From Myxococcota bacterium (GTDB lineage: Bacteria > Myxococcota_A > UBA9042 > PHBI01 > JAWLBL01): a stretch of DNA of 64,000 nucleotides. Location of the stretch: positions 32,001-96,000 of the forward strand of contig JAWLBL010000007.1 in the NCBI GenBank assembly GCA_041687695.1, written 5' to 3'. The position numbers were made by a program, and so were the translations under genes. Every line of letters starts with the position of its first letter. Position 1 is the first letter of the stretch. A model generated the notes under the pieces. It was not told where the DNA came from. It saw nothing but the letters and a program-made list of their open reading frames with translations, and ran no database searches. Below are positions 1 to 64,000 of the stretch, in pieces.

Positions 1-7158
<7,158 letters not shown>

Positions 7159-7294
7159 CCCCGCCCCCTGACGATCCGCCGTTCCCAGTAGACCGTTCCT
7201 AACCCGGTCCGTCGCGCTCGCACAAGGGCGTGGGACGACAACGGCGCACGGCGGCGAAACCAGCGGGGCCTGGGGACCCACCGCGCGCCGCGGC

Positions 7295-10108
<2,814 letters not shown>

Positions 10109-10401
10109 GGGCGCGGCTCCCCTCTGCCACGCGCGGGCGACCCGACCACCGTAGCATCGCTGGCGTCGCTTGGAAGGCGATCCACGGGATTTCCGGGCAT
10201 GTCGATTATGATCTTCGTCATTAGGGCGAAGTGTGTGTTTCATGCGTCAGTTCGCCGCTGGAGCCGGGGCGGGCTTGCCTCGCGGGCGTCGGGCCCCATC
10301 ATTGCACCCTTCACGCGCCGGCCGGGTCGCACCCGGCGGGCGGTCGCGCGCGGCCTTGGGCCGCGGCGCCAGTTCCCGTCGCCTACGGGAGGACGCCAAG
10401 C

Positions 10402-11073
10402 ATGGTCTCGGACATCGATCTCGCCCGCATCAAGCCCTTCACCCGCGCGAGCGGCCGCGCCAGCGAGCCGGCCTCCGAGGCGGAGGATCGAGGCGCCCCG
10501 GCCGCGATCGACGAGGGCCGCCTCGCCCGCGCCGTGCGCGAGATCCTGATCGCCATCGGAGAGGACCCCGACCGCGAGGGGCTCGTCGAGACCCCGGACC
10601 GCGTGGCCCGCGCCTTCGCCGAGCTGTGCGGGGGGCTGCGAGAGGATCCGGGGGTGCACCTCTCCAAGGTGTTCGACGAGGGCTTCGGCGAGACCGTCAC
10701 CCTGCGCGACATCCCCTTCGACAGCCTCTGCGAGCACCACCTGCTGCCCTTCAGCGGGGTCGCCCACGTGGCCTACCTGCCCGCGGACGGCCGCGTCGTC
10801 GGGCTGTCGAAGCTGGCGCGCACGGTCGAGACCTTCGCCCGCCGGCCGCAGGTCCAGGAGCGGCTGACCGCGCAGATCGCCGACGCCCTCGACCAGCACC
10901 TGTCCCCGCTGGGGGTCTGCGTCATCGTCGAGGCCGAGCACTCGTGCATGAAGATGCGGGGCGTGGGCAAGGCGGGCGCGGTCATGACGACCACGGCGCA
11001 CCGCGGCGCCCTGCGCGACGATCCCGCGCTGCGGCGCGAGGTGATGGACCTCCTCCTGCGTCGAGACCCCTAG
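10402..11073 (+). CDS. folE: GTP cyclohydrolase I
   Basis: Motifs [26 protein letters not shown] and [16 protein letters not shown] before the ATG at 10402. Confidence 0.96.
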
Positions 11074-11086
11074 GAGCTCCCAGGCG

Positions 11087-11944
11087 TCAGGGCTCGCCCA
11101 GCAGCGACGTGGGCGCCACGCCCAGCGCCTCGGCCAGGCGGAGCACCGCGGCCAGGGTCACGTTCTGGCGGCCGCGCTCGATGGCGCTCACGTAGGTGCG
11201 ATCCAGGCCGGCGCGCTCGGCCAGCGCCTGCTGGCTGAGGCCCGCCGCGCGGCGCAGGTGCCGCAGGCGGTCGCCCAGGGCCTCGAGGTACCGGGCCAGC
11301 GTGTCCTCGGGCGCGACCCCGACCAGGCGACGCGCCGCCTGCAGGGCCGTGGGCGCGTCCGAGACGGCCAGGTCGGCGCCCAGCTCGCGGTCGGGCGGCC
11401 GGACGGCCGGCCCGCCGACGATGACCAGCGGCGGCGAGGGCAGCGCCCGCAGGCCCTCGGCGGCGCGGGTGGCACCCTCGCGCGCGTCGGTGACTGTCAC
11501 GCCGATGACCACCAGCGCCGCGCCAACGCGCGCGGCGTAGTCGACCAGGGCCTCGGCCGGCGTGTTGGCGCCCAGGAAGGCGACCTGCCAGCCGTCGAGG
11601 TGCAGCAGCTCGGCCATCACCCGCGCCCCGAGCCCGTGGTGATCCCCCTCGGGGCAGGCGACGACGGCGCCGAGCCCGTGCGGCGGGACACGCGGGAGCG
11701 ACCCGCGCAGGCTCTCGACGCATGCCCACGCCGTGTGGGTCGCCAGGTGCTCGTCGGCCACCGACACCCGGCCGGCGTGCCACAGGTCCCCGACCTCGGC
11801 GACCGCGGGCGCGAGCAGCCCCGTCAGGACCTCGGCGGCCGAGACGGCCTGGGCGAGCTGGGCCCGCAGCAGCTCGAGGGCGCGGTCGCGGTCGCCCCGC
11901 AGCAGGGCGTCGCGCAGCTCGGCGCGCGCGGAGGCGGGGATCAC
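11087..11944 (-). CDS. Cobalamin-binding regulator (CarH-like helix bundle + B12 Rossmann domain) with C-terminal XRE HTH
   Basis: VGDLWHAGRVSVADEH (W-x9-EH), EGDHHGLG...GWQVAFLG, and C-terminal GLSQQALAERAGLDRTYVSAIERG. The GTG start overlaps the photolyase TGA. Confidence 0.88.
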   Translation of the reverse strand: MIPASARAELRDALLRGDRDRALELLRAQLAQAVSAAEVLTGLLAPAVAEVGDLWHAGRVSVADEHLATHTAWACVESLRGSLPRVPPHGLGAVVACPEGDHHGLGARVMAELLHLDGWQVAFLGANTPAEALVDYAARVGAALVVIGVTVTDAREGATRAAEGLRALPSPPLVIVGGPAVRPPDRELGADLAVSDAPTALQAARRLVGVAPEDTLARYLEALGDRLRHLRRAAGLSQQALAERAGLDRTYVSAIERGRQNVTLAAVLRLAEALGVAPTSLLGEP

Positions 11945-13428
11945 GAGCGCTCGCTCGCGGGGCCGAAGCGCGCGAGGTAGGCGCTCATGGCGTGCTTGCG
12001 GCGCGCGCTGTCGGACGTCATGTACCGCACCTTCCCGTAGATCGGGCGCTCGGGCCCCCAGGGCCGGTCGTAGCGCCCGAAGCACCAGCCGATGCCACTG
12101 TAGGAGTTGGGGTCGCGTCCGTCGACGGCCCACCGGTCGTTCAGGGCGACCAGCCACTCGAAGGCCTGCTGCGGGTGGCGGGTCCACGCGAGGACGCGCT
12201 TGCCCCAGACCATGCGCAGGCGGTTGTGCAGGCGGCCCTCGGTCACCAGCTGCCGCTGGGCGGCGTTCCACACCGGGTCGTCGGTCTCGGCGCGCTCGAG
12301 GCGCTCGAACGTGTAAAGGGCCGGGCGCCGGTCGCGGGCGTGGGCTTCGAGGGTGGCGCGCGCCCAGTCGGGCAGCCCCTCCCAGCGGTCGGCGTCGTCG
12401 CGGTGGGCGCAGAAGTTGAGGCCCAGCTCGCGCCAGGTCACCAGCTGGTCCAAGAAGGCCTCGGCGTCGGGGCCGACCCCCCAGAAGCCCTCGCGCGCCC
12501 CGGTGGCGCGGGACCCCAGGCGAGCCGGCGACCAGCGCTCGCGGGCCATCAGGGCGTCGAAGACCTCGTGGGCGGACAGGTGCCCGAAGTGCAGGTAGGG
12601 GCTCAGGCCGCTGGTGGCCTCGTGGTCCGGGTCGTCGCGGTGGGCCAGGTATTGGCCGAGGCGTCGGTCGAGGAAGCGGTCGAGCGCCGCGCGGGCCGCC
12701 TCCTGGCCGCCGCGGAAGGGCGCCGGACCGACCTGGTGATCGATGGGGAAGGCGGCGAGCCCGTCGCGGCCCGCGAGCAGCGCGGCGGGAGCGGCCGGCC
12801 AGCGGCGCGTCACCGCCGGCGGGAGCTTCGGCGCCCGGGGCAGGGCGAGGCCGGCCAGCGGGTCGGGCAGGGGCGGGTCGGCCAGGACGCGTCGGATCTC
12901 GCGCTGCACGAAGCGGCGGAAGGCGAAGGCGGTGCCCCAGGCGCGGTCGGTGGCGGTCAGCGGCAGGAGGCCGTTGCCGTCGACGGCCTCGAGGCGGGTG
13001 GTCAGCTGGCGGCCGGCGGCGGCCACCATGCGGGGCAGGAAGAAGGCCGGGAAGTCGTCGGTGACGACGCAGCAGGCGTCCCGGGCCATTGTCTGCAGCA
13101 GGCCCTGGCCGTCGCCGGGCCGCGGCTCGAGGTAGGGGTGATAGGCGACCCCGGCCGCCTCGAAGGCCGCCGCCTGGTCGGCCATCCCGTCGAGGACGAA
13201 GCGGTGCAGGCGGTCGGAGGCCCAGGGGTAGGCGACGCGCAGCGGCTCGAGCACCACCAGCGGCCGGCCCCACTCGGCGGCGCGCGCGGCGGCGTGCTGC
13301 AGGGCGAAGGAGGAGCGGGTGCGGCGGGCCGCGATCATCCAGTACAGGACGAAGGCGCCGTCGGGGCGTGGCGGGGCCTCGTTGACGGCGCGGACGCGGT
13401 CGGGGGGAGCGGGAGTGAGCCGAGCCAT
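11941..13428 (-). CDS. phr: Deoxyribodipyrimidine photolyase, class II-like
   Basis: VLYWM, SGLSPYLHFGHLS, WNAAQRQL, RMVWGK, DGRDPNSY and ERPIYGKVRYM. Confidence 0.92.
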   Translation of the reverse strand: MARLTPAPPDRVRAVNEAPPRPDGAFVLYWMIAARRTRSSFALQHAAARAAEWGRPLVVLEPLRVAYPWASDRLHRFVLDGMADQAAAFEAAGVAYHPYLEPRPGDGQGLLQTMARDACCVVTDDFPAFFLPRMVAAAGRQLTTRLEAVDGNGLLPLTATDRAWGTAFAFRRFVQREIRRVLADPPLPDPLAGLALPRAPKLPPAVTRRWPAAPAALLAGRDGLAAFPIDHQVGPAPFRGGQEAARAALDRFLDRRLGQYLAHRDDPDHEATSGLSPYLHFGHLSAHEVFDALMARERWSPARLGSRATGAREGFWGVGPDAEAFLDQLVTWRELGLNFCAHRDDADRWEGLPDWARATLEAHARDRRPALYTFERLERAETDDPVWNAAQRQLVTEGRLHNRLRMVWGKRVLAWTRHPQQAFEWLVALNDRWAVDGRDPNSYSGIGWCFGRYDRPWGPERPIYGKVRYMTSDSARRKHAMSAYLARFGPASERS

Positions 13429-13610
13429 GGCGCGAGCCTCGCAGAACGGTTGATTGGACTCAACGTCGTGCGTTCCTATTGTGGCTTTTAATCGTCGAAA
13501 GGGGGCGAAGTGCGGACGCAGGGCTCCAGGCAACCATGGGCGCGCCGGGAGAGCGGCCCAGGGGGGCGGAGGCGGTGGCGCACGACGCGCGGCCACACCG
13601 AGGCCGCGGC

Positions 13611-14639
13611 GTGAGCGACCGGGACCCCGAGCTGGGCGCGGCGGCGGGCGCGGGGCCGGCGGAAGCGGGCCGGGCGGGGCCGCGCGTGCGGATCGGCGTG
13701 TCGGCCTGCCTGACCGGGCGGCCGGTGCGCTTCGACGGCGGCCACAAGCAGAACGCGTTCGTCGTCGAGGAGCTCGCGTCGATCGCGACCCTGGTGCCGA
13801 TGTGCCCCGAGTGGGCGCTGGGCCTGGGCGCGCCCCGTGAGGCGCTGCGGCTGGTCCGCAGCGGGGAGGGCGCGCGCCTCGTCACCGCGCGCTCGGGGGT
13901 GGACCACACCGAGCGCATGCGGGCGTGGGCCGGGCGCGAGGTCGACGGGCTGGCCGCGGCGGGGCTGTGCGGCGGGCTCTGTGGTTTCGTGGTCAAGAAG
14001 GACTCGCCGACCTGCGGGCTCGAGCGGGTCAAGGTCTACGACCCGCGGACGGGACAGCCGTCGCGCACCGGGGTCGGGGCGTTCACCGCCGCGCTGCGGG
14101 CGCGCCTGCCCCTGCTGCCGGTCGAGGAGGAGGGGCGCCTGAACGACCCCGGGCTGCGCGACGCGTTCCTGACCAGGATCTTCGCGGTGGCGCGCGGCCG
14201 GGCGCTGCTCGACGCGGGGCCGGACCGGTCGGCGCTGGCGCGCTTCCACGCGCAGGAGAAGCTGCTGCTGCTCGCCTACGACGAGCGGGCGCTGCGCGGG
14301 CTGGGCCGGCTGGTGGCCGAGGCGAGCGCGTCCGACGCCGGACGGGTGGCCGAGGCCTACGTCGAGGGGTTCCTGGCCGCGCTGGCCGGGCCGCCCTCGC
14401 GGGGCCGGCACGTCAACGTCCTGCTGCACATGCTGGGGCACCTGCGCGACGGCGCCGACCGGGCGGTGCGGGGCGACGTCCGGGAGGCCATCGAGGCCTA
14501 CCGCGCGGGTCAGGCGCCGCGCGACGCGCCGCTGACGCTGCTGCGGCACTACATCGGGCGGCTCGGGCTGACCTGGCTGGCCGCGCAGACCTACCTGCGC
14601 CCCTATCCGCGGACGCTGGTGCGGCTGGGCTGGTCCTGA
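13611..14639 (+). CDS. DUF523/DUF1722 (YbgA-like) protein
   Basis: IGVSACLTG..VRFDGGH, CPE, SPTCG, PVEEEGRLND and HVNVLLHMLG; the start is uncertain. Confidence 0.9.
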   Translation: MSDRDPELGAAAGAGPAEAGRAGPRVRIGVSACLTGRPVRFDGGHKQNAFVVEELASIATLVPMCPEWALGLGAPREALRLVRSGEGARLVTARSGVDHTERMRAWAGREVDGLAAAGLCGGLCGFVVKKDSPTCGLERVKVYDPRTGQPSRTGVGAFTAALRARLPLLPVEEEGRLNDPGLRDAFLTRIFAVARGRALLDAGPDRSALARFHAQEKLLLLAYDERALRGLGRLVAEASASDAGRVAEAYVEGFLAALAGPPSRGRHVNVLLHMLGHLRDGADRAVRGDVREAIEAYRAGQAPRDAPLTLLRHYIGRLGLTWLAAQTYLRPYPRTLVRLGWS

Positions 14640-14642
14640 GCG

Positions 14643-15197
14643 TCAGGCCGGCCGGGGCGGCGCGACCACGCGGGTGAGCGGGCCGGCGTGCTCGAGCGTG
14701 AAGAAGGACGGGGTGCCGACGGTGAAGCCCCAGTCGAGGTAGGTCCAGCCGAGCAGGAGGGTGGGATCGCCCGGGGTGACGGCGACCAGCGGGTCGCGGC
14801 CCCGGTTGAGGGGGTCGAGCCGCGCGTTGCCGCCGAGGCCGTAGTGGATGAGCAGGCCGGGTGTCGGGAAGGGCAGGCGGTGGCCTTCGGGCGGGACGAC
14901 GCGGTAGTGGCCGAAGGTGACGGGGACGTCGCGCCGGGTCCGGGGCGTGTCGGGCGCGTCGAGGCCGTCCTGGACCAGGCGGACGTTCCAGCCGCGCAGG
15001 TGCCCGGTCCGTGGGTCGCGGTGGAAGGTCTTGCGGAACTTCTTCCAGGTCAGGCGCTCGAGGAGGCGGCCGAGCCCCAGGCTGGTGCCGCGGTACTCGG
15101 TGTCGTCGAGCGCGGCGGGGTCCACCGGGTGGCCGGCGCGCAGGACCTGCATCAGCTCCTTGCGGGTCATGGCGTGGAGCTCGGCGGCGGTGGGCAT
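14643..15197 (-). CDS. Conserved-looking hypothetical protein
   Basis: Coding-like GC3 bias, AGGAG RBS, globular-looking sequence (WKKFRKTF, GWNVR, FGHY). Confidence 0.7.
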   Translation of the reverse strand: MPTAAELHAMTRKELMQVLRAGHPVDPAALDDTEYRGTSLGLGRLLERLTWKKFRKTFHRDPRTGHLRGWNVRLVQDGLDAPDTPRTRRDVPVTFGHYRVVPPEGHRLPFPTPGLLIHYGLGGNARLDPLNRGRDPLVAVTPGDPTLLLGWTYLDWGFTVGTPSFFTLEHAGPLTRVVAPPRPA

Positions 15198-15287
15198 GGC
15201 GCGGGTCTCCTGGGGCGGGGCGCGCCGGGGCGCGCGATGGGGCCGGAGACGCGGATGTAACACGGTTCGGGGGCGGCGGCGACGCGC

Positions 15288-16136
15288 CTACTCGCGCAGC
15301 TTGCGGCCCGAGCGGAGCAGGAGCCAGGCGTAGCCCCACAGGGCCGCGTTGGAGGCGACGAGGATGAGGGCGCCGCTCCAGACCGGGACGTCCGAGTGGC
15401 CGACCATGCCGTGGCGCAGTCCGCTGACCATGTAGAGGATGGGGTTGAAGTGCGAGAGGGTGTCCCAGGGCGCCGGGAGCATGTCGATGGAGTAGAAGAC
15501 GCCGCCGAGGAAGGTGAGCGGGGTGATGAGGAAGCTGGGCAGCAGGTTGATGTGGTTGAAGTCGCGGGCGTGGATGGCGATGACGACCCCCAGGGTCGCG
15601 AACATCGTGGCGGTGAGCAGCATGAAGGCGACGGTCACGCCCAGGTGGGCCAGGGTCTGGGCGCCCATCAGGGCCGCGACGATCCAGATGATGACGCCGA
15701 CCAGCAGGGCTCGCAGGACCGAGGCGCCGACGTAGGCGAAGAGGATCTGGCCCGGGGTGAGCGGCGAGACCAGCACGTCGACGATGGTGCCCTGGATCTT
15801 GGTCAGAAAGAGCGAGAAGGCCGAGTTGATGAAGGCGTTGTTGATGACGCCCAGCATCACCAGCCCCGGGACGATGAAGCTGATGTAGGGCACGCCGTCG
15901 ATGGCGCGGAGCCGGTCGCCGAGCGAGTAGCCGAAGACCACGAAGTAGAGCAGGGTGGTGACGACCGGGCTGCCGATGGTCTGGGCGGCGGTGTTCCAGA
16001 AGCGGCGGACCTCCTTGCCGAACAGGGTCCAGACGCCGCCGAGGCGGGGCTCGCGGGCGCGCTCGAGCAGGGCGGCGACGCGGGCGCGGGCGGCGTCGGC
16101 CGGGCCGTGGAGGTCGGGCGGGGTGGCGGCGCTCAC
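15288..16136 (-). CDS. ABC-2 type transporter permease (YadH-like)
   Basis: KEVRRF, YISFIVPGLVM and PLTFLGGVFYS; about 6 TM segments; start overlaps the ATPase stop. Confidence 0.9.
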   Translation of the reverse strand: MSAATPPDLHGPADAARARVAALLERAREPRLGGVWTLFGKEVRRFWNTAAQTIGSPVVTTLLYFVVFGYSLGDRLRAIDGVPYISFIVPGLVMLGVINNAFINSAFSLFLTKIQGTIVDVLVSPLTPGQILFAYVGASVLRALLVGVIIWIVAALMGAQTLAHLGVTVAFMLLTATMFATLGVVIAIHARDFNHINLLPSFLITPLTFLGGVFYSIDMLPAPWDTLSHFNPILYMVSGLRHGMVGHSDVPVWSGALILVASNAALWGYAWLLLRSGRKLRE

Positions 16137-17143
16137 GGAGGGCCTCCGCCGGTGACGCCGCGGGAGGGAGGGGCCTGGCGGTCCTCGGTGAAGACGAGGC
16201 GGCGGAAGACGGCCTCGAGGGAGGAGCGGTGGGCGTCGACGGAGGCGACGTCCAGGTCCAGGCCGCGCAGGGCGTCGAGGAGGCGCTGCACCGGGCTGGG
16301 GGCGGCGTCCGCGGCGCGGTCGGCCTCGGCGTCGCGGTAGACCAGGCGGACGCCCTCGCCGGCGAGCGGCTCGAGCTGCAGATCGGGCAGGCGGGCGAAC
16401 AGCTCGGGCGGCGGGGGGCGCGTCAGGCGCACGTCCACGGTCCGGCTGGCGTACTCGGCCATGAGCGCTTCGCGCCGGTCGACCCGCAGCAGGCGGCCGC
16501 CGTCGATGATGCCGACCCGGTCGGCGAGCATCTCGGCCTCCTCGATGTAGTGGGTCGTCAGGACGATGGTGGTGCCCAGCTCGCGCAGGCGCCGCACGTA
16601 GGCCCACAGCTCTTCGCGCAGGACGACGTCGACGCCGGCGGTCGGCTCGTCGAGGAAGAGCAGGGCCGGGTCGTGCACGAGCGCCTTGACGATGAGCAGG
16701 CGGCGCTTCATGCCGCCCGAGAGCCAGCGGGAGTTGGCGTCGGCCTTGCCGCTGAGATCGAAGGCGTCGAGCAGCTCGTCGACGCGCCGCTCGCTGGGGG
16801 GCTCGCCGTAGTAGCCGCCCTGGTAGCGGATGAGGTCGCGGACGGTGAAGAAGGCGTCGTAGTTGAGCTCTTGCGGCACGAGGCCGACCAGGCGACGGGT
16901 GACGCGGTAGTCGCGCACGACGTCGTAGCCGGCGACCGTGATGCGGCCCGAAAACCCCACCGTCAGCCCGGTCACGCAGCCGATGAGGGTCGTCTTGCCG
17001 GCGCCGTTGGGGCCGAGCAGGGCGAAGATCTCGCCGGGCTCGATGGCCAGGCTGACGTCGTCGACGGCGACGAGATCACCGTAACGCTTGGTGACCCCGT
17101 CGATGCGGACGAGGGGCTCACCAGGGGCTGGAGGGGCGCCCAT
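16133..17143 (-). CDS. ABC transporter ATP-binding protein (YadG-like)
   Basis: Walker A GPNGAGKTT, signature LSGGMKRR, Walker B LFLDEPT. Confidence 0.95.
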   Translation of the reverse strand: MGAPPAPGEPLVRIDGVTKRYGDLVAVDDVSLAIEPGEIFALLGPNGAGKTTLIGCVTGLTVGFSGRITVAGYDVVRDYRVTRRLVGLVPQELNYDAFFTVRDLIRYQGGYYGEPPSERRVDELLDAFDLSGKADANSRWLSGGMKRRLLIVKALVHDPALLFLDEPTAGVDVVLREELWAYVRRLRELGTTIVLTTHYIEEAEMLADRVGIIDGGRLLRVDRREALMAEYASRTVDVRLTRPPPPELFARLPDLQLEPLAGEGVRLVYRDAEADRAADAAPSPVQRLLDALRGLDLDVASVDAHRSSLEAVFRRLVFTEDRQAPPSRGVTGGGPP

Positions 17144-17237
17144 CAAGGTCCTTTCGGTCGGCAGGCGGCGACAGACTACCGACCCGCGTCACCGACTGAC
17201 AAGGAGGCGCCCCCGTGCGCCCCTCCGAGCGCGCGCC

Positions 17238-18482
17238 TCAGCGGGTGAGGGTCATCGTGTCGAACACGCGGCCGGTGGCGTCGATGGCGCGCAGGGTGAG
17301 GCGGTCCCCCTCGATCTCGACGTGCACGAAGTGCAGCACCGACTCGGCGAAGGCCGTGAAGGACGACGCGCCGACGCTGCGGACGCCGTGGCCGCCGCCG
17401 CCCGTGACGATGGTGGTCAGCCCGTCGACGGCGTGCGTCCGCTCGTAGTGGTGGTCGTGGCCGGCGAGCACCAGCGGGACCTGGTGGGCGCGCAGGATGG
17501 GCGAGAACAGCCGCTGGAACTGTTCGTTGGAGCCGTGGCGGCCCGACGACAGCGGCGGGCGATGGGCGAAGACGACGACCCAGGGGAGGTCGTTGGCGGC
17601 GAGGTCGGCCTCGAGCCAGGCCGCCTGGGCCTCGCTCATGACCTCGGTGTCGAGGCCGACGAAGTGGACGTCGCCCCAGTCGAAGCTGTACCAGCGCTCC
17701 TCGCCGCCCTGCCCGCCGTTTTCGGGCAGGGCGAAGGCCTCGCGCAGCGGCGCGCCCTCGTCGGTCTCGTAGTCGTGGTTGCCGGCCACCGGGAACGTCG
17801 GGATGAAGCGGATGAGGTCCTGGTAGACCTCGAAGAAGCCGCGCTCGAGCTGCTTGGGCGTGCCGGAGCTGTAGGCCACGTCGCCGGTGACGAGCATCAG
17901 GTCGAAGGGCACGGTGTCGAGCTGGTTGCGGACCAGCCACTGCTCGTCGCCGCCGTCGCCCGAGTCGCCGAACGCGACGAAGCGCACGGGCTCGCCGGAC
18001 CCGGGCGGGGGGGCGGTGCGGAAGCCGGCCCGCTCCGTCAGGGCGGCCTTGCCGGCCTCGAGCTGGTAGCAGTAGGTCGCCCCCGGCTCCAGGCCCTCGA
18101 TCTCGGCCACGCGCTGGCCCGAGAAGTGCTTGGCCGGCTCGCCGACCGCGGCGACGGAGGCGACCGCCTCGCCTGCGGGCGTGGTCACGGAGACGCGCAC
18201 GGGCGTGTCGTCGGTGGTGGTCCACATGACGACGGCCGACGTGCCGGTGGTCCGCTGCACATAGGGCTGGCGGACCAGGGCCGGGGCCCCGGCGAGGGTG
18301 GGGGCGCCGTCGCCGCAGGCCGCGACCTGCGCCGCGTCGGGGCGCTCGCGCAGCCCGAGCCCGGCGGACAGATCCCCGGTCTTCGAGGCGCTCACGGAGG
18401 AGGGCGTCACGCACCCGGACAGCGTGGAGAGGGCAGCCACCGCGCCTACGGTGGCCGCTACGATCGAGCGAGCCTGCAGCAT
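17238..18482 (-). CDS. Purple acid phosphatase-like metallophosphoesterase lipoprotein
   Basis: Lipobox LSGC; FN3-like region; motifs GDSG, GDVAY, GNHD and GHDHHYER. Confidence 0.9.
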   Translation of the reverse strand: MLQARSIVAATVGAVAALSTLSGCVTPSSVSASKTGDLSAGLGLRERPDAAQVAACGDGAPTLAGAPALVRQPYVQRTTGTSAVVMWTTTDDTPVRVSVTTPAGEAVASVAAVGEPAKHFSGQRVAEIEGLEPGATYCYQLEAGKAALTERAGFRTAPPPGSGEPVRFVAFGDSGDGGDEQWLVRNQLDTVPFDLMLVTGDVAYSSGTPKQLERGFFEVYQDLIRFIPTFPVAGNHDYETDEGAPLREAFALPENGGQGGEERWYSFDWGDVHFVGLDTEVMSEAQAAWLEADLAANDLPWVVVFAHRPPLSSGRHGSNEQFQRLFSPILRAHQVPLVLAGHDHHYERTHAVDGLTTIVTGGGGHGVRSVGASSFTAFAESVLHFVHVEIEGDRLTLRAIDATGRVFDTMTLTR

Positions 18483-18751
18483 CCCATTCCCCGACGAGCG
18501 GTCGCGCCGCTCGGAAGTCGGCCGGCCGGTATGCCGGACGCGGTCGCAACCCCCTGGAAAGAGTTGGGATTCCGAAGGCGCGCGTTCAGGCCGCGCGGTG
18601 GGATGCCCGCCAGCGGGGCGTTCGGCAGGCTCTGGACGGGCCTGGATGAGGCCGAAGTGGGGCGAGGGCGACCCGGGATGCGGACCGGCCGAGTCGGCGC
18701 GGGTGGGCGCCGCCTCGGCACGTCGGGGGCGATGCAGGAGGGCCGGCGGGT

Positions 18752-19471
18752 CTATTCGAGCATGCTGGTGAGGGTCGGCGAGGGCGTCCAGGAGCGGATG
18801 ACGAGGTCGCCGTCCGCCTGGCGGTCCATGATGAGCCACAGGCGCTGGCCGTAGGCGTCGTTCGGGGTCATGAACGAGAAGCCGACGGCGATCCGCTGCA
18901 CCGGCTCGAGCCAGGCCGTCCCGAGCAGATCGATCTGCACGTCGGCGTCGCTGGCGAGGATCTTGAGCTCCTCGATGGCGTTGAGCGCCTCTGGGGTGGC
19001 CGCCGTGGCGGCCTGCCAGGCCTGCATGTCGTCGCCTCGCAGGGCCTCGACCATGCGGCTGCCCCAGGCGCGTCCCTCCGGGCTCTCGGGCAGGTCCTCG
19101 AAGCGCGCGACGGCCGGCAGGGTCCCGTCGAGGAAGCCGGCCTTGTGCGCCTCGGACTTGGTCGGCCCCTCGATGTGCCAGCCCTCGTCGAAGTAGCGCA
19201 TGAGGAGCCAGAGCTTGCCGACCGAGCCCTCGTAACCTTCGGCGAAGACCGAGGCGTGCAGGGCGGCGCGGCCGTCGCGCTGCTCGGGCGCCTCGCCGTC
19301 CTCGAGGCGCAGCTTCTTTCGGACCGCCTGGTCGAACAGGCGTCGCGCGGTGTCGCCTTCGGTGGACCAGCCCTTCTCGGTGCAGATCGCGCGCGCCTGC
19401 TGCTCGTCGCTGCTGTCGATGGCCTGGGTGAACGCGCGGAGCGCGTCGCGAGGGGTCTGTGCCGGCTGCAT
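18752..19471 (-). CDS. Hypothetical protein with two similar halves
   Basis: GGAGG RBS and good codon bias; the KLWLLM/RLWLIM segments look duplicated. Confidence 0.7.
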   Translation of the reverse strand: MQPAQTPRDALRAFTQAIDSSDEQQARAICTEKGWSTEGDTARRLFDQAVRKKLRLEDGEAPEQRDGRAALHASVFAEGYEGSVGKLWLLMRYFDEGWHIEGPTKSEAHKAGFLDGTLPAVARFEDLPESPEGRAWGSRMVEALRGDDMQAWQAATAATPEALNAIEELKILASDADVQIDLLGTAWLEPVQRIAVGFSFMTPNDAYGQRLWLIMDRQADGDLVIRSWTPSPTLTSMLE

Positions 19472-19781
19472 GGAACCTCCAGATGCGGATGCGATGGGCC
19501 ACGGCGGCCAGCGGACGTCGGACGGGATGCGGACGCGCGCGTGCTCGACGCGGGGGGACGGTGAAGGGGAGGGAGACGCGGCACAGGCTACTCGAAACCG
19601 GAGCTACGTCGAAGGGGCCGCCCCCTTGCGCCGGGCCCGGCCCGGGCCTGGGGAACAAAGGGGCAGCCGGGATCCTCGGTGTCACGAGACGATGCGGGCG
19701 TGTCTCAGCGCGGGCGTGACAGGTGTCGCATTGTGTGACGAGCGCCATGCCGCTACGCCGTCTGCCGCTTGGCGGGACGTG

Positions 19782-19797
19782 TGGCCCGCGGTTTGCA
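19782..19797 (+). promoter_or_regulatory. Putative sigma54 -24/-12 promoter
   Basis: TGGCCCGCGGTTTGCA (GG-N10-GC) about 90 nt upstream of the ORF at 19889, with TGTC/GACA palindromes further upstream. Confidence 0.6.
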
Positions 19798-19888
19798 GTG
19801 ACCCTCGAGCACCGCTACCGCCGAACGTCGCCGGTCCTTCGTCTGGCTGGACCAACGGGGGCGTCCCACGACATCGAGGAGACAGACG

Positions 19889-20155
19889 ATGCAAGAGGCC
19901 AACGACTCGCTCCGCCCGATCAGCACCCCCGGCCGCCGCCCCGCGGCCCCGCCGCCCCCGAAGGCGCCCGAGTGGCTGCGCGTGCGCGCCCGAGCGGAGG
20001 CCTCGGCCGTCAAGGCGCGGCCGCTGCCGCCGCCGATGCCCCACGGAAAGCGCGGCCAGCTCAAGCGCTCGGGCGACAGCGCCATCCTGCTCGGCACCCT
20101 GGACGTGGTGGACCAGATCCCGCTCGAACCGACCGCGCCGTCCGAGCTGCGCTGA
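19889..20155 (+). CDS. Small Pro-rich hypothetical protein (88 aa)
   Basis: GAGGAG RBS, coding-like codon bias, upstream sigma54 motif. Confidence 0.6.
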   Translation: MQEANDSLRPISTPGRRPAAPPPPKAPEWLRVRARAEASAVKARPLPPPMPHGKRGQLKRSGDSAILLGTLDVVDQIPLEPTAPSELR

Positions 20156-20156
20156 G

Positions 20157-20310
20157 CCGGCCTCGGCCCCGGCCACGGCCCCGGCCACGGGTCGCGGCCA
20201 CGGTCCACGGCCCCGGCCTCAGCCCACGGCCACGGTCCCGGCCCCGGCCACGGTCCCGGCCCCGGCCCCGGCCCGGCCCCGGCCCCGGCCCCGGCCACGG
20301 TCCCGGGCCT
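20157..20310. repeat. Hexamer microsatellite-like array (CCCCGG/CCACGG/TCCCGG)
   Basis: Directly visible intergenic low-complexity tandem hexamers. Confidence 0.85.
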
Positions 20311-20406
20311 CGGCTCCAGCCCCCCTCCCGGCCGGCGGCCGCGGCCGGGAAGGGATCGCCGGCGGGCGTGTTGTGACCCTCTCGAAGCCAACCACGAGAG
20401 GACCCG

Positions 20407-20670
20407 ATGCGTCTGCCGAGCTGCCAGGATCTGTCCCGTCGCGTGCCCCGCTGGGCTCGCTTGCCGCTAGGTCTCGCCCTCATCGCGGGCGGTGCCCTGG
20501 GCTTCCTCCCCGTGCTCGGGTTCTGGATGGTGCCGCTGGGCGTCGTGGTGATGGCGCCCGACTCGCCCTTCGTGGCGCAGCGCTGGGAGCGCTTCCGCGG
20601 CTGGGTCCACGGCCGGCTCGACCGCCGGGCCGAGGCGCGCGCCCGCAAGCCGGCGGCCCAGGCAGGCTGA
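20407..20670 (+). CDS. Small membrane protein
   Basis: GAGAGG RBS; hydrophobic GFLPVLGFWMVPLG hairpin. Confidence 0.7.
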   Translation: MRLPSCQDLSRRVPRWARLPLGLALIAGGALGFLPVLGFWMVPLGVVVMAPDSPFVAQRWERFRGWVHGRLDRRAEARARKPAAQAG

Positions 20671-20779
20671 GCCCGCGACGTTCAGCCCTTCCGCCGGCCT
20701 CTTGCCACGGGTACGGTGCCGCTCGCGCCCTCCAGGCGATCGCGCTGGGGGGCTCCGAGCCAAGGGACGGGAGGCCAAC

Positions 20780-21136
20780 GTGAAGGCCACGAGCGAGTTC
20801 GTCACCTGGATCGTCGACCAGCTCGAGCCCCTCGGGGCCGTGCGCGCCCGCGCCATGTTCGGCGGATACGGCGTGTACCGCGCGGACCTGATGTTCGCGC
20901 TGGTGGCCGGCGACGTGCTGTACTTGAAGGCCGACGAGGCCTCCAGCGGCGCCTTCGAGGCGCGCGGGACCGGGCCGTTCGTCTACTCGGGCAAGAAGGA
21001 CGGCCGGCCCGTGCGGATGTCCTACTGGGAGGTCCCGAGCGACGTGCTCGAGGACGCCGAGGCGCTGGTGGCCTGGGCCCGGGTGGCCATCGGGGTCGCC
21101 GAGCGGTCGCGCAAGCCGGCGCGCAACAAGGCCTGA
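20780..21136 (+). CDS. TfoX/Sxy N-terminal domain protein
   Basis: RAMFGGYGVY, MFALV, LYLKAD and MSYWEVP; GGAGG RBS with GTG start. Confidence 0.9.
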   Translation: MKATSEFVTWIVDQLEPLGAVRARAMFGGYGVYRADLMFALVAGDVLYLKADEASSGAFEARGTGPFVYSGKKDGRPVRMSYWEVPSDVLEDAEALVAWARVAIGVAERSRKPARNKA

Positions 21137-21158
21137 GGCCGGCGCCGCCCGGGCCGGC

Positions 21159-21905
21159 TCAGCACCAGCGGCGGGTCGCGTCGATGGCGTGGGCGAGGGC
21201 GGCGCGCAGCTCGGCGAAGCTGCGGGCCTGGGCGTGGGCCCGGGTGGGTCGCTCGGCCGCGCCGGGGACGAAGCCGTCGAAGCGGATGGCGAAGGCGCCG
21301 ATGCCGAGGGCGCCGGCGACGTCGGCCGACTCGGAGTCGCCGACGTGGACCATGCGGTCGGCGGCGACGCCCAGCGAGCGGGCCGCGTCGTTGAAGATGC
21401 GGGCGTCGGGCTTGGCGTAGCCGAGGACGCCCGAGTCGAGGATGGCGCCGAAATAGCGGGCCAGGTCGACCTCCTCGAGCAGCTCGCGGACGCGGCCCTC
21501 GCTGTTGGAGGTGATGACCATGGGCACCCCGGCCGCGGCGAGGTCGTCGAGCAGGGCGCGCGCCTCGGGGGGCACCCAGCGCCAGAGGTTGCGGTCCGGC
21601 TGCGCCCGCCACAGCGCCTCGACCACGTCGGCGTCCCGCGTCCGGTCCTCGGGGGCGCCGAACGCCGCCGCGACCAGGACCCCCATCAGGGCGCGCCAGC
21701 CCGCCTCGTGCCCGTGGCCGAGGGCGACGACGCGGTCGTGCTCGCGATAGGCGGCCGGCATGGCCGCGCGGACGGCGGCGACGTCGGGGGCGCGATCGCC
21801 GGCAGCGTGGGGGCGCAGCCGCGCGGCGAGCTCGTCGAGGTCGAGGCCGCCCAGGACGTGGCCGTAGTCGAAGGAGATGGCGTGGACGGCACCGCGAGGG
21901 ATCAA
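21159..21905 (-). CDS. HAD-superfamily hydrolase
   Basis: FDYGHVL, ITSN, KPDARIF and HVGDS..ADV.GA. Confidence 0.9.
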   Translation of the reverse strand: MIPRGAVHAISFDYGHVLGGLDLDELAARLRPHAAGDRAPDVAAVRAAMPAAYREHDRVVALGHGHEAGWRALMGVLVAAAFGAPEDRTRDADVVEALWRAQPDRNLWRWVPPEARALLDDLAAAGVPMVITSNSEGRVRELLEEVDLARYFGAILDSGVLGYAKPDARIFNDAARSLGVAADRMVHVGDSESADVAGALGIGAFAIRFDGFVPGAAERPTRAHAQARSFAELRAALAHAIDATRRWC

Positions 21906-22004
21906 GGCAGCTCCAGGGCGGCGAGGCCGAGCGTGAGGCGCGACGGCCGGTAGGTCATAGCCGAGGTCAGCGGGGGCGCCAAGCCTTCAGGACGGCGACG
22001 ATCG

Positions 22005-22300
22005 GGCCGGCGAGCGCCGTCAGGGGCTCCGTTCATCGAAGAATCTCGGTGGCGGGCGCCGTCGGGGGCTCTCTTCGTCGAAGAATCGTCGCGACGAGCG
22101 TCGTCAGGGACTTTCTTCGTCGAAGAATCGTGGCGACGAGCGTCGTCAGGGACTTTCTTCATCGAAGAATCGTCGCGACGAGCGTCGTCAGGGACTTTCT
22201 TCGTCGAAGAATCGTGGCGACGAGCATCGTCAGGGACTTTCTCATCGAACAGTCGTGGCGACGAGCGTCGTCAGGGGCTCTCTTCGTCGAAGCGTCGAGG
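22005..22300. repeat. 42-bp tandem repeat array (about 7 copies, degenerate ends)
   Basis: Unit TCGAAGAATCGT(G/C)GCGACGAGCGTCGTCAGGGACTTTCTTCG starts at about 22036, 22078, 22120, 22162, 22204, 22245 and 22287. Confidence 0.92.
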
Positions 22301-22353
22301 CGGCGGGACTCGTCGCGGGCGCTCGCGAGGGTGATCGCGTTGTAGTTCGGGCC

Positions 22354-22480
22354 ACCGGACTGCACGAGCTCGCTCGTGCTCCGGCATGGCGCAGCTCGCT
22401 GCGCCCGGGAGGCTACAGTCCCATGTCTCCCCGCGCAGCTAGCTGCGCGGGCCCTCGAGCCCGAGCAAGCTCGGGCTGGC
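22354..22480. repeat. REP-like multi-hairpin cluster, copy A
   Basis: ACCGGACTGCACGAGCTCGCTCGTGCTCCGGC (identical to 38919-38950), followed by hairpins GGCGCAGCTCGCTGCGCC, CCGCGCAGCTAGCTGCGCGG and AGCCCGAGCAAGCTCGGGCT. Confidence 0.75.
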
Positions 22481-22664
22481 CGACACGCCCGTAGCTGGAA
22501 CTCGATAGCCCTGGGCGCGCCCGGACGCTGGCTTGTCGGCGGGCGGCCGCTGGGTCAAGCTGCGCTCGCCTCGGCGCAGGCCGTGGCGACCTGGGGACCC
22601 TCCGATTGGGCAGGACTTGACGACACGACCCGGCGACCGGTGGAGGCCGTGGAGGGCCCCGGCG

Positions 22665-24089
22665 ATGGCCGCGCTCGTAGCGCTCGCGTTCTTCGCGGTG
22701 GGCCTCGGGGGCGGCAGCCACTTCGACTCGGACGACGCGCTGTACACGCAGATGGCGCGCGAGATGGTGGGCAGCGGCGATCTCGTCGACAACCGCTGGA
22801 GCGGCGCGGTCCTGTTCGAGAAGCCGCCCCTGCTCCTCTGGTCGCTCGCCGCCTCGGGGGCGGCCTTCGGCTGGGGCGAGGCGGCCATGCGGCTCCCGCT
22901 GGCGCTGTTCGCGGCGATGGCGCTGGCCGGCCTGGTCGTCCTCGCGCGGGGGCTCGGGTGCTCGGACCGCCGGGCGCTGCTGGCCGCGGGCCTGCTCGGC
23001 GGGTCGTTCCTGTTCGTGCTGATGGCGCGGCGGCCCATGACCGACCTTCCGCTGCTGGCCACCAGCCTGTGCGCGGCCGCGGCCGCCGTGAACCGGCGCT
23101 GGGCGCTGGCCGGCGCGCTGGCCGGGCTGGCGCTGCTCGCCAAGGGGCCGGCCGCGGCGCCGCTGCTCGCCGCCCCGCTGGCCTGGGTGGCGCTGCGGCG
23201 CGCGGTGTCCTGGCGTGCGCTGGGGCTGGCCGCCGTCGCCGGGCTCGCCGTCGCGGGGCCCTGGTACCTGGCGGTCACGGTGCGCCACGGGGCCGAGCCC
23301 TGGCAGACCTGGTTCGGCTATCACGTCGCCTCGCGCGCCAGCGGCGCCCTCGTGCCGGGGCTCGACTGGGCCGAGGCCCTGGCGCTGCTCACCGAGGAGC
23401 GCCTGCTGCTCGCGGGCGCCCTCGCCGGCCTCGGCCTGCACGCCTGGCGCCGCACCGAGCCGACCCTGGTCGGGTTCGCCCTGCTGTGGGCCCTGTGCGC
23501 CCTGGCGCCGGTGCTCGCCAGCGAGACGCGCCTCGCGCACTACCTGCTGCCCGTCACGCCGGCGCTGGCGCTGCTGGCCGTCGCCGCCGTGCCGGAGCGG
23601 CTGATGACGCACCGGCTGGCGCCCGCGCTGGCGACGCTGGCGGTCGTGACCGCCCTGCTGGCCCACCCGGCCAAGCTGTCCTTCTGGTTGGGGCCCGACT
23701 TCGGCCCCGCGCCGGCCACCCTGGGCCGAGCGATCGCACGCGCGGCCGGTCCCGGCGACCGGGTCGTCGCCTTCAACACCACGACGGCGTCGCTGACCTT
23801 CTATGGTGGCGTCCCGGTCTGGCTGCAAGGGGACGACGCGCGCTTCATGGCCATCCAGCGCGGCATCGACATGAACCGCCGCGCCGGCCTGCTGCGCGGC
23901 CCCGAGGACGGGCCGCTGCCGGCGCTGTCCGAGGGCCAGCGCCGGTTCGTGGTCGCCCGCGTGCAGCCCGATCTGCCCCGGGTCCTGGGCGCGCTGCGGG
24001 GCGAGGCGCCGACGCGACCGCTGTGGGTGCTGCGCGCCGGCGAGCTGGCGCTGGCGAACGACGCGGGGCTGGGCGAGCCGGTCCCGTGA
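22665..24089 (+). CDS. GT-C fold glycosyltransferase (ArnT/PMT-like)
   Basis: DDALY..MAREM, EKPPLL.W, RLP and LAKGP; multiple TM segments. Confidence 0.88.
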   Translation: MAALVALAFFAVGLGGGSHFDSDDALYTQMAREMVGSGDLVDNRWSGAVLFEKPPLLLWSLAASGAAFGWGEAAMRLPLALFAAMALAGLVVLARGLGCSDRRALLAAGLLGGSFLFVLMARRPMTDLPLLATSLCAAAAAVNRRWALAGALAGLALLAKGPAAAPLLAAPLAWVALRRAVSWRALGLAAVAGLAVAGPWYLAVTVRHGAEPWQTWFGYHVASRASGALVPGLDWAEALALLTEERLLLAGALAGLGLHAWRRTEPTLVGFALLWALCALAPVLASETRLAHYLLPVTPALALLAVAAVPERLMTHRLAPALATLAVVTALLAHPAKLSFWLGPDFGPAPATLGRAIARAAGPGDRVVAFNTTTASLTFYGGVPVWLQGDDARFMAIQRGIDMNRRAGLLRGPEDGPLPALSEGQRRFVVARVQPDLPRVLGALRGEAPTRPLWVLRAGELALANDAGLGEPVP

Positions 24090-24151
24090 AGGACCGGGGC
24101 GGGGACAGCGGGCCGCGGGGTCGTTAGCCTGCACGGGCACGTGGAGGGCCC

Positions 24152-25816
24152 GTGAACATCCCCGACCTGTGGTACCGCAACGCCATCGTCTACTGCCTTG
24201 ACGTCAGCACCTTCATGGACGGCGACGGCGACGGCGTCGGCGACTTCGAGGGCCTGATGGGGCGGCTCGACTACCTGGCGAACCTGGGGGTCACCTGCCT
24301 GTGGCTGCTGCCGTTCTACCGCACCCCGAACCGCGACAACGGCTACGACGTCACGGACCACTACGCCGTCGATGCGCGCCACGGCAGCCTGGGCGACTTC
24401 GTCGAGTTCGCGCACCAGGCGCGCGTCCATGGCTTCCGGCTGCTGGTGGATCTGGTCGTCAACCACACGTCCGACGAGCACCCGTGGTTCCAGGCGGCGC
24501 GGCGGGATCCGCGCTCTCGCTATCGCGATTGGTACGTGCTGACCGACGAGGAGCCGAAGGACCGGCGTCAGGGCATGGTCTTCCCCGGCGTGCAGGACGA
24601 GACGTGGACCTGGGACGAAGAGGGCGGCTTCTGGTACTTCCACCGCTTCTACGCGTTCCAGCCGGATCTCGACATCGAGCACCCCGCGGTCCGCGAGGAG
24701 ATCCGACGCATCATGGGCTGCTGGCTCGAGCTGGGGGTGTCGGGCTTCCGCGTCGACGCCGTGCCCTTCCTCATCGAGCGCGTCCGCCCCGACGCGCCGC
24801 CGGGCCCGCCGGACGTCGAGCTGCTCCACCAGATGCGCGAGTTCCTGCAGTGGCGCGTCGGCGACGCCATCCTGCTCGCCGAGGCGAACGTCGCGCCCGA
24901 GCGCATCGCCGACTTCATGGGCGAGCGCGGCGACCGCCTGCACCTGATGTTCAACTTCCTGGTCAACCAGTACCTGTTCCACGCGCTGGCGACCGGCGAG
25001 GTGGCCAAGCTCGCCAAGGCCCTCGAGGACACCCGACCGCCGCCGGGTCCTGCGCAGTGGGCCCACTTCCTGCGCAACCACGACGAGCTGGATCTGGCGC
25101 GGCTGACCGACGAGGAGCGGCAGCAGGTGTTCGAGGCGTTCGGCCCCGAGCCCGAGATGCAGCTGTACGGCCGGGGCCTCCGCAGGCGCCTCGCCCCGAT
25201 GCTGGGCGGGGATCGCCGGCGGCTCGAGATGGCCTACAGCCTGCTGTTCGCGCTGCCCGGGACGCCGGTCCTCAACTACGGCGACGAGATCGGGATGGGC
25301 GAGGACCCGTCCCTGCCGGAGCGCCAGGCGACGCGCACGCCGATGCAGTGGTCGAGCGCACGCCACGGCGGCTTCACGGTCTCGGACGAGCCCGTGCTGC
25401 CCGTCGTCTCGGGGGGCGACTACGGCTTCGAGCGCGTCAACATGGTGCAGCAGGCGCGCGACCCCGGCTCGCTGCTCAGCTGGATGGAGCGCATGATCCG
25501 CGTCCGAAAGGACTGCCCCGAGGTGGGCTGGGGCGACTTCACCGTCCTCGACGCCGGCAGCCCGCACGTCCTGGGGCTCGAGTACGCATGGAAGGGCAGC
25601 TTCGTGGTCGCGCTGCACAACTTCGTCGACCGCCCCCAGCCGATTGTCCTGGAGCCGGCCTGCGGCCCGGGCGCCGTCCTCATCGATCTCACCGGCTGCG
25701 AGGACGCCGAGGCCGACGACGACGGACGCCACCGCGTCACGCTGGGGCCCTACGGCTATCGGTGGTTCCGCGCCGGGGGGCTGGACGGCGGGCTGCTGCG
25801 CATCCGCGCGCGCTGA
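24152..25816 (+). CDS. GH13 alpha-amylase family, trehalose synthase (TreS)-like
   Basis: DLVVNHTSDEHPWF, GFRVDAVP, LAEAN, FLRNHDEL and YGDEIGMG. Confidence 0.9.
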   Translation: MNIPDLWYRNAIVYCLDVSTFMDGDGDGVGDFEGLMGRLDYLANLGVTCLWLLPFYRTPNRDNGYDVTDHYAVDARHGSLGDFVEFAHQARVHGFRLLVDLVVNHTSDEHPWFQAARRDPRSRYRDWYVLTDEEPKDRRQGMVFPGVQDETWTWDEEGGFWYFHRFYAFQPDLDIEHPAVREEIRRIMGCWLELGVSGFRVDAVPFLIERVRPDAPPGPPDVELLHQMREFLQWRVGDAILLAEANVAPERIADFMGERGDRLHLMFNFLVNQYLFHALATGEVAKLAKALEDTRPPPGPAQWAHFLRNHDELDLARLTDEERQQVFEAFGPEPEMQLYGRGLRRRLAPMLGGDRRRLEMAYSLLFALPGTPVLNYGDEIGMGEDPSLPERQATRTPMQWSSARHGGFTVSDEPVLPVVSGGDYGFERVNMVQQARDPGSLLSWMERMIRVRKDCPEVGWGDFTVLDAGSPHVLGLEYAWKGSFVVALHNFVDRPQPIVLEPACGPGAVLIDLTGCEDAEADDDGRHRVTLGPYGYRWFRAGGLDGGLLRIRAR

Positions 25817-25842
25817 CCTCCGCGCCGCCCCTGGCGAGCGGT

Positions 25843-25897
25843 CGATCAGCGGGCGATCAGCGGGCGATCAGCGGGCGATCAGCGGGCGATCAGCGCG
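25843..25897. repeat. 11-bp tandem repeat (CGATCAGCGGG x5)
   Basis: Copies at 25843, 25854, 25865, 25876 and 25887; the last, imperfect copy contains the stop codon of the minus-strand hydrolase. Confidence 0.9.
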
Positions 25898-26639
25898 CGA
25901 GGAAGCGGCGCACCGCCGCGACGGTCGCGTTGGCATCCTGCAGCAAGAGCGCGTGGCCGACGCCGGGGACGACGTCGAGCGTGGCGTCCGGGAGCAGGCC
26001 GGCCATCTCGAGGGCCTTGCGGGGCGGCGTCGCCTGGTCCAGCTCGCCGACCCGGAGGTAGACCGGGACGTCGAGCTCGGGCAGCTGCGGCCGCACGTCG
26101 GGCAGGTCGGCCGCGGCCTCGAGCTCGGAGGCGAGGACGTCGGCCGGCACGCACCGGGTCCAGGCCGCGACGGCCTGCGCGTGCTCGGGGTGCGCGGCGG
26201 CCCAGCCGGGCGGCAGCATGCGCTCGACCATCAGCTCACCGAGCTCGACGTCGGCGGCGATGGCCTGGGCGAAGCCGCGGAACGCCTCGGGCTCGCCGGC
26301 GTCGAGGTGCGCGATGGGGGCGAGGCCGACGAAGGCGCGGAGCTTCAAGCGGCCGCGGGTCGCGGCGACCAGCCCTCGGTAGCAGCCGCCCGAGTAGCCG
26401 ACGAAGGCGACGTCGTCGAGGCCGCGCTCGGCCAGCGCGGCGGCCAGCATCCGGTCGACCGCCTCGAAGTCGTAGGGCAGGGCCGGCCTGGGCGCGCGAC
26501 CGTAGCCGGGCAGGTGGACGAGCAGCACGCGGTGGTCGGTGGCCAGCGCGCGCGCGAGCGGCTCCAGCTCCTCGGGCGGGCTGGGCAGGCCGTGGACCAG
26601 GACCACCGCCGGCCCGCTCCCAGAGTCTTCGATGTACAT
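25890..26639 (-). CDS. Alpha/beta fold hydrolase
   Basis: VVLVHG, LPGYG, nucleophile GYSGG, GELD and GVGH. Confidence 0.9.
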   Translation of the reverse strand: MYIEDSGSGPAVVLVHGLPSPPEELEPLARALATDHRVLLVHLPGYGRAPRPALPYDFEAVDRMLAAALAERGLDDVAFVGYSGGCYRGLVAATRGRLKLRAFVGLAPIAHLDAGEPEAFRGFAQAIAADVELGELMVERMLPPGWAAAHPEHAQAVAAWTRCVPADVLASELEAAADLPDVRPQLPELDVPVYLRVGELDQATPPRKALEMAGLLPDATLDVVPGVGHALLLQDANATVAAVRRFLAR

Positions 26640-26912
26640 GGTTCCCTCGGGTCCAGCTGAGCTTCGAGGGGGCCACGCTAGTCGCAGGGAAGGTGCGCGG
26701 TCCAGCGGCCTTGGAGTTCGTGGCAAGGCGACCACGGTCCTCGGGAGCGGCGGCTTTGGCGTGCTCCATTTCGGAACACTACGCGGCCACCTCCGCGTGG
26801 GCCGTGTCTCGCGACGAGTCAGAATGGGCGCGGCGGGTCCTGGCCCGCGATCGCGCGCCGCGGAGCCTCACCCCGGGCTGGGGCGAGGTCCGCGGCACGC
26901 GAGGCGAGCGGG

Positions 26913-29900
26913 TCAGGGGAGATCGGCGTCGTCGCGCGTCGGCGGCGTCTCGGGGCGGTCGGGGCAGTCGTCGAAGGCGTGGCACAGCGAGGTGTCGAGC
27001 ACCTTGCCGCCCGTGGCGCCGTACTTGCCGAGCATGTTGAACATGAACATGCCGATGTCGAAGACGCGCTCGTCCTTGCACTGGCCGCACGGGATCGGCG
27101 CGTCCGGGCCCTTGCAGGCGTCCTGGCACCGCGCGATGGCGCGGTCGACGAACGAGCCCGGCGGGTCGAAGCCGTGCTGTCCGTCGGGCCGCGGGAAGGG
27201 CCAGATCGAGCCGGAGATGCCGCAGTGGGCCTCGCCGCGTTCACACAGCTTGTCCTCGCCGTAAAGGCGCAGCGGCGGGTCGAGGCGGGGGATTCCGACG
27301 GGGGTCCAGTAGTCGTCGCCCTCGGAGAAGTCCTCGAGGTCGATGTGGACCGGCGTGCCGTTGGCGTCGGTGTAGCGGCCGAGGACGTGGACGGCCTCGG
27401 CGGCGTAGGTGTCGATGAGCACCTGGTTGGCCGGCTTGCCGTAGCGCGGGTCGTCCTCGAGGAAGCCGACGAGGCCGGCGGTGCGCGAGTGGGTCAGGCC
27501 CGACGACGCCGGGACGTTCATGTCGCCCATCGTCGTGACCACCAGCGTGTGGGCGCCGGTGGTCGTGCCGGTCGCCTCGTAGGTCAGCGGCTCGTCGAGC
27601 AGGTGCGGCGCGACGACGCCGGGGTCGGCCGGGTCGACGACGAACTGGGCCAGGCTGAGCAGCCGGCGGAACTCGGGCGTCGCGCGGTGCAGCGCCATGC
27701 CCTCGGCCAGCGAGACCAGCGGCTCGCCGACGCCGTAGGAGCGGCCCTGGAACTGCACCAGATGGCCGAACCGCTCGACGAGCGCGAAGGGCATGGCGTC
27801 CTGTTGCAGCTCGCAGTCCGGCTTGCCGGCGAGGACCGGGCCCCGGAAGACGCTCAGGCGCGTCGCGTCGCCCAGATCGCTGGCCACGGCCACGCGGACG
27901 TTCCCGTTGCGGTCGACGAAGCCGCAGCCGCGCTCGCCGTTGATGAGGTTCTCGGCGAGCACCGTGTCGCCCTTGCGGACGTCGGCCACGGTCGCGATGG
28001 TGCGGGTCGCGGTCTTGTTGAGGTCGGGGATGACGGTGCGCAGCGTCAGTGTGCCGTCCTCGGCGAGCGTCCCCGTGTAGATCGGGGCCATCAGGCGCAG
28101 CTGGACGGCCTCGCGGACGCCGCCCTGCAGCGAGCGGTTGCCGACGTCGATGAGGCCGCCGCCGCCCGAGATGGGGACGATGGCGGACACCTCGGGCTCG
28201 AGGGCGCCGACCATCTGGCTCATGATGCCGCCGAGGGACCCGCCGCTCATGGCGATGATGGACTCGGCGCCGATGTCGACCTTGCCGTCGCCGTCGAAGT
28301 CGCCCGCGAGGTCCGGCTCGCCGTCGCCGTTGACGTCGAAGGCCCAGCGGCGCTTGCCGTCGAAGGTCCGCAGGATGCGGACGAGCTGCATGTAGTCGAC
28401 CGTGCACTGGCGGACGACGTCGCGGGTGTGGAACAGGTAGCTGGTCCAGAAGTCCGCGCCGGAGTCCTTGCCGCCGTTGCGGTTGAGGTCGACCGCGCGG
28501 TCCTTGAGCACGGCGTCGAGGAAGGTGCCCAGGCCGAGTGAGCCGAGCAGGCTGCGGGCCAGCTCCGCCTCCTCGGCGTCGAGGCCGATGCCGTGCGAGG
28601 GGCAGTCGATGGCCACGGTGGCGAGGCCGTGCTTGGCCATGAAGCCGGCCTGCGACAGCGCCTCGATGCGGTTGGACGTGTAGCCGTGGCCCATGATCAT
28701 GACCGGCGCATGCTGGCCCTGGCCGCGGGGGGAGGCCTCCTTGCGCGGGATGTAGAAGGTCACGTAGACGTCCTCGCCGAAGACCGGCGCGGCGACCCGG
28801 TCGAGGTCCGGCGGCCAGGACTGGTCGTTCTCGGGCAGGCGCTGGCCGCCGTCGTCGAAGCGCGGGAACAGCTGCGGCGACGAGAACCGGGCGATGGCCT
28901 GGTAGTCGATGAACCGCATCGCGTCCTCCATCGTGCGATAGGTGAAGGACGACGGGTCCATCCCGAGCAGCTCGCCGCCGAGGGCGGCCATGATGGGCAG
29001 CAGCTGCTCGGTCGGCAGCACGTAGGGGTTCTTCACGCCCGCGAAGGTGTCGCTGTCGGGATCGCGCAGGATCTCGAGGCCGGCGAACTCGGCCGGGTGC
29101 TGCTCGCCCATGGCGGCCTGGACGCCGTGGCCGTACAGGCCGTCGCGGACCGCCTTCCAGTGGGCCTCGATCGACTGGGTCGTGAAGCTGAAGGCGAAGG
29201 CGACGTCGGAGAGCTTCAGCCCCTCGGGGAGCACCTCGGGCAGCGCGTCGAGGGCGTGGGTCTGCGACTCGTGGTTGATGGCGGGGAAGGGCGAGCCGAC
29301 GGGCTCGCCGGCCTCGTCCTTGAGCCGGCGCGTGACGACGACCGCGTAGGTCGTGCGCTCGCGCAGCGGCATCATGGGGCGGAGGATGAGGGTGTTGGTC
29401 TGGCGCTCGTAGAAGTACATGAGCGCGTCGGCGCGGCCGGCGAGGTCGTCGCGGGCCGGGGAGGCGCCGGGGAGGTAGTTGGGGACGTCGAGCACGCCGT
29501 CGGCGTCGGTGTCCTCGGGCCACTCGTCGTCGTCGATGACCCCGTCGCCGTTGGCGTCGCCGCCGAGGTCGAGGACGCCGTTGCCGTTGAGATCCTCGTC
29601 GGCCTCCTCGAACATGAGCGACAACGTCCAGTCACGCGGGTCGTTGTGCCAGTAGTCGAGCTTCTCGAGGACCACCGGGTAGTTGCCGTTGCCCACGTCC
29701 AGGTGGTGGACGCGGCCCAGCTCGGGGGAGTCCCGGTCGACGTTGATGAGGTAGACGACGTCGTTGGACAGGTCGTAGTCGGCGTCCCGGTGGCCGTCGA
29801 CGATCGACTGGATGTCGAGCGGCCCCGTGAACGGGATGGTGATGGGCTGCATGACGCCCCAGCCGTCGAGCTGGTCGACCAGGTGGCGCAGGTGCCGCTC

Positions 29901-30140
29901 GAGGTGCGTCGGGGCGAGCTGCGAGGCGTTGATGCGTAGGCCGGTGGCCGACGTGGCGTCGTAGCGCGTCGCGAGGTCGTTGGGCAGCGGGATGTTGGGC
30001 AGCGGCCGGTGGTACCAGTCGAAGGCGACGGTGGTCTTGGCCGGCGGCGCGTCGGCGAGGCCGAGGGGCTCGGCGGGCAGGCAGCCGGCGGACAGGGAGA
30101 GGGCGAGCAGGGCCGTGGTGGTTCGCAGGATCGATCTCAC
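26913..30140 (-). CDS. Large secreted lipase-like alpha/beta hydrolase lipoprotein with Ca-binding loops
   Basis: Lipobox LSAGC, IPLPNDL N-terminal motif, GHGY, AIDCPSHG, GGSLGG and several DxNGDG loops. The GTG start overlaps the upstream TGA. Confidence 0.8.
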   Translation of the reverse strand: MRSILRTTTALLALSLSAGCLPAEPLGLADAPPAKTTVAFDWYHRPLPNIPLPNDLATRYDATSATGLRINASQLAPTHLERHLRHLVDQLDGWGVMQPITIPFTGPLDIQSIVDGHRDADYDLSNDVVYLINVDRDSPELGRVHHLDVGNGNYPVVLEKLDYWHNDPRDWTLSLMFEEADEDLNGNGVLDLGGDANGDGVIDDDEWPEDTDADGVLDVPNYLPGASPARDDLAGRADALMYFYERQTNTLILRPMMPLRERTTYAVVVTRRLKDEAGEPVGSPFPAINHESQTHALDALPEVLPEGLKLSDVAFAFSFTTQSIEAHWKAVRDGLYGHGVQAAMGEQHPAEFAGLEILRDPDSDTFAGVKNPYVLPTEQLLPIMAALGGELLGMDPSSFTYRTMEDAMRFIDYQAIARFSSPQLFPRFDDGGQRLPENDQSWPPDLDRVAAPVFGEDVYVTFYIPRKEASPRGQGQHAPVMIMGHGYTSNRIEALSQAGFMAKHGLATVAIDCPSHGIGLDAEEAELARSLLGSLGLGTFLDAVLKDRAVDLNRNGGKDSGADFWTSYLFHTRDVVRQCTVDYMQLVRILRTFDGKRRWAFDVNGDGEPDLAGDFDGDGKVDIGAESIIAMSGGSLGGIMSQMVGALEPEVSAIVPISGGGGLIDVGNRSLQGGVREAVQLRLMAPIYTGTLAEDGTLTLRTVIPDLNKTATRTIATVADVRKGDTVLAENLINGERGCGFVDRNGNVRVAVASDLGDATRLSVFRGPVLAGKPDCELQQDAMPFALVERFGHLVQFQGRSYGVGEPLVSLAEGMALHRATPEFRRLLSLAQFVVDPADPGVVAPHLLDEPLTYEATGTTTGAHTLVVTTMGDMNVPASSGLTHSRTAGLVGFLEDDPRYGKPANQVLIDTYAAEAVHVLGRYTDANGTPVHIDLEDFSEGDDYWTPVGIPRLDPPLRLYGEDKLCERGEAHCGISGSIWPFPRPDGQHGFDPPGSFVDRAIARCQDACKGPDAPIPCGQCKDERVFDIGMFMFNMLGKYGATGGKVLDTSLCHAFDDCPDRPETPPTRDDADLP

Positions 30141-31663
30141 AGGCGCACCTCCAACATGGCGCGGGCGCCCAGGACGGCGCCGAGGGTCTCGCCGGACGCG
30201 TCCTCGAAGGCGCTGCCGGGCAGGAAGGCGCCGCCTTCGAGGCCGAAGTGCAGCTGGACGTCGCCCACGTCGCGGAAGTAACGAGCGCCGACGTCGATCT
30301 CGGTGCCCAGGTAGGCGCCGGGCGAGCCGTCGAGGGCGTTGCGGGGCGAGCCGCCGGCCAGGCGCGTCGTGAACGGGTCGGCCACCTCGACGGCGCTGAA
30401 GGCCACGAGCGGACCGCCGTACAGCTCGAGGTGCGGCGTCGCGCGCCACCACACCCGGGGGAAGGCCGCGAAGGTGTTGGAGGCGCCGCCGCGGGTCGCG
30501 ACGCGCTCGACGTCCTCGGGGGGCACGCCGACCAGCTCGAGGTCGTGGGCGGTCACGCGGGCGCGGCCGGTGTGCGCCGCGAGCACGTGGCGGTAGAGCA
30601 GAAAGCCCAGCTCGTAGTTGCGGTTGGCCTTGAAGGCGCGCTGCTCGCGGTCATCGAAGTTGCGGTCGCCGGAGGCGTACAGCAGATCGAGCACGGCGCC
30701 CCAGCGGCCCATGTCCAGGGTGCCGCGGGCGGCCCAGCCGAGCTGCAGGACGTCCTTGGTCGGGAAGTCCGCCGAGGCGCTGAGGGTCGTCTCGCCGACG
30801 ACCAGCGCGGCCTCGGCCTCGAGCTTGAGCTTGGCCGTCTCGGACAGCTTCAGCGTGTGCTGGCCGGTGGCGTCGACGACCGTGACCTCGATGCGATCGC
30901 CGTCGCGGGCCTCCTGCTGTCGGCGCACGACGTAGACGCCGCCGAAGGTGTCCTTCTTGCGGTCAGGGCGCGACAGGTCCATGCCGTAGAAGGCGGCGGC
31001 GACCATCTGGGTGGCCTCGTCGCCGTCGAAGGTGATGTTGTCGTCGATGACGCGGTCGACCGCGAAGAGCGCCCCGAGGCCCTGCTGGTGCCACGGCAGC
31101 ACGATGGCCGTGCCGCGCAGCACGCGGTCGCCGCTCTGGGGCGACGCGAAGCGGGCCGAGCCCGGCTCCCAGAAGGTGGCGCCGTCGTTCGCGAGCAGCC
31201 CCATGCCCCACTGGGAGGTCATGGCGCCGCCCATGAGGTGGACCCAGTGCCCCAGCGACAGGCGGCCGTAGGCCTTGCGCAGCTCGGCGTGGTCTCGCAT
31301 GGCGCGCGGCATGTCCTGGCCGTCGACGCCGGGCGCGTCGGTGAGCCAGCCGGTGATGGCGTCGGCCTCGAGCTCGGCCCCGAGCGCGATGGGCGCCAGC
31401 GTGCGCCGGGTATCGAAGCGGACCCCTAGCCGGACCAGGGTGCTCGCGCCCAGCCCCGGGTCGTACTCGGTGCCGAGCCGATCGATCTCGTAACCGCCGA
31501 CTTGCTCGAGCCGGCCGTCGACGTGCCCCGTCACCTCGAGCCGTACGCCGCTCGGAGCGGCCGCGCTGGCCGCCGCCGTCGGGGCGGCCGGAGCCTCCTC
31601 GGCGGCCGCGGGGCTGGTGAGCGCGAGGCTCCCGACCACAATCTTTGCCATCAACCTACGCAT
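30137..31663 (-). CDS. Probable outer-membrane beta-barrel protein
   Basis: Signal peptide, amphipathic beta-strand pattern, SQWGMGLLAN motif, C-terminal strand. Confidence 0.7.
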   Translation of the reverse strand: MRRLMAKIVVGSLALTSPAAAEEAPAAPTAAASAAAPSGVRLEVTGHVDGRLEQVGGYEIDRLGTEYDPGLGASTLVRLGVRFDTRRTLAPIALGAELEADAITGWLTDAPGVDGQDMPRAMRDHAELRKAYGRLSLGHWVHLMGGAMTSQWGMGLLANDGATFWEPGSARFASPQSGDRVLRGTAIVLPWHQQGLGALFAVDRVIDDNITFDGDEATQMVAAAFYGMDLSRPDRKKDTFGGVYVVRRQQEARDGDRIEVTVVDATGQHTLKLSETAKLKLEAEAALVVGETTLSASADFPTKDVLQLGWAARGTLDMGRWGAVLDLLYASGDRNFDDREQRAFKANRNYELGFLLYRHVLAAHTGRARVTAHDLELVGVPPEDVERVATRGGASNTFAAFPRVWWRATPHLELYGGPLVAFSAVEVADPFTTRLAGGSPRNALDGSPGAYLGTEIDVGARYFRDVGDVQLHFGLEGGAFLPGSAFEDASGETLGAVLGARAMLEVRL

Positions 31664-31887
31664 CCGCGCACCTCCCCTGTGCCTTCAGGCGCCCCTTCGT
31701 ACCGCACGGCGACGGTGGTCACAAGGACGCCATGGCGGCCGCGAGGTGACCGCGTCCCGGGCGCGCGCTCGGTCGTCTCGATTCGAGCCGCACGCGCTGT
31801 AACGAATTGATGCGGTCGCGCCCGGAGGCCAGCGCGCCGAAGACGCAAGTGTGCGGAATGTGGGAGGTGCCGGAGAGGGGGCGGCGC

Positions 31888-31903
31888 TGGCACGGGACGT
31901 GCT
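31888..31903 (+). promoter_or_regulatory. Putative sigma54 -24/-12 promoter
   Basis: TGGCACGGGACGTGCT (GG-N10-GC) about 65 nt upstream of the ATG at 31966. Confidence 0.6.
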
Positions 31904-31965
31904 GTAGGGCAGGGTGCGGTCGCGACGGGGCGACCGCTCGAGGCAGTCGGATGGAGGTTCGGGCG

Positions 31966-33516
31966 ATGAACGGAGCGCTGGGGTGGGCGGCGGAGCGGCG
32001 GGTGAGCGACGGACGCACCGTGAACGGGTTGCTGGCGCTCGCGATGCTCGGGGTGAGCGCGGGGTGTGACGGGGCCGCTGGCGCGCCGGGCGAGCCGGGC
32101 AGCGCGCCCATCGTCGCGCCGGCCGTGGCCGGTCCCGCGACGCCGTCGGGGCGCCCCCCTGCGCTGTCGCCCATGGCGCCGGGCGCCGTCGTCCCGCCGG
32201 CCTGGAACGAGCGCAGGCGGCAAGCCGAGGGCGAAGGCGTGGGGCGCGAGGCGCCGACCGTGCCCGGTCCCGTGAACCACTGCGTGGACCCGGAGGGGAC
32301 CTGGCTGTGCGGCGACGGCGCGCGGTGCCTCGAGCGCGCGGGGGTCTGGGAGTGCCAGTGCGCCAAGGGCTTCGAGGGCGACGGGTTCTCGTGCGTCGAC
32401 GTCGACGAGTGCGCCGCCGGGACGGACGACTGCGAGGGCGACGCGCTGTGCGTGAACGTGCAGGGCGGCTTCACGTGCCGGTGCCCGCAGGGGTTCGAGG
32501 ACCTGGGCGCCGGCTGCGTGGACGTGGACGAGTGCGCGGCGGGGCAGGTCGACTGCGGTGTCGGCGGCGCGTGCGTGAACACCGTGGGGGCGTTCGCCTG
32601 TGAGTGCGCGGACGGCTTCGCCCTGGGCGAGTCGGGGTGCGTCGCGGTCGCCCCCTGTGACCTGGACCCGTGCGCGGCGGGGGCGAGCTGCGTGCCGGCC
32701 GAGGGGGCGTTCGCGTGCGCCTGTCCGGACGGCACCACCGGGGACGGGGTCAGCTTCTGCGCCGCATGGGCGGCGCCGGAGGTGAGGATCGGCAACGGGT
32801 CGCCGGTGGTCACGTCGACGCTGGTGCAGCTGCGCCTGCAGGAGCCCGGGAACCTGCTCGCCAACGGGGGCGCCGAGGAAGGGACGCACGCGGCGTGGAC
32901 CGTGCTGGACGGCGCCGCCTCCGACATCGCCGCGCTCGGCGGCGGGTTCCTGGGCGGCTGGCGCTTCGTGGGCGGGCCCGAGTGGGTCCGGCGCGGGCAG
33001 CTCGTCGACCTCCTCGAGGCCGGGCTGTCCGAGGAGGCGCTCGACGCGGCGCCGCCCATCACCGCGCGCGAGTGGGCCATCGGGACCTGGCCGCAGTACG
33101 GCGACGAGCGCTATCTGCGGGTCGAGCTCCGGGACGCGAGCGGCGCCGTGGTGGCCAGCTGGGAGCACGGGAGCGTGGGGGCGCCGGTGGTGACCGGCGC
33201 GAGCTGGGCCGCGAGCGAGGCGACGCTGGCCGACTACGGCCCCGGGGTCCGCTACGTGTGGTTCGAGGACGGCGTGCGCGGCGCCGAGCCGTTCGCCGGC
33301 GCCCACGGGGCGGCGCTCGACGCCGCGAGCGTGGTCGTCGGGGCGACCCGGATGCGCGTGTCGAACGACGGCGCGACCTGGACCGACTGGCTGGACTTCC
33401 AGCCGATGGTCTCGTGGGAGCTCGAGCCCGGCCCCGGCGACAAGACGGTCTTCGTCGAGCTGCAGGACGCCTGGGGCACGATCCACGCGGCGAGCGCGAC
33501 CGTCCTCCTCCAGTAG
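31966..33516 (+). CDS. Lipoprotein with EGF/Ca-EGF repeats and an FBA (F-box-associated)-like lectin domain inserted in an Ig-like domain
   Basis: GGAGG RBS, lipobox VSAGC, DVDEC EGF repeats, and NLLANGGAEEG...QLVDLLEAGLSEEALD...DYGPGVRYVWFEDG. Confidence 0.85.
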   Translation: MNGALGWAAERRVSDGRTVNGLLALAMLGVSAGCDGAAGAPGEPGSAPIVAPAVAGPATPSGRPPALSPMAPGAVVPPAWNERRRQAEGEGVGREAPTVPGPVNHCVDPEGTWLCGDGARCLERAGVWECQCAKGFEGDGFSCVDVDECAAGTDDCEGDALCVNVQGGFTCRCPQGFEDLGAGCVDVDECAAGQVDCGVGGACVNTVGAFACECADGFALGESGCVAVAPCDLDPCAAGASCVPAEGAFACACPDGTTGDGVSFCAAWAAPEVRIGNGSPVVTSTLVQLRLQEPGNLLANGGAEEGTHAAWTVLDGAASDIAALGGGFLGGWRFVGGPEWVRRGQLVDLLEAGLSEEALDAAPPITAREWAIGTWPQYGDERYLRVELRDASGAVVASWEHGSVGAPVVTGASWAASEATLADYGPGVRYVWFEDGVRGAEPFAGAHGAALDAASVVVGATRMRVSNDGATWTDWLDFQPMVSWELEPGPGDKTVFVELQDAWGTIHAASATVLLQ

Positions 33517-33627
33517 GCTCGGAGCCGGGCGTGGCGCCGGTCGTCGCGGCGGGCGGAACTCTCCTTAGGCGGTTCCGCCCGCCGTGCAGTAGGCTCCGCG
33601 CCGGTCGCCCCCGACGAGGAGGAACCC

Positions 33628-34779
33628 GTGGCCAAGCACACCGTCGACAGCCTCAACAAGCGTCTCGCCTCCCTCCACGGCCACTACCAGCGGCAATACG
33701 CGGGCCTGCCGCGCCACAGCCGGCCGGTCGAGCCCCTGGTCAAGCTCATCGAGAAGGCGGCCGACATCGTGCGCCGGGTCAAGAAGCTCAAGGGCGAGGA
33801 GGCGCGCAAGCTCGAGGCGACGGCCCTCGAGCGGCTCAAGCTGTATGCGAGCGAGAAGGACGCGATCGTCGAGGCCCAGGCGGCCAGCGAGGCGGAGCTC
33901 GAGGGGCGCGAGCTGGCCGTGCGGTTCCAGCTGACGACCGGGCGCTACCGGCGCCACTTCGCCGGCCAGGACCGCAGGACCCGCGATCTGGGGCTGCTGC
34001 GGGCCATCACGGACGATCTCCGCGCGATCGAGGGGCGCCTGGCCGAGCTCGCCGCGGTCGAGCGGACGATGGACATGAGCGGCCGGCACTCGGCGGCCAA
34101 GGGGCAGCGCGATCTCTGCGAGGGCGAGCTGAAGGCCATCGCCGAGGCGCGGCGCGACCAGGCGCTCGAGGCGCGCGCGGACCAGCTGGCCGCGGTGGCC
34201 AACCGGCAGTTCACCGTCTATCGCGAGCAGTTCGAGGGCCGACCGAGGCCGACGTGCCGACCCGAGCTGCTCGAACGCATCGTGGGGACGCTCGAGGAGA
34301 CGCTCGCCGAGCTGGAGGATCCGGCCTTCGGGGGCCTCGCGGACCCGAGCCGCGTCGAGGCGAACCGCGCGGTGATCCGCGACCAGATCACGCGCTATCG
34401 CGCCGAGCTCGAGGCGCTGGTCGAGGCGCACGGCGCCGTGTCGCTGGACACCCGGGTCGGGCTGCTCGGCGGCGCGGCCAACGAGATGATGGCCCTTTAC
34501 CGCGAGCACTTCGCGGGCCAGGACCGCGCCACGCGCAACCTGAGCCTGCTGTCGCTCATGTGCGACCGCCTGGGCGAGGTCGAGCAGCAGATGACCGGGA
34601 TAGGGCGGAGCGCGAGCAGCGCGGCGAACACGAGGAACGTGACGCTGGTCCGACAGACGCTGCGGGCCTGGGAGGAGGAGTACACCAAGATCGCCGAGGT
34701 CCAGGCCAAGCGGCCGGGCGGGACCTCGGCCCCCCGGCCGTCGGACCCGCTGGCGGGTCTCATCCGGACGGGCGGCTGA
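33628..34779 (+). CDS. Helical protein with four internal repeats (YxxxFxGxxRxTR)
   Basis: GAGGAGG RBS with GTG start; four repeated motifs. Confidence 0.8.
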   Translation: MAKHTVDSLNKRLASLHGHYQRQYAGLPRHSRPVEPLVKLIEKAADIVRRVKKLKGEEARKLEATALERLKLYASEKDAIVEAQAASEAELEGRELAVRFQLTTGRYRRHFAGQDRRTRDLGLLRAITDDLRAIEGRLAELAAVERTMDMSGRHSAAKGQRDLCEGELKAIAEARRDQALEARADQLAAVANRQFTVYREQFEGRPRPTCRPELLERIVGTLEETLAELEDPAFGGLADPSRVEANRAVIRDQITRYRAELEALVEAHGAVSLDTRVGLLGGAANEMMALYREHFAGQDRATRNLSLLSLMCDRLGEVEQQMTGIGRSASSAANTRNVTLVRQTLRAWEEEYTKIAEVQAKRPGGTSAPRPSDPLAGLIRTGG

Positions 34780-34998
34780 GGGGAACGAGGCGGCGCATCG
34801 GCGCCCCGACCGGCGGACCCGCTGGCGGGTCTCATCCGGACGGGCGGCCGAGGGGAACGAGGCGGCGCATCGGCGCCCCGACCGGCGGACCCGCTGGCGG
34901 GTCTCATCCGGACGGGCGGCTGAGGGGAACGAGGCGGCGCATCGGCCCCCCGGCCGGCGGACCCGCTGGCGGGTCTCATCCGGACGGGCGGCTGAGGG
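34726..34998. repeat. 72-bp tandem repeat x4 duplicating the 3' end of the upstream gene
   Basis: CGGACCCGCTGGCGGGTCTCATCCGGACGGGCGGC recurs at 34742, 34814, 34886 and 34958. Confidence 0.92.
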
Positions 34999-35132
34999 GG
35001 GCGCAGCGGCGAGGCGGCGCATCGACGTCGTATCGCAGGGCGGTCGCCATCGGCTACGATGGCTCGCCGACGGCGAGGTTCGCGAGCTCGGCCGTCGCCG
35101 TATCCCCTCCGGCCCGCGCGACGAGGCCCGCC

Positions 35133-35495
35133 ATGCCCCAGCTGATCGCCAGCCCCACCCGCATCGAGGCGGCGGGGAACAAACCCAAGCTCATCGACGA
35201 GTACGTCGGTCGCGTCACGACCGGCACGGCGAACGTCAGCGTCGCCCACATGCGGAGCCCCTCGGGCTGGCGCGAACCCGGCCAGCGGCCCGAGTTCGAC
35301 GAGATCACGGTGGTGTTGCGCGGCACGCTGCAGGTCGAGCACGACTCGGGGGTCCTCGAGGTCGGCGCCGGTCAGGCGGTCTGGACCCGGCCGGGCGAGT
35401 GGGTGCGCTACGGCACGCCGGGACCGGAGGGCGCCGAGTACGTCGCCATCTGCCTGCCGGCCTTCTCGCCCGAGACGGTGCACCGCGACCCCTGA
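35133..35495 (+). CDS. Cupin domain protein
   Basis: KLIDEYVGRV, EPGQRPEFDE, VLRG.L and YVAICLPAFSP. Confidence 0.88.
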   Translation: MPQLIASPTRIEAAGNKPKLIDEYVGRVTTGTANVSVAHMRSPSGWREPGQRPEFDEITVVLRGTLQVEHDSGVLEVGAGQAVWTRPGEWVRYGTPGPEGAEYVAICLPAFSPETVHRDP

Positions 35496-35614
35496 GGCCC
35501 GAGGCGTCCTCGTGGAACGCCGACGCGGAGTTCGCTGGGACGGCGTGACGTGGGGTGGGTGCCCGGTGTCGTGACGACGAGGGGTTCTCTGGGATGCGGT
35601 TACGTCGCGTTCCT

Positions 35615-35796
35615 TAGCCTGCATTTCTCACCAGATCCGTAGCGAGCCCGAGGGATAGTGCCGCAGATCCGCGGTGCTCGGAGCGGAGGACGGTGAAGGC
35701 GTACTTGATGGTACGTCGAGCCGGCCGGAGCGAGAACGCCGCGGAGGTGCGGTGCTAGCCCCGGGCGCAGTAGGAGCTGGTGAGAAATGCAGGTTA
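35615..35796. mobile_element. MITE-like palindromic element (182 bp, TA-flanked)
   Basis: Terminal inverted repeats TAGCCTGCATTTCTCACCAG ... CTGGTGAGAAATGCAGGTTA with internal imperfect complementarity; lies between convergent genes and has no ORF. Confidence 0.75.
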
Positions 35797-35902
35797 GGAC
35801 CTGACCCGCCGCCTCCGCCGGAGGGCGGATGGCGAGGCAGCGCTGGGCACGGCCGCGCGCGGCGAGTGACCGCAGGCTCGCGGCGGCGGCGGCGCCGTCG
35901 CG

Positions 35903-36415
35903 TCAGCGGGACTCGGGATCTTCACCCTCCCAGTAGTCCACCGCGTCTTCGTGCCGGAAGAAGGCTTGCAGCAGCCGCTGGTCCTTGGGTCCGCCGGGGG
36001 CGGCGCCCGCCATGACGCCGACCTTGGCCGAGTCGGGGTAGCCGAGGACGTCCGGGGCGACCATGGTCGACAGGACCAGGTAGCGTAGCGGGGCGTCCGT
36101 CGTGTTGACGGTCTGGTGCGCGTGCTCGGGGCCGGCGGGCAGGGCCACGTAGTCCCCGGCGCGCAGCGGCACCTCCGTCGCGCCGAGGCGCAGCAGGCCA
36201 GCGCCCTCGAGGACGTAGATGGCCTCTTCGTTGGCGAAGTGGAAGTGGAAGGGCCACGCGCGGCGGCCGGCGGGGAGCTCGATGAGGCTGCAGCCGAGCG
36301 CGGCGCCGCCAGCGGCGGCCGCGAGCTGCTTGCGGCGGCCTCCGAAGTGGGGGGCGTGGCTGGTGTCGACCCAGTCCAGGTCGGCCTCGTTGACGACGCG
36401 AGGGTGTCGGCTCAT
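35903..36415 (-). CDS. Cupin domain protein
   Basis: WPFHFHFANEEAIYVLEG, HAHQ and YPDSAKV. Confidence 0.9.
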   Translation of the reverse strand: MSRHPRVVNEADLDWVDTSHAPHFGGRRKQLAAAAGGAALGCSLIELPAGRRAWPFHFHFANEEAIYVLEGAGLLRLGATEVPLRAGDYVALPAGPEHAHQTVNTTDAPLRYLVLSTMVAPDVLGYPDSAKVGVMAGAAPGGPKDQRLLQAFFRHEDAVDYWEGEDPESR

Positions 36416-37365
36416 CGGGAGTCCAGCGAGTCGGAGAGGGGGGCAGGGCGGGCGCCTCGGCGGCGCCAGAGCGGGGTGAAGCGTCGGGTGAGGACGAGGC
36501 CCACCAGGCCCACCCACCCCAGGGTGCGGAGCCACCGGTCGGCCGGCCCCGAGCCCACGTAGCCATAGTCCTGCTCGGCCAGCGGATACGGCTCCTGCTC
36601 GAGCAGCGCGATCAGCGCCGGGTCACCGTACGGGACGCCGTCGAGCGTGTGGACGACCGTTCGCCCTTCGGCCAGCGCGCGCAAGACACCGCCGGCGCTG
36701 ACCTCGTCGACGAAGATCAGGGTGCGCAGGATGCCGAGGATGCTGGCCAGGTGGTAGTCCGAGGTGCCGACCGGCGTCAGCGCGAAGCCGTCGGCCACGG
36801 CCTCGCGGTAGAAGTCCAGCATGTCCGACCAGCGCGGCCCGCCGGCGCCGGCGAAGGCGATGGGGTGCATGAGCTCGACGCCGTCCAGCGAACCGCGCAC
36901 CGTCCTCAGCGAGTCCTTGAAGCGTCCGAAGGGGTGGGCGCCGATGGCGAGGCCGCCCTTGGCGTGGATGTCGTCGACGAGCGCGTCCAGCGGCTGATCC
37001 CAGGCGATGCGTTGCTCGACGCCCAAGGCATGCACGTGCCAGTCACGCGTCGTGACCTCTTGCCCGACGAGGACGATGGGCCCTCCCCAGAGCTCGGCGA
37101 ACCAGCGCGCCAGCAAGGCCGGCAGGACCTGGTTGTGCTCGGTGACCGCGATGACGTCGAGATCGCGTCGACGCGCCTGGGCGACGACGCCCAGCGGAGA
37201 CAGGAGGCCATCGCTGAAGCGGGTGTGGACGTGGAGATCGGCCTCGAGCACGGTCCAGGGACCCCGGCGCTCGGGCGGCTCGGTCGCCAGCTCGTCGAGC
37301 GCGGTGCCTCCGACGAGCCCGACGGCGACCAGGAGCCACGCGGCCCGCGACCAGGCGGCGCTCAT
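36412..37365 (-). CDS. PHP-domain phosphoesterase with N- and C-terminal hydrophobic segments
   Basis: DLHVHTRFSDG, TEHN, GQEVT, AHP and GTSDYH; ATGA overlaps with both neighbours. Confidence 0.88.
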   Translation of the reverse strand: MSAAWSRAAWLLVAVGLVGGTALDELATEPPERRGPWTVLEADLHVHTRFSDGLLSPLGVVAQARRRDLDVIAVTEHNQVLPALLARWFAELWGGPIVLVGQEVTTRDWHVHALGVEQRIAWDQPLDALVDDIHAKGGLAIGAHPFGRFKDSLRTVRGSLDGVELMHPIAFAGAGGPRWSDMLDFYREAVADGFALTPVGTSDYHLASILGILRTLIFVDEVSAGGVLRALAEGRTVVHTLDGVPYGDPALIALLEQEPYPLAEQDYGYVGSGPADRWLRTLGWVGLVGLVLTRRFTPLWRRRGARPAPLSDSLDSR

Positions 37366-38015
37366 CGAGGCACCGTGAGGACCGCCTGGAGCTGCCCCGT
37401 CGCCAGGTAGTAGCCGACGATCACGCCACCGTAGACGGCGTAGTACAGCCCAGCGGCCGCCGTGGCGCGCCCCGCGGACAGCTGGAACCCGTGCCGACAG
37501 GCCGCCCACGTCAGCCACAGCGACCACATGACCACCGCGACGAGGGCGACCGGCAACACGCGAGTCGTCACGAGCCACACGAAGGCCGCGTACACGTCGG
37601 GCGCGAACAGGCACACGGCCGAGACGGTGAGCAGGAGCACCAGCCACGGCCCCTGGCCGACCATCAGGACGTCCACGGCCTGAGACAGCCGCCAGCGGGG
37701 CGCCCAGAGGGCACGAACGGCGGCGATCGCCAGGATCTGCGTCAGCGGGACGAAGGACCAGAAGACGAACGTGCCCACGAAGTGAACGGCCGTGAGCCGG
37801 CCGGCCGACGTGAACGAGACGAACCCCGCGAGGACGAGGAGCAAGAGCAGGGGCCGGCGCGCCATCGTCCAACCCGAGGGCGCGGGAGGCTGCTCGCCCA
37901 GACGCCTCCACACGGCGCGCGGACGCACCAGCGCCTCGGCCTCGTCGGACCACGTCCGGGCGCGGGGGGGCGAGGTCGCGTCGCCCTCGGTGCGACCGTC
38001 GCCGCGCGCCGTCAT
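37362..38015 (-). CDS. Multi-pass membrane protein (Yip1-like topology)
   Basis: About 5 TM segments; translationally coupled to the PHP gene. Confidence 0.75.
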   Translation of the reverse strand: MTARGDGRTEGDATSPPRARTWSDEAEALVRPRAVWRRLGEQPPAPSGWTMARRPLLLLLVLAGFVSFTSAGRLTAVHFVGTFVFWSFVPLTQILAIAAVRALWAPRWRLSQAVDVLMVGQGPWLVLLLTVSAVCLFAPDVYAAFVWLVTTRVLPVALVAVVMWSLWLTWAACRHGFQLSAGRATAAAGLYYAVYGGVIVGYYLATGQLQAVLTVPR

Positions 38016-38327
38016 CCCTCGCCCTCGGCCGCGCGGAGGCGCGTGGGGCCGAAGGTGGGGGCGCAGGCGCGCAGCCTCGGCGACCCAGCCTGGGCCAGCA
38101 GGGGCGGGGAGGGGACGCGATGGTGCAGGGTATTCGCGGGGCTGACGCGCGGCACGAGCGCTCCGGACCGAGGCCGCGGTGGCGCGCTCGCAGCAGGACG
38201 CGCCGCCGCCCGACGACCGCTGTCGCCAGGTGGGACAGGGTATAGCCTCGCGGCACGTCGGCCGCCAAGCTGGACCCGCGGCACGTGGCCACTCGCTGGA
38301 GACGCACCAGCCGGCCGGGGGCAGGGG

Positions 38328-38789
38328 CGGTGGCCGTGAGCCGTGGCCGTGGCGGCGTCCGTGGAGTCGTGGCGGCGGCCGTGGAGTCGTGGCGGCGGCC
38401 GTGAGCCGTGGCGGTGGCCGTGAGCCGTGGCGGTGGCCGTGAGCCGTGAGCCGTGAGCCGTGGCGGTGGCGGTGGCCGTGAGCCGTGGCGGTGGCCGTGA
38501 GCCGTGGCGGTGGCCGTGAGCCGTGGCTGTGGCTGTGGCCGTGAGCCGTGGCGGTGGCCGTGAGCCGTGGCTGTGGCCGTGAGCCGTGGCGGTGGCCGTG
38601 AGCCGTGGCTGTGGCCGTGAGCCGTGGCTGTGGCCGTGAGCCGTGGCGGTGGCCGTGAGCCGTGGCTGTGGCTGTGGCCGTGAGCCGTGGCGGTGGCCGT
38701 GAGCCGTGAGCTGTGGCGGCGGGTCGTGAGCCGTGGCGGTGGCCGTGAGCCGTGGCGGTGGCCGTGAGCGGTGGTGCTGGCCGTGGCGC
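38328..38789. repeat. Long simple-sequence array (GGCCGTGAGCCGTGGC(G/T)GT units)
   Basis: Directly visible array of about 460 bp, intergenic between divergent genes. Confidence 0.92.
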
Positions 38790-38828
38790 TGCCGAGCGCC
38801 AGGGTCATCGCAAAGTCGGTCGAGCGTT

Positions 38829-38972
38829 GCGCGCAGCGAGCTGCGCGACCCACGAGCCCCAGCGAGCTGGGGCAGTCCGTCAAGACTCGCCGCCACGAAT
38901 CCACCTCGGAGTCCGACGACCGGACTGCACGAGCTCGCTCGTGCTCCGGCGTCGCGCGGCTCGCCGCGCTGA
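38829..38972. repeat. REP-like multi-hairpin cluster, copy B
   Basis: Hairpins GCGCAGCGAGCTGCGC and CCCCAGCGAGCTGGGG, the 32-nt hairpin at 38919-38950 identical to 22354-22385, then GCGCGGCTCGCCGCGC. Confidence 0.75.
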
Positions 38973-39135
38973 ATGGGAGGCGTGGCGAGCCCATTGGCGA
39001 CTTTGCGACCGCCCTGTGCCGAGCGCCGGGGTGACTTGTCCCTGCGGCGCTTCCGCTGTATCCCCGCTGAGTGGGCTCGGCGCGCCGATGGCGCCGCCCG
39101 GCCGTGCCGCCCGGACGCGGCGGAGGTGACGAGCG

Positions 39136-40263
39136 ATGAGCCGATACATCGTCCCGGAGGCGATGACCCGCTTCCGGTGCAACGAGAAGGGGTGCTGCTG
39201 CAAGGGGTGGCGCATCAACTGGGAGGTCGACGAGGTCATCGCGCTGCTGCGCGACCTGCCCCCGGCGCGCCGTGACGGCCTGATGCGGGGCGCGCGCATC
39301 TTGATGGACGGCGGGGTGGCCGACTCGATCGAGCTGCGACGGGACGGGCCCGACGACGCCTGTCAGCTCCTGACGGACGATGGCCGGTGCGGCGTCCACG
39401 TCGAGCGCGGCCCCGAGGTGCTGCCGGGGCTCTGTCAGCGCTACCCGGCCTACGGCATCGCGACCGACGACGGGATCGAGCTGCACTTCGACGCCATCTG
39501 TCCCGAGGTGCTTGCCCAGATCGACGAGTCCGACGCTCCCTACGCCCTCGTGAGTCGCGCCGCTCCCACCGGGGACCACCTGGATCTGCGGGCCACGCGT
39601 CCGCTGGCGCCGGCGGCCATCGCCGTGGGCGACCGCCCGCTCACCCACGCGCAGCTGATCGTGCTCCGCGAGCGCATCCTGGCGCACCTCTCGCGCGCCG
39701 ACCGAGCGGCCATCGACAAGCTCGCCGACATCTCCTACGCCCTGGCGCGGGTCGCCAAGGGCGAGCCGATCGAGGCCTTCGAGGTGGACACCGCCGGCCC
39801 CGTCGAGCCCTTCGAGGCCTACCTGGACACCTGCGTCGCCATGCACCACGAGGCGGCGCTGGCCCGCTTCTTCGGGCGCTATCGCCGCTTCGTGTTCGAC
39901 CTGCCAGTGGCCGACGCGGACCCGACGGCGTTGCCGCGGGCGCTGGCGCCCGACCCGAGGTGGCGCGAGGACCTCGATCCCCGCGATCCCCGGTTCGACG
40001 CCTTCATCGCGCGCTATCTGGCGCATCGGTACTACAACGCCTACGGCGTCTCGCGGGTCGGTCACCAGGTCGGCTTCACCTATGGGACCGTGGCTCAGGC
40101 GCTGGCCATCGGCTTCCGCTACTCGGTCGGTCTCGCCCGGTGGCTGGGGCGCCCCGTCGATCGCGCCACGCTCAAGGTGGGCGTCGGCGCCTCGGAGTAC
40201 CTCTTCCGGACCCTGGACCTGCCGCCGGTCGGGATGCCCTGGTTCGGACTCGACGTGGCTTGA
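39136..40263 (+). CDS. FliB-like lysine N-methylase / YkgJ-type Cys-cluster protein
   Basis: FRCNEKGCCCKGWRI, CQLL..GRCGVH, LCQRYP and ICPE; GGAGG RBS. Confidence 0.75.
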   Translation: MSRYIVPEAMTRFRCNEKGCCCKGWRINWEVDEVIALLRDLPPARRDGLMRGARILMDGGVADSIELRRDGPDDACQLLTDDGRCGVHVERGPEVLPGLCQRYPAYGIATDDGIELHFDAICPEVLAQIDESDAPYALVSRAAPTGDHLDLRATRPLAPAAIAVGDRPLTHAQLIVLRERILAHLSRADRAAIDKLADISYALARVAKGEPIEAFEVDTAGPVEPFEAYLDTCVAMHHEAALARFFGRYRRFVFDLPVADADPTALPRALAPDPRWREDLDPRDPRFDAFIARYLAHRYYNAYGVSRVGHQVGFTYGTVAQALAIGFRYSVGLARWLGRPVDRATLKVGVGASEYLFRTLDLPPVGMPWFGLDVA

Positions 40264-40457
40264 CCCGGGCGCAGCCGCGCCGGAGCGGCGGACCGCCCGT
40301 GGCCCCAGCAGCGTGTGCGCGAGCTGCCCTGCCCGCCGCGCCAGCAGGCTCGCCCACGCACGCCAGCCCCGACGCCAGGGACCCGGCCGGTCGTCCGTCG
40401 GGGTGACGCTGGCGCGATGGCGAGGCGTCGGCGGCCAGGGCCCTGGCGGACGGGACG

Positions 40458-40931
40458 TCACGCCGACACCTCGCTCGCGCAGGCGGCGACGAGCGCGAGC
40501 AAGGACTCGCCATAGCGCTCGAGCTTGGCCGGCCCGATCCCACGCACCGTCGACAGGTCCTCCGGGGAGCGCGGCCGCAGGATGGCGATGTCCGCGAGCT
40601 CGCGGTTGGACAGGACCATGAAGCGGTTGACGCCTTCGGAGCGGGCCTGGTCGTTGCGCCAGTCGCGCAGGGCCGCGAAGAGCGGGACACAGTCCTCGGG
40701 CAGCTGCTTGTCCCAGTCGACGCGCTCGCGGCGCGGCGGCTCCGACGCGGCCTCGCCGGGCTCGAGCTGCACGACGAAGGTCAGCGCGGGCTCGCCCGAC
40801 ACGTCGTGCAGGTGGTGGTCGATGCGTGCGGCGACGCGGCCGCGCAGCGCCTCGCAAAGGGGGGCGGGGTCGAACTGGGGGAGCCCGGGCGGGGTGGCCG
40901 CGAGGCGGAGCGTGACGATGGCGACGTCCAT
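40458..40931 (-). CDS. Stand-alone HRDC domain protein
   Basis: LFAALRDWRNDQA..EGV..FMVLSNRELADIA..RP...L..VRGIGPAKLERYG. Confidence 0.88.
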   Translation of the reverse strand: MDVAIVTLRLAATPPGLPQFDPAPLCEALRGRVAARIDHHLHDVSGEPALTFVVQLEPGEAASEPPRRERVDWDKQLPEDCVPLFAALRDWRNDQARSEGVNRFMVLSNRELADIAILRPRSPEDLSTVRGIGPAKLERYGESLLALVAACASEVSA

Positions 40932-41312
40932 GGGTCTCTCTCGAGATGGGGGGGCCGCTGGCCCGTTGCAGGGGGGGCTCCGCTGGGGGCGTCGGCGCGC
41001 CTTGGCGGAGCACGCGCTGCGCGTGGAGACGTACGGGCGACCCTGCGCAGCGCGAGCGCGTCCTCGGGCACCGCCGCCCGGGACGTAAATACAAGTCGGG
41101 CGATCGGGCCGTTTCGTTGCGCGGTTTCTCGACGAATCGCACATCGCTTCGGAATCGCTACGTTTTTTGCGCTGGCCGGGACGTGCCTCAGGCGCGATCG
41201 GTCCGGCGACCTGGCCCGCGGAGCGTCGCCGGTGGGTGGGCCACTCGCGTCCGTCGCGCCGCGCCGGGGCGGCCTAATGCGCCGAGGTCAGCAGCTCTTG
41301 CGAAGCGTTGCG

Positions 41313-42683
<1,371 letters not shown>

Positions 42684-42893
42684 CGCGCTGACCTCCCCAT
42701 CGGGCACGCACCCGTGGCCTGGATACTACCAAGGTGGCGTCCGCGGGCCACGGCCGGAAGTGGCCAGCTGGTTACCACCTGCGCCGAACGCGACGACCTG
42801 CTGCGCGGATCGCGACAGCGGCGTGGGGCCGTGAGGAGGCCCAGCCGGTCTCGGACTCAATGGTTACGCAAGGTTGTCGCGATCTGGCGCGCT

Positions 42894-42909
42894 TGGCCCG
42901 GAGCTTGCT
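42894..42909 (+). promoter_or_regulatory. Putative sigma54 -24/-12 promoter
   Basis: TGGCCCGGAGCTTGCT (GG-N10-GC), divergent from the sigma54 activator gene. Confidence 0.65.
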
Positions 42910-42985
42910 TGACAGGGCGGCGGCAGGGGAAGCCGACGGCGTCACCGTGCAACGTGCGGAGAGGCCCGTGAGAACAGACAGCAAC

Positions 42986-43732
42986 ATGCAGGCTCGCGCC
43001 GTCGCGGCGTCCGAGGGCGCCGCCACTCGTCCGACGCTCGTCCGCCGCGCGGACGCACGCGTGGGATCCGGCCGCGTGTCGGGGCCACGGCGCCCGACGG
43101 CGGTGTCCGCGTCGCTGCAGCTCTCCGCCTGGTTCCGAGGCGTGCCGTTCGAGGCCGTGCTGGACTGCGCCCAACGGCGCTTCGCCGAGCACGGGCTGAC
43201 GCGGCGCGCGGTCGAGCACGGGGCGTTCTTCGACGCTCGGGACGTGCGCCTCGCGTTCGGCAGCCTGGGCCTCCGCATCGCGCCGCGCTCGGAGGACCAC
43301 GTGGTCATCGAGGCGTCGCTCCAGGGCCCGCTGGCCACGGCCGTCGGGCGCCTGCTCCCCACCTTCGAGGCGCTCGTGCGCGACGAGGCGGCGCCCGTCG
43401 CCGAGTGCATCCTGGCCGAGGCCGAGGCGCCGATCACCCCGTTCTTCACGCACTCGTTCTTCCATGGCCTGGCGCTGGCCCCGCGTCACGTGCCCCGCCC
43501 CGATGGCGGCGTGACCCGCCTCGCTCCGCCCCACCGCGGGTTCTGGGGCCGCGGCACCCGCCGGCTCCACTTCGTCTCGCGCTGGCTCCTCGGCGCGCCC
43601 AGCGTGCCGCCTCCCGACCAGTGGTCGTCCCAGCTCGGCGCGCCCTGGCGGCTCACCACCGGCGGCATCCTCTTCGACTGCGGCTGGAGCGCGGCCTGGA
43701 GCACGAACGCGTCCGCGCTCACCGGATCGTAG
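42986..43732 (+). CDS. Hypothetical protein
   Basis: ORF fills the gap downstream of a sigma54 motif; no family recognised. Confidence 0.6.
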   Translation: MQARAVAASEGAATRPTLVRRADARVGSGRVSGPRRPTAVSASLQLSAWFRGVPFEAVLDCAQRRFAEHGLTRRAVEHGAFFDARDVRLAFGSLGLRIAPRSEDHVVIEASLQGPLATAVGRLLPTFEALVRDEAAPVAECILAEAEAPITPFFTHSFFHGLALAPRHVPRPDGGVTRLAPPHRGFWGRGTRRLHFVSRWLLGAPSVPPPDQWSSQLGAPWRLTTGGILFDCGWSAAWSTNASALTGS

Positions 43733-43781
43733 CCCCTGCGCCCCGGAAGCTATGGCACCCTCGGTGGGTTGCAGGGGCTCC

Positions 43782-46565
43782 ATGTCCGATCCCATCGTCA
43801 GGGCCCTCGAGCGGGCCACCCACGCGTCCGTCGTGCGCGGCGCGCTCGCCGACCGCCTCACCTGGGCCGGCGACGCCAGCATCTACCGCCTCGTGCCGCG
43901 GGTCGTCGTCTTCCCGCGGCACGAGGCGGACGTCCAGGCCATCCTCCGTGTTGCATCGCAACATCAGGCGCCCCTGTGCTTCCGCGCGGGCGGGACCAGC
44001 CTGTCCGGTCAGGCCGTCACCGACGGCATCCTCGTCGTCGTCAGTCGCCACCTCAGACGCATCGAGGTCCACCCGGGCGCGGACCGGGTCAGCGCCGAGC
44101 CCGGCGCCGTGGGGGCCTGGGTCAACGCGGCCCTGGCGCCCCACGGCCGGCGCATCGGCCCCGATCCGGCGAGCCTCCAGGCGGCGGAGATCGGCGGCAT
44201 CGTGGCCAACAACGCCTCGGGGATGTGCTGCGGCGTCGCCCAGAACAGCTACCACACCGTGACCGGGCTCGAGCTCGTGCTGGCCGACGGCACCTACGTC
44301 GACACGGCGGCCCCGGACGCCGACGAGCGCCTGTGGCGCGAGCGCCCGGAGGTCGCCCAGGGGCTCTTGGCGTTGGCGGCCGACCTGCGCGGGGACGAGG
44401 CCCTCGCGCGCCGCGTGCGGGCGTCCTTCGAGACGAAGAACACGGTCGGCTATGGCCTCAACGCGCTGCTCGACGCCGACACCCCCGCGGGCATCCTGCA
44501 GCGGGTCGTCGTGGGCTCCGAGGGCACGCTGGCCTTCATCGCACGCGCGACCTTCCGCACCCTTCCGCTGCCCCGACATCGGGCCACCGCGTGGCTGCTC
44601 TTCCCGGACGTCGAGGCCGCCGCGGCCGCCGTGCCCGCGCTCTCCGAGGCCGGCGCGGCCGCCATCGAGCTGCTCGACGCCGTCGCCCTGCGGCGGGTCG
44701 CCGATCGCCTGCCCGACCCGGTGCCGCCGGGTGAGCCGGCCGCCCTGCTGATCGAGGTGCAGGAGGCCGAGGAAGACGCGCTGCAGGCCCGGTCCGAGGC
44801 GATCCGGCGGGTCCTGGCCGGGCTGAAGCTGGCCGCGCCGGCCGAGCTGTCGCGCGACCCGGCGCGTCAGGCGGCCTGGTGGAGCATACGCAAGGGCCTG
44901 TTCCCCTCGGTGGGCGCCGTGCGCGCCAAGGGCACGGCGGTCCTCATCGAGGACGTCACCTTCCCTCGCGATCGGCTCGCCGAGGGCGTGCGAGCGCTGC
45001 GCGCGTGCTTTCGGACCCACGGCTACGACGACGCGGTGGTCTTCGGGCACGCGCGCGACGGCAACCTGCACTTCACGCTGACCCCGGATCTGTCGCGGCC
45101 CGAGGAGATCGCCCGCTACGACGCCTTCATGCAGGACCTCGTGGCGCTGGTCCTCGCCCGGGGCGGGCACCTCAAGGCCGAGCACGGCACGGGACGCAAC
45201 ATGGCCCCCTTCGTGCAAGCCCAGTGGGGCCCCGAGGCGCTGGGGCTCATGCAGCGCCTCAAGCGCCTGCTGGACCCGGAGGGCCTGCTCAACCCCGGGG
45301 TCGTGCTGTCGGACGATCCGCGCGCCCACCTGGCTCACCTCAAGACCCTGCCGCCGGCCGACCCGCTGGTCGACGCCTGCATCGAGTGCGGCTTCTGCGA
45401 GCCGGTCTGCCCGAGCCGGGACGCGACCCTGTCACCGCGGCAGCGCATCACCGCGCTCCGCTGGATGCGCGCCGGCGGCGCCGAGGGCCGGGCCATGGCC
45501 TCGGTGTGGCAGCACCGGGGCCTGGACACCTGCGCCACCGACGGGCTGTGCCGCACGGCCTGCCCGGTCGGCATCGACACGGGCGATCTCGTCAAGGCCG
45601 AGCGCGCCGCCGGCCGCGGTCCCCTGTCGCGCCGCGCCGCCGCCGCCATGGAGCAGCGCTTGGGGGGCACGGCGACCCTGACCCGCGTGGGGCTCGGGGC
45701 CATGCGGCTGTCGGCCGGCCGCCTCCCGGGGCGCGCCGTCCCCGTGCCGCCGCCCGCGCCGCGCCTGCCGGCCGCGTGGCCCGAGGCCGAGCCGGGCGCG
45801 CCCACCTTCGTGTACCTGCCGACCTGCCTGACGCGCACCATGGGCCCCGACCCGGTCCCCGCCCAGCTGGCGGCGTTGTGCAGCGCAGCAGGGGTCGGCC
45901 TCCGCGTCCCGGCGCGGGCCGACGCGCTCTGCTGCGGGCAGCCCTTCGAGAGCAAGGGCTTCCCCGAAGCCGCGGCCCAGGCGGCCGAACGCACCGCGCG
46001 CGCCCTGGTCGCGGGCGCCACCGAGCACGGGGCCATCGCGGGCGTCGTCACCGACACCTCGACCTGCGCCGGGCAGCTCGAGCGGGCCAGCCGCGCCTTG
46101 CCCGCGTCGCTCGCGGCGTCCTGGGAGGCCTTGCCCCGGCTGCATCCGGCGGCCTTCGCGCGCGACGTCCTGATCCCGCGCCTCGAGGCCCGCGGGCGGC
46201 TGTCACGCTGGGTGGACCGCGTGGTCGTCCATCCGACCTGCAGCGAGCAGAAGGCCGGGTGGGCCTCGGCGCTGCGCGAGGCCGCGGGCGCCGCGGCGCG
46301 GGACGTGGTGGTGCCGGCGGCCGTGGGCTGCTGCGGGATGGCGGGCGACCGAGGCTGGATCGTGCCGGAGCTGACCGCGGCCGCGACCGCGCGCGAGGCC
46401 GAGGAGGTCCGGGCTCGCGGCGCGACCCTCGGGGTCTCGACCAGCGTCACGTGCGGGGCCGCCCTCGCCGCGAGCGCGGGCGTCGACTACCGGCATCTGT
46501 TCACGGTGCTCGCCGAGGCGCTGGTTCACCAGCCGAGCGCCAGCACCGAGAAGCCGACGACGTAG
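43782..46565 (+). CDS. FAD- and Fe-S-binding oxidoreductase (D-lactate dehydrogenase Dld-II-like)
   Basis: [56 protein letters not shown] and CCG domains. Confidence 0.92.
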
Positions 46566-47560
46566 AGCCCCGCGATGAGGGCGCTCTCGAAGCCGATGTT
46601 GCCGATGCCGTGGCGCTCGCGCGCGAGCAGGCCCATGACGAGCAGCGCCGTCATGATGGTCGTGATGGCCATCACGAAGTGCTCGTCGGGCCCGATGGCG
46701 TGGTAGATGGAGCCCTGGCGGTAGGACACGTCGGCCGCGGCCGTGAACAGGACGTCGAAGGCGTTGCCGCCGATGATCTCACTGACCGCCAGGGTGACCG
46801 CGCCCTGGCGAACGGCGGCCACCGCCACGACCAGCTCGGGGGTCGAGGTGGTCACGGCCGTGAACAGCCCGCCGACGACCGCGTCGCTGAGCCCCGAGCG
46901 CGCGGCGACGCTGAGGCCGGCCTCGGCCACGACCCAGCCCAGGCTGCCGGTCACCGCCGCCAGGATCCCGAAGGTGGCCAGGACCCGCCACAGGGCCTTG
47001 GGTGTCCTGTTCCGCGCGTCCGGGACGTCCGCGACGGTCGCCGAGGTGGCGCGCGGACGCCATTGAGGATCCACCGACGCGCGCCGGACCAGCGCCAGCC
47101 CCCCGAGGTAGGCGCAGAACAGCACGGGCGTGACGGGGTGGACGCCCAGGACCGTCCACTCGGGGCTGGCGGCGCCCAACGTCACGAGCCCGATGAGGGC
47201 GATGAGCAGGGTGCCGCTCATCATGTTGGGCACGGAGGCGGCGGCGTGCTCGAGGTTGGCGCGCCGGTAGGTCGCGTCGGCGATGGCGAGGAACACGGTC
47301 TGGGCCGCGATGCCGCCCATGCCGTTGGCGACGGCCAGCTTGGGGCGGCCCTCGGCGCCGGCCACGATCGAGGTGATGATGCCCGGCAGCGAGGTCGAGG
47401 CGCCGACCAGGAGGGCGCCGGTCAGCGCCTCGCCCAGGCCCGTGCGGTCGGCCAGCTCGTCGGCCACCGCGGCCAGCCGCGTCCCGGCGACGGCGATGGC
47501 CGCGCCGGCGACCACGAAGGCGAGGAAGTCGACCCAGAGGGGCGAGTCGATGCCGAACAA
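46526..47560 (-). CDS. Sodium:calcium antiporter family protein
   Basis: Alpha repeats STSLPG and TSTPEL, GGNAFD, about 10 TM segments. Confidence 0.88.
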
Positions 47561-47654
47561 GGGAGCGCTCCTGCGCGGTGGGTGGGGCGCGCAGGATACC
47601 GTCGGAGCGCGGCCCGCGAGCGCGTCGGGTCGTGAGCCCGGCGGCTCGCGGCGC

Positions 47655-48905
47655 TCACCAGGTGAACGCGCCCGCCACTCCTGGCGCGAAGGTGCGCCGG
47701 CCGGCCGCGTCGACGCCGCCGTCCATCAGGGTCGGTGCCAGCCGGAGGGCGGTCACCGGCTGGTCGGGCGCGTCGAAGTCGCGTGTCACGATGGCGGCGA
47801 GCCCCAGGCCGACGACCGCCCCGCCCGCCACGAGCGCGGCCATGGTCTCTCCGTCGAAGTCGTCGCCCTGGACGATCGACGACACCGCGACGCCGCCCAG
47901 CATGCCGCCCAGACCACCCAGATCGATGAAGAGCACCCGGGCGCGGCTCATCTTGACCTGCGTCGCCAGGACCGCCGCGCCCGCGGTGCCGACGAGCGAG
48001 CCGAACAGCATGGTGCCCGTGAAGTCGTCGTCGTGCTGCAGATCGGCGGCCCCCGCGATGAGCGCGCCCAGGATCCCTCCCCACAGGCCGCCCGAGTGGA
48101 TGAGCGCGACGTCACCGCGCGAGGCCCCCGCGTAGTGGGCGCCCAGGCCGCCGCCGAGGCCGGTCAGCGCACCCATCGACCACACGAGGGTCGCGGCCTG
48201 CTCGGTGGTGTCGTCGAGGTCGAAGGCCTCCTGGGCGAGCAGCCCCCAGAACGTGCCCAGCTGCAGGCCCGCGTTGATGCCCGCGGCGGTGCCCCCGCGC
48301 AGCGGCGTGTCCATGTGGTCCAGGGCGTAGGCCCCCAGGGCCCCCGCAGCGCCCGACAGGAAGGACAAGGGGACGACGACATCCTCGTCGAGGTCCATCA
48401 TGACGCCGAACACGTACGCGCCGGTCCACGCGCCGAACACCGACATGTTGATGTAGGTCTCGGCGATGGTCTCGGAGTCGGCCTCGGCGCGCGGGTCGCG
48501 GCTGCTGCGGACGACGGGCGCGTCCGGCGGCGGGACCCAGTCCCCGGGCCCGGTGCGGGTGGGGGGGACGCCGACGAGGGGCCCGTTCGGCGCGAGGGCG
48601 CCACGCTCGAGGGCGACGAGCAGCTTGTCGATGACCCCCTCGAGCCAGTGGCCGGGGCCGATGACGCCGCGCGCCGTGTCGAGGTGGTCGCGCGCGCCGG
48701 CGCGGTCGCCGCGGGCCCAGGCGTCCGCCGCCAGCTCGAGCGCCCGCCGGGCGGCCAGGGGCACCTCCTGCGACGGTGGGGCGGGCGGTGGGGCGGGCGG
48801 GTGGACGATCGGCGGGGCGGTCTCCTGGGCCCGGGCCGTCCCGGTCAGCGCGCAGGGCAGGCAGGGGACCAACGTGAGGGCGACGAACGCCGCGACGAGG
48901 CGCAT
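47655..48905 (-). CDS. Exported/membrane hypothetical protein with Gly-rich hydrophobic helices
   Basis: Signal peptide MRLVAAFVALT...ARAQ; repeated Gly-rich hydrophobic segments. Confidence 0.75.
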   Translation of the reverse strand: MRLVAAFVALTLVPCLPCALTGTARAQETAPPIVHPPAPPPAPPSQEVPLAARRALELAADAWARGDRAGARDHLDTARGVIGPGHWLEGVIDKLLVALERGALAPNGPLVGVPPTRTGPGDWVPPPDAPVVRSSRDPRAEADSETIAETYINMSVFGAWTGAYVFGVMMDLDEDVVVPLSFLSGAAGALGAYALDHMDTPLRGGTAAGINAGLQLGTFWGLLAQEAFDLDDTTEQAATLVWSMGALTGLGGGLGAHYAGASRGDVALIHSGGLWGGILGALIAGAADLQHDDDFTGTMLFGSLVGTAGAAVLATQVKMSRARVLFIDLGGLGGMLGGVAVSSIVQGDDFDGETMAALVAGGAVVGLGLAAIVTRDFDAPDQPVTALRLAPTLMDGGVDAAGRRTFAPGVAGAFTW

Positions 48906-49098
48906 GGGGGCTCCCGAGAGACGTCGATGCAGCGGAGAGGGAGACGAGGCGGCCCATCCTAGCGGCCCAGGGCGACCCCCGCCACAACCGCCGCAGGGGC
49001 GCTGGCGGTGCGTCCGACGCAAGTGGCTGAAATTGACCGCCTTCCGGTCGCGTGCTACCGCCCGGGCCCTGCGCCCAACCCCGGCCCTGGAGTCCGTC

Positions 49099-51150
49099 AT
49101 GTCGCCTCGCCCGTCTCCGTTCGGTCCCGTCCTGGTGGCGTCTTGCCTGGCCGCCGCCGTGACCCTGCCGGCGTCCGAGGCCGCGGCCGCCGCCGACGTC
49201 CAGCTGTTCTGGGTCGACACGGCGGCGAAGGTCGTCCGGACCGGCGACCCCGACGGCGCCTCGGCCCAGAACGTCGTCGGGACCCCGGCGGTCGCAGGCC
49301 GCCTGATCCTCGATCCCGCCGCCGGTCACCTGTACTTCAGCGGCATCGGCGGCGCGAGCTACGAGGTCCGCCGTGCCGACCTGGACGGCGACGGCGCGGG
49401 CCTGGTCGCCCAGACCGGCGCGGGCAACATCGCCCCCTTCGCGGTCGACCCGAAGGCGCAGCGCGTCTTCTTCGCCGACTTCGACGCCCTGCGCCGCATG
49501 GGTTTTGGCGACAGCGGGTCTGAGATCATCGCGCCCGGCTTCCCGGACGCGTGGTCCACCCAGACCTACGGCCTGGACTGGCACGCCGCCTCGGGGCGCC
49601 TCTTCTGGCTCGCCGCCGAGTACCTGGGCGGCCCGCCCGGCCGCTGCCGCCTCACGTCGATGCTACCGGACGGGTCCGACCCGCAGGTGCTGTTCGAGGA
49701 GGTCGGCGCCTGCACGGGCGAGGGGCTGGTCGCCACGGACGACGGGGTCTACTTCGTGGCGGAGGGGCACATCCAGCGGGTGGATCACGACGGCGCTGGG
49801 CCCGAGGTGCTGGTCGCGGACGCGGCGGCCAAGAGCCTGGACGTGGATCTCGAGGGGCCGCACCTGTACTGGCTGACCAGCGACTCGGTGCGCCGTGCCG
49901 GGCTGGACGGGTCGTCGCCCGAGACGCTGTTCGCGCTCAGCGCCGCGGCGAGCCTCCGCGTCTACCGGCAGCCGCCGCCCTGCGAGCTCGCCACGCACGA
50001 GGACGGGACGGCGACCCTGACCTGCGGCGCGACCAGCTTCACGCTCGAGAGCGGGGCGAACGCCCTGGTCGCGGCGACGGCGGTCGAGGCGGGCGAGCCC
50101 TGCGCGTTCGGCGGCCACCGGGTGCAAGTGGGCGCGGATGACGGCTCGGGCGGAGCGATCGCCAAGGACGGGGTGCTGCAGGCCGGCGAGGTCGACCAGA
50201 CCTTCTACGCCTGCGACGGCGCGCCGGGCGCCGACGGAGCGGCGGGGGTGAGCGCGCTGGTCGAGGTGAGCGCGCTGGAGGCCGGCGACCCGCTGTGTCC
50301 GGCCGGTGGGCAGTGGGTGGCCTTCGGGCTGGACGCCGACGGCGACGGGGCGCTGCAGGCCGGCGAGGTCGCGGGTGGCGAGGCGGTCTGCCACGGCGAG
50401 GACGGCGCCCCGGGGGCCGCGGCCCTCGTCGTGTCGAGTCCGGTCGACGATCCCGAGGTGTGCCCGGCCGGCGGCTGGTCCATCGCGGTGGGCCACGACG
50501 CCGACGGCGACGGGACGCTGGGCGAGGGCGAGGTCACGCACGAGGCCGTGGTCTGTCACGGCGCGCCCGGCGAGGACGGCAAGTCCGCGCTGCTGGTGGT
50601 CACGGCGCTGCCCGCAGGTGACGCGGCGTGCCCGAACGGCGGGCAGCGGGTCGAGGGCGGCGTCGACGCCGACGGCGACGGTCAGCTGGCGGCGGCCGAG
50701 GTGACGCAGTCGGCGGTCGTGTGCCATGGGGCCGAGGGCGCCGACGGGGTCCCGGCGGCCGTCGCGACCACGGCGTTGGCGGCGGGCGAGGGCGGGTGCG
50801 CGCAGGGCGGCTGGCGGGTCGACGTGGGGCTCGATCTCGACGGCGACGGCGCGCTGGACGCCGACGAGATCACGGCGAGCGCGGCGCTGTGCCACGGCGC
50901 CGACGGGCAGGACGGCGCGGCGGGCGACCCCGGGCCTGGCGGGGGCGCGTGCACGGTCGTCGATCACGGCGACGGGTCCGCGTCGATGACCTGTCCCGAC
51001 GGGACCAGCGTGCGCTTTCTGACCGAGGCGCCAGCGGCGGACGGCGGGTGTCGCGGCGGCGCGGCCCCGGTGGCGCCTGGACTCGCGGTGCTGGGGCTGG
51101 CGCTGTGGGCGTGGCGACGGCGCGCCGCGGCGGCCGCGGACCCTGGCTGA
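49099..51150 (+). CDS. Surface protein: YWTD-like beta-propeller, four CPxGG/DxDGDG repeats, MYXO-CTERM-like tail
   Basis: LFWVD, LYFS and LYWLT..VRRAGLDGS; repeats CPAGG...DADGDG.L...EV; tail GGC...LWAWRRR. Confidence 0.82.
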   Translation: MSPRPSPFGPVLVASCLAAAVTLPASEAAAAADVQLFWVDTAAKVVRTGDPDGASAQNVVGTPAVAGRLILDPAAGHLYFSGIGGASYEVRRADLDGDGAGLVAQTGAGNIAPFAVDPKAQRVFFADFDALRRMGFGDSGSEIIAPGFPDAWSTQTYGLDWHAASGRLFWLAAEYLGGPPGRCRLTSMLPDGSDPQVLFEEVGACTGEGLVATDDGVYFVAEGHIQRVDHDGAGPEVLVADAAAKSLDVDLEGPHLYWLTSDSVRRAGLDGSSPETLFALSAAASLRVYRQPPPCELATHEDGTATLTCGATSFTLESGANALVAATAVEAGEPCAFGGHRVQVGADDGSGGAIAKDGVLQAGEVDQTFYACDGAPGADGAAGVSALVEVSALEAGDPLCPAGGQWVAFGLDADGDGALQAGEVAGGEAVCHGEDGAPGAAALVVSSPVDDPEVCPAGGWSIAVGHDADGDGTLGEGEVTHEAVVCHGAPGEDGKSALLVVTALPAGDAACPNGGQRVEGGVDADGDGQLAAAEVTQSAVVCHGAEGADGVPAAVATTALAAGEGGCAQGGWRVDVGLDLDGDGALDADEITASAALCHGADGQDGAAGDPGPGGGACTVVDHGDGSASMTCPDGTSVRFLTEAPAADGGCRGGAAPVAPGLAVLGLALWAWRRRAAAAADPG

Positions 51151-51165
51151 GGGCGACGCTGGCGG

Positions 51166-51735
51166 TCAGGGCTCGGAGGCCGCGGGCCAGGCGATGGCGC
51201 CGGCGTGGTCGAGCCACCACAGGATGGCGCACAGCACGACGGCGTTGCGCAGCCCGCCGCTGCGCACCAGATCGCGAACCTCGGCGACCGACAGCAGCAC
51301 GACCTCGATGTCCTCGTCGTCGTCGAGCGCGGTCGGCCCGACCAGGCGACAGCCCTCGGCCAGCAGGGTGTGGCAGGTGTTGTCCTGGTAGGCCGGGTTC
51401 GGGAGTATCCGGCCGATGGGCACCAGCCGCTCGGCCTCGTAGCCGGTCTCCTCGCGCAGCTCGCGCGCGCCCGCGACGAGCGGGTCCTCGCCGTCGTCGA
51501 CGAGGCCGGCCGGGACCTCGAGCTCGAAGTCCCGGGAGCCGTGCCGCCACTGGCGCACCATGACCAGGTGCCCGTCGGGGGTGACCGGGACGACGTTGAC
51601 CCAGTCGGGGCTCTCGAGGACGTAGTAGGGCGCCTCCTTGCCCGTCACCGGGTGCGCCGCGGTGTCGCAGCGCACGTCGAAGATGGGCGTCGGCAGCAGC
51701 GTGCGGGACGAGCGACGTTCGAAGGGCTTGAGCAT
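51166..51735 (-). CDS. NUDIX hydrolase
   Basis: Nudix box AGLVDDGEDPLVAGARELREETG. Confidence 0.93.
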   Translation of the reverse strand: MLKPFERRSSRTLLPTPIFDVRCDTAAHPVTGKEAPYYVLESPDWVNVVPVTPDGHLVMVRQWRHGSRDFELEVPAGLVDDGEDPLVAGARELREETGYEAERLVPIGRILPNPAYQDNTCHTLLAEGCRLVGPTALDDDEDIEVVLLSVAEVRDLVRSGGLRNAVVLCAILWWLDHAGAIAWPAASEP

Positions 51736-51771
51736 CGGTGGGGCTCCAGGGGGCCTACTGCGGTGAAGGCG

Positions 51772-52866
51772 TCATAGCGCGGCGCCCGCCGGCTGGCCAC
51801 CACGCCGCTGCTGCGCGTCGCGGGCCCGCTCGATCTTCTCGCGCGCGCGCCGCTCGTCGGTGGCGTCGGGCTCGGGGGGCTCGTGCAGGAGGTGGGCGTC
51901 CGACTCGAGGCTGAGCGTCACGAGGACGGCGAAGTGATCGGAGCCGCAGCGCGGTAGGCGCGCGAGGCCGGCCAGGCGGAAGTGGGGAGAGTGGAAGACG
52001 TGGTCGAGGGGGAAGCGGACGAGGGGGTTGGCGGCGTGGTAGGTGTTGAGCATGCGCCGGCCGCGCCGCGGGTCGAGCAGGCCGCTCATCTTCTGGAAGT
52101 GGCGGGTCGTCTCGGACCAGGCGACGTCGTTCATGTCGCCGGCGACGACCACGGGGCGAGGGCTGTCGACGACCTCGCGCCCGAGGACGAGCAGCTCGGC
52201 GTCGCGCTCGATGGTGTCGGTGTCCTCCTGGGGGGCGGGCGGGCGCGGGTGCATGCAGCTGAGCCGGACGTGCTCGCCGGAGGGCAGGGAGAGCGTCGCG
52301 TGGATCGAGGGGATGTCGGGCTCGACCAGGTAGCGCACCTCGAAGTCGATGAGGCGCAGGCGCGACAGGAGCAGCATCCCGTAGGTGTTGTCCTGCGGCA
52401 CGGAGACGGCGTGCGGGTAGAGGGCTTCGAGCGTCGCCGCCTGCTCGGCCCACCAGGCGTCGACCTCGAGGGCGACGACGCAGTCCGCGCCGGAGCCGGA
52501 CACCATGTCGCGCCAGGCCTGGCCCTCGCGGTTGCGCTGGAGGACGTTGGTGACCAGGACGCGCAGGGTCCGCTCGGGGTGGTCGGCGCGGGCGTCGTGG
52601 ACCTCCTTGGGCCAAAGCCGCGTGTAGGGCAGCATCCGTGCCAGCTGCACGAGCAGGGCGCCGCTCAGCACGGCCAGCGCCACGGCGTCGAGCGGCTCTC
52701 CCGGCCGGCGCGACAGGGCGAGGCCGACGAGGGCCAGCGCGCCGAGCGCCGTGAAGGTCGGGCGCGGGAAGTCGCAGACGCGGATCCACCACGCCTGGTG
52801 GCGCACGATGGGCAGGGCGGTGACCGCCACGACGAGGGCGGCCACGACGAGGGACGCGATACGCAT
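51772..52866 (-). CDS. Endonuclease/exonuclease/phosphatase family membrane protein
   Basis: N-terminal TM segments, TNVL, AGDMND, LDHVF and GSDH. Confidence 0.9.
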   Translation of the reverse strand: MRIASLVVAALVVAVTALPIVRHQAWWIRVCDFPRPTFTALGALALVGLALSRRPGEPLDAVALAVLSGALLVQLARMLPYTRLWPKEVHDARADHPERTLRVLVTNVLQRNREGQAWRDMVSGSGADCVVALEVDAWWAEQAATLEALYPHAVSVPQDNTYGMLLLSRLRLIDFEVRYLVEPDIPSIHATLSLPSGEHVRLSCMHPRPPAPQEDTDTIERDAELLVLGREVVDSPRPVVVAGDMNDVAWSETTRHFQKMSGLLDPRRGRRMLNTYHAANPLVRFPLDHVFHSPHFRLAGLARLPRCGSDHFAVLVTLSLESDAHLLHEPPEPDATDERRAREKIERARDAQQRRGGQPAGAAL

Positions 52867-53014
52867 CTAAGCTGACTCTGGGTGTTGGGAGGCTGCCCCA
52901 GCGTCGTCGCGGTGACCGCGGACGGCAAGGATGCGCCGCTGGCGGCGCCGGCGGTGACGTGCCAAGCTGCCGCCGGCCGCGAGCGCGCGCGGCCCGAGGA
53001 CCGGAGGAGTCGAG

Positions 53015-53392
53015 ATGGAGCGGAGCGGGTCGACCGAGCGTCCGTGGCTGCTGTGGGACGGCGATTGAGGCTTCTGACGCCGTAGCGCCGCCTGGGTCAG
53101 GCGGACCGACATCGAGGACCGGCTGTGGGTGGTGCCGTACCAGGAGGCGCCGTCGCCGCCCATGACGCCCGAGCTCGCGCGCGCCTGCCGACGTGCCATC
53201 CACGTCCTGCGCGCCGACGGGGCCGTGCTGCGCGCCGGACGCGCCGCCGTGTACGTCTTGGAGGTGCTGGGGTACCGCCGGACGGCCTGGTGCCTGAGGC
53301 GGCGACCGGTCATCTGGGCGGTCGAGCTGGGGTACTGGATCGTCGCGCGCAACCGTCGGCTCTTCTCGCGCGTCGCCTTCAAGCGCGAGTGA
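53015..53392 (+). CDS. DCC1/DUF393-like thiol-disulfide oxidoreductase, putative double selenoprotein (DGD-U-GF-U)
   Basis: GGAGGAG RBS and ATG at 53015. The frame reads LLWDGD-TGA-GF-TGA-RRSAAWV and continues in frame into the ORF at 53129-53392 (AIHV..., GY.IVARNR). A SECIS-like hairpin follows. Confidence 0.82.
53088..53104 (+). promoter_or_regulatory. Putative bacterial SECIS hairpin
   Basis: CCGCCTG-GGT-CAGGCGG; the loop lies 17 nt after the second TGA and 26 nt after the first. Confidence 0.65.
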
Positions 53393-53405
53393 GCGCGCGC
53401 GGCGG

Positions 53406-56400
53406 CTAGGGCGCGACGGTGGTCTCGTTGACGGCCCAGGTCCGCCAGCCGTCGCCGAAGAAGGCGCCGGCCGCGGAGTCGTCGAAGTCCATGCCGTCGG
53501 CGGTGGCGGCCCGCATGATGGTCATCGGCTTCAACCCGGGCGCGAGGCCGGCCTTGCCGGCTCCGGGGACCAGGTCGGGCAGGGTCACCGACGTCAGATC
53601 GCCGTCGGCCCAGACCGTCCACTCGGTGTAGGGGATGGTGACGAGCATCCCGCAGATGGTGCACGGCGGGGTCTGGGCGTCGAACGTCACCATCTGTAGA
53701 TCCGGCTCGGCCGAGGGCCTGACCTGCCACGACACGACATCGGAGCCGTGCGGCCCGGGCTGGAACGAGATGTGCTCGGGGATGGCCAGCATGGGCCCGA
53801 GGACCAGCTCGCGAGAGCCCATGGCCCAGACGACGTCGTCGGTGCCCGCCACCGCCAGCAGGGCCCCTCGGTGCTGCTGGGGCGAGCGGTCGCGCCACTT
53901 GCCGGCCTCGAGCTCGATCACCCGGCCGCCGACCCCGACCGCAAAGACCTCGTCAGGCCCGCGGCCCCACACGCCCATCAGGGTCGACGTGGTCGGCGTC
54001 TTCATCACCACCGGGGCCTCGCCGGGGCGCCAGGTCGCGACCGTGCCGGCCTCGCCCACGGCGTACAGGCGGAAGTCCCCCGCGTCCTCGACCCCCCAGA
54101 CGGCGTTGAGCGACGGCTGACCGGGCACGGTCGAGGTCGTCCACTGGGCGCCGTCCCAATGGCCCACCCAGCCCTGGGCTCCGACGACCCACAGGTCGCC
54201 GGTCGCGCCCTCGTCGACGCGTCCCCACACGGCGCGCACCTTCACCGGGGCCGTGAACGCGGTCGCCCAGGTGTCCGCGTGGTAGCGCAGCACGTGATTG
54301 CCGCCGACCGCCCAGGCCTCGTCCGCCGAGGCGACCCACACCCCGGTCAGCGTGATGTCGACTCCGGTCTCGCGCTGCGTCCAGACGGTGTCGCCGAGGT
54401 GCGTCGCGACGCCGCGCTCGCCGGCGGCCACGCCGACTCCGGGCGCGAGCACATGCACCGCGTGCAGGTCGACCTGGGTCCCCGACGGCTGGTGGGCCCA
54501 GTAGCCGTCGCCGATGCTCCGGACGACCAGCCCGCCGTCGCCGACGGCGTAGACGGCGTCACCCGCGCTGGACAGGCCGCGGACGTCCTCGGTCGGCGCG
54601 GGCGCGCTGGCGGTCCAGCCGTCGGGGCCGCGCCGCCAGGCGGTGTCGCTGCGCAGCCGCGGCAGATCGGTGTCCAGGATGGCGCTGTAGGCGTTGGGGG
54701 TCTGCGCCGACTGGACCACCGCGTACAGCGTGTAGGTGGCGTCGTGCAGCGTCCCGGTGAGCTGGCTGGGCACCCGAGCGCTCAGGGGCGCGCGGCCGGT
54801 GGCGAACATGGGCGGGAACTCGAGGACGCCCTCGCCGCCGAGATCGAGGAACAGGCGCGCCTGCACCGACTCGAGCGCCGTCGGACCGAGGTCGGGGCGG
54901 TCGAGCTCTATGGTGACCTGCTCGTTCAGCGGCCGGTCGATGGCGACCTCCATGGTGACCACCTGGCCGTTCGTGGTCGCGCTGAGGCCACGGGTGACGC
55001 CGAGCATCTCGGGGCGGAAGCCCTTGGGCGTCATCACGCCCGCCCAGCAGAAGATCGCGTAGTCGCCCAGGCGCGACGTGAACGTGAACTTGCCATCGGG
55101 GCCGACCGGGACCCCCGGGAAGGGGTAGGCGTCGATGGAGCCGACGCCGGGGTTGGTGATGTCGCAGTAGATCTGAAGGTCTCCCGGCGACGGGACGCAC
55201 TGCAGCGCCGCGACGCCCGTGAGCGGCAGGCAGCTGAAGCCGGTCGGGCAGTCCACGTCCGCCGTGCAGTCGGTGGTGCAGTGCGAGCCCTGGCCGGGCA
55301 GGGACGAGCAGCGGCCGCCGGGGCACTCGTCGTGGTCGTCGCAGCTGAGGCACAGCGGCGAGGGCGGCCCCAGCTGGTCGTCGCAGCGGCCCCAGGGCTT
55401 CTTGACCCCCTTGACGCCGGTGTCCACCACGCCGTCGGACTTGCCGGACTGCCCCGGGGGCTGGTCGCACGGGATGTCCAGATCGGTGCAGTGCGGGATG
55501 GTGTCCACCGCCAGCGTGACGTTGGTCGCGTCGAAGCCGACCAGCGACGAGGTCGTGTGGTTGTGGAGCGTGGCCGAGACCTGCTGGTCGCCGACCAGCT
55601 CGGGGCCGCTGAACGTGATGAGCCCGTCCGCGTTCGTGAAGCCCTGGTGGGGCGTCGACGGGTCGTGGCCCAGCATCACGAAGGCGCCGGCGACCCGCCC
55701 GCCCGAGAAGCGGTCGACCACCGTCACGTGCACGTTGCGGGCGACCGGGCCACCCCAGGTCCCTGGCGCGCTGCCCGGATCGTAATAGGTGAACCCCTTG
55801 GCCAGCTTCGCCGCGGCCGTGTTGGAGGTCAGCACGAGGACGTCGGCGGGGCCCTCGAAGCCGGGCGGCGTCTTCGCCTCGAGGCGCCCCTGCGACAGCA
55901 CCACCGCGTTCGTCGCCGGGGCGTCGCCGACACGCACCTGCGAGCCGGGGAGGAAGCCGTTGCCGAAGACGGTCACGAGGTCGCCGCCGGCGGTGCTGCC
56001 GTGGGGCGGGTCGACGAGCCAGATCGCCGCGGGCGCCTGGTACTGGAAGCCGCCGAAGAGCGTGTCCTGCTGGCCGCCATCGAAGACCGTCACGTTGGCG
56101 AGGCCCGGCGTCCCCGGCGGCGTGGTGATGGTCAGGGTCTGGGCGTCGACGAAGGTGACCTGGGCGGCGAGGGCGCCGACGCGGACTTCGGTGGCGGGCG
56201 TGAAGCCCGCGCCAGAGAGGGTCGCCTGGGTGCCGCCCGCGGCGGGCCCGAAGATCGGCGTGATGTCGTGGAGGCGGGGGGAGGGGAGGTAGGTGTAGGC
56301 CGCGTCCAGGACGCTCGGCTCGCCGCCGCTGCCGACCGAGACCGCGACGGCGCCCTCGGCCAGCGCCGTCGGGGCGGCTACGACGACCGTGTGCGCGTCC

Positions 56401-57521
56401 AGGTCCACCGAGACCAGGGGCGCGACCCGGTCGCCGAACCGGACCTCGACTTCAGCCATGTGGGAGAGCCCGAGGACTCCCAGGGTCACCAGGTTCCCGC
56501 CGCCCATTGGGCCCGAGGCCGGGAAGACGGTCAGCAGCTCGGGCGCGTCGGCCGCCACGTCGTCGAGGTAGGTGTAGGCGCGCTCGGCGGTCTCGCTGCC
56601 CCAGGCCGTGCTGACGACGAGATCCACCGCGCCCGGCTCGGCCGCTGCGGGGGCGAGCACCTCGAGCTCGCCGGGCCCCACGATCTGCACCTCGTCGCAC
56701 TCGCGACCATCCAGGGTCACCAGCAGCGGCGCGACGAACCCTCGCCCGAGCACCGTGACGCGGTTGTCGCCCGCCAGCGGACCGACCGCGGGCTGCACCG
56801 AGACCACGCGCGGCGCCTCGAAGTAGACGTACCCCTCGGCGAGGCGGCCGACCCCGAGGTCGCTCGCCACGCGCACGTCGACGGGGCCCGGCGTCGCCGT
56901 GTCGGGCGTGGTCGCGACGATCGTCTCGCCGTCCAGGACCTCGACGCCGATGGCCAGCCTGTCGCCGAACACGACCCGGGCGCCGGCCGTGAAGCCCGAC
57001 CCGGTGATCGTGACCGTCTCGCCGCCCAGCACGTGGCCCGACGGAGGCGTGACGGCGCCGACCGTGACCGGCTCTTCGAACACGTAGGCTGCGTCCAGGC
57101 GGGCGACCTTGCCGCTCTTGTGCACCACGGTGACGTCGACCACCCCGTGCGGGCGCGGCGGCGTGCTGGCCACGATGAGGCCGTCGGTCAGGGCCAGCCA
57201 GTCGGGCGCGGGCGTCTCGCCGAAGTAGACGACCGCCGTGTCCTTCAACCCCGCGCCGAACAGCGTCACCTCGGTGAAGCCCGCGGTGGGGCCGCGGTCG
57301 GGCGCGAGGCCGGTCAGCACGAAGCCGGACGGCTTGGGGGCGTCCGGGCCGGCGTCGTCGGCGACGTCCGGCGCGCCGGTGTCTGGAGCGTCGACGTCTG
57401 GGTGCGCGTCGCCCTTGGAGGGGGGCGATCCCGCGACCGGGTCGGAGCAGGCCTGAAGGCCGCCGAGCAAGCACGCGAGGACGGCGAGCGCGACGAGGTG
57501 GCGGGTGGAGCGCTGGTTCAC
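53406..57521 (-). CDS. IPT/TIG multi-domain lipoprotein with a Cys-rich segment and beta-propeller-like repeats
   Basis: GTG start with GAGAGG RBS, lipobox LQAC, six P..G...GG..VT..G.GF IPT repeats, and VWG/AVG repeats. Confidence 0.88.
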   Translation of the reverse strand: MNQRSTRHLVALAVLACLLGGLQACSDPVAGSPPSKGDAHPDVDAPDTGAPDVADDAGPDAPKPSGFVLTGLAPDRGPTAGFTEVTLFGAGLKDTAVVYFGETPAPDWLALTDGLIVASTPPRPHGVVDVTVVHKSGKVARLDAAYVFEEPVTVGAVTPPSGHVLGGETVTITGSGFTAGARVVFGDRLAIGVEVLDGETIVATTPDTATPGPVDVRVASDLGVGRLAEGYVYFEAPRVVSVQPAVGPLAGDNRVTVLGRGFVAPLLVTLDGRECDEVQIVGPGELEVLAPAAAEPGAVDLVVSTAWGSETAERAYTYLDDVAADAPELLTVFPASGPMGGGNLVTLGVLGLSHMAEVEVRFGDRVAPLVSVDLDAHTVVVAAPTALAEGAVAVSVGSGGEPSVLDAAYTYLPSPRLHDITPIFGPAAGGTQATLSGAGFTPATEVRVGALAAQVTFVDAQTLTITTPPGTPGLANVTVFDGGQQDTLFGGFQYQAPAAIWLVDPPHGSTAGGDLVTVFGNGFLPGSQVRVGDAPATNAVVLSQGRLEAKTPPGFEGPADVLVLTSNTAAAKLAKGFTYYDPGSAPGTWGGPVARNVHVTVVDRFSGGRVAGAFVMLGHDPSTPHQGFTNADGLITFSGPELVGDQQVSATLHNHTTSSLVGFDATNVTLAVDTIPHCTDLDIPCDQPPGQSGKSDGVVDTGVKGVKKPWGRCDDQLGPPSPLCLSCDDHDECPGGRCSSLPGQGSHCTTDCTADVDCPTGFSCLPLTGVAALQCVPSPGDLQIYCDITNPGVGSIDAYPFPGVPVGPDGKFTFTSRLGDYAIFCWAGVMTPKGFRPEMLGVTRGLSATTNGQVVTMEVAIDRPLNEQVTIELDRPDLGPTALESVQARLFLDLGGEGVLEFPPMFATGRAPLSARVPSQLTGTLHDATYTLYAVVQSAQTPNAYSAILDTDLPRLRSDTAWRRGPDGWTASAPAPTEDVRGLSSAGDAVYAVGDGGLVVRSIGDGYWAHQPSGTQVDLHAVHVLAPGVGVAAGERGVATHLGDTVWTQRETGVDITLTGVWVASADEAWAVGGNHVLRYHADTWATAFTAPVKVRAVWGRVDEGATGDLWVVGAQGWVGHWDGAQWTTSTVPGQPSLNAVWGVEDAGDFRLYAVGEAGTVATWRPGEAPVVMKTPTTSTLMGVWGRGPDEVFAVGVGGRVIELEAGKWRDRSPQQHRGALLAVAGTDDVVWAMGSRELVLGPMLAIPEHISFQPGPHGSDVVSWQVRPSAEPDLQMVTFDAQTPPCTICGMLVTIPYTEWTVWADGDLTSVTLPDLVPGAGKAGLAPGLKPMTIMRAATADGMDFDDSAAGAFFGDGWRTWAVNETTVAP

Positions 57522-57646
57522 GGCGTCCTCTCGGGGCGGCGGCGGGAGGGGAGGCCGGCGTCGACGGCGGCCGCTCCGGCGCTGGCGGGCAGGTTCGTTG
57601 TCCGAAGGCGTCCGCGCGATCGTTCGAGCGGTCGAGGTCGGTGGGG

Positions 57647-57661
57647 TGGCACGAATCCTGC
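57647..57661 (+). promoter_or_regulatory. Sigma54-like motif oriented opposite to the flanking genes
   Basis: TGGCACGAATCCTGC (GG-N10-GC) in the intergenic region. Confidence 0.4.
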
Positions 57662-57829
57662 GGGTCGCGCGGGGTCGGCGCAAGGACCTGCGCCCCGTCC
57701 GGGCGGCCCTGTCTGCAGGGACGGGGGCGTTCGGAGTCCAGAACGCGCGCGGCGCGCACGCCGGGTGCGGCCCTGATGCACCCGGTCTCCGCGCCGACGC
57801 GGTCCCGGACGCGCCCCTGCGGGGCCGCG

Positions 57830-61159
<3,330 letters not shown>

Positions 61160-61177
61160 CGTCCGCCCTCCCATCGC

Positions 61178-64000
61178 TCAGGGGCACCCGGGCGTCGCGA
61201 CGCCCTGGCACGCGCCAAACTGGCACACGTCGCCCGTGGTGCAGGCGTCCTCGTCGTCGCACGGGTAGCCCCCGGCCACGAGGAAGTCGTCCAACGCGAC
61301 GTACACCGCCCCCGCGGCGTGCGCCGCCACGTCCACCTCGAACGTGACCGTGACCAGCTGATCCGCCCAGGGGCCGAGGTCGACCTCTCGCACCACCGGG
61401 CCGTCCGTCGTGCCGCACACCGTGTCCACCACGGCCCCGCCGATGCGCGCTCGGACCACGTCCTGCCCACAGCCGGCCGTCGGCAACGCCGCCTCGACGG
61501 TCCAGCTCAGCGTGCCGCCGCCCAGCGGGACGATCAGCTCCGGGCTCTCGATGGACAGCGTCACCGCCGGCGACGACCCCTCGGTCGGGCCGACCGCCAC
61601 CAGCGCGTTCGGCGCCGATCCCGCCGACCCGGCCTCCACCCACCAGGCCCAGGCGGCGCTCGACGACGCGCCGCTCCAACCCAGCGGGGGCGGCCCCGGC
61701 GGCATGTCGTCGAAGGTCTCTCCCAGCTCGGGCTGGCCGTGGTGGACCAGCTGGAAGACGCACGCGCCCTGCGAGCAGTAGCCGTTGGCGCAGGGCCCGG
61801 GCAGGTCGCACTCGAGCAGCTCGCCCTGACACACGGTCCCGAAGCACGTGTCGTTGTACGTGCAAGGATCGCCGTCGTCGCAGTCGCCCAGCTTCGGCGT
61901 GTGCTGACACCCGAGCGCCGGATCGCAGCTGTCGACGGTGCACGGCAGGCCGTCGTCGCAGCTCGCCGCCGCGCCCACGCAAGCGCCCGCCGTGCAGGTG
62001 TCGCCGGTCGTGCAGGCGTCCCCGTCGTCGCAAGCCCCCGCGACCGGCGTGTCGACGCAGAACCCGTCCACGCACGTCGCCGCCATGCAGGGCCCGTCCG
62101 CCACGCAATCGGCGTCCACGTCGCAGGCGCACGCGGCCAGCGGCGAGAAGGCGCAGGCGTTGCTCACCGGGTCGCAGGCGTCCGCGGTGCACGGGTCGCC
62201 GTCGTCGCAGACCATCGGCTCGGCCACGCAGGCGCCGCTCTGGCACACGCCCACCGTGCACGGCGCGTCGCCCACGCAGGCGAAGGTCCCGACCAGCCGC
62301 AGGTCGTCCACCATCACGCCCGCCCCGTCGTTCTGCGTGCCGTTGGCGTTGAAGACCAACAACACCCGGATCTGCCGGTCGGTCATGGCGGACAGGTCGA
62401 CCTCGATCTCGGTCCACTCGTCCACATGGGTAGACAGGCAGAAGACCTGGTCGGTCACGCCGCCGCTGTCGACGCGCACGGCCAGGAAGTCCTTGGTCGG
62501 AAAGCAGATGTTCGAGGGCGCGGTCGTCTCGGCGAGGCCGGTCTTCACCTTGAAGCGCAACGTCAGCTGCGAGCCGTAGACCCACATGGGCGGCGACTTC
62601 AGCGTGGCCAGCCCCGCGCCGTGATCATAGGTCCCGTCGGCGCCCGTCATCGTCAGGCCGAGGCCGCCCGCGCTCGCCGAGGCCTGCGCCGAGACCTTCC
62701 AGCCGAACCCGGCGTTCGTGCTCGAGGCCGCCCAGCCGGTCGGCAGGCCGTCGTCGAAGGTCGCGTCGACGAAGGTCATCGAGCCGCTCAGCGGCTGGTG
62801 CGAGCACACGCCCGCGCTGCACAGGTCGGCCGTGCAGTCGTCGTCGTCGTCGCAAAGCGACTCGCTGGCCGGCACGCACGCGCCGCCGACGCAGTGGTCC
62901 TCGAGCGAGCACGGCTCGCCGTCGTCGCAGGCCGTCCCCTCGGGCTTGGGCTGCGTCACGCACTTGCCCGTCGCCGGGTCACAGGCGTCGAGGGTGCAGG
63001 CGGTCTCGTTGGGTGGACACGTCACGACGCCCGCCGGGACGCAGGTGTGGGTCGCGAGGTGGCACGACCACGCCAGGACGCACGCGTCGGCCTGCGGTGG
63101 GTCGTCGCAGTCGGCGTCGCTCTGGCACTCGCAGCCGTTGGCGCCGCCGACGCAGGTCCCCGCGACGCAGGCGTCTCCCGTCGTGCAGGGGTTGCCGTCG
63201 TCGCAGGTGTTCGGGGCCGGCGCGTGCTGGCAGACGGCCGCGCCGCTCGCGCCCACGCAGAAGTCCGTGGTGCAGGGGTTGCCGTCGCTGCACGGGTAGG
63301 GGCTCCCGGTGCACTTGCCGACGACGCAGGTGTCCTCGACGGTGCAGGGGTTGCCATCGTTGCAGTCGCCGGCCTGCGGCGCGTGCACGCAGCCTCCGGC
63401 CTCGGCGTCGCAGGCGTCCGCCGTGCACGGGTTCTTGTCGTCGCAGTCGAGCGCCTGCCCCGCGCAGTCCCCGAGGGCGTCGCAGGCGTCCCCGGACGTG
63501 CAGGGATCTCCGTCGTCACACGCGGCCCCGGCGACGGGCGCGACCTCGCAGCCGCCGTCCGGCAGGCACAGGTCGGCCGTGCACGGATCCCCGTCGTCGC
63601 ACCGGGCCACCGTGCCCTCGCACAGGCCCGAGGCGCAGGCGCCTTCGGTGAAGCAGGTGTCGCTGGGCGTGCACGGCGCCCCCTCGTTGCGGGGCGTCAT
63701 GACGCACGCGCCCGAGCCGGGGTCGCAGACCGCGTGGGCGCAGGTCGTGTCGCTCTCTGCGTTGCACACGACGGCGCGGCTGGGGTCGGGGACGCAGCTC
63801 CAGTCCGCCCCGCACACGTACCCGGCGGCGCACAGGTCGCCCAGGCCGGCGCAGGCCTCGTCGCTGGTGCACTCGCAGGTCTCGCCCGGCGTCCCGGCGC
63901 AGGTCCCGTCGCCCTGGCAGGCGTCCCCGTCGGTGCAGGCGTTGCCGTCGTCGCAGGGGCCCGTGCCGCCCGGCTTGACGCTGCAGGCGCCCGTGAGCGA
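61178..64000 (-). CDS. Cys-rich protein with Dictyostelium CTDC-like repeats and jelly-roll domains (5' end beyond window)
   Basis: Many CDDGxPCTxDxC repeats; the frame stays open from 63817 to 64000. Confidence 0.88.
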   Translation of the reverse strand, partial: SLTGACSVKPGGTGPCDDGNACTDGDACQGDGTCAGTPGETCECTSDEACAGLGDLCAAGYVCGADWSCVPDPSRAVVCNAESDTTCAHAVCDPGSGACVMTPRNEGAPCTPSDTCFTEGACASGLCEGTVARCDDGDPCTADLCLPDGGCEVAPVAGAACDDGDPCTSGDACDALGDCAGQALDCDDKNPCTADACDAEAGGCVHAPQAGDCNDGNPCTVEDTCVVGKCTGSPYPCSDGNPCTTDFCVGASGAAVCQHAPAPNTCDDGNPCTTGDACVAGTCVGGANGCECQSDADCDDPPQADACVLAWSCHLATHTCVPAGVVTCPPNETACTLDACDPATGKCVTQPKPEGTACDDGEPCSLEDHCVGGACVPASESLCDDDDDCTADLCSAGVCSHQPLSGSMTFVDATFDDGLPTGWAASSTNAGFGWKVSAQASASAGGLGLTMTGADGTYDHGAGLATLKSPPMWVYGSQLTLRFKVKTGLAETTAPSNICFPTKDFLAVRVDSGGVTDQVFCLSTHVDEWTEIEVDLSAMTDRQIRVLLVFNANGTQNDGAGVMVDDLRLVGTFACVGDAPCTVGVCQSGACVAEPMVCDDGDPCTADACDPVSNACAFSPLAACACDVDADCVADGPCMAATCVDGFCVDTPVAGACDDGDACTTGDTCTAGACVGAAASCDDGLPCTVDSCDPALGCQHTPKLGDCDDGDPCTYNDTCFGTVCQGELLECDLPGPCANGYCSQGACVFQLVHHGQPELGETFDDMPPGPPPLGWSGASSSAAWAWWVEAGSAGSAPNALVAVGPTEGSSPAVTLSIESPELIVPLGGGTLSWTVEAALPTAGCGQDVVRARIGGAVVDTVCGTTDGPVVREVDLGPWADQLVTVTFEVDVAAHAAGAVYVALDDFLVAGGYPCDDEDACTTGDVCQFGACQGVATPGCP

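Follow-up and report, generated by a model that had tools for sequence, protein, structure and literature searches.

An FBA-family domain apparently nested in an Ig-like domain of a predicted EGF-bearing lipoprotein from a Myxococcota bacterium

The gene described here lies on the forward strand at positions 31966..33516 of the window, the whole stretch of 64,000 nucleotides that was analysed, and encodes a protein of 516 amino acids plus stop (P0001), as delimited from the open reading frame and its start codons with the frame fixed by homology. A Shine-Dalgarno-like GGAGG read in the sequence (31952..31956, + strand) has the ATG 8 nt downstream, the reading frame is unbroken across all 516 codons, and a protein database search returned an identical 516-amino-acid protein that is already on record. 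The layout of P0001 leads from a lipobox through a Pro/Ala-rich tether and four EGF-like modules to a head of 251 amino acids. The N-terminus is a predicted lipoprotein signal peptide (31966..32067, +) that ends in the lipobox V-S-A-G-C with the Cys codon at 32065-32067; judged by eye, the stretch ending in ERRVSDGRTVNGLLALAMLGVSAG-C fits the pattern of a basic n-region, a hydrophobic h-region and a lipobox with a final Cys, and an N-terminal ...AGC or ...GC is likewise present in the relatives P0002, P0032 and P0043. P0001 is predicted on this basis to be a lipid-anchored protein. The hints as to the sorting of such a lipoprotein conflict, with an Asp at position +2, which goes with inner-membrane retention in E. 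coli, set against an Ala at position +7, which is part of the matrix-export signature of M. xanthus, both according to the accessible part of one report (PMC3222651); the +7 Ala is absent from P0002, P0032 and P0043. The following Pro/Ala/Gly-rich tether (32068..32280, +; residues 35-105) is predicted to be disordered from its composition and from the full-length AlphaFold model, in which residues 1-101 have a pLDDT below 50. The EGF-like modules (32281..32760, +; residues 106-265) appear in the translation as four six-Cys units, two of which open with the calcium-binding-type motif D-V-D-E-C, and they are modelled with a pLDDT of about 68-85. An earlier sequence-only reading of this DNA had put an EGF stalk on a lipoprotein, and Pfam agrees as to the EGF modules, since EGF_CA (PF07645) matches four stretches of P0001 with 85.3 bits against a cut-off of 27 (E 3.4e-24), while EGF (PF00008, 68.5 bits), EGF_3 (PF12947, 65.1 bits) and cEGF also exceed their cut-offs.

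A scan for consensus promoters and terminators at the P0001 gene yielded no site of either kind, as is expected at 74% GC. When the five neighbour proteins were compared with 80 related loci (tblastn, E<=1e-5), no match was obtained and no neighbour gene was shared, so that the surroundings offer no operon-level clue. By Pfam, the neighbour genes show sub-threshold matches to Lipase_bact_N and Alginate_exp, with two cupins and an alpha-amylase at a greater distance, and no functional tie between these families and P0001 was seen.

Within the head, an Fbs1-like FBA beta-sandwich occupies residues 295-460 of P0001 (32848..33345, +), as located by Pfam, by phmmer against the PDB, by Foldseek and by VIA-align. 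The sequence-only reading had assigned 32848-33340 to this family from a set of motifs (NLLANGGAEEG, QLVDLLEAGLSEEALD, PPITAREW, LRVELRD, DYGPGVRYVWFEDG and FAGAHG...SVVV, with VRIGNG... and MRVSNDGATWTDW for the Ig-like part), all of which occur in the forward-frame translation of 31807-33516, and the borders given here, which correspond to head-model residues 30-195, were set by structural alignment. P0001 exceeds the 32.4-bit cut-off of the Pfam family FBA (PF04300) with a score of 51.2 (E 1.6e-13) over model positions 51-175 of 175, and a six-frame search of the genome gave 54.3 bits. Likewise, all eight sequence matches in the PDB at E<=1 are to FBXO2, FBXO6 or FBXO44, the best of them to Fbs1/FBXO2 (phmmer, E 1.8e-12). 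For the 251-amino-acid head, AlphaFold gives a model that is confident as a single unit (pLDDT 94.3, pTM 0.88), and in VIA-align model residues 30-195 superpose on residues 125-297 of Fbs1 with Z 23.2 and an rmsd of 1.6 A over 160 residues, the ten-stranded antiparallel beta-sandwich of the Fbs1 sugar-binding domain being recovered in the predicted model. Similar results were obtained with Foldseek, in which the best E-value for an Fbs structure is 2.3e-13 and the TM scores are 0.74-0.79 by target length. Taken over the structures of Fbs1/FBXO2, Fbs2/FBXO6 and FBG3/FBXO44 (PDB 1UMH, 1UMI, 2E31-33, 2RJ2, 8ZUH, 3WSO), which belong to the same PF04300 family, the predicted model of P0001 shows Z 20-23 and an rmsd of 1.6-2.6 A over 155-162 residues at 26-33% identity, and DYGPGVR and ..ELRD-like strands are common to both.

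The sequence-only reading had named a fold matching only generic carbohydrate-binding jelly-rolls as the outcome that would speak against an FBA domain. The CBMs CBM61, CBM16, CBM4 and CBM22, which are typically secreted, do share the general jelly-roll, but compared by structure they reach only Z 12-16 to the model at 11-19% identity, a likeness at the level of the fold. In both searches the Fbs family comes first: its Foldseek E-values are 2e-13 to 5e-11, those of CBMs and tailspikes no better than 1e-6, and its VIA-align Z is 20-23 compared to at most 16 for generic CBMs. Fbs1, Fbs2 and FBG3 fill the top 9-10 structural ranks, ahead of any CBM by 7 units of Z and by 7 orders of magnitude in Foldseek E-value, and none of the CBM families of Pfam matches P0001 at E<=10. 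A generic-CBM reading of the head was rejected because Fbs proteins so far outrank CBMs, and from sequence and model alike the head domain is confirmed as a genuine FBA-family member, beyond generic jelly-roll likeness. Pfam found no F-box on P0001, and an NCBIfam search gave no family match. The ESM Atlas gave leads, its nearest clusters consisting of hypothetical proteins from a rotifer, Verrucomicrobiota and Actinomycetota (score 0.95) and of F-box only protein 2 (0.93).

The FBA domain is flanked on both sides by apparent pieces of an Ig-like domain, namely strands A and B of a split Big_7-like domain (VRIGNGSPVVTSTLVQLRLQE; 32773..32844, +), identified from the repeat profile, the model and the relatives, and a C-terminal part with strands C to G (33346..33513, +). 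The canonical repeat unit can be seen in P0017, P0080 and P0097. Against a repeat profile derived from 28 units without interruption, the C-terminal part (MRVSNDGATWTDW...GDKTVFVELQD) aligns over profile positions 26-84 and head residues 192-250 with 60.8 bits (E 3.3e-20), a likeness that extends to the Big_7, DUF7743 and Big_13-type Ig repeats of giant surface proteins. The N-terminal segment aligns over profile positions 6-26 and head residues 8-28, a match that is weak by itself (-1.0 bits, E 0.66); the two pieces are colinear on the profile across the split, and the corresponding segment of P0109 matches it with E 0.0019. In the head model this segment forms strands at residues 7-10 and 21-27 with a pLDDT of 92-94. 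Pfam assigns the uninterrupted units of P0017 and P0111 to Big_7, and that of P0017 also to DUF7743; the Ig pieces of P0001 by themselves have no Pfam match, Big_7 included. A fold prediction with the N-segment and the C-part entered as separate chains reached a score of 0.53 in three runs, compared to 0.02 in the best of three controls, with contacts agreeing between runs to at least 97% and a partner pLDDT of at least 69. Among 78 solved complexes the mark used is passed by 51, against 2 among 108 mismatched pairs, and the result counts as weak support; passes at or below 0.60 comprise only 5 of those 78 complexes and all 4 passing mismatches (of 180). The split arrangement is conserved in at least 12 protein clusters and occurs as a tandem double copy in P0025. 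These data support the placement, made already in the sequence-only reading, of the FBA domain of P0001 inside an Ig-like domain, where by profile and model its 166 residues appear to interrupt a Big_7-like fold after strand B, in the B-C loop.

The prokaryotic relatives show how widely such domains occur. A word-indexed search with P0001 found only three other proteins, so that the family looked nearly unique, while an exhaustive search gave 2346 matches at E<=1e-3, many of which are Ig-repeat matches only; the C-part segment alone accounts for the matches to loci L018-L081, across many phyla. Among the hand-picked related proteins Pfam detected FBA in 33 of 34 and an F-box in none of the 34. 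FBA without F-box was found in Myxococcota, Verrucomicrobiota, Bacteroidota and archaeal MAGs, within secreted architectures that include T9SS tails, RTX/cadherin giants, an NAGPA glycosidase, dockerin, PA14 and Laminin_G_3, several of them carbohydrate-related, a secreted context that P0001 has in common with this wider set (for example with T9SS-tailed proteins of Bacteroidia). FBA domains turn up here and there in many bacteria and are rare per phylum: within the phylum of the source organism 3 of 401 genomes carry one, in a second phylum set 2 of 201, and among close relatives 1 of 61. Most members outside the myxobacteria have free-standing or tandem FBA domains, in contrast to the nested domain of P0001. 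A locus search with a 7-row alignment as query found the nested Ig(FBA) module in Minicystis rosea (two copies), Polyangium sp. 15x6, P. jinanense and Byssovorax cruenta, and also in Polyangiaceae/Myxococcales MAGs, which shows it to be conserved in Polyangiaceae-type myxobacteria. The Polyangiaceae proteins have their entire layout in common with P0001, from the signal peptide through the EGF repeats to the Ig(FBA) head, at 39-43% identity over about 410 residues. M. rosea APR88630.1, annotated "microneme protein 4", exemplifies the unstudied prokaryotic FBA proteins; our literature search found no paper on bacterial members, and the accessible part of a 2019 review mentions none.

Compared with Fbs1, the binding pocket of P0001 is strongly altered. 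In the accessible text of two reports Phe177, Tyr279 and Trp280 are given as essential for the binding of GlcNAc-GlcNAc by Fbs1 (PMC4603797; PMC12904710). The Phe177 position, in the loop between beta3 and beta4, is taken by a Pro codon in P0001 (32977..32979, +; alignment, with a codon check in FVGGPEWVR), and the Tyr279-Trp280 positions, in the loop between beta9 and beta10, by Pro-Phe codons (33289..33294, +; HMMER alignment to Fbs1, with a codon check in AEPFAGAH), so that the chitobiose triad F177/Y279/W280 reads P/P/F. The exchange of the YW pair for PF had been recognized from the sequence alone, and the Pro at the F177 position comes in addition. This combination is unique to P0001 among 87 related domain instances, whereas a Trp at the W280 position is kept in 69 of the 87 and in 15 of 16 aligned relatives, and Y or F is found at the F177 position in 13 of the 14 relative rows that cover that column. 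Against this background it is quite improbable that P0001 is an Fbs1-like lectin by which a predatory myxobacterium would recognize the chitobiose/Man3GlcNAc2 core of N-glycans on fungal or protist prey. Family and fold are those of Fbs1, and the nearest relatives, soil myxobacteria, retain the Y/F and the Trp; however, all three Fbs1-essential residues are replaced in P0001, two of them by Pro. Judged from these residues, Fbs1-style glycan binding by the P0001 copy is unlikely, and since all three aromatic contacts are gone, a loss of glycan binding appears about as likely as a new specificity.

The reading that we favour, to which we would give about an even chance, is that P0001 is a lipoprotein whose tether and EGF stalk carry the Ig-nested FBA domain as a probable extracytoplasmic ligand-binding head, with a ligand that is probably a carbohydrate, and that it would not bind the N-glycan chitobiose core in the manner of Fbs1. 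A flexible tether would link the predicted lipid anchor to the stalk, in which the Ca-EGF modules would give a semi-rigid rod. In Fbs1 the sugar site faces away from the end by which the domain is connected to the remainder of the protein, and with both ends of the FBA domain presumably plugged into one loop of the Ig-like domain, the binding loops of P0001 would consequently point to the distal tip, away from the stalk.

Ligand binding may, however, have been lost entirely, as suggested by the disappearance of a triad kept in most relatives together with a partial and lower-scoring Pfam match. The FBA domain would then be retained only for structure, as a cap or spacer, or else the gene would be drifting under relaxed constraint, a possibility we consider appreciable and clearly less probable than a ligand-binding head. 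Most prokaryotic relatives, unlike P0001, combine Y/F and W in the pocket with about 90-130 Pfam bits over positions 9-175, compared to 51 bits over 51-175; their N-terminal motifs GDLSGW, GGNGW and TSY are degraded in P0001, which also has a long terminal branch (0.63-0.66) and a deviant composition. A precedent exists in FBG3/FBXO44, which according to the accessible part of one report has the triad yet does not bind sugar (PMC4603797). On the other side, the frame is intact over all codons, the head fold is predicted at very high confidence, and the Phe at the Trp280 position is still aromatic. Moreover, the columns D115, W149, Y159, G162, R164, E176, G183 and W210 are invariant in 17 of 17 rows of alignment A1, P0001 included, and E176 adjoins the changed Pro-Phe pair.

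The sequence-only reading had called the domain eukaryote-type and informative about the origin or transfer of FBA. Its recognition of the FBA domain, the nesting, the EGF stalk and the PF pair holds, but the term eukaryote-type is misleading, given that secreted proteins with F-box-free FBA domains occur in several bacterial phyla and in archaeal MAGs, and because of this spread the P0001 gene by itself says little about the origin of the family. Taken literally, the term would mean that the domain came into this bacterium recently, from an animal or some other eukaryote, which has, in our view, a very slight probability. Such a transfer would fit with a Pfam family that takes its name from animal F-box proteins and is known from them, and with the rarity of FBA among close relatives and in the phylum. 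In contrast, P0001 is closer to the bacterial nested-module proteins (43-49% identity) than to Fbs proteins (25-33%), shares with the Polyangiaceae proteins the rare plan of nested Ig/FBA plus EGF, lacks an F-box, and is encoded at a GC content of 74-76% that matches its surroundings. The phylogeny of bacterial versus eukaryotic FBA domains proposed in the same reading gave a divided answer. A careful 50-row tree groups the 12 animal rows together on one side of a branch that is supported at 100/99 and recovered in 100% of the 200 bootstrap trees, another branch (97/95) parts P0001 and 35 other prokaryotic rows from the animals, and P0001 is sister to the metagenomic P0083 (97/80). The metazoan clade is thus separated there, whereas on a 119-row quick tree a grouping that held the 24 animal rows and P0001 together was not rejected by an AU test (p-AU 0.619); under this constraint the tree surpassed the unconstrained quick tree by 10.29 log-likelihood units, which indicates that the quick-tree search was poor. 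A recent eukaryote-to-bacterium transfer is disfavoured by the careful tree, the identities and the shared architecture, the quick-tree AU test being non-rejecting. In the opposite direction, and rather doubtfully, the prokaryotic extracellular FBA lectins might be a large family from which the animal ERAD lectins Fbs1-3 arose, with Ig(FBA)-EGF as a myxobacterial surface glycan receptor and P/P/F as a re-tooling of an ancient site to another ligand.

Published work knows the FBA domain as the part of animal SCF ubiquitin ligases that senses N-glycans. Unlike the lectin-type F-box proteins (FBXO2, 6, 17, 27, 44; NCCRP1), P0001 has no F-box, Skp1 or cytosolic context, begins with a predicted lipobox-bearing signal peptide followed by EGF modules, and holds its FBA domain with the P/P/F triad inside an Ig-like domain. 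Taken alone, the gene represents one divergent member of a family that Pfam already annotates. It offers a clean, intact case of the FBA fold on a predicted extracellular prokaryotic protein, where an EGF stalk carries it as part of a conserved module of one domain within another. The triad-bearing homologues of the cultivable Minicystis and Polyangium and the P/P/F copy make up a natural pair for the question of bacterial FBA ligands. Triad-bearing bacterial homologues could also be mined for glycan-capture reagents, a use to which Fbs1 has already been put according to the accessible part of one report (PMC5457524).

The target gene lies within a plus-strand open reading frame found by ORF scan at 31807-33516, in a window whose G+C content is 70-77% throughout, and probably starts at the ATG at 31966, 8 nt 5' of which stands GGAGG. 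The encoded protein of 516 aa (P0001) is identical to a protein already on record. At its N-terminus a predicted signal peptide closes with V-S-A-G-C, which reads by eye as a lipobox. A Pro/Ala/Gly-rich segment of ~70 residues, the tether, follows, then four EGF-like modules with six cysteines each, two of them starting with D-V-D-E-C, and finally a C-terminal head of 251 residues in which an FBA domain is nested in an Ig-like domain. Pfam EGF_CA matched four stretches (E 3.4e-24), in agreement with the EGF stalk that the sequence-only reading had placed below an FBA head; an NCBIfam search of P0001 matched no family. In the full-length model residues 1-101 had a pLDDT <50, the EGF region one of 68-85 and the whole a pTM of 0.52, values to be expected of beads along a flexible string.

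Judged by sequence and model, the head domain is a true FBA, the sugar-binding domain of the animal ubiquitin-ligase adaptors Fbs1/FBXO2, Fbs2/FBXO6 and FBG3/FBXO44, as had been proposed. The Pfam FBA profile (PF04300) scored 51.2 bits (E 1.6e-13; cut-off 32.4 bits) with model positions 51-175 matched, and the eight distinct PDB sequences retrieved at E<=1 were all FBXO2, FBXO6 or FBXO44 (best E 1.8e-12). An AlphaFold model of the head, based on a 17-row alignment of the target and 16 relatives (mean pLDDT 94.3, pTM 0.88), retrieved Fbs1, Fbs2 and FBG3 as the top ten Foldseek chains (E 2.3e-13 to 4.8e-11), and VIA-align superposed its residues 30-195 on Fbs1 125-297, the entire sugar-binding domain (Z 23.2, rmsd 1.6 A over 160 residues). 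The structural alignment borders of the domain, 32848-33345 (+), make the limits proposed earlier, 32848-33340, nearly exact. A generic CBM jelly-roll and nothing more is ruled out, since the Fbs chains stand far ahead in both comparisons: phage tailspike, CBM16, CBM61 and CBM22 modules ranked below them in Foldseek, from E 1.3e-6, and the best VIA-align chain outside Fbs, a CBM61, reached Z 16.1.

The exhaustive protein search returned mostly giant multi-repeat proteins matching only head residues about 185-250, with a repeat unit (...I.INGGATYTNSTAVSLSLSATDAGSGVYQMRFSNDNASWSAWEAY...KSWTL..GDGTKTVYVQY.DNAGN...) that matches Pfam Big_7 and DUF7743. A profile of 28 uninterrupted units from 8 of these proteins aligned at positions 26-84 with head residues 192-250 (60.8 bits, E 3.3e-20) and, colinearly, at positions 6-26 with head residues 8-28 (VRIGNGSPVVTSTLVQLRLQE; -1.0 bits, E 0.66 alone), while the corresponding N-segment of the relative P0109 matched with E 0.0019. 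Since the profile aligns on both sides of the insert, the FBA takes the place of the short Ig B-C loop ("ATDAGSGVYQ"). The relatives in the 17-row alignment have the Ig split at identical points, which sustains the claim that an FBA interrupts an Ig-like module, and the related protein P0025 carries two complete modules in tandem after its EGF repeats, indicating that the domain-in-domain unit duplicates as a single piece. The N-segment strands have a pLDDT of 92-94 in the head model, whose pTM argues for a single rigid unit. Folding of the N-segment (31 residues) and the C-part (58 residues) as two chains scored 0.53 in each of three runs, versus 0.02 for the best control, with contact agreement of >=97% and partner pLDDT >=69. 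This was graded 'weak support': 51 of 78 solved complexes reach the mark, as do 2 of 108 mismatched pairs, and passing scores <=0.60 belong to just 5 of those 78 complexes and to all 4 passing mismatches (of 180). The N-segment strands would pair with the Ig strands of the C-part.

The sugar pocket departs from that of Fbs1, which, according to PMC4603797, cannot do without the hydrophobic contacts that Phe177 in loop beta3-beta4 and Tyr279/Trp280 in loop beta9-beta10 make with GlcNAc-GlcNAc; a Y279/W280 mutant lost substrate binding, as cited in PMC12904710. In the HMMER alignment the target has Pro/Pro/Phe at these three positions (codons verified) and Ala at that of Lys281. The replacement of the YW pair by PF was thus correctly noted earlier and understated, the Phe177 contact being gone as well. 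Trp is retained in 15 of the 16 aligned relatives, and of the 14 rows covering the Phe177 column, 13 have Tyr or Phe there. Among 87 FBA domain instances, drawn from 152 proteins and loci L002-L017 with >=3 protein/locus duplicates and with uncertain loop alignment for the most divergent rows, 69 have the Trp, 66 are aromatic where Fbs1 has Phe177, and one has P/P/F. The target is also divergent as a whole, with a partial Pfam FBA score of 51-54 bits compared to about 75-132 bits over positions 9-175 in relatives, a long branch and deviant composition in the trees. From its pocket residues, the target FBA would not bind chitobiose in the manner of Fbs1, and its ligand may be something else, or none.

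In Fbs1 the sugar site lies opposite the end joining the rest of the protein (PMC4603797). Since both FBA ends would enter one Ig loop, the ligand loops would come to lie at the far end of a lipid-anchored stalk, and the partner domains of 34 family proteins suggest carbohydrate as the ligand class. Sorting hints after the lipobox Cys conflict: Ala at +7 would fit the M. xanthus matrix-export signature, whereas Asp at +2 is an inner-membrane signal in E. coli (both according to PMC3222651).

The animal FBA set (among them FBXO2, 6, 27, 44, 50 and invertebrate homologues) was found via a pike protein in the exhaustive search. In a quick tree of 119 rows (24 animal, 19 carrying the nested module, 76 other prokaryotic) the animal rows formed one clade (SH-aLRT 100) and the target fell among the nested rows. 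Forcing animal rows and target together was not rejected by the AU test (p-AU 0.619), and the constrained tree was 10.29 log-likelihood units better than the free one, which shows that the free quick search was poor. In a careful tree of 50 rows (12 animal, 19 nested, 19 other; long P0152 omitted; LG+C20+F+G4) a branch supported at 100/99, present in 100% of 200 bootstrap trees, set off the animal rows, and a 97/95 branch placed the target on one side, in a set of 36 prokaryotic rows, and the animal rows, P0237 and the archaeal locus L013 on the other. The bacterial versus eukaryotic phylogeny suggested earlier sets the animal clade apart from the target in the careful tree, whereas the quick-tree AU test left their union unrejected. 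The metagenomic P0083, the only other row without Trp in the 17-row alignment (others exist among the 87 instances), is the target's sister (97/80); eighteen nested rows group with P0025 (88/80), and nested P0109 stands apart from this main group, with P0004 (99/96). That the target FBA was recently transferred from a eukaryote is unlikely in view of the careful-tree placement, the rare architecture shared with nested relatives and an identity to them of 43-49%, compared with 25-33% for Fbs proteins. Both trees are unrooted and animals are their only eukaryotes, so they give no direction for any ancient transfer. By itself the target is not informative on FBA origin, contrary to the earlier proposal. 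Among prokaryotic FBA domains, P0237 and L013:4001-4534 match the animal-derived Pfam profile best, at about 132 bits, and adjoin the animal clade in both trees; L013 comes from an archaeal MAG of 1.7 Mb, where it lies in an open frame of 3366 aa.

FBA domains are rare within each phylum sampled. The target is the sole FBA in its own genome, and the 60 relatives examined from its order or class all lack the domain (1/61 with the own genome). It occurs in 3 of 401 genomes evenly sampled from the phylum, own genome included, and in 2 of 201 genomes from the phylum of locus L011, Verrucomicrobiota, with the centre genome counted. The exhaustive search gave 2346 proteins at E<=1e-3 and 116 at E<=1e-30, Ig-only and FBA matches together. 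Among 34 proteins hand-picked from the best 150 of these for a best stretch covering the FBA part, 33 had Pfam FBA and none a Pfam F-box; their partner domains (Por_Secre_tail, DUF4347 with cadherin-like and RTX repeats, NAGPA, PKD_6, dockerin, PA14, Laminin_G_3, TSP_3, EGF) are prokaryotic and extracellular. A one-genome-per-species scan confirmed 285 stretches, and 80 of these were retained. Minicystis rosea (two loci), Polyangium sp. 15x6, P. jinanense, Byssovorax cruenta and three myxobacterial MAGs have the complete nested module; Verrucomicrobiota, Bacteroidota and two archaeal MAGs have the FBA by itself, and the remaining 64 loci only the Ig C-part. The Minicystis/Polyangium proteins share the EGF stalk with the target (39-43% identity over about 410 residues), and comparison of neighbouring genes with their loci found none in common. 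One of them, P0049 of M. rosea CP016211.1 (L004; APR88630.1), with EGF repeats and nested FBA, is annotated "microneme protein 4", a label presumably carried over from apicomplexan EGF proteins. The precomputed Pfam list of the metagenomic relative P0002 contains PF27506.1, which is absent from all matches in our Pfam scans and may be a newer family over the Ig-like part.

The FBA family assignment is known biology, automatically annotated. Our literature search found no paper on bacterial members; papers naming PF04300 concerned plants or fish only, and the accessible parts of a 2019 review mention bacteria only in unrelated senses. The Ig-nested FBA on a predicted lipoprotein with an EGF stalk represents a new architectural variant, so far seen only in Polyangiaceae-type myxobacteria and in the target genome. 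The target is its most divergent member and, though not unique, offers a natural contrast for binding studies.

On the same strand, 111 bp 3' of the target, a 383-aa ORF (33628-34779) had no Pfam family at E<=0.001; a motif like HFAGQDR.TR.L.LL occurs in it twice, by eye. Directly after it, a 72-bp tandem unit including a palindrome-like GC-rich stretch is repeated 3.8 times (34726-34999, 96% matches). A long GC-rich short-period array at 38326-38787 (periods 6, 19 and 44; up to about 72 copies; 76-85% matches) lies within the minus-strand ORF 36412-41142. Upstream, two ORFs of 1179 aa and 508 aa run divergently (26913-31663, minus strand), the former containing an internal ...LSLSAGC that resembles a lipobox and matching Lipase_bact_N below threshold, the latter with a sub-threshold match to Alginate_exp, an outer-membrane barrel.

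Follow-up and report, generated by a model that had tools for sequence, protein, structure and literature searches.

The locus at positions 53015–53392 of the window (the whole stretch of 64,000 nt of DNA that was analysed) poses the question of whether a reading frame with TGA at both cysteine positions of a DxxCxxC motif is a broken gene or encodes a protein with two selenocysteine (Sec) residues. The reading that we favour, with a probability of roughly 0.9, is that the gene would encode a stand-alone DCC-family thiol/selenol oxidoreductase of ~14 kDa with a DxxUxxU active site, Sec being inserted by means of one hairpin. The features of the locus are as follows.

53003..53009, + strand: Shine–Dalgarno-like GGAGGAG, whose GGAGG core ends 7 nt 5′ of the ATG (from the sequence)
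53015..53392, + strand: DCC1-like (DUF393) oxidoreductase gene, 125 aa with both UGA codons read through
53057..53077, + strand: D15-x-x-U18-x-x-U21 motif, the DxxCxxC of the family (from sequence and alignment)
53066..53068, + strand: TGA 1, codon 18, with the SECIS loop 26 nt further on
53075..53077, + strand: TGA 2, codon 21, with the SECIS loop 17 nt further on
53088..53104, + strand: predicted in-frame bacterial-type SECIS hairpin, with a 7-bp stem (53088–53094 / 53098–53104) and a GGU loop (53095–53097)

A DCC-family gene with two in-frame TGA codons

The gene starts with the ATG at 53015 and ends at a third TGA (53390–53392), which is the end point in most homologues too; its motif reads D15-G-D-U18-G-F-U21, with U replacing C. 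It stands by itself, the upstream neighbour (an EEP-family gene, 51772–52866, minus strand) being divergent and the downstream neighbour (a gene for a long IPT/TIG protein, with its stop at 53406) convergent. A promoter and terminator scan of 52800–53500 found none. Large Cys-rich repeat proteins are clustered beside the gene in the window (53406–56800, 57830–61174 and 61178–63817, all minus strand); one has three IPT/TIG domains, and they look like typical secreted proteins. Gene calling with translation table 11 yields only an 87-aa frame from GTG 53129, and the public protein entry for the gene is this same piece, which lacks both the motif and a Pfam entry. Annotation thus systematically removes the active site of Sec-type DCC genes. 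The first-pass annotation had described a strong ribosome-binding site ahead of the ATG, a DUF393-like body in frame with it, TGAs at the two Cys of the motif, a 7-bp stem with a GGU loop and a gene that ORF callers truncate. All of these held: the first in the GGAGGAG at 53003–53009, the last in the truncated public protein, and the others in the family match, the alignment and the conserved, covarying hairpin described below.

With U read as C, the 125-aa read-through product matched the Pfam DCC1-like family (PF04134) at 49.6 bits (E = 1.2e-12), against a curated cut-off of 27.8 bits. The match spans residues 12–118 and profile positions 1–111 of 113, and with the stops left in place the score was 29.7 bits (six-frame genome search). 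PF04134 was the sole Pfam family at E ≤ 0.001; no AhpC-TSA (PF00578) domain was found in the product at this threshold. The six-frame family search returned one DCC match in the whole source genome, which is the 53015 gene with two TGAs inside. Relatives carry the database name 'predicted DCC family thiol-disulfide oxidoreductase YuxK', and the Cys-type relatives are 52–65% identical among the best 120 listed. In an alignment of 68 rows (the DCC protein and 67 Cys-type relatives, taken from the 119 non-self proteins in that best-120 listing), D15, C18 and C21 are invariant, which places both TGAs at invariant Cys positions. A third Cys, C58 (codon 58, 53186–53188), is invariant in the same Cys-type alignment, but at least one UxxU relative (L050) lacks it.

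A confident AlphaFold2 model of the protein (pLDDT 86.5) contains a strand at residues 11–14, the motif at the start of a helix (19–31), more strands and four C-terminal helices. A VIA structure search with this model gave weak matches, the best to 1nhy_A (Z 6.6, rmsd 4.6, 111 aligned residues), with thioredoxin 4cw9_B at Z 5.4 (rmsd 3.4, 78 aligned), and Foldseek returned nothing at E ≤ 0.001 (best E 0.065). The top structure matches are mostly thioredoxin, glutaredoxin and GST-type (GST-N) domains with weak scores. The model is consistent with a thioredoxin-like fold, although matches of this strength do not prove it.

TGA and Cys codons alternate among relatives

The first-pass annotation had proposed that relatives should alternate between TGA and Cys codons, and TGA and TGY do alternate at exactly these two codons. 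Within the order and class, 12 of 61 genomes matched; the closest (G010, 52%) has both TGAs, and distant ones are Cys-type. Across the phylum, 24 of 401 genomes matched at E ≤ 1e-12, comprising 10 UxxU (the source genome included), 2 CxxU and 12 CxxC. In G222, the flagged TGA falls outside the motif.

A pattern that depended on the hairpin and allowed Cys or TGA was run on a species-genome collection and gave at least 80 loci, namely 76 homologues and 4 chance matches. Among the matches listed, 64 were UxxU, 9 CxxU, 2 UxxC and 1 CxxC, with at least one TGA in 75 of 76. Depositor labels, taken as given, include Myxococcota (most of the named carriers), Chloroflexota, Armatimonadota, Planctomycetota, Acidobacteriota, Actinomycetota and a Spirochaetaceae; one record labelled 'Enterobacteriaceae' (L101) groups with a Myxococcales record in the tree. 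The source organism itself probably belongs to the Myxococcota. A hairpin-blind pattern, which demanded TGA at the first codon, was run on metagenomes and gave 55 loci, 17 of them chance matches; the homologues number 37 (35 UxxU and 2 UxxC), a truncated one (L186) being excluded. When all sets are pooled, there are 105 distinct TGA-type stretches from records whose labels span at least six phyla: 91 UxxU, 10 CxxU and 4 UxxC, the 53015 gene included and the type counts biased by the search patterns. TGA therefore stands at both codons in 91 distinct stretches with ~40–65% protein identity, only at the Cys codons and in intact frames, and CxxC, CxxU, UxxC and UxxU replace one another inside one DCC subfamily.

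The distribution of the Sec system was compared with that of the TGA codons. Among the phylum genomes, selA and tRNA-Sec are found in 11/11 TGA-type relatives versus 9/12 Cys-type relatives, the three without a Sec system all being Cys-type, against a phylum background of 120/201 genomes for selA in which kin are not independent. A further 40 of the 76 hairpin-carrying genomes (39 TGA-type, 1 Cys-type) were searched, and selA was found in 37, with 35 over the cut-off and 2 partial; it was not found in the other three (G433, G442 and G451). In one genome (G237), tRNA-Sec matched above the cut-off twice, each time on a separate contig.

Conservation and covariation of the hairpin

Bacterial Sec decoding uses a UGA codon and a 3′ SECIS element within the coding sequence that has a G-containing apical loop. 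The lone 27-mer hairpin of the DCC gene scored z = −1.69 against shuffles, with 14 of 200 shuffles equally good in this 73% GC genome, and the fold of a 65-nt stretch scored z = +0.27. The hairpin by itself does not beat chance; conservation and covariation carry its reality. In 43 distinct stretches recovered blind to the hairpin, 97.3% of cells are paired, as opposed to 16–42% in controls in which the hairpin was slid, and RNAalifold gives the 53088–53104 helix as the only consensus helix. Both sides change in 4 of 7 pairs, and the 27 cells with two-sided change were equalled in 0/500 shuffles, a control that ignores kinship. In one compensatory change, Ala GCC becomes GCT together with Arg AGG to Lys AAG (8 rows); in another, Ala GCC becomes Val GTC together with AGG to AGA (2 rows). 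These counts are inflated by kinship, the eight UA rows probably being related, and the stem letters are held by amino-acid conservation beside pairing.

The hairpin dictates the peptide A-W-V-R together with a rare Arg codon, AGG, which makes up 2% of the Arg codons in the source genome (1112 of 56241) and yet occupies the stem codon in 32/43 rows. Residues 26–29 fit [AV]W[VIFT][RK] in 105/106 Sec-type proteins versus 15/132 Cys-type proteins. All five core pairs are kept in 0/12 Cys-type genes, and the hairpin core with its loop G occurs in 37/37 metagenome homologues versus 0/17 chance matches. The first loop base is G in 43/43 hairpin-blind rows.

The bacterial SECIS model, as described in PMC13188914, comprises an apical loop of 3–9 nt on a stem of 4–16 bp, a G within the first two loop positions, 16–37 nt from UGA to loop and a minimum free energy (MFE) at or below −7.5 kcal/mol. 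The first-pass annotation had proposed a check by bacterial SECIS prediction, and the DCC hairpin lies within all four limits for both UGAs, with a 3-nt GGU loop, 7 bp, distances of 26 and 17 nt and an MFE of −12.5 kcal/mol. An MFE of −7.5 kcal/mol was reached by 39/40 Sec-type versus 2/12 Cys-type 21-mers. The 17 nt between UGA 2 and the loop equal the distance in the selD gene of the source genome; the distance is 18 nt in a gene that we take to be formate-dehydrogenase-like.

One probable SECIS hairpin for two UGA codons

The suggestion that one SECIS may serve two UGAs 9 nt apart is supported by a single conserved hairpin that keeps the same register in UxxC and CxxU forms. The hairpin occupies one register in all 105 TGA-type stretches, a result that is true by construction for the hairpin-dependent set and for which the blind sets supply two UxxC and two CxxU cases. 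Forms with a lone UGA and an unmoved hairpin comprise 4 UxxC (26 nt) and 10 CxxU (17 nt). Because the register does not change between them, each distance appears to work alone. A separate SECIS for UGA 1 was considered and rejected, since RNAalifold gives one conserved helix only. With a lone UGA served at 26 nt and at 17 nt and with no second hairpin, the simplest reading of these sequences is that one hairpin acts as SECIS for both codons. Single-SECIS decoding has already been proposed for UXXU hydrogenases (PMC13582414). The 125-aa DCC gene makes it testable whether one bacterial SECIS serves two UGAs 9 nt apart, and the hairpin, at 17 nt and with covarying pairs, could be of use as a compact element for expressing proteins with several Sec residues.

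Selenocysteine machinery of the source genome

Of the four genes for which the first-pass annotation had proposed a search (selA, selB, selC and selD), all are present in the source genome (7.97 Mb, 73% GC, 99.3% complete). A selA match has E = 4e-119 and a selB match lies above its cut-off. There is one tRNA-Sec gene (78 bits), with a UCA anticodon, a long variable arm and a G discriminator, and selD is present, itself with one in-frame TGA.

This selD gene (C8:58925, L018) is a selenoprotein candidate in its own right; its TGA lies in TTGG-U-AAK, and the GGC loop of a 9-bp hairpin follows at 17 nt. On C12:137225 (+), a frame of ~1080 codons, presumably formate-dehydrogenase-alpha-like, carries a TGA in frame ahead of HSAT, and its hairpin resembles that of E. 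coli, with a GGUCU loop at 18 nt. A CxxU frame on C16:77595 (+) (NACRF-U-TAAHG), which we take to be AhpD/CMD-like, has a possible hairpin with a GGUC loop at 17 nt. The C12:137225 and C16:77595 genes are likely to be further selenoproteins. These sites were noted beside a UGA-plus-hairpin scan of the source genome that gave 10 candidates and is no census, its codon filter having passed over the DCC gene. A site at C13:182574 was rejected as a Sec site; it looks like an ordinary stop.

Proposed function and alternative explanations

We hold with high confidence that both TGA codons of the DCC gene are read as Sec. The product is probably a redox enzyme, and a catalytic diselenide is favoured with less assurance. 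The steps of Sec incorporation follow from established bacterial Sec decoding. The hairpin would be bound by SelB–GTP–Sec-tRNA(Sec) and Sec delivered at UGA 1, with the loop 26 nt off; three codons on, this hairpin would not yet have entered the ribosome and would be reloaded to deliver Sec at UGA 2 (17 nt, the usual spacing of this genome). Full-length protein would hinge on selenium supply, because either UGA can terminate translation. By comparison with thioredoxin-type motifs, U18, at the N-terminal end of helix 1, would attack a peroxide or the disulfide of a protein, with U21 resolving the intermediate to an Se–Se bond, which would need a strong reductant to be re-reduced. The substrate would most likely be a protein disulfide, by analogy with Arabidopsis DCC1, which reduces CA2 through direct interaction as described in PMC7598583.

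Gene neighbourhoods were clustered for 87 Sec-type loci (flanks of ~1.5 kb) and revealed lineage-level synteny only, the largest cluster holding 8 loci. The 53015 gene shares no synteny cluster, and no conserved neighbour in these flanks indicates a substrate or reductase partner. Eight UxxU loci (L052, L055, L065, L076, L084, L101, L103 and L129) form a lineage-limited subgroup, flanked on one side by a helicase-like gene and on the other by a further conserved gene.

It is conceivable, though unlikely, that the protein is a real selenoprotein whose UxxU motif is a binding site for a metal or metalloid, or stays as a static diselenide, with no reductase cycling. Diselenides are hard to reduce, and the neighbourhood of the DCC gene offers no reductase partner. 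The catalogued bacterial UxxU proteins moreover include the metal-binding NF041115 and an FmdB-family protein (PMC13188914). Against these points, the DCC family is annotated as thiol-disulfide oxidoreductase and its Arabidopsis member acts on CA2; the model puts the motif where thioredoxins have theirs, after strand 1 and before helix 1; and CxxC, CxxU, UxxC and UxxU interchange in one subfamily. The redox reading is preferred, and the natural CxxC, CxxU and UxxC relatives allow comparison with a UxxU diselenide in a thioredoxin-like site.

A second and serious alternative, which we nonetheless judge improbable, is that a SECIS-dependent tRNA-ReC (SelC*) reads one or both UGAs as Cys, giving a CxxC, UxxC or CxxU protein. 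Such recoding would be expected to involve an extra CysRS-like gene beside an extra SelC-like tRNA. With general tRNA and CysRS models, neither was found in the source genome: one CysRS lies over the cut-off, there is one tRNA-Sec-type gene, and 47/47 Rfam tRNA matches coincide with ordinary ARAGORN tRNAs, leaving no unexplained tRNA in a set that is itself incomplete, as the assembly yielded no Ile(GAT) tRNA. A relaxed ARAGORN search for odd tRNAs gave 6,700 calls, which are noise. Armatimonadota-labelled records do occur among the DCC carriers, and tRNA-ReC-like tRNAs are described as enriched in genomes with UXXU hydrogenases, where they occur in ~56%, including 5/5 Armatimonadota (PMC13582414). 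We nevertheless favour Sec at both codons.

A pseudogene or assembly error, with two nonsense changes or with the 87-aa piece from GTG 53129 as the product, has a very slight probability. It would account for table-11 calling yielding that frame alone, but the piece has no motif and no Pfam entry, and two nonsense changes would not recur in 91 distinct stretches at Cys codons only, in intact frames and with a hairpin under selection. A variant code in which UGA is generally sense is more remote still: the DCC gene terminates at TGA where its homologues end, the selA, selB and CysRS matches (the few genes looked at) have no internal stops, tRNA-Sec is the only UCA-anticodon tRNA at the default threshold, and TGA is tied to the hairpin. 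Conservation thus effectively excludes pseudogene, assembly error and variant code. A search of sequencing runs listed no RNA run, and the one DNA run gave short pieces only, none of them over the TGA codons.

Possible gain and loss of Sec

In a FastTree phylogeny of 238 sequences, Sec and Cys forms are intermixed, with 20 changes versus 69 or more in shuffles; support for the tree is low, and Sec forms are drawn together by the residues that the hairpin fixes. The AWVR peptide is retained in several Cys proteins that sit among Sec forms in the tree. In a CxxC gene from a Tepidiformaceae-labelled record (L096), whose genome has selA, the hairpin is still present with a GAU loop; this gene is likely to be a recent reversion from Sec. 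The mixing in the tree, the retained peptide and this hairpin together suggest, at low tree support, that Sec may have been lost repeatedly in the DCC subfamily. We lean, by a small degree, towards a wider proposal: an uncatalogued subfamily in several phyla in which one 17-nt hairpin would direct Sec insertion twice, three codons apart, and so give a thioredoxin-like reductase a diselenide that cycles in catalysis, with CxxC, CxxU, UxxC and UxxU forms sharing an unmoved SECIS, and with the double-Sec form perhaps ancestral and reversions leaving AWVR as a scar.

Comparison with known selenoproteins

No PF04134 or DCC entry appears among the 119 prokaryotic selenoprotein families tabulated in PMC13188914 (2026), and word searches for DCC and DUF393 gave 0 hits in that paper and in PMC9312934, in the four deep-Sep supplements (PMC12013277) and in the main text of BSepDB (PMC13326102). 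A search of NCBIfam (June 2026) with the product matched no model at E ≤ 1, and literature searches combining DCC or DUF393 with selenoprotein or selenocysteine found nothing relevant. The gene very probably represents a known enzyme family in a double-Sec form, one that is absent from the 119-family catalogue, and DCC/DUF393, whose bacterial function is barely known, would join the bacterial selenoproteome.

The product shares with DCC1-like/DUF393 proteins (PF04134, Arabidopsis DCC1) a whole-length Pfam match and the D15, C18 and C21 positions; it differs from ordinary members in that both Cys codons are TGA and that an in-frame SECIS fixes residues 26–29. Selenoprotein L, reportedly described by Shchedrina et al. 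in 2007, is said to combine a thioredoxin-like fold with a UxxU redox motif that can form a diselenide, and to be Prx/AhpC-like, mainly eukaryotic and served by a 3′-UTR SECIS. The UxxU motif is common to both, whereas the DCC protein differs by its family and its bacterial in-frame SECIS.

The first-pass annotation had called such a site rare, which stands, but the site is less singular than that wording implied. UxxU already occurs in three of the 119 catalogued bacterial families, namely Prx-like PF00578, metal-binding NF041115 and FmdB-family TIGR02605 (PMC13188914), and Group 4 [NiFeSe] hydrogenases are described with CXXU, UXXC and UXXU variants and a single proposed downstream SECIS (PMC13582414). 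Like these proteins, the DCC gene would place two Sec three codons apart. In contrast to them, it belongs to another family (PF04134 only), UxxU is its majority Sec form (91 of 105 stretches, subject to the bias of the search patterns), and its hairpin shows direct covariation.
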